Part shown: positions 1 to 14,909 of the stretch, in pieces
How positions within the stretch are numbered: position 1 is the stretch's first letter
Layout: every line of letters starts with the position of its first letter
IMG/VR virus record: IMGVR_UViG_2869976549_000004
Location: 1-14,909 of that record
Reading direction: 5' to 3' (one strand)
Source: a virus
Taxonomy: Duplodnaviria; Heunggongvirae; Uroviricota; Caudoviricetes
Length of the DNA stretch: 14,909 nucleotides
Position numbers and translations under genes: made by a program
The notes under the pieces: generated by a model
Databases searched by the model: none
What the model saw: the letters and a program-made list of their open reading frames with translations, nothing else
What the model was told of the DNA's origin: nothing

Positions 1-200
1 CACAACATCCGAGGACAGCATCGTCCGCCAGCCTACAGAAGTCCGGAAAGCCATGGAAGGTCGTTGGGAGGAGGTACGAATTCTATCATGCAAAAAATAC
101 GTAAAATCGATAACGCCTAGAAATCATTCAATACTCGCACTATCGAAAGTTTACCAGCCAACCGCGGCACGTTCCTGCATACGACGTGCCGCAGCTTCTG

Positions 201-395
201 TTATTCCACGATAAAATTCCTAACCGAATTCAAATCCTTCAGACTATTCAGCTCTTCCTTCAGCTCCCGCTGACGGCGATAAATCTCGTCATTGCGCTCA
301 ACCTGTGCCTGAGCCATTGCTGCCGCCAGTTCTTCCAGTTCCGGCATCGACAGTTTCACCTGCTGATTATCGGCATCACCCCACGTCCCGTACAA
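201..395 (-). CDS. hypothetical protein, function unknown
   Basis: 64-aa ORF from the six-frame track; charged, coiled-coil-like composition; no family recognised. Lies downstream of and overlapping the 376..756 ORF. Confidence 0.25.
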   Translation of the reverse strand: MYGTWGDADNQQVKLSMPELEELAAAMAQAQVERNDEIYRRQRELKEELNSLKDLNSVRNFIVE

Positions 396-756
396 TGTCG
401 GATTTCGCAGCCATTACCACCGGATAAGGGCGGCCCAGTGAGTTGGGGCCAGCATTCCAGATACGACCGTTCCATTCAAACGTGAACGGCTTCGCCTCCT
501 GTTCTGTGCGCCATGCTTCAATTCCCTGACGTCTGGCCTCTCTGGCCGCTTCCAGCATTTCTGGTGTCACAGTGAATGGGGCTATCTCACCCCATTTGCC
601 ACTTTGCAGTTCCTGCCAGATTCGCTGACCCGTCGGTGCGACATCATCAGCGGTGGCTGTGTAGGGGACTGCCTGGTCCCTGTCGTCAAAAAAAACGTCA
701 CAGTCTACTGCGCCACTTTCGGTATAACGGGGATTAATGATTTTTTTAATTTCCAC
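376..756 (-). CDS. hypothetical protein, function unknown (possible prophage tail-region protein)
   Basis: ORF track gives 376..816, but the upstream gene stops at 767..769 (TGA). An in-frame GTG at 756 preceded by GAGGAA is the likelier start, giving MEIKKIINPRY... No family recognised. Confidence 0.3.
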   Translation of the reverse strand: MEIKKIINPRYTESGAVDCDVFFDDRDQAVPYTATADDVAPTGQRIWQELQSGKWGEIAPFTVTPEMLEAAREARRQGIEAWRTEQEAKPFTFEWNGRIWNAGPNSLGRPYPVVMAAKSDIVRDVG

Positions 757-769
757 GGTGCATTCCTCA

Positions 770-1437
770 CGATGTGCGAATAAAAAGCCCGGGCATTGCG
801 CCAGAGACATGAGCATCCGGCACCCCGGACAGGGCGCTATATGACCCCGGTAATGAATGCTCTGAACATCCCGTAATGAAAAATTGTGGGGATGCTATAT
901 ACGTTCCGGTGGGAGTACTGGGCACTGAAATCCCCACCGGTCCCAGTCGTGAGCCTCTGTATGACTGCCCCCTGACAAGTCTGATGACTTTATCACCGTC
1001 AGCTTCTCCCTGGTACGCAGCAATAATCAGCCCGCCAATGTCAGGGTCTCCCCATCTGTTGCAGACAGAGCTCGCCACGATTCTGTAAATAATATCTTCT
1101 GTGGTTATATTTATTTTCACCCAGCCAGTCAGTCTGGATATGGGCCAGTAGCAGTAGCGGGTGTGATAAATGGGGCCGTTAATGCCGTAAAAAGTAAGGG
1201 ATTTGGCTCTGTACCTCGGTTCTGTTGTCTCAGGGCGTGCATCAGTCCACCGGATGCTGAGCACCCCTTCAAACCGTGTGTCGGGTATGATGATGTCGTA
1301 GGGGCCAGCAACGGAATATTCACCTGGCAGCGCATTCCTTACCCAGGCCAGGAAATCACTCTTAGTGTCAAAACGGATAACATCTTCAGGCAGAAAAGCA
1401 CACCCAAAGCCGAATGCGCCGGGTATCGCCAGACGGC
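770..1437 (-). pseudogene. C-terminal fragment (about 222 codons) of an unidentified protein, 5' part removed at the IS600 junction
   Basis: The frame is open from the IS600 end (1438) down to TGA at 767..769. The MPVHL start in the ORF track is encoded by the IS600 terminus, not native sequence. Product not recognised; tail-region origin is a guess from position only. Confidence 0.4.
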
Positions 1438-1480
1438 TGAGGTGTACTGGCAATAGCGGACACTACCATTTGTTCTTTTT

Positions 1481-2299
1481 TTAAGCAGCCATCTGATGAT
1501 ATTTTTCCCTGAAGGCTGCCGGGGAGATATTCCCCAGACGAGAGTGACGACGCTGACGATTGTAGAAAATCTCAATGTATTCCCGTATTACTGAGATGGC
1601 TTCATCCCGGTTATTAAAACGATAGTGGCTCAGGCTCTCATTTTTCAGCGTTCCCCAGAAGCTTTCCATCGGAGCGTTGTCGTAACAGTTACCTTTACGC
1701 GACATTGATGTTTTCAGACCAGACTGCTCCTGTATGACCCGGTAATCGTATGCGCAGTACTGTGAACCTCGATCAGAGTGGTGGATTAGCCCGGCAGGTG
1801 GGCGCTGGCTCCTGAGCGCCATAAACAGGGCTTTACCTGTCAGCTCTTTTGTCATGCGCTCTCCCATGGCGTAGCCGACAATTTCGCACGTATAAACATC
1901 TTTGATGCCAGCGAGGTACAACCATCCCTCCTGTGTGGCAACATACGTCAGGTCCGCCACCCAGACCTGATTTGGTGCTGTAGGAGCGAACGTCTGGTTC
2001 AGCAGATTTGGCGCAACTGGCAGATTGTGGTTCGAGTTCGTAGTCGCTCTGAACTTGCGTTTCTGCTTACAGCGTAGCCTTAGCTCCTTACGAAGACGTG
2101 CCAGTCGGTCACGACCAACGATGATGCCATTCTCTGCCAGCTCCGTCTGGAGCCGCCGGGTTCCATATGTTTCGCGAGTGCGGATATGTGCCACCTTAAT
2201 CTCCAGTTTTAGCCGCTCATCACTTTGTTTTCTGTCTGAGGGTTCATGCTGTACCCAGTTGTAATAACCGCTCCTGGATACACCAAATACCTGACACAT
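1481..2299 (-). CDS. IS600 OrfB transposase catalytic part (DDE integrase-like)
   Basis: 272-aa ORF identical to OrfB of copy B. Its upstream OrfA-OrfB fusion region is broken by the IS1 insertion. Confidence 0.85.
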   Translation of the reverse strand: MCQVFGVSRSGYYNWVQHEPSDRKQSDERLKLEIKVAHIRTRETYGTRRLQTELAENGIIVGRDRLARLRKELRLRCKQKRKFRATTNSNHNLPVAPNLLNQTFAPTAPNQVWVADLTYVATQEGWLYLAGIKDVYTCEIVGYAMGERMTKELTGKALFMALRSQRPPAGLIHHSDRGSQYCAYDYRVIQEQSGLKTSMSRKGNCYDNAPMESFWGTLKNESLSHYRFNNRDEAISVIREYIEIFYNRQRRHSRLGNISPAAFREKYHQMAA

Positions 2300-2372
2300 C
2301 GCTTCAATGGGAAATTGGGTGATGCTGCCAACTTACTGATTTAGTGTATGATGGTGTTTTTGAGGTGCTCCA

Positions 2373-2648
2373 GTGGCTTCTGTTTCTATCAGCTGTCCCT
2401 CCTGTTCAGCTACTGACGGGGTGGTGCGTAACGGCAAAAGCACTGCCGGACATCAGCGCTATCTCTGCTCTCACTGCCGTAAAACATGGCAACTGCAGTT
2501 CACTTACACCGCTTCTCAACCCGGTACGCACCAGAAAATCATTGATATGGCCATGAATGGCGTTGGATGCCGGGCAACTGCACGCATTATGGGCGTTGGC
2601 CTCAACACGATTTTACGTCACTTAAAAAACTCAGGCCGCAGTCGGTAA
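2373..2648 (+). CDS. insA: IS1 InsA
   Basis: 91-aa [25 protein letters not shown]..., the zinc-finger/HTH InsA protein of IS1. The A6C frameshift motif (2624..2630) is near its 3' end. Confidence 0.95.
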
Positions 2649-3070
2649 CCTCGCGCATACAGCCGGGCAGTGACGTCATCGTCTGCGCGGAAATGGACGA
2701 ACAGTGGGGCTATGTCGGGGCTAAATCGCGCCAGCGCTGGCTGTTTTACGCGTATGACAGTCTCCGGAAGACGGTTGTTGCGCACGTATTCGGTGAACGC
2801 ACTATGGCGACGCTGGGGCGTCTTATGAGCCTGCTGTCACCCTTTGACGTGGTGATATGGATGACGGATGGCTGGCCGCTGTATGAATCCCGCCTGAAGG
2901 GAAAGCTGCACGTAATCAGCAAGCGATATACGCAGCGAATTGAGCGGCATAACCTGAATCTGAGGCAGCACCTGGCACGGCTGGGACGGAAGTCGCTGTC
3001 GTTCTCAAAATCGGTGGAGCTGCATGACAAAGTCATCGGGCATTATCTGAACATAAAACACTATCAATAA
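2567..3070 (+). CDS. insB: IS1 InsB frame (expressed as InsAB' by -1 frameshift)
   Basis: 167-aa ORF matching IS1 InsB, in the -1 frame relative to insA. Confidence 0.9.
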
Positions 3071-3085
3071 GTTGGAGTCATTACC

Positions 3086-3370
3086 CGACTCCTGTGCAAA
3101 ATACGCTGTTGCTTTTTTTAATATATCTCGCTCAAGGCGAGCTTCATTTAACGCCTTACGCAGTTGCAGAATTTCAGATTCCAGTTCAGCCACCGTGCGG
3201 GAACCAGGAGTACCGAGCCCTTTTCTGGCGGCGGTAACCCATTGTCCTAAAGTGCCTTCAGGAAGAGATAATCGGGAAGCGCCTTCACTGATCGAAAGTT
3301 GATTTTCAGGAACCGTTCTGACAGCTTCGGCTTTGAACTCTTTAGAGTAACGTTGGGTTTTTCTGCTCAT
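3086..3370 (-). pseudogene. IS600 orfA, first 95 codons; 3' end replaced by the IS1 insertion
   Basis: Identical to orfA of copy B up to ...AYFAQES, then diverges into IS1 sequence. Confidence 0.85.
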
Positions 3371-3434
3371 TATTAGCTCCTTCTGATGCCATTCTATTTC
3401 AGGAAGGAGTGTCCGTTAAACTCAGGCTACCTCA

Positions 3435-3471
3435 TTCTGGCGAGTCGTTTTTTGGAGTGTTCGCGGGCTTT
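3435..3471 (-). pseudogene. 37-bp sliver between IS600 copy A and IS21, probably a continuation of the terminase large subunit reading frame
   Basis: After removing IS21 and one copy of the CTTT duplication, the terminase frame continues without a stop (K-A-R-E-H-S-K-K-R-L-A-R) to the IS600 end. Twelve open codons is weak evidence. Confidence 0.3.
3468..3471. repeat. IS21 target-site duplication CTTT (low-coordinate copy)
   Basis: CTTT immediately flanks both IS21 termini (3468..3471 and 5602..5605); 4 bp could match by chance. Confidence 0.5.
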
Positions 3472-3530
3472 TGTCAACGCCACGATGTTTGACCGTTATT
3501 TGCCATTTTCATGCCCGCTAAATACTTTCG

Positions 3531-5500
<1,970 letters not shown>

Positions 5501-5601
5501 GTTGATGTCCTTTCTGGTGTGAGAACCTTAAGGAAACAACATGTTGGGTGGAGCGGACAATCCAAATGGCGAATTACCGTCTTATATCACTGGCGCTGAC
5601 A

Positions 5602-5605
5602 CTTT
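5602..5605. repeat. IS21 target-site duplication CTTT (high-coordinate copy)
   Basis: Matches 3468..3471. Confidence 0.5.
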
Positions 5606-5926
5606 TTCCTCCGTCATCTGAATAATCAGCATATCAGCAGGATCGCAAATCACGTTGTAAATCACCCAGCCGTCAATCAGGCCGATAGTCTTGCCGGTTC
5701 GTGCCGGGCCAACAAATATCACTGCGTCGTATTCACGCGAGGCCAGGCAGTTCATCGGCTCAATAACATACGGTGCCACCAGCGGATCCCACGGGACTGA
5801 GTTCCCTGCCCCCATGGGCACCCGCATATACTGAGCAACGGCATCAGCAACCCGCATTCGTCTCGGTGCGCGAAGGATATAACCTGAATCGGTTCGTGCT
5901 GCCTTTGCGGTTTCCTGATTCAGCAT
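5602..5926 (-). pseudogene. Terminase large subunit (lambda gpA family), N-terminal ~108 codons, truncated by IS21
   Basis: Start ATG at 5926 overlaps the small-subunit stop (TAATG). Contains a P-loop (VGPARTGKT) at the position of lambda gpA's KSARVGYSK. The ORF-track stop at 5582 lies inside the IS21 terminus. Confidence 0.75.
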
Positions 5927-6420
5927 TACTCCTCCTGCTGTAATTCCTCCTCATCATCCGCACCTGCTTCAGTCACCCGCAGGGCTATCTGATCGCGCAG
6001 ATCATCAATAATGGACTGAACACGGCTCACAGCGGCAGGCTGCAGACCGCAGTCACGTTCAAGAATATCCGGTAATGTCTCCAGCACCTGCACGACCGCT
6101 TTTGCCCAGATGGCAAACTCCCGTCTGACATCACTGGCCGGAATGAGTTGTGCCGTTTCCTGTTCGAACTTAAGACGCTCACGTTCAGACTGATACCAGG
6201 CTTTGCGCTCATGCGCGTCCATTTCGCCTTCTGCAACCGGCGGTGGTAATGCCAGAAATGCCGACACAATATCAACCACCCGATAAAGCTTGAGGTTGCT
6301 TTCATGCCCCCCTGCAACGGGTAGATTTTGCAGCCTTGCCGCAGCAGTCTGGCGATGTACACCTGACAGTGCCGCCAGTTGACTGATATTCAGCGTCAGA
6401 TTTTTTAACTCTCGATCCAT
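5926..6420 (-). CDS. Terminase small subunit (Nu1-like)
   Basis: 164 aa; the N-terminal LNISQLAALSGVHRQTAAARLQ region resembles the Nu1 winged-HTH; acidic C-terminus; sits between cos and the large-subunit gene. Confidence 0.75.
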   Translation of the reverse strand: MDRELKNLTLNISQLAALSGVHRQTAAARLQNLPVAGGHESNLKLYRVVDIVSAFLALPPPVAEGEMDAHERKAWYQSERERLKFEQETAQLIPASDVRREFAIWAKAVVQVLETLPDILERDCGLQPAAVSRVQSIIDDLRDQIALRVTEAGADDEEELQQEE

Positions 6421-6522
6421 ACCCGCTCCAGAATGTTTTAAACATGCATCTTGCGAACAACTTTAGGCAAACGGTGTTAGTGATGAACAAAAAACAATCA
6501 AAATCGACACCATAAAAATAAA

Positions 6523-6552
6523 ACTACTGTAATATCAATCCATTACAGTAGT
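6523..6552. repeat. Perfect 11-bp inverted repeat with 8-bp spacer (actactgtaat-atcaatcc-attacagtagt) in the cosB-equivalent region
   Basis: Read directly from the sequence; lies between the predicted cosN and the Nu1 start codon. Confidence 0.6.
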
Positions 6553-6590
6553 GGTGATGACGAATGAAATTTCAAAAACTAGCCTTTTTC

Positions 6591-6640
6591 CGCGCCGCTC
6601 CCGCCCCGTGGCAGGCCACCCCACCGGGAGGACCCGTCAG
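6591..6640 (-). other. cos site candidate (cosN plus cosQ-like element)
   Basis: Minus strand reads GACGGGTCCTCCCGGTG-(15 nt ending ACG)-GGGCGGGAGCGG-CGCGG. Lambda has ACGGGTCCTTTCCGGTG-(15 nt ending ACG)-GGGCGGCGACCT-CGCGG. Flanks and cosQ-like block are conserved; the 12-nt core differs at 6 positions. Lambda sequence is recalled from memory. Confidence 0.45.
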
Positions 6641-6777
6641 CCTGACAGCCATGACGAACGTCTGATACAGCGCCCTGCATGAATGACATCGGGATAATCC
6701 AGAAAGGAATAGCATCGTACCCACAAGAATCAGTGTAAGTGTCCTGTTTCTTCCACCCCCGCACAGGACTGGCGAGC

Positions 6778-6954
6778 ATGAGGGACAAACCCGCGAACCA
6801 TAAACGCGGTAAAAACCCGGTGTGCATCGTTTTTGATTATTCCCGCACACTCGCGCAGAAGGAGTTCCCCGTCGGGCTACGGTCATGGTTAATACGGGAA
6901 TACGACGACGATACAGCGCATGATGTGTCAGGCTTGAATACCTTTATCCGTTAA
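6778..6954 (+). CDS. hypothetical small protein (58 aa from ATG 6778; ORF track starts at GTG 6739) in the bor/moron position
   Basis: Opposite strand to the lysis genes; AGGA 9 nt upstream of the ATG; followed by a plus-strand terminator-like hairpin at 7001..7029. No family recognised. Confidence 0.3.
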   Translation: MRDKPANHKRGKNPVCIVFDYSRTLAQKEFPVGLRSWLIREYDDDTAHDVSGLNTFIR

Positions 6955-7000
6955 AAGGGATATCAGTTAAGTTATCCCGTGTAGGGTATAAGCCATTATC

Positions 7001-7029
7001 AAAGCCACTCTGTAGGAAGTGGCTTTTGT
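7001..7029 (+). terminator. putative intrinsic terminator (8-bp stem aagccact/agtggctt, then TTTTGT)
   Basis: Hairpin plus T-run read from sequence, 47 nt downstream of the small plus-strand ORF. Confidence 0.4.
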
Positions 7030-7035
7030 AATGGC

Positions 7036-7062
7036 AATAAAAAGCCCCGCGAATGCGAGGCT
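7036..7062 (-). terminator. putative intrinsic terminator downstream of Rz
   Basis: Minus-strand RNA gccucgc-auuc-gcggggc (7-bp stem with one G-U pair) followed by UUUUUAUU. Confidence 0.5.
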
Positions 7063-7235
7063 AAATCCTGGTATTTGTAATGACTGGCTCTTATCTCAAC
7101 GCAGCCCCTTACCGCGCGCAAAATGCTCAATATCAAGCATCAGCAATGAGATGTTTAATCTGGATTCACTCCAGAAGTGAGCACCACCCTGTCTACAGAG
7201 CCAGATGTGAAGGATGATGAGTAAAATTATCGCTA

Positions 7236-7703
7236 TCATCGAAGGCATTGCGTCCTGATGTATTCCTGAAGCGTTCTCAGTGCTGTTTGGTCGCGGATAA
7301 TTCCGTCCCGGATACCGAGAACGTTTCGTCCAGCAACTGGAGAGAGTTCGACGGTGGCATCATTGCCCATGCCGGAGGCGCTGGAGGTTTCGGCTGAGGA
7401 TGGCACAGGGCATTTTCCTTTGACGAGCACCCGACCACCATTATCAAGCTTGCGCCGAAGAGCATCATTTTCAGCTTTCGCATCAGCTAACTCCTTCGTG
7501 TATTTAGCATCGAGTGCATCAGCATCACGCTGGCGCTGCTGCATGTCAGTAATGGTTGCGTTCGCCAGCTTCAGTTCTCTTGCGTTTTTGTCGCGCTGCT
7601 CTTTGTAGGTAATGGCGTTATCACGGTAATGATTAACAGCCCATGACAGGCGGACGATGATGCAGATAACCAGAGCGGAGATAATCGCGGTGACTCTGCT
7701 CAT
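7236..7703 (-). CDS. Rz: Spanin inner-membrane subunit Rz
   Basis: [17 protein letters not shown]... closely resembles lambda Rz; ATG at 7703 overlaps the R stop (ATGA). ORF track starts 4 codons earlier at 7715. Confidence 0.85.
7277..7483 (-). CDS. Rz1: Spanin outer-membrane lipoprotein Rz1, embedded in Rz in the +1 frame
   Basis: 68 aa with signal peptide and lipobox (LIMVVGCSS) and a proline-rich segment ([11 protein letters not shown]). Confidence 0.8.
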
Positions 7704-8197
7704 TGCTGCCCCCACAAACAGACTTCACGCTCAATCTCACGACGGGTCATCAGCCCTTTCCATTGCTTACCGCCAGCATATGTCCAGCGACGTAGCTGGT
7801 CACATGCGCCTTTGATATAGCCCTGGTTTATTTTGCGAAGAAGCGTCGATGTTCTGAAATTGCCAGCGCCCACGTTGTAAACGAACGAGTAAAGAGCGCC
7901 GCGCGTTGTTTCCGGTATATCGACTTTGATGTACGGGTTAATTTGTCTGGCGACAGTGGCAAGGTCTTTATTCAGGAGAGCTTTGCATTCTGCTTCGGTA
8001 TACGTTTTACCAGGCATGATGTCTTTTCCGGTGTGTCCGTGACATACAGTCCATACACCAATGATATCTTTGTATGGTATGTAGCTGACACCTTCCAGAC
8101 CATCGTTACCACCTGGGCCAGTGATTAACACAGATGCTATAGCAACAGCCCCGCCACCAATAGCAACTGCAACAGCCTTGCGTAATGATGGCGACAT
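7700..8197 (-). CDS. R: SAR endolysin (phage 21 R-type lysozyme)
   Basis: 165 aa; N-terminal Gly/Ala-rich signal-anchor-release domain ([18 protein letters not shown]), then the E-x8-D-x5-T lysozyme motif; strongly resembles phage 21 R as I recall it. Confidence 0.9.
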
Positions 8198-8412
8198 TAT
8201 TCACCTCTCGCAGCCTTACGCTTATCTTCTCTTATTTTGAAATACAGATTCGTCAGATAAGTCAGAAGCCCCAGAAGCAGACTTCCCAGCACACCAATCG
8301 CAGCCCACTGTGATGGACTGACCTGATCCAACCACTGCAAAAACCAGTAGCCGGCACTGCCGGCGGAGGTGCCGTAGGCAATGCCCGTTGAAATTTTGTC
8401 CATGGATTTCAT
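8197..8412 (-). CDS. S: Pinholin S (phage 21 S-type), dual-start holin/antiholin
   Basis: [27 protein letters not shown]..., 71 aa with Met1-Lys-Ser-Met4 dual start; SD GGAGGTGAGG upstream; stop overlaps the R start (TAATG). The 125-aa ORF-track version begins inside the IS600 end. Confidence 0.9.
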
Positions 8413-8522
8413 AGCCTCACCTCCGCAAATAACGGATGGCGTAGTTTTACACTGAGAAATGAAAGGGATTTGAAAAGAAAAAAACGCAAAAGCGGGCGAA
8501 ACGATATATACAGTAAGGAAAG

Positions 8523-8525
8523 CAC
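8523..8525. repeat. IS600 copy B target-site duplication CAC (left copy)
   Basis: CAC directly flanks both ends (8523..8525 and 9790..9792); 3-bp duplications are typical of the IS3 family. Confidence 0.55.
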
Positions 8526-8589
8526 TGAGGTAGCCTGAGTTTAACGGACACTCCTTCCTGAAATAGAATGGCATCAGAAGGAGCTAATA

Positions 8590-8892
8590 ATGAGCAGAAA
8601 AACCCAACGTTACTCTAAAGAGTTCAAAGCCGAAGCTGTCAGAACGGTTCCTGAAAATCAACTTTCGATCAGTGAAGGCGCTTCCCGATTATCTCTTCCT
8701 GAAGGCACTTTAGGACAATGGGTTACCGCCGCCAGAAAAGGGCTCGGTACTCCTGGTTCCCGCACGGTGGCTGAACTGGAATCTGAAATTCTGCAACTGC
8801 GTAAGGCGTTAAATGAAGCTCGCCTTGAGCGAGATATATTAAAAAAAGCAACAGCGTATTTTGCACAGGAGTCGCTGAAAAATACGCGTTAA
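8590..8892 (+). CDS. IS600 OrfA (HTH DNA-binding transposase subunit)
   Basis: 100-aa ORF MSRKTQRYSKEFKAEAVRTV... with a leucine-zipper-like C-terminus. Confidence 0.9.
   Translation: MSRKTQRYSKEFKAEAVRTVPENQLSISEGASRLSLPEGTLGQWVTAARKGLGTPGSRTVAELESEILQLRKALNEARLERDILKKATAYFAQESLKNTR
8841..8847 (+). other. Programmed -1 ribosomal frameshift heptamer A-AAA-AAA (OrfA to OrfAB fusion)
   Basis: A7 run in the orfA zero frame; orfB is in the -1 frame. The same motif is at 13470..13476 in copy C and as T7 at 3113..3119 in copy A. Confidence 0.6.
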
Positions 8893-8927
8893 TCGAACAA
8901 TGGCGACAACAATTTCCCATTGAAGCG

Positions 8928-9746
8928 ATGTGTCAGGTATTTGGTGTATCCAGGAGCGGTTATTACAACTGGGTACAGCATGAACCCTCAGACAGAAAAC
9001 AAAGTGATGAGCGGCTAAAACTGGAGATTAAGGTGGCACATATCCGCACTCGCGAAACATATGGAACCCGGCGGCTCCAGACGGAGCTGGCAGAGAATGG
9101 CATCATTGTTGGTCGTGACCGACTGGCACGTCTTCGTAAGGAGCTAAGGCTACGCTGTAAGCAGAAACGCAAGTTCAGAGCGACTACGAACTCGAACCAC
9201 AATCTGCCAGTTGCGCCAAATCTGCTGAACCAGACGTTCGCTCCTACAGCACCAAATCAGGTCTGGGTGGCGGACCTGACGTATGTTGCCACACAGGAGG
9301 GATGGTTGTACCTCGCTGGCATCAAAGATGTTTATACGTGCGAAATTGTCGGCTACGCCATGGGAGAGCGCATGACAAAAGAGCTGACAGGTAAAGCCCT
9401 GTTTATGGCGCTCAGGAGCCAGCGCCCACCTGCCGGGCTAATCCACCACTCTGATCGAGGTTCACAGTACTGCGCATACGATTACCGGGTCATACAGGAG
9501 CAGTCTGGTCTGAAAACATCAATGTCGCGTAAAGGTAACTGTTACGACAACGCTCCGATGGAAAGCTTCTGGGGAACGCTGAAAAATGAGAGCCTGAGCC
9601 ACTATCGTTTTAATAACCGGGATGAAGCCATCTCAGTAATACGGGAATACATTGAGATTTTCTACAATCGTCAGCGTCGTCACTCTCGTCTGGGGAATAT
9701 CTCCCCGGCAGCCTTCAGGGAAAAATATCATCAGATGGCTGCTTAA
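8928..9746 (+). CDS. IS600 OrfB (DDE catalytic domain), expressed as OrfAB fusion
   Basis: 272-aa ORF in the -1 frame relative to orfA. Confidence 0.9.
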   Translation: MCQVFGVSRSGYYNWVQHEPSDRKQSDERLKLEIKVAHIRTRETYGTRRLQTELAENGIIVGRDRLARLRKELRLRCKQKRKFRATTNSNHNLPVAPNLLNQTFAPTAPNQVWVADLTYVATQEGWLYLAGIKDVYTCEIVGYAMGERMTKELTGKALFMALRSQRPPAGLIHHSDRGSQYCAYDYRVIQEQSGLKTSMSRKGNCYDNAPMESFWGTLKNESLSHYRFNNRDEAISVIREYIEIFYNRQRRHSRLGNISPAAFREKYHQMAA

Positions 9747-9789
9747 AAAAAGAACAAATGGTAGTGTCCGCTATTGCCAGTACACCTCA

Positions 9790-9792
9790 CAC
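9790..9792. repeat. IS600 copy B target-site duplication CAC (right copy)
   Basis: Matches 8523..8525. Confidence 0.55.

Positions 9793-14909: not shown

Follow-up and report, generated by a model that had tools for sequence, protein, structure and literature searches.

A complete IS1 (IS1a) was found nested in an IS600 element (copy A) from which 35 bp were missing exactly where IS1 sits, and the IS1 was not flanked by a target duplication. The nest lies in the window, the whole stretch of 14,909 nucleotides that was analysed, which matched the chromosome of Shigella sonnei 866 (CP022672.1; GCA_003265245.1) with 100% identity over all 14,909 bases. With modest confidence, the nest is read here as a normal IS1 insertion next to which an IS1-mediated adjacent deletion would then have removed 44 bp.

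The nesting had been proposed in a first-pass annotation made from the letters, and sequence reading, a repeat finder and alignment all found it to be exact. The repeat finder returned three copies of a 1264-bp element and two copies of a 768-bp element in the window (Table 1). The right arm of copy A (1438-2317) was the reverse complement of 8910-9789 over 880 nt, by repeat finder and sequence reading, and the left arm (3086-3434) was the reverse complement of 8526-8874 over 349 nt with zero mismatches, by repeat finder and alignment. Chance was ruled out for these IS600 matches, which are kilobase-long at about 99.9% identity. Between the two arms, at 2318-3085, IS1a started with GGTGATGCTGCC and ended with GGAGTCATTACC.

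Copy A (1438..3434) was reverse-complemented, stripped of IS1 (leaving 1229 nt) and globally aligned with copy B (8526..9789; 1264 nt), which gave one mismatch and one gap. The mismatch fell at IS600 position 582 (C in copy A versus T in copy B) and the gap was 35 nt long, covering IS600 positions 350-384, or window 8875-8909 (CTGAAAAATACGCGTTAATCGAACAATGGCGACAA). Global alignment with copy C gave two mismatches and the identical 35-nt gap. A single gap at this place against both B and C is the loss that had been claimed as equivalent to 8875..8909, and the alignment held no 9-bp repeat. The break points of IS1 are fixed, as the adjoining IS600 bases (T on the left, G on the right) differ from the IS1 terminal bases; the context reads TTCAATGGGAAATTG, then IS1, then CGACTCCTGTGCAAA. 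The first-pass statement that IS1 has no flanking duplication was borne out as well: no direct repeat of 9 bp (or of 8-14 bp) was found around IS1a, whose 9-bp flanks, GGGAAATTG and CGACTCCTG, are unrelated and share no repeat. The absent IS600 DNA begins precisely at an IS1 terminus, and the IS1 was retained intact. The undeleted target is known from the paralogous copies B and C in the window and from the orthologous IS600 of seven sister genomes (L017-L022 and L024).

Table 1. Features of the window, with coordinates counted from its first letter.
Feature	Position	Strand	Description
Tail-fibre-like remnant	767-1437		228 aa; in minus-strand order, after IS600 copy A
IS600 copy A, whole	1438-3434	-	Split by IS1
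IS600 copy A, right (IRR-side) arm	1438..2317	-	IS600 positions 385-1264
orfB ORF of copy A	1481-2299	-	Intact
IS1a	2318..3085	+	IS1; 768 bp, complete, both terminal inverted repeats
insA of IS1a	2373-2648	+	
InsAB' reading of IS1a	2373 to 3070	+	
A6C slip site of IS1a	2624-2630	+	
Chimeric orfA* of copy A	3005..3370	-	121 aa: 95 OrfA residues and 26 residues from the IS1 right end (translation)
IS600 copy A, left (IRL-side) arm	3086..3434	-	IS600 positions 1-349
A7 run of copy A	3113-3119	-	
orfA start of copy A	3370	-	
Terminase large-subunit remnant	3435..3471	-	37 bp; between copy A IRL and IS21
IS21	3472..5601	-	istA 4328-5500, istB 3531-4331; complete, in terminase large-subunit gene
Large terminase subunit, first 114 codons			In minus-strand order, between small terminase subunit and IS21
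Small terminase subunit	5926-6420		In minus-strand order, after the lysis genes
Lysis genes	lysozyme 7700-8197		Including lysozyme; in minus-strand order, after IS600 copy B
IS600 copy B	8526..9789	+	Intact 1264-bp reference; 3-bp duplication CAC/CAC
orfA of copy B	8590-8892	+	Stop codon 8890-8892
A7 run of copy B	8841-8847	+	
35 bp absent from copy A, present in copy B	8875..8909	+	IS600 positions 350-384, CTGAAAAATACGCGTTAATCGAACAATGGCGACAA
orfB ATG of copy B	8928	+	
Late regulators	about 10470-11910		First in minus-strand order
IS1b	12248-13015		Second IS1 copy; 2 nt different from IS1a, InsAB' identical (232 aa)
IS600 copy C	13155..14418	+	1264 bp; OrfAB intact, 2 amino-acid differences from copy B

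Both elements are ordinary members of their families. InsAB' of IS1a, reconstructed by a -1 slip at A6C, was 232 aa long and scored 243 bits against the NCBIfam IS1 family transposase (transpos_IS1; cut-off 100 bits). Comparison of the IS1a ends found the IS1-type length of about 768 bp and terminal inverted repeats, the consensus of which we take to be imperfect, about 23 bp long, and to read GGTGATGCTGCCAACTTACTGAT and GGTAATGACTCCAACTTATTGAT. A simple IS1 insertion normally carries a 9-bp target duplication (rarely 8-14 bp), which marks a fresh insertion and not family membership. IS1a is an IS1 by the characters of the family, yet its context, without the duplication, is unlike that of a simple insertion. 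OrfAB of copy B was 385 aa long by a -1 slip at A7 and scored 412.6 bits against the NCBIfam IS3 family transposase (transpos_IS3; cut-off 160 bits), and the source record calls a 385-aa product across both intact IS600 copies, B and C. The IS600 elements have TG...CA termini, an orfB in the -1 frame relative to orfA (0) and, where intact, a DDE (rve) OrfAB, as in the IS3 family. DNA of 99% identity appears in RefSeq E. coli records as "IS3-like element IS600" (family transposase) and "IS1-like element IS1A".

A 3-bp target duplication was found at copy B (CAC/CAC) and at neither copy A (GGC/TTC) nor copy C (TAG/TTG). The missing duplications of copies A and C fit later rearrangement. An inversion between these two copies was considered as their cause and was rejected, as the triplets GGC/TTC and TAG/TTG do not fit it. 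The second IS1 of the window, IS1b, was also without a 9-bp duplication (flanks GAGACAAAA and AACTCATCT), so deletion or recombination occurred there too. An exchange of flanks between the two IS1 copies was rejected, as no similarity was seen among their four 9-bp flanks in either orientation.

The window belongs to a decayed lambdoid prophage. IS21 interrupts the terminase large-subunit gene and has a 4-bp target duplication, CTTT (3468-3471 and 5602-5605). The 37-bp remnant of that gene matched positions 10816-10852 of the terminase genes in intact prophages (L001-L009) at 100%. Copy A bridges a deletion of phage morphogenesis genes, joining the 37-bp terminase remnant to the tail-fibre-like remnant; together with the missing 3-bp duplication, this bridging therefore indicates that copy A had an earlier history of rearrangement. 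Only one complete genome, that of strain 866, had the 114-aa truncated terminase, as did 13 short draft contigs, and the IS21-truncated terminase is a lineage marker. The E. coli prophage contigs that have the small terminase subunit protein number in the tens of thousands, and the protein is of no use as a marker of the locus.

Since the 228-aa ORF begins within the copy A IRR, it tags this specific IS600/flank junction. By exact look-up, it was present in 16 collection blocks in which the longest carrying contig exceeded 1 Mb. The sister S. sonnei genomes aligned were L017-L022 and L024; nine further places, with neighbour genes like those of L017, L019 or L022, lay outside the alignment. 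In seven of the seven aligned complete genomes, the resident IS600 at the shared junction was unbroken from position 88 to position 1264, positions 350-384 included, and held no IS1. Because these seven genomes keep the IS600 continuous and free of IS1, the insertion and the 35-bp loss look, most simply, private to the 866 lineage, and the nest would be a strain-specific marker for that lineage of S. sonnei.

The allele of the copy A right arm at position 582 (C) is that of the resident IS600 in the sister genomes. At positions 106 and 126, the IRL arm of copy A reads C and the resident copies of the sister genomes read T, so an exchange with another IS600 copy is possible. In the sister genomes (locus about 900-4016), a second, inverted IS600 with the duplication GTT/GTT was found inside IS21, and a deletion has joined IS21 (window 4504) to IS600 position 88 through a 3-bp microhomology, TAC. 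Since the rest of the sister locus is collinear with the window, IS600 was complete in the shared ancestor, which had the 37 bp and IS21 as well but no IS1.

Other differences were observed among these strains. The 675-bp IS21 fragment between the inverted IS600 pair occurred in both orientations (L017 versus L020 and L024), which makes it an invertible segment. The IS600 SNPs at positions 106, 126 and 274 were shuffled between copies in the sister strains, which suggests gene conversion. At about window position 388, strain 866 was without 8 bp that the sister genomes have (GACGTGAT in L017, 5067-5074). This loss is probably a strain-specific frameshift; its site lies within a DUF4376 gene of 207 aa, which the sister genomes have among their called genes and 866 does not.

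Under the favoured history of insertion and then adjacent deletion, a resident and once complete copy A would have been struck by IS1 in the lineage leading to 866, and the insertion would have produced a 9-bp duplication of IS600 341-349 or 385-393. In a second step, a transposase-mediated intramolecular adjacent deletion would have taken out the 44 bp next to one IS1 end. Such a deletion would remove one copy of the 9-bp duplication and 35 bp of IS600 and would leave IS1 intact and precisely bounded. We infer the order of these events and the role of the transposase in the copy A deletion. Since the duplication is absent and 35 bp of the target are missing, a second step after insertion is called for, and simple insertion alone is excluded.

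Replicative (intramolecular) adjacent deletion by IS1 is classical knowledge, as in the gal/IS1 deletions; Reif and Saedler in 1975 and Turlan and Chandler in 1995 are reportedly the classical work on it. Adjacent deletion is favoured for copy A because the loss starts, to the base, where an intact IS1 ends, because the microhomology at the possible deletion joints, as read from the flanks, is only 0-2 bp, because one insertion is needed and not two, and because deletions abutting IS1 are documented (PMC10569738). The documented cases in E. coli include deletions of 11-66 kb immediately adjacent to IS1 (PMC10569738). Copy A is like the gal/IS1 deletions and those in PMC10569738 in that IS1 is intact, the loss runs from its exact terminus and the duplication is lost. 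It is unlike them in scale (44 bp, 35 net, versus kilobases), in its victim, which is an insertion sequence and not a host gene, and in that its intermediate is deduced. Two points stand against adjacent deletion: a target 44 bp from the IS1 end is unusually close, and the progenitor was not found in the collections scanned. We know of no measured lower limit of the target distance for IS1.

The conclusion of the first-pass annotation, that the cause was adjacent deletion or recombination and not simple insertion, stood up against other nests of IS1 in IS600, in which simple insertions keep the duplication; sequence cannot separate its two candidates. In the S. dysenteriae plasmid CP026829.1 (L028), an IS1 in IS600 was flanked by a 9-bp duplication of positions 83-91, with no loss of IS600. 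In the E. coli plasmid CP065616.1 (L027), IS600 positions 170-176 were found on both sides of IS1 with two unaligned bases beside it, an apparent duplication of about 9 bp, again with every IS600 base retained. As in copy A, IS1 interrupts the orfA part of IS600 in both plasmids; unlike them, copy A has no duplication and 35 bp are gone. The relative orientation is the same as in copy A but is uninformative, as the search joins pieces on one strand only. In plasmid pEntH10407 of ETEC H10407 (L029, NC_013507.1; locus about 2022/2023), IS1 abuts IS600 position 8 with no duplication, so deletion or recombination took place at an IS1 end there. That case differs from copy A, which keeps both arms, in that the whole other side of IS600 is missing. 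From these nests it follows that IS1 enters IS600 repeatedly and that its simple insertions are canonical; the joint in copy A is not simple. The IS1-bounded IS600 truncation of L029 was located about 1.5 kb from eltAB, on the heat-labile toxin plasmid.

The copy A/IS1 joints were also searched for elsewhere. Their junction 28-mers, CAATGGGAAATTGGGTGATGCTGCCAAC and GGAGTCATTACCCGACTCCTGTGCAAAA, had 0 exact matches in species-representative genomes, viral contigs and JGI metagenomes, collections with few or no Shigella chromosomes, so this result is weak. Junction-spanning queries of 80 bp and 1168 bp against 72,556 plasmids (PLSDB) and 20,395 complete-genome E. coli records gave only multi-piece matches of longer span, none with the same junction. 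Under the insertion model, a progenitor would have GGGAAATTGTTGTCGCC directly after the IS1 right end, or CGACTCCTG directly before the IS1 left end. The plasmid, E. coli, species-representative, viral and metagenome collections, in which Shigella chromosomes are barely represented, yielded no such progenitor, with IS1 and IS600 341-349 or 385-393 duplicated as 9 bp.

The final sequence is identical under adjacent deletion, under recombination between two IS1 copies and under a transposase-independent deletion. The second of these would be a homologous crossover between two like-oriented IS1 elements, one at IS600 341-349 and the other at 385-393, in one or two IS600 copies. Such a crossover would leave position 385 on one side of IS1 and position 349 on the other, with loss of 35 bp and both duplications, exactly the sequence observed. 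The route gains support from the crowding of the DNA with both elements (three IS600 and two IS1 in 15 kb) and from the 229-348 IS insertions per Shigella reference chromosome (PMC7373316). IS1 has entered IS600 repeatedly elsewhere, and IS600 alleles are mosaic among the sister strains. Recombination between insertion sequences is also indicated as active in the region because IS1b and IS600 copies A and C are all without duplications. We nevertheless consider this route unlikely, as it requires two independent same-orientation IS1 insertions 44 bp apart and there is no sign of a hot spot for IS1 here, the other nests being at IS600 8, 83-91 and about 170-176. The junction 28-mers, which would be expected in the progenitors of this route too, were absent from the collections, where Shigella chromosomes are few or none.

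The same end product would also be expected from a canonical IS1 insertion followed by a small transposase-independent deletion through illegitimate recombination or slippage, or from an aberrant one-step insertion in which the ends were joined 35 bp apart. Transposase-independent deletions do occur at this locus, as the TAC joint of IS600 position 88 to IS21 in the sister genomes demonstrates. In copy A, however, the loss starts at the exact IS1 end, a hallmark of a transposase joint, a random deletion would rarely leave that end whole to the base, and the microhomology is just 0-2 bp; this explanation is accordingly held to be rather improbable. Slippage driven by microhomology is not favoured, with only 0-2 bp shared at the possible joints. 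To our knowledge, no one-step loss of target has been described for IS1. Two further conjectures are compatible with the sequence and are very doubtful: a one-step aberrant IS1 insertion whose ends attacked 35 bp apart, perhaps guided by the hairpin-forming stretch past the IS600 slippery site, or a locus whose OrfA chimera and lone OrfB might dampen IS600 transposition in trans.

The polarity of the event could in principle be reversed, the IS600::IS1 nest being ancestral and the IS600 of the sister genomes having been made whole again by gene conversion, with the inverted IS600 675 bp away as donor. The sister genomes do have that second inverted IS600, the shuffled SNPs 106/126/274 and the intervening segment in both orientations. 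Such a reversal is highly improbable: in every other complete genome read, 768 bp would have had to be removed precisely and 35 bp put back, and it gives no origin for the 35-bp loss. Repeats are the usual place of misassembly, but an assembly artefact in CP022672 is scarcely credible, since the composite measures only 2 kb and would be spanned by single reads of the 20-kb-library PacBio data (107x; HGAP3 and Quiver, with Pilon polishing by Illumina MiSeq reads), both junctions are clean and IS1 is full length.

The loss of the OrfAB fusion of copy A, as stated in the first-pass annotation, was confirmed by translation: a -1 slip at the copy A A7 run yields a product that ends after 96 aa. The break had been put 30 nt past A7, an approximate but fair figure; the measured distance is 27 nt after the last A, as the break follows 8874. 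The coding potential of copy A comprises the 96-aa frameshift product, the 121-aa OrfA/IS1 chimera and OrfB alone, and no OrfAB. Its orfA and orfB are now separated by 768 bp, and since 35 is not divisible by three, the fusion would stay broken even if IS1 were lost precisely. The 121-aa chimera had no record in the gene-position collection by exact look-up, and the source record (L023) calls no genes across the whole IS600/IS1 composite.

In intact IS600, the A-AAA-AAA heptamer (8841-8847) sits in the orfA frame, and RNA folding predicted a 9-bp stem 6 nt past this slippery site (8854-8862 pairing with 8879-8887), with weak statistics (z = -1.3 for a 75-nt stretch). IS600 is like the IS3-family frameshifters IS911, IS3 and IS150 in its orfA and orfB frames (0/-1), its heptamer and its predicted hairpin 6 nt downstream. 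The placement of the hairpin fits IS3-family stimulators (PMC5009743), and the hairpin may act as a frameshift stimulator. The stimulator of IS911 is a three-way junction (PMC5009743), unlike the hairpin predicted, at z = -1.3, in IS600. The IS1 break falls in the loop of the predicted hairpin, and the 35-bp loss takes its 3' arm (8879-8887) together with the orfA stop codon.

Both IS600 ends of copy A are intact and the composite measures 1997 bp. The OrfAB fusion product is the transposase in the IS3 family (PMC5009743). The composite could in principle be moved only by OrfAB from other IS600 copies, and probably inefficiently. A dependence of copy A on B or C in trans had been proposed. The part of this that stands is that copy A cannot make its own OrfAB; dependence on B or C is over-specific and probably overstated. 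Shigella reference chromosomes have 229-348 IS insertions each, with IS600 among the expanded elements (PMC7373316), so many other IS600 donors exist. Trans rescue would be inefficient because, for the transposase of IS911, also of the IS3 family, activity in cis exceeds that in trans about 200-fold (PMC5009743). For annotation, copy A is a non-autonomous IS600 remnant that bears an intact IS1.

A nested insertion sequence with an IS-bounded micro-deletion is an already known kind of event, and its small size is the only slightly unusual feature. The case is ordinary wear in an IS-crowded Shigella genome and carries little weight beyond bookkeeping. It does provide a clean, base-resolved example of Shigella insertion sequences disabling one another and eroding prophages. 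It also suggests that deletions bounded by IS1 can measure as little as 44 bp, with a presumed role for the transposase.

A 7-bp inverted repeat was observed across the IS1 right end and the IS600 flank at window 3074-3092 (GGAGTC in IS1, GACTCC in IS600), and a small hairpin is predicted there in the chimeric orfA transcript. The repeat is probably due to chance, though the flank is similar to the IS1 terminal repeat at positions 7-12.

What the first reader, a model, noticed from the sequence alone, without database searches (positions are those of the whole stretch)
6523..6640. Lambda-like cos site with a divergent predicted 12-nt cohesive end
On the minus strand, a cosQ-like block (GACGGGTCCTCCCGGTG) and the ACG / GGGCGG ... 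CGCGG frame line up with lambda cos at the same spacing, but the 12-nt core is GGGCGGGAGCGG rather than GGGCGGCGACCT. As I recall, lambda, 21, phi80 and 82 share identical cohesive ends, so a variant core with a gpA/Nu1-type terminase would be unusual. The adjacent 11-bp perfect palindrome (6523..6552) sits where Nu1-binding R sites would be.
Basis: partly seen in the sequence, partly recalled or inferred. Interest (0 to 1): 0.55.

Follow-up and report, generated by a model that had tools for sequence, protein, structure and literature searches.

The report
Common variant lambda-type cos site
This is a genuine lambda-type DNA-packaging (cos) site left in an IS-wrecked prophage, but its "divergent" 12-base sticky end is a common natural variant that follows a published rule, so the finding is correct but ordinary.

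Summary
On the minus strand, a cosQ heptamer (GGGTCCT, 6635..6629) lies 22 nt upstream of ACG|GGGCGGGAGCGG|CGCGG (12-mer 6606..6595). That frame lies 186 nt upstream of a small-terminase gene (6420..5926) and a gpA-type large-terminase fragment.

Homology to lambda cos is significant: 51/78 identical, z 6.5. Phage mEp460 carries the identical cosQ-cosN. The records of phages cdtI and Tritos begin and end exactly at the predicted nick. Ayreon's virion assembly breaks exactly across the predicted overhang.

The "unusual" claim fails. Feiss and colleagues have published that bp 7-12 of lambda-like cohesive ends vary naturally, while bp 1-6, the flanking CG pairs and cosQ stay fixed. This exact 12-mer was in 20 of 124 viral-contig cos sites. 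The region is in 1546 of 5426 complete E. coli genomes.

The small subunit is Pfam DUF1441, a remote Nu1 relative.

The palindrome is best read as the I1-type IHF site of cosB. It holds an exact WATCAANNNNTTR match with an A-tract alongside. Repeated TCATCAYCA elements are the better R-site candidates.

The prophage is defective because terL is cut by an IS21-family element. Verdict: already known, low interest.

The parts
   Evidence: It is identical to the lambda heptamer at the equivalent place. It is present in 120 of 124 census cos sites although it was not part of the search pattern. It lies 22 nt from the nick in non-lambda types and 23 nt in lambda types. That cosQ is this 7-bp element is from my memory of Wieczorek & Feiss 2001. 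PMC4669245 states that cosQ shows no natural variation.
6593..6608 (-). cosN: CG | GGGCGGGAGCGG | CG. The predicted top-strand nick is between 6607 and 6606, and the bottom-strand nick between 6595 and 6594. This gives a 12-nt 5' overhang GGGCGGGAGCGG (6606..6595).
   Evidence: The frame is unique in the window, against 0.01 expected. The cdtI record starts, and the Tritos record ends, exactly here. mEp460 is identical. bp 1-6 and the flanking CG pairs match lambda, and only bp 7, 8, 9, 11 and 12 differ. That is the published pattern of natural variation (PMC4669245). The overhang itself is inferred, not measured.
6565..6589 (-). I2-like A/T-tract segment (bp 18-42): AAAAAGGCTAGTTTTTGAAATTTCA
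   Evidence: It is nearly invariant among relatives, and it is also kept in cdtI and Tritos, which have a different TerS and cosB. It sits at the position of lambda I2, a bent segment at bp 18-50 (PMC4856287). It shares GCTA at bp 24-27 and TGAAA..TTT with lambda, but similarity to lambda over this segment alone is not significant.
6551..6563 (-). R3-like candidate TerS site TCGTCATCACCAC (bp 44-56)
   Evidence: The motif TCATCAYCA (up to 1 mismatch) gives 3-5 hits per cosB against about 0.1 expected. It falls at conserved positions in the window, VT1-Sakai, Fels-1 and mEp213-type cos sites, and it is absent from cdtI-type cosB. Lambda R3 is at bp 50-65 (PMC9026076).
6523..6552 (-).
   Evidence: It is real. 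It is 11/11 only in the window and 2 of 36 same-TerS relatives. It is usually 9-10/11, and 2-5/11 in sister subgroups. There is no covariation beyond shuffles.
6533..6545 (+). IHF core consensus TATCAATCCATTA (WATCAANNNNTTR), candidate I1 site of cosB. On the same strand the A-tract AAAAATAAAA lies 5' of it, within 6512..6523.
   Evidence: It is an exact consensus match. The window has only 3 such matches, against 0.56 expected, and the other two lie in the IS1 copies. The match is kept in 34 of 36 same-TerS relatives while the N positions vary. ATTGA is invariant across all three TerS subgroups. It is positioned like lambda I1, bp 65-90 (PMC4856287). The VT1-Sakai segment at this place is 19/28 identical to lambda I1, z 4.1.
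6503..6514 (-). R2-like candidate (inverted), TATGGTGTCGAT (bp 93-104)
   Evidence: Clear inverted copies, AAGATGATGATT, lie at the same place in VT1-Sakai and Fels-1. The window copy is degenerate (2 mismatches), so this is the weakest of the three assignments.
6477..6489 (-). R1-like candidate (direct), TGTTCATCACTAA (bp 118-130)
   Evidence: A direct TCATCACTA copy lies at bp 121. Equivalent copies lie at bp 119-122 in Fels-1 and mEp213-type cos sites.
5926..6420 (-). terS, small terminase subunit, 164 aa, intact; ATG at bp 187 from the nick (lambda Nu1 at bp 191)
   Evidence: Pfam DUF1441 at 2.7e-41. PHROG 141 'terminase small subunit' at 7e-74, and a weak hit to Nu1's PHROG 57. It is 100% identical to the TerS of phages vB_EcoS-569R4, vB_EcoS-813R6 and Ayreon.
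5602..5926 (-). terL 5' fragment (gpA-type), first 108 codons only
   Evidence: Pfam GpA_ATPase at 7.8e-18. tblastn matches only aa 1-108 of the 700-aa TerL of 569R4. A further 38 bp continue at 3472..3435.
3473..5601 (-). IS21-family element (istA 4328..5500, istB 3531..4331) inserted in terL
   Evidence: Pfam rve and Mu-transposase C-terminal domains, and IstB_IS21. terL homology resumes on the far side with a 5-bp overlap, consistent with a target-site duplication.
7236..8574 (-). Lysis cassette upstream of cos: holin, endolysin, Rz
   Evidence: Pfam Phage_holin_2_1, Phage_lysozyme and Phage_lysis. It is colinear at 95% identity with phage 569R4 from holin to terL.

Best explanation
The region 6477..6638 (minus strand) is the cos site of a lambdoid prophage of the mEp460 / vB_EcoS-569R4 type. 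It has the same modular layout as lambda cos.

In an intact relative I infer the following steps:
1. The DUF1441-type small terminase subunit binds repeated TCATCAYCA elements in cosB. These are R3-like at bp 44-56, R2-like (inverted) at about bp 93-104, and R1-like at about bp 118-130.
3. This anchors the gpA-type large subunit on cosN. The large subunit nicks after ACG on the top strand and 12 bp further on the bottom strand, leaving the 5' overhang GGGCGGGAGCGG.
4. cosQ (GGGTCCT, 22 nt upstream) serves termination when the next cos arrives.

The 12-mer keeps bp 1-6 and the flanking CG pairs of lambda and differs only in bp 7-12. That half is the one that tolerates change, because the bottom-strand nick is positioned by the cosB anchor.

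In this window the site is a relic. terL is cut after codon 108 by an IS21-family insertion, and the head genes are gone, so the element cannot package itself.

Shown: the sequence anatomy, the homology, the commonness, the record ends of relatives, and the defectiveness of the prophage. Inferred: the overhang chemistry, TerS binding to the TCATCAYCA elements, and IHF binding.
For: Anatomy and position:
- The order is lysis genes, cos, terS, terL, with the TerS ATG at bp 187 against lambda's 191.

Homology to lambda cos:
- 51/78 identities, z 6.5.
- The cosN frame is unique in the window, against 0.01 expected.

Virion ends in relatives:
- cdtI starts, and Tritos ends, exactly at the predicted nick, with GGGCGGGAGCGT as the first 12 nt.
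- In Ayreon's virion-derived assembly, bp 4-15 are replaced by a 153-nt chimera of its own Q and terS genes. This is a gap-filling artefact at the place where reads stop.
- The viable phage mEp460 has the identical cosQ-cosN.
- The same frame reproduces the published mEp213 end (PMC12315714).

Published rule that bp 7-12 vary while bp 1-6, the flanks and cosQ are fixed:
- PMC4669245 section 14.
- PMC9303873, summarising Vahanian et al. 2017.

Census:
- 13 different 12-mers, all starting GGGCGG.
- The window's TerS type occurs with 4 different 12-mers.
- cosQ is present in 120/124 sites.

cosB model:
- The TCATCAYCA motif is enriched about 30-fold at conserved positions and orientations across diverged relatives.
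- The IHF consensus is exact, and it is conserved while its N positions vary.
- The lambda coordinates used for comparison are R3 50-65, I1 65-90, R2 109-124 and R1 151-166 (PMC4856287; PMC9026076).
Against: - No direct end determination for a phage with exactly this 12-mer was accessible. I could not read Asakura 2007 or Vahanian 2017, so I do not know whether the cdtI and Tritos record ends were measured or set by analogy with lambda.
- Relatives differ in the spacing between the flanks. mEp460_4F5 has 9 nt and VT1-Sakai has 11 nt, so the overhang length in this family may not always be 12.
- The R2-like copy in the window is degenerate.
- The MDHELKNLVLNI subgroup has no TCATCAYCA hit at up to 1 mismatch.
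- Direct similarity of the window's I1 segment to lambda I1 is not significant.
- The TerS shows no BLASTP or PDB similarity to Nu1.
Confidence: 0.85

Rival explanations
1. The palindrome (6523..6552) is the binding site of a dimeric small terminase subunit.
For: - It lies at bp 55-84, where lambda has R3/I1.
- The inner 7 bp, CTGTAAT/ATTACAG, are well conserved in the main TerS subgroup.
- TerS DNA-binding domains of lambda and N15 are dimeric (PMC9026076).
Against: - It is absent (2-5/11 complementary) from the two sister subgroups, whose TerS N-termini are nearly the same.
- The outer 4 bp vary freely.
- The repeated element shared across the whole TerS family is TCATCAYCA, not this sequence.
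- The spacer and inner arms are fully accounted for by an exact IHF consensus.
Confidence: 0.12
2. The palindrome plus the T-run acts at the RNA level. It would be a weak intrinsic terminator or stabilising hairpin on the late transcript just upstream of terS, read through by Q-modified polymerase.
For: - It meets the terminator-like pattern: 12 pairs, a 6-nt loop and the tail TTTATTTTTA, on the late-transcript strand.
- The RNA fold is -17.2 kcal/mol, z -3.5.
- 95.5% of cells pair if G-U is allowed.
- Departures are mostly top-strand G-U (34) rather than A-C (6).
Against: - Pairing and covariation are not above column-shuffle controls: 95.5% against 95.1%, with 108/500 shuffles as high, and covariation with 56/500.
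- 24 of the 34 G-U cells are one inherited column.
- The stem has only 3 G-C pairs.
- The hairpin is missing from the sister subgroups although the T-run is kept there.
- The number of terminator-like sites found is within shuffle expectation.
Confidence: 0.12
3. The site is the family's cos, but the overhang is not the 12-mer as drawn. The nicks would lie 1-3 nt away or give a shorter overhang.
For: - Spacing between the conserved flanks is 9 nt in mEp460_4F5 and 11 nt in VT1-Sakai.
- Cr-LKS3, a phage with a homologous DUF1441-type TerS, has a measured 9-nt end. Lambda-like ends are reported to range from 7 to 12 nt (PMC9303873).
Against: - 124 of 124 census sites were selected for 12-nt spacing and show the lambda-like flanks.
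- The cdtI and Tritos records use exactly the 12-nt frame.
- The 4F5 difference may be an assembly error at the genome end.
Confidence: 0.1
4. The resemblance to lambda cos is a chance match in GC-rich sequence and has no packaging role.
For: - A stringent local alignment to lambda is within shuffle range.
- The bare 20-mer hits 36 unrelated GC-rich genomes by chance.
Against: - The global alignment has z 6.5.
- The position between the lysis and terminase genes is conserved.
- cosQ and the I2-like segment are conserved across diverged phages.
- Phage record ends fall at the nick.
Confidence: 0.02

Closest known systems
Bacteriophage lambda cos (cosQ-cosN-I2-cosB[R3-I1-R2-R1])
   Same: - The order and orientation of the sub-sites are the same.
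- The cosQ heptamer GGGTCCT is the same.
- ACG|GGGCGG at the top-strand nick and CGCGG after the overhang are the same.
- There is an A/T-tract segment after cosN.
- There is an IHF-type site between the first two repeated elements.
- The TerS start codon lies about 187-191 bp from the nick.
- The large subunit is gpA-type.
   Different: - bp 7, 8, 9, 11 and 12 of the overhang differ (GAGCGG against CGACCT).
- cosQ lies 22 rather than 23 nt from the nick.
- The R elements are unrelated in sequence (TCATCAYCA against GTCGTTTCCTTTCT).
- R3-to-R2 is about 48 bp against about 59 bp.
- The small subunit is Pfam DUF1441 rather than Phage_Nu1.
cos of phages mEp460, vB_EcoS-569R4 and Ayreon (same TerS) and of cdtI and Tritos (same cosQ-cosN-I2, different TerS and cosB)
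   Same: - mEp460 is identical through cosQ-cosN.
- The TerS is 99-100% identical.
- cdtI and Tritos share cosQ, bp 1-11 of the 12-mer, and bp 13-33.
   Different: - cdtI, Tritos and 569R4 have T instead of G at bp 12.
- cdtI-type cosB lacks the TCATCAYCA elements.
- Those are intact phages, whereas the window copy sits in a prophage whose terL is destroyed.
Natural cosN variants described by the Feiss laboratory (N15, phiD326, Gifsy-1, mEp213)
   Same: Variation is confined to bp 7-12, with bp 1-6, the flanking CG pairs and cosQ conserved (PMC4669245; PMC12315714).
   Different: The window differs from lambda at five of the six variable positions, which is more than N15 (2) or Gifsy-1 (3). 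I could not check whether this exact 12-mer is listed in Vahanian et al. 2017.

Membership tests
lambda-like cos site | cosN with conserved left half (GGGCGG) and CG dinucleotides flanking both nick positions, 12 bp apart | tested here: met
   ACG|GGGCGGGAGCGG|CGCGG at 6609..6590. The feature is as defined in PMC4669245 and PMC9026076.
lambda-like cos site | cosQ element upstream of cosN at fixed distance | tested here: met
   GGGTCCT at 6635..6629, 22 nt from the nick. The same spacing is found in 97 of 120 census sites, against 23 nt in lambda types.
lambda-like cos site | cosB: repeated small-subunit binding elements with an IHF site, lying between cosN and terS | tested here: inconclusive
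   There are candidate R3-, R2- and R1-like TCATCAYCA elements and an exact IHF consensus in the lambda-like arrangement. Binding was not tested, and the R2-like copy is degenerate.
lambda-like cos site | Immediately upstream of terS and a gpA-type terL, and downstream of the lysis genes | tested here: met
   Pfam and PHROG assignments, and colinearity with phage 569R4.
lambda-like cos site | Virion DNA carries complementary 5' single-stranded ends generated at this site | not testable with these tools
   The support is indirect only: the cdtI and Tritos record termini fall at the nick, and the Ayreon assembly breaks across bp 4-15. The papers that might hold the measurements were not available.
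Nu1-family small terminase subunit (Pfam Phage_Nu1) | Sequence membership in the Nu1 family | tested here: not met
   Pfam gives DUF1441 only. BLASTP against Nu1 has E = 20, and there is no PDB hit. Only reciprocal weak PHROG cross-hits were found, 8e-10 and 6e-8, which indicate remote homology.
gpA-family large terminase subunit | GpA ATPase domain | tested here: met
   PF05876 at 7.8e-18 on the 114-aa fragment, which is 100% identical to aa 1-108 of the 569R4 TerL. The gene is truncated here.
IHF binding site (I1 type) | WATCAANNNNTTR core with an A/T-rich tract 5' of it | tested here: met
   TATCAATCCATTA at 6533..6545 (+), with AAAAATAAAA 5' of it on the same strand. It is conserved in 34/36 same-TerS relatives. 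Binding itself was not tested.

The most novel reading that the evidence does not exclude
An orphan but sequence-intact cos with an intact terS, sitting in an IS-scrambled chromosome, could still be cut by the terminase of a co-resident or superinfecting phage of the same specificity. It would then act as a fixed start point for helper-driven packaging and transfer of the adjacent chromosomal DNA, in the direction of decreasing window coordinates.

Separately, the subgroup-specific hairpin inside cosB could couple late transcription to packaging.
Probability: 0.05. Interest if true: 0.45.

Novelty: already known. Interest (0 to 1): 0.12.

Why it matters
It matters little beyond annotation.

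- It gives a precise cos assignment for a very common class of E. coli and Shigella lambdoid prophages (mEp460, 569R4, cdtI and Stx-phage relatives). Their small terminase subunit is still labelled 'DUF1441 family protein' in RefSeq.
- It gives a testable cosB model for that TerS family: TCATCAYCA repeats around an IHF site.
- It flags a misassembly in a public phage record (Ayreon).
- It does not challenge current understanding. It is a textbook illustration of the published rule that the right half of the lambda-type cohesive end is free to drift.

Tried and rejected
- A stringent local alignment to lambda was no better than shuffles. It was replaced by a global alignment of the defined segment.
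- Full-text searches for the 12-mer and its variants found only G-quadruplex and unrelated papers.
- Vahanian et al. 2017 and Asakura et al. 2007 are not held. No paper on phage Tritos was found.
- A PDB sequence search and BLASTP of the TerS against Nu1 found nothing.
- A genome-contig scan for the terL/IS junction, meant to identify the source strain, found no hit.
- A genome-contig scan for the 20-mer gave 36 chance hits of 40.
- The covariation test of the palindrome as a hairpin was not above the controls.
- Direct similarity of the window's I1 segment to lambda I1, and of the I2 segment alone, was not significant.
- I rejected using the mEp460 and Ayreon record ends as evidence for cos. 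Both records are opened at an arbitrary ATG at window 6445 (PMC5764929).

Full report
**1. Observation**

- GACGGGTCCTCCCGGTG at 6638..6622
- ACG at 6609..6607
- GGGCGGGAGCGG at 6606..6595
- CGCGG at 6594..6590
- a perfect 11-bp inverted repeat with an 8-bp spacer at 6552..6523

I fetched the real lambda sequence rather than rely on memory. Its junction reads ...ACGGGTCCTTTCCGGTGATCCGACAGGTTACG|GGGCGGCGACCT|CGCGGGTTTTCGC, with the Nu1 ATG at bp 191.

The evidence that this is more than chance:
- A stringent local alignment was no better than shuffles.
- A global alignment of lambda -34..+44 with the window gives 51/78 identities, z = 6.5, and 0 of 2000 shuffles as good.
- The frame ACGGGGCGG-N6-CGCGG occurs once in the window, against 0.01 expected.
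- The bare 20-mer is not specific. In 596 Gb of genomes, 36 of 40 hits were chance matches in GC-rich organisms. The case therefore rests on context.

**2. Context**

From 8427 down to 5602, the window is colinear at 95% identity with phage vB_EcoS-569R4. The order is holin, endolysin, Rz, a roughly 600-bp spacer, the cos region, terS, and the first 108 codons of terL.

- The terS product (164 aa, 6420..5926) is 100% identical to the TerS of phages 569R4, 813R6 and Ayreon, and 99% identical to that of mEp460.
- It is Pfam DUF1441 and PHROG 141 'terminase small subunit'.
- Lambda Nu1 is PHROG 57, and each protein weakly hits the other's family (8e-10 and 6e-8). BLASTP and a PDB search find nothing. 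The small subunit is therefore a remote relative of Nu1, not a member of the Nu1 family.
- The large-subunit fragment is gpA-type.
- terL is interrupted after codon 108 by an IS21-family element (3473..5601). It is flanked by a 5-bp repeat of terL sequence. After 38 more bp, terL is cut again by IS3-family and IS1 copies.

The prophage is therefore defective, and the cos site is a relic in this genome.

**3. Is it the cos site, and is the nick where predicted?**

Several independent lines agree.

(a) The record of phage cdtI starts GGGCGGGAGCGT CGCGGAAAAAGGCTAG and ends ...GGGTCCTTCCGGTGGGGTGGCCTGCCACG. The record of phage Tritos has the same start and ends ...GGGTCCTCCCGGTGGGGGCCCCTGCCACG. 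Both records are therefore opened exactly at the predicted top-strand nick, with a 12-mer one base different from the window's.

(b) The plaque-forming phage mEp460 carries the identical sequence from cosQ through cosN, including GGGCGGGAGCGG.

(c) Applying the same frame to mEp213 yields GGGCGGCGCGCT. That is the putative cohesive end published for mEp213 and LLS, credited there to an analysis by M. Feiss (PMC12315714).

(d) Phage Ayreon was sequenced from virions, and its authors did not determine cos (PMC5764929).
- Its assembly matches the window up to ...CCACGGGG and resumes at GGAAAAAGGCTAG.
- In between, bp 4-15 are replaced by 153 nt that are a chimera of Ayreon's own Q gene (from 39875) and its own terS (from 362).
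- This is a gap-filling artefact at the place where virion reads stop.

None of this is a direct measurement of a 5' overhang. I could not read Asakura 2007 or Vahanian 2017.

**4. Is the variant core unusual?**

No. The Feiss laboratory has published the following (PMC4669245, section 14):
- Mutations in bp 7-12 of lambda cosN have little effect.
- Natural variation among lambda-like phages lies in that half. N15 and phiD326 differ at bp 9 and 12, and Gifsy-1 at bp 8, 9 and 11.
- bp 1-6, the CG pairs flanking both nicks, and cosQ are conserved.

A dedicated survey exists (Vahanian et al. 2017). [quoted passage not shown]

The window fits this exactly. It differs from lambda only at bp 7, 8, 9, 11 and 12.

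A census supports the same conclusion. I scanned public viral contigs with the pattern CCGGTG-N10-14-ACGGGGCGG-N6-CGCGG. It gave 124 sites with 13 different 12-mers:

| 12-mer | Sites |
|---|---|
| GGGCGGGAGCGT | 62 |
| GGGCGGGAGCGG (the window's) | 20 |
| GGGCGGCGACCT (lambda's) | 19 |
| GGGCGGCAGCGG | 10 |
| GGGCGGAAGGCG | 5 |
| eight others | 1 each |

Further points from the census and from E. coli genomes:
- The window's TerS type occurs with four different 12-mers.
- A TerS 82% identical to lambda Nu1 lies next to GGGCGGAAGGCG. So variant cores also occur with true Nu1-type terminases.
- The cosQ heptamer was not part of the search pattern, yet it is present in 120 of 124 sites. It lies 22 nt from the nick in the non-lambda types and 23 nt in the lambda type.
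- Among complete E. coli genomes, the window-type cos region is found in 1546 of 5426, and the lambda-type region in 4592 of 5426.

**5. The palindrome and cosB**

The palindrome spans bp 55-84, counting from the first base of the predicted overhang. Lambda has R3 at bp 50-65 and I1 at bp 65-90 (PMC9026076, PMC4856287).

Conservation of the palindrome:
- Among 36 unique relatives with the same TerS type, only 2 have 11/11 complementary positions. Most have 9-10.
- The two sister TerS subgroups (MDRELKNLMLNI, MDHELKNLVLNI) have only 2-5.
- What is invariant across all three subgroups is ATTGA (bp 68-72) and the T-run at bp 84-95.

Evidence that it is an IHF site:
- On the window's plus strand this region reads AAAAATAAAA-N9-TATCAATCCATTA. 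That is an exact match to the IHF core WATCAANNNNTTR, with an A-tract 5' of it.
- The window has only three exact core matches, against 0.56 expected. The other two lie in the two IS1 copies.
- The core is kept in 34 of 36 same-TerS relatives while its N positions vary.
- In VT1-Sakai the segment at this place is 19/28 identical to lambda I1, z 4.1. The window's own segment is not significantly similar to lambda I1.

Candidate R sites:
- A different repeated element, TCATCAYCA, occurs 3-5 times per cosB, against about 0.1 expected.
- It falls at conserved positions: direct at bp 44-56, inverted at about bp 94-105, and direct at about bp 119-130.
- It is found in the window, VT1-Sakai, Fels-1 and mEp213-type cos sites, but not in cdtI-type cosB.
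- This is the lambda arrangement R3 - I1 - R2 (inverted) - R1. Lambda has R3 at 50-65, R2 at 109-124 and R1 at 151-166.

My reading is that the palindrome's spacer and inner arms are the I1-type IHF site, and that the TCATCAYCA elements are the likelier TerS sites. The R2-like copy in the window is degenerate, and none of this binding has been tested.

**6. Rival readings of the palindrome**

The palindrome plus its T-run satisfies a terminator-like pattern on the late-transcript strand, and it folds at -17.2 kcal/mol, z -3.5. With G-U allowed, 95.5% of cells pair.

Against this reading:
- Column shuffles give 95.1%, with 108 of 500 as high. Covariation is not above the controls (56 of 500).
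- Most G-U cells come from one inherited column.
- The hairpin is absent from the sister subgroups.

A dimeric-TerS operator is not excluded, but it is not favoured, for the same comparative reasons.

**7. The segment after cosN**

bp 13-34 (CGCGGAAAAAGGCTAGTTTTTG) is nearly invariant, and it is shared with cdtI and Tritos, whose TerS and cosB differ. It therefore travels with cosN and TerL rather than with TerS. It lies where lambda has the bent I2 segment, needed for an early packaging step (PMC4856287). It shares GCTA at bp 24-27 with lambda. Similarity over this segment alone is not significant.

**8. Verdict**

The finding is a correct identification of a lambda-type cos site, with a correct prediction of the nick frame. 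Its point of interest, the divergent core, is ordinary and already described as a class. The exact sequence is present in a deposited phage genome and in many prophages.

The palindrome is a subgroup-specific feature overlying a probable IHF site. The copy in this window is a relic in an IS-riddled defective prophage.

Novelty: already known. Interest: low.

Noticed in passing
L131 (Ayreon MF807953) 44410..44562; corresponds to window ~6603..6592: The public Ayreon record carries a 153-nt chimeric insert at cosN, made of copies of its own Q gene (from 39875) and its own terS (from 362). The CDS annotated there as 'putative late gene regulator' (44298..44582) spans this artefact.
   Followed up: yes
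L005 (mEp460_4F5 LR595868) 1..25; L133 (VT1-Sakai) around the match: The spacing between the conserved ACG and CGCGG flanks is 9 nt in mEp460_4F5 (GGGCGGGAG) and 11 nt in VT1-Sakai (GGGCGGGCGGG), instead of 12. These are either real shorter cohesive ends, as reported for other lambda-like phages, or assembly errors at genome ends.
   Followed up: partly
window 1438..3434, 3473..5601, 8526..9789, 12248..13015, 13155..14418: The window is dense with insertion sequences. There are two 768-bp IS1 copies (2318..3085, 12248..13015). There are three copies of a 1264-bp IS3-family element, which is IS600-like by size from memory; one of them is split by IS1. One IS21-family element lies inside terL. 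This pattern suggests a Shigella or enteroinvasive E. coli chromosome, but the source strain was not identified.
   Followed up: partly
window 3062..3074 and 12992..13004 (+): Exact IHF-consensus matches (TATCAATAAGTTG) lie near one end of both IS1 copies. They served as an internal positive control for the IHF pattern scan.
   Followed up: no
window 6572..6886 (-): A 104-aa ORF runs across cosQ and cosN. Relatives annotate an equivalent 'hypothetical protein' (for example mEp460_059). It has no Pfam hit and only a 26-residue PHROG match. It is probably not a gene but an open frame in GC-rich cos DNA.
   Followed up: partly
window 5926..6420 (-); E. coli RefSeq hits H113-H124: RefSeq/PGAP names this protein 'DUF1441 family protein' in E. 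coli genomes, although phage records and PHROGs call it the small terminase subunit. This is an annotation gap for a protein found in over a quarter of complete E. coli genomes.
   Followed up: no
window 10472..11912 (-) and 14403..14909 (+): Further lambdoid remnants are present: a Q-type antiterminator-like protein (DUF1133/Phage_antitermQ), YbcO and DUF1367 (nin-region genes). They are separated from the lysis genes by an IS3-family copy. An integrase fragment lies at the window edge.
   Followed up: no
L155 (MAG labelled Veillonella parvula) and L158 (MAG labelled Bacillota): Two metagenome-assembled genomes assigned to Firmicutes carry contigs with an Escherichia-type cos (cosQ, cosN and AAAAAGGCTAG). 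The contigs are most likely mis-binned.
   Followed up: no
window 7043..7062 (-): A G+C-rich terminator-like hairpin (AGCCTCGCATTCGCGGGGCT followed by TTTTATTGCC) lies between Rz and cos, after a small conserved ORF (7099..7197).
   Followed up: no
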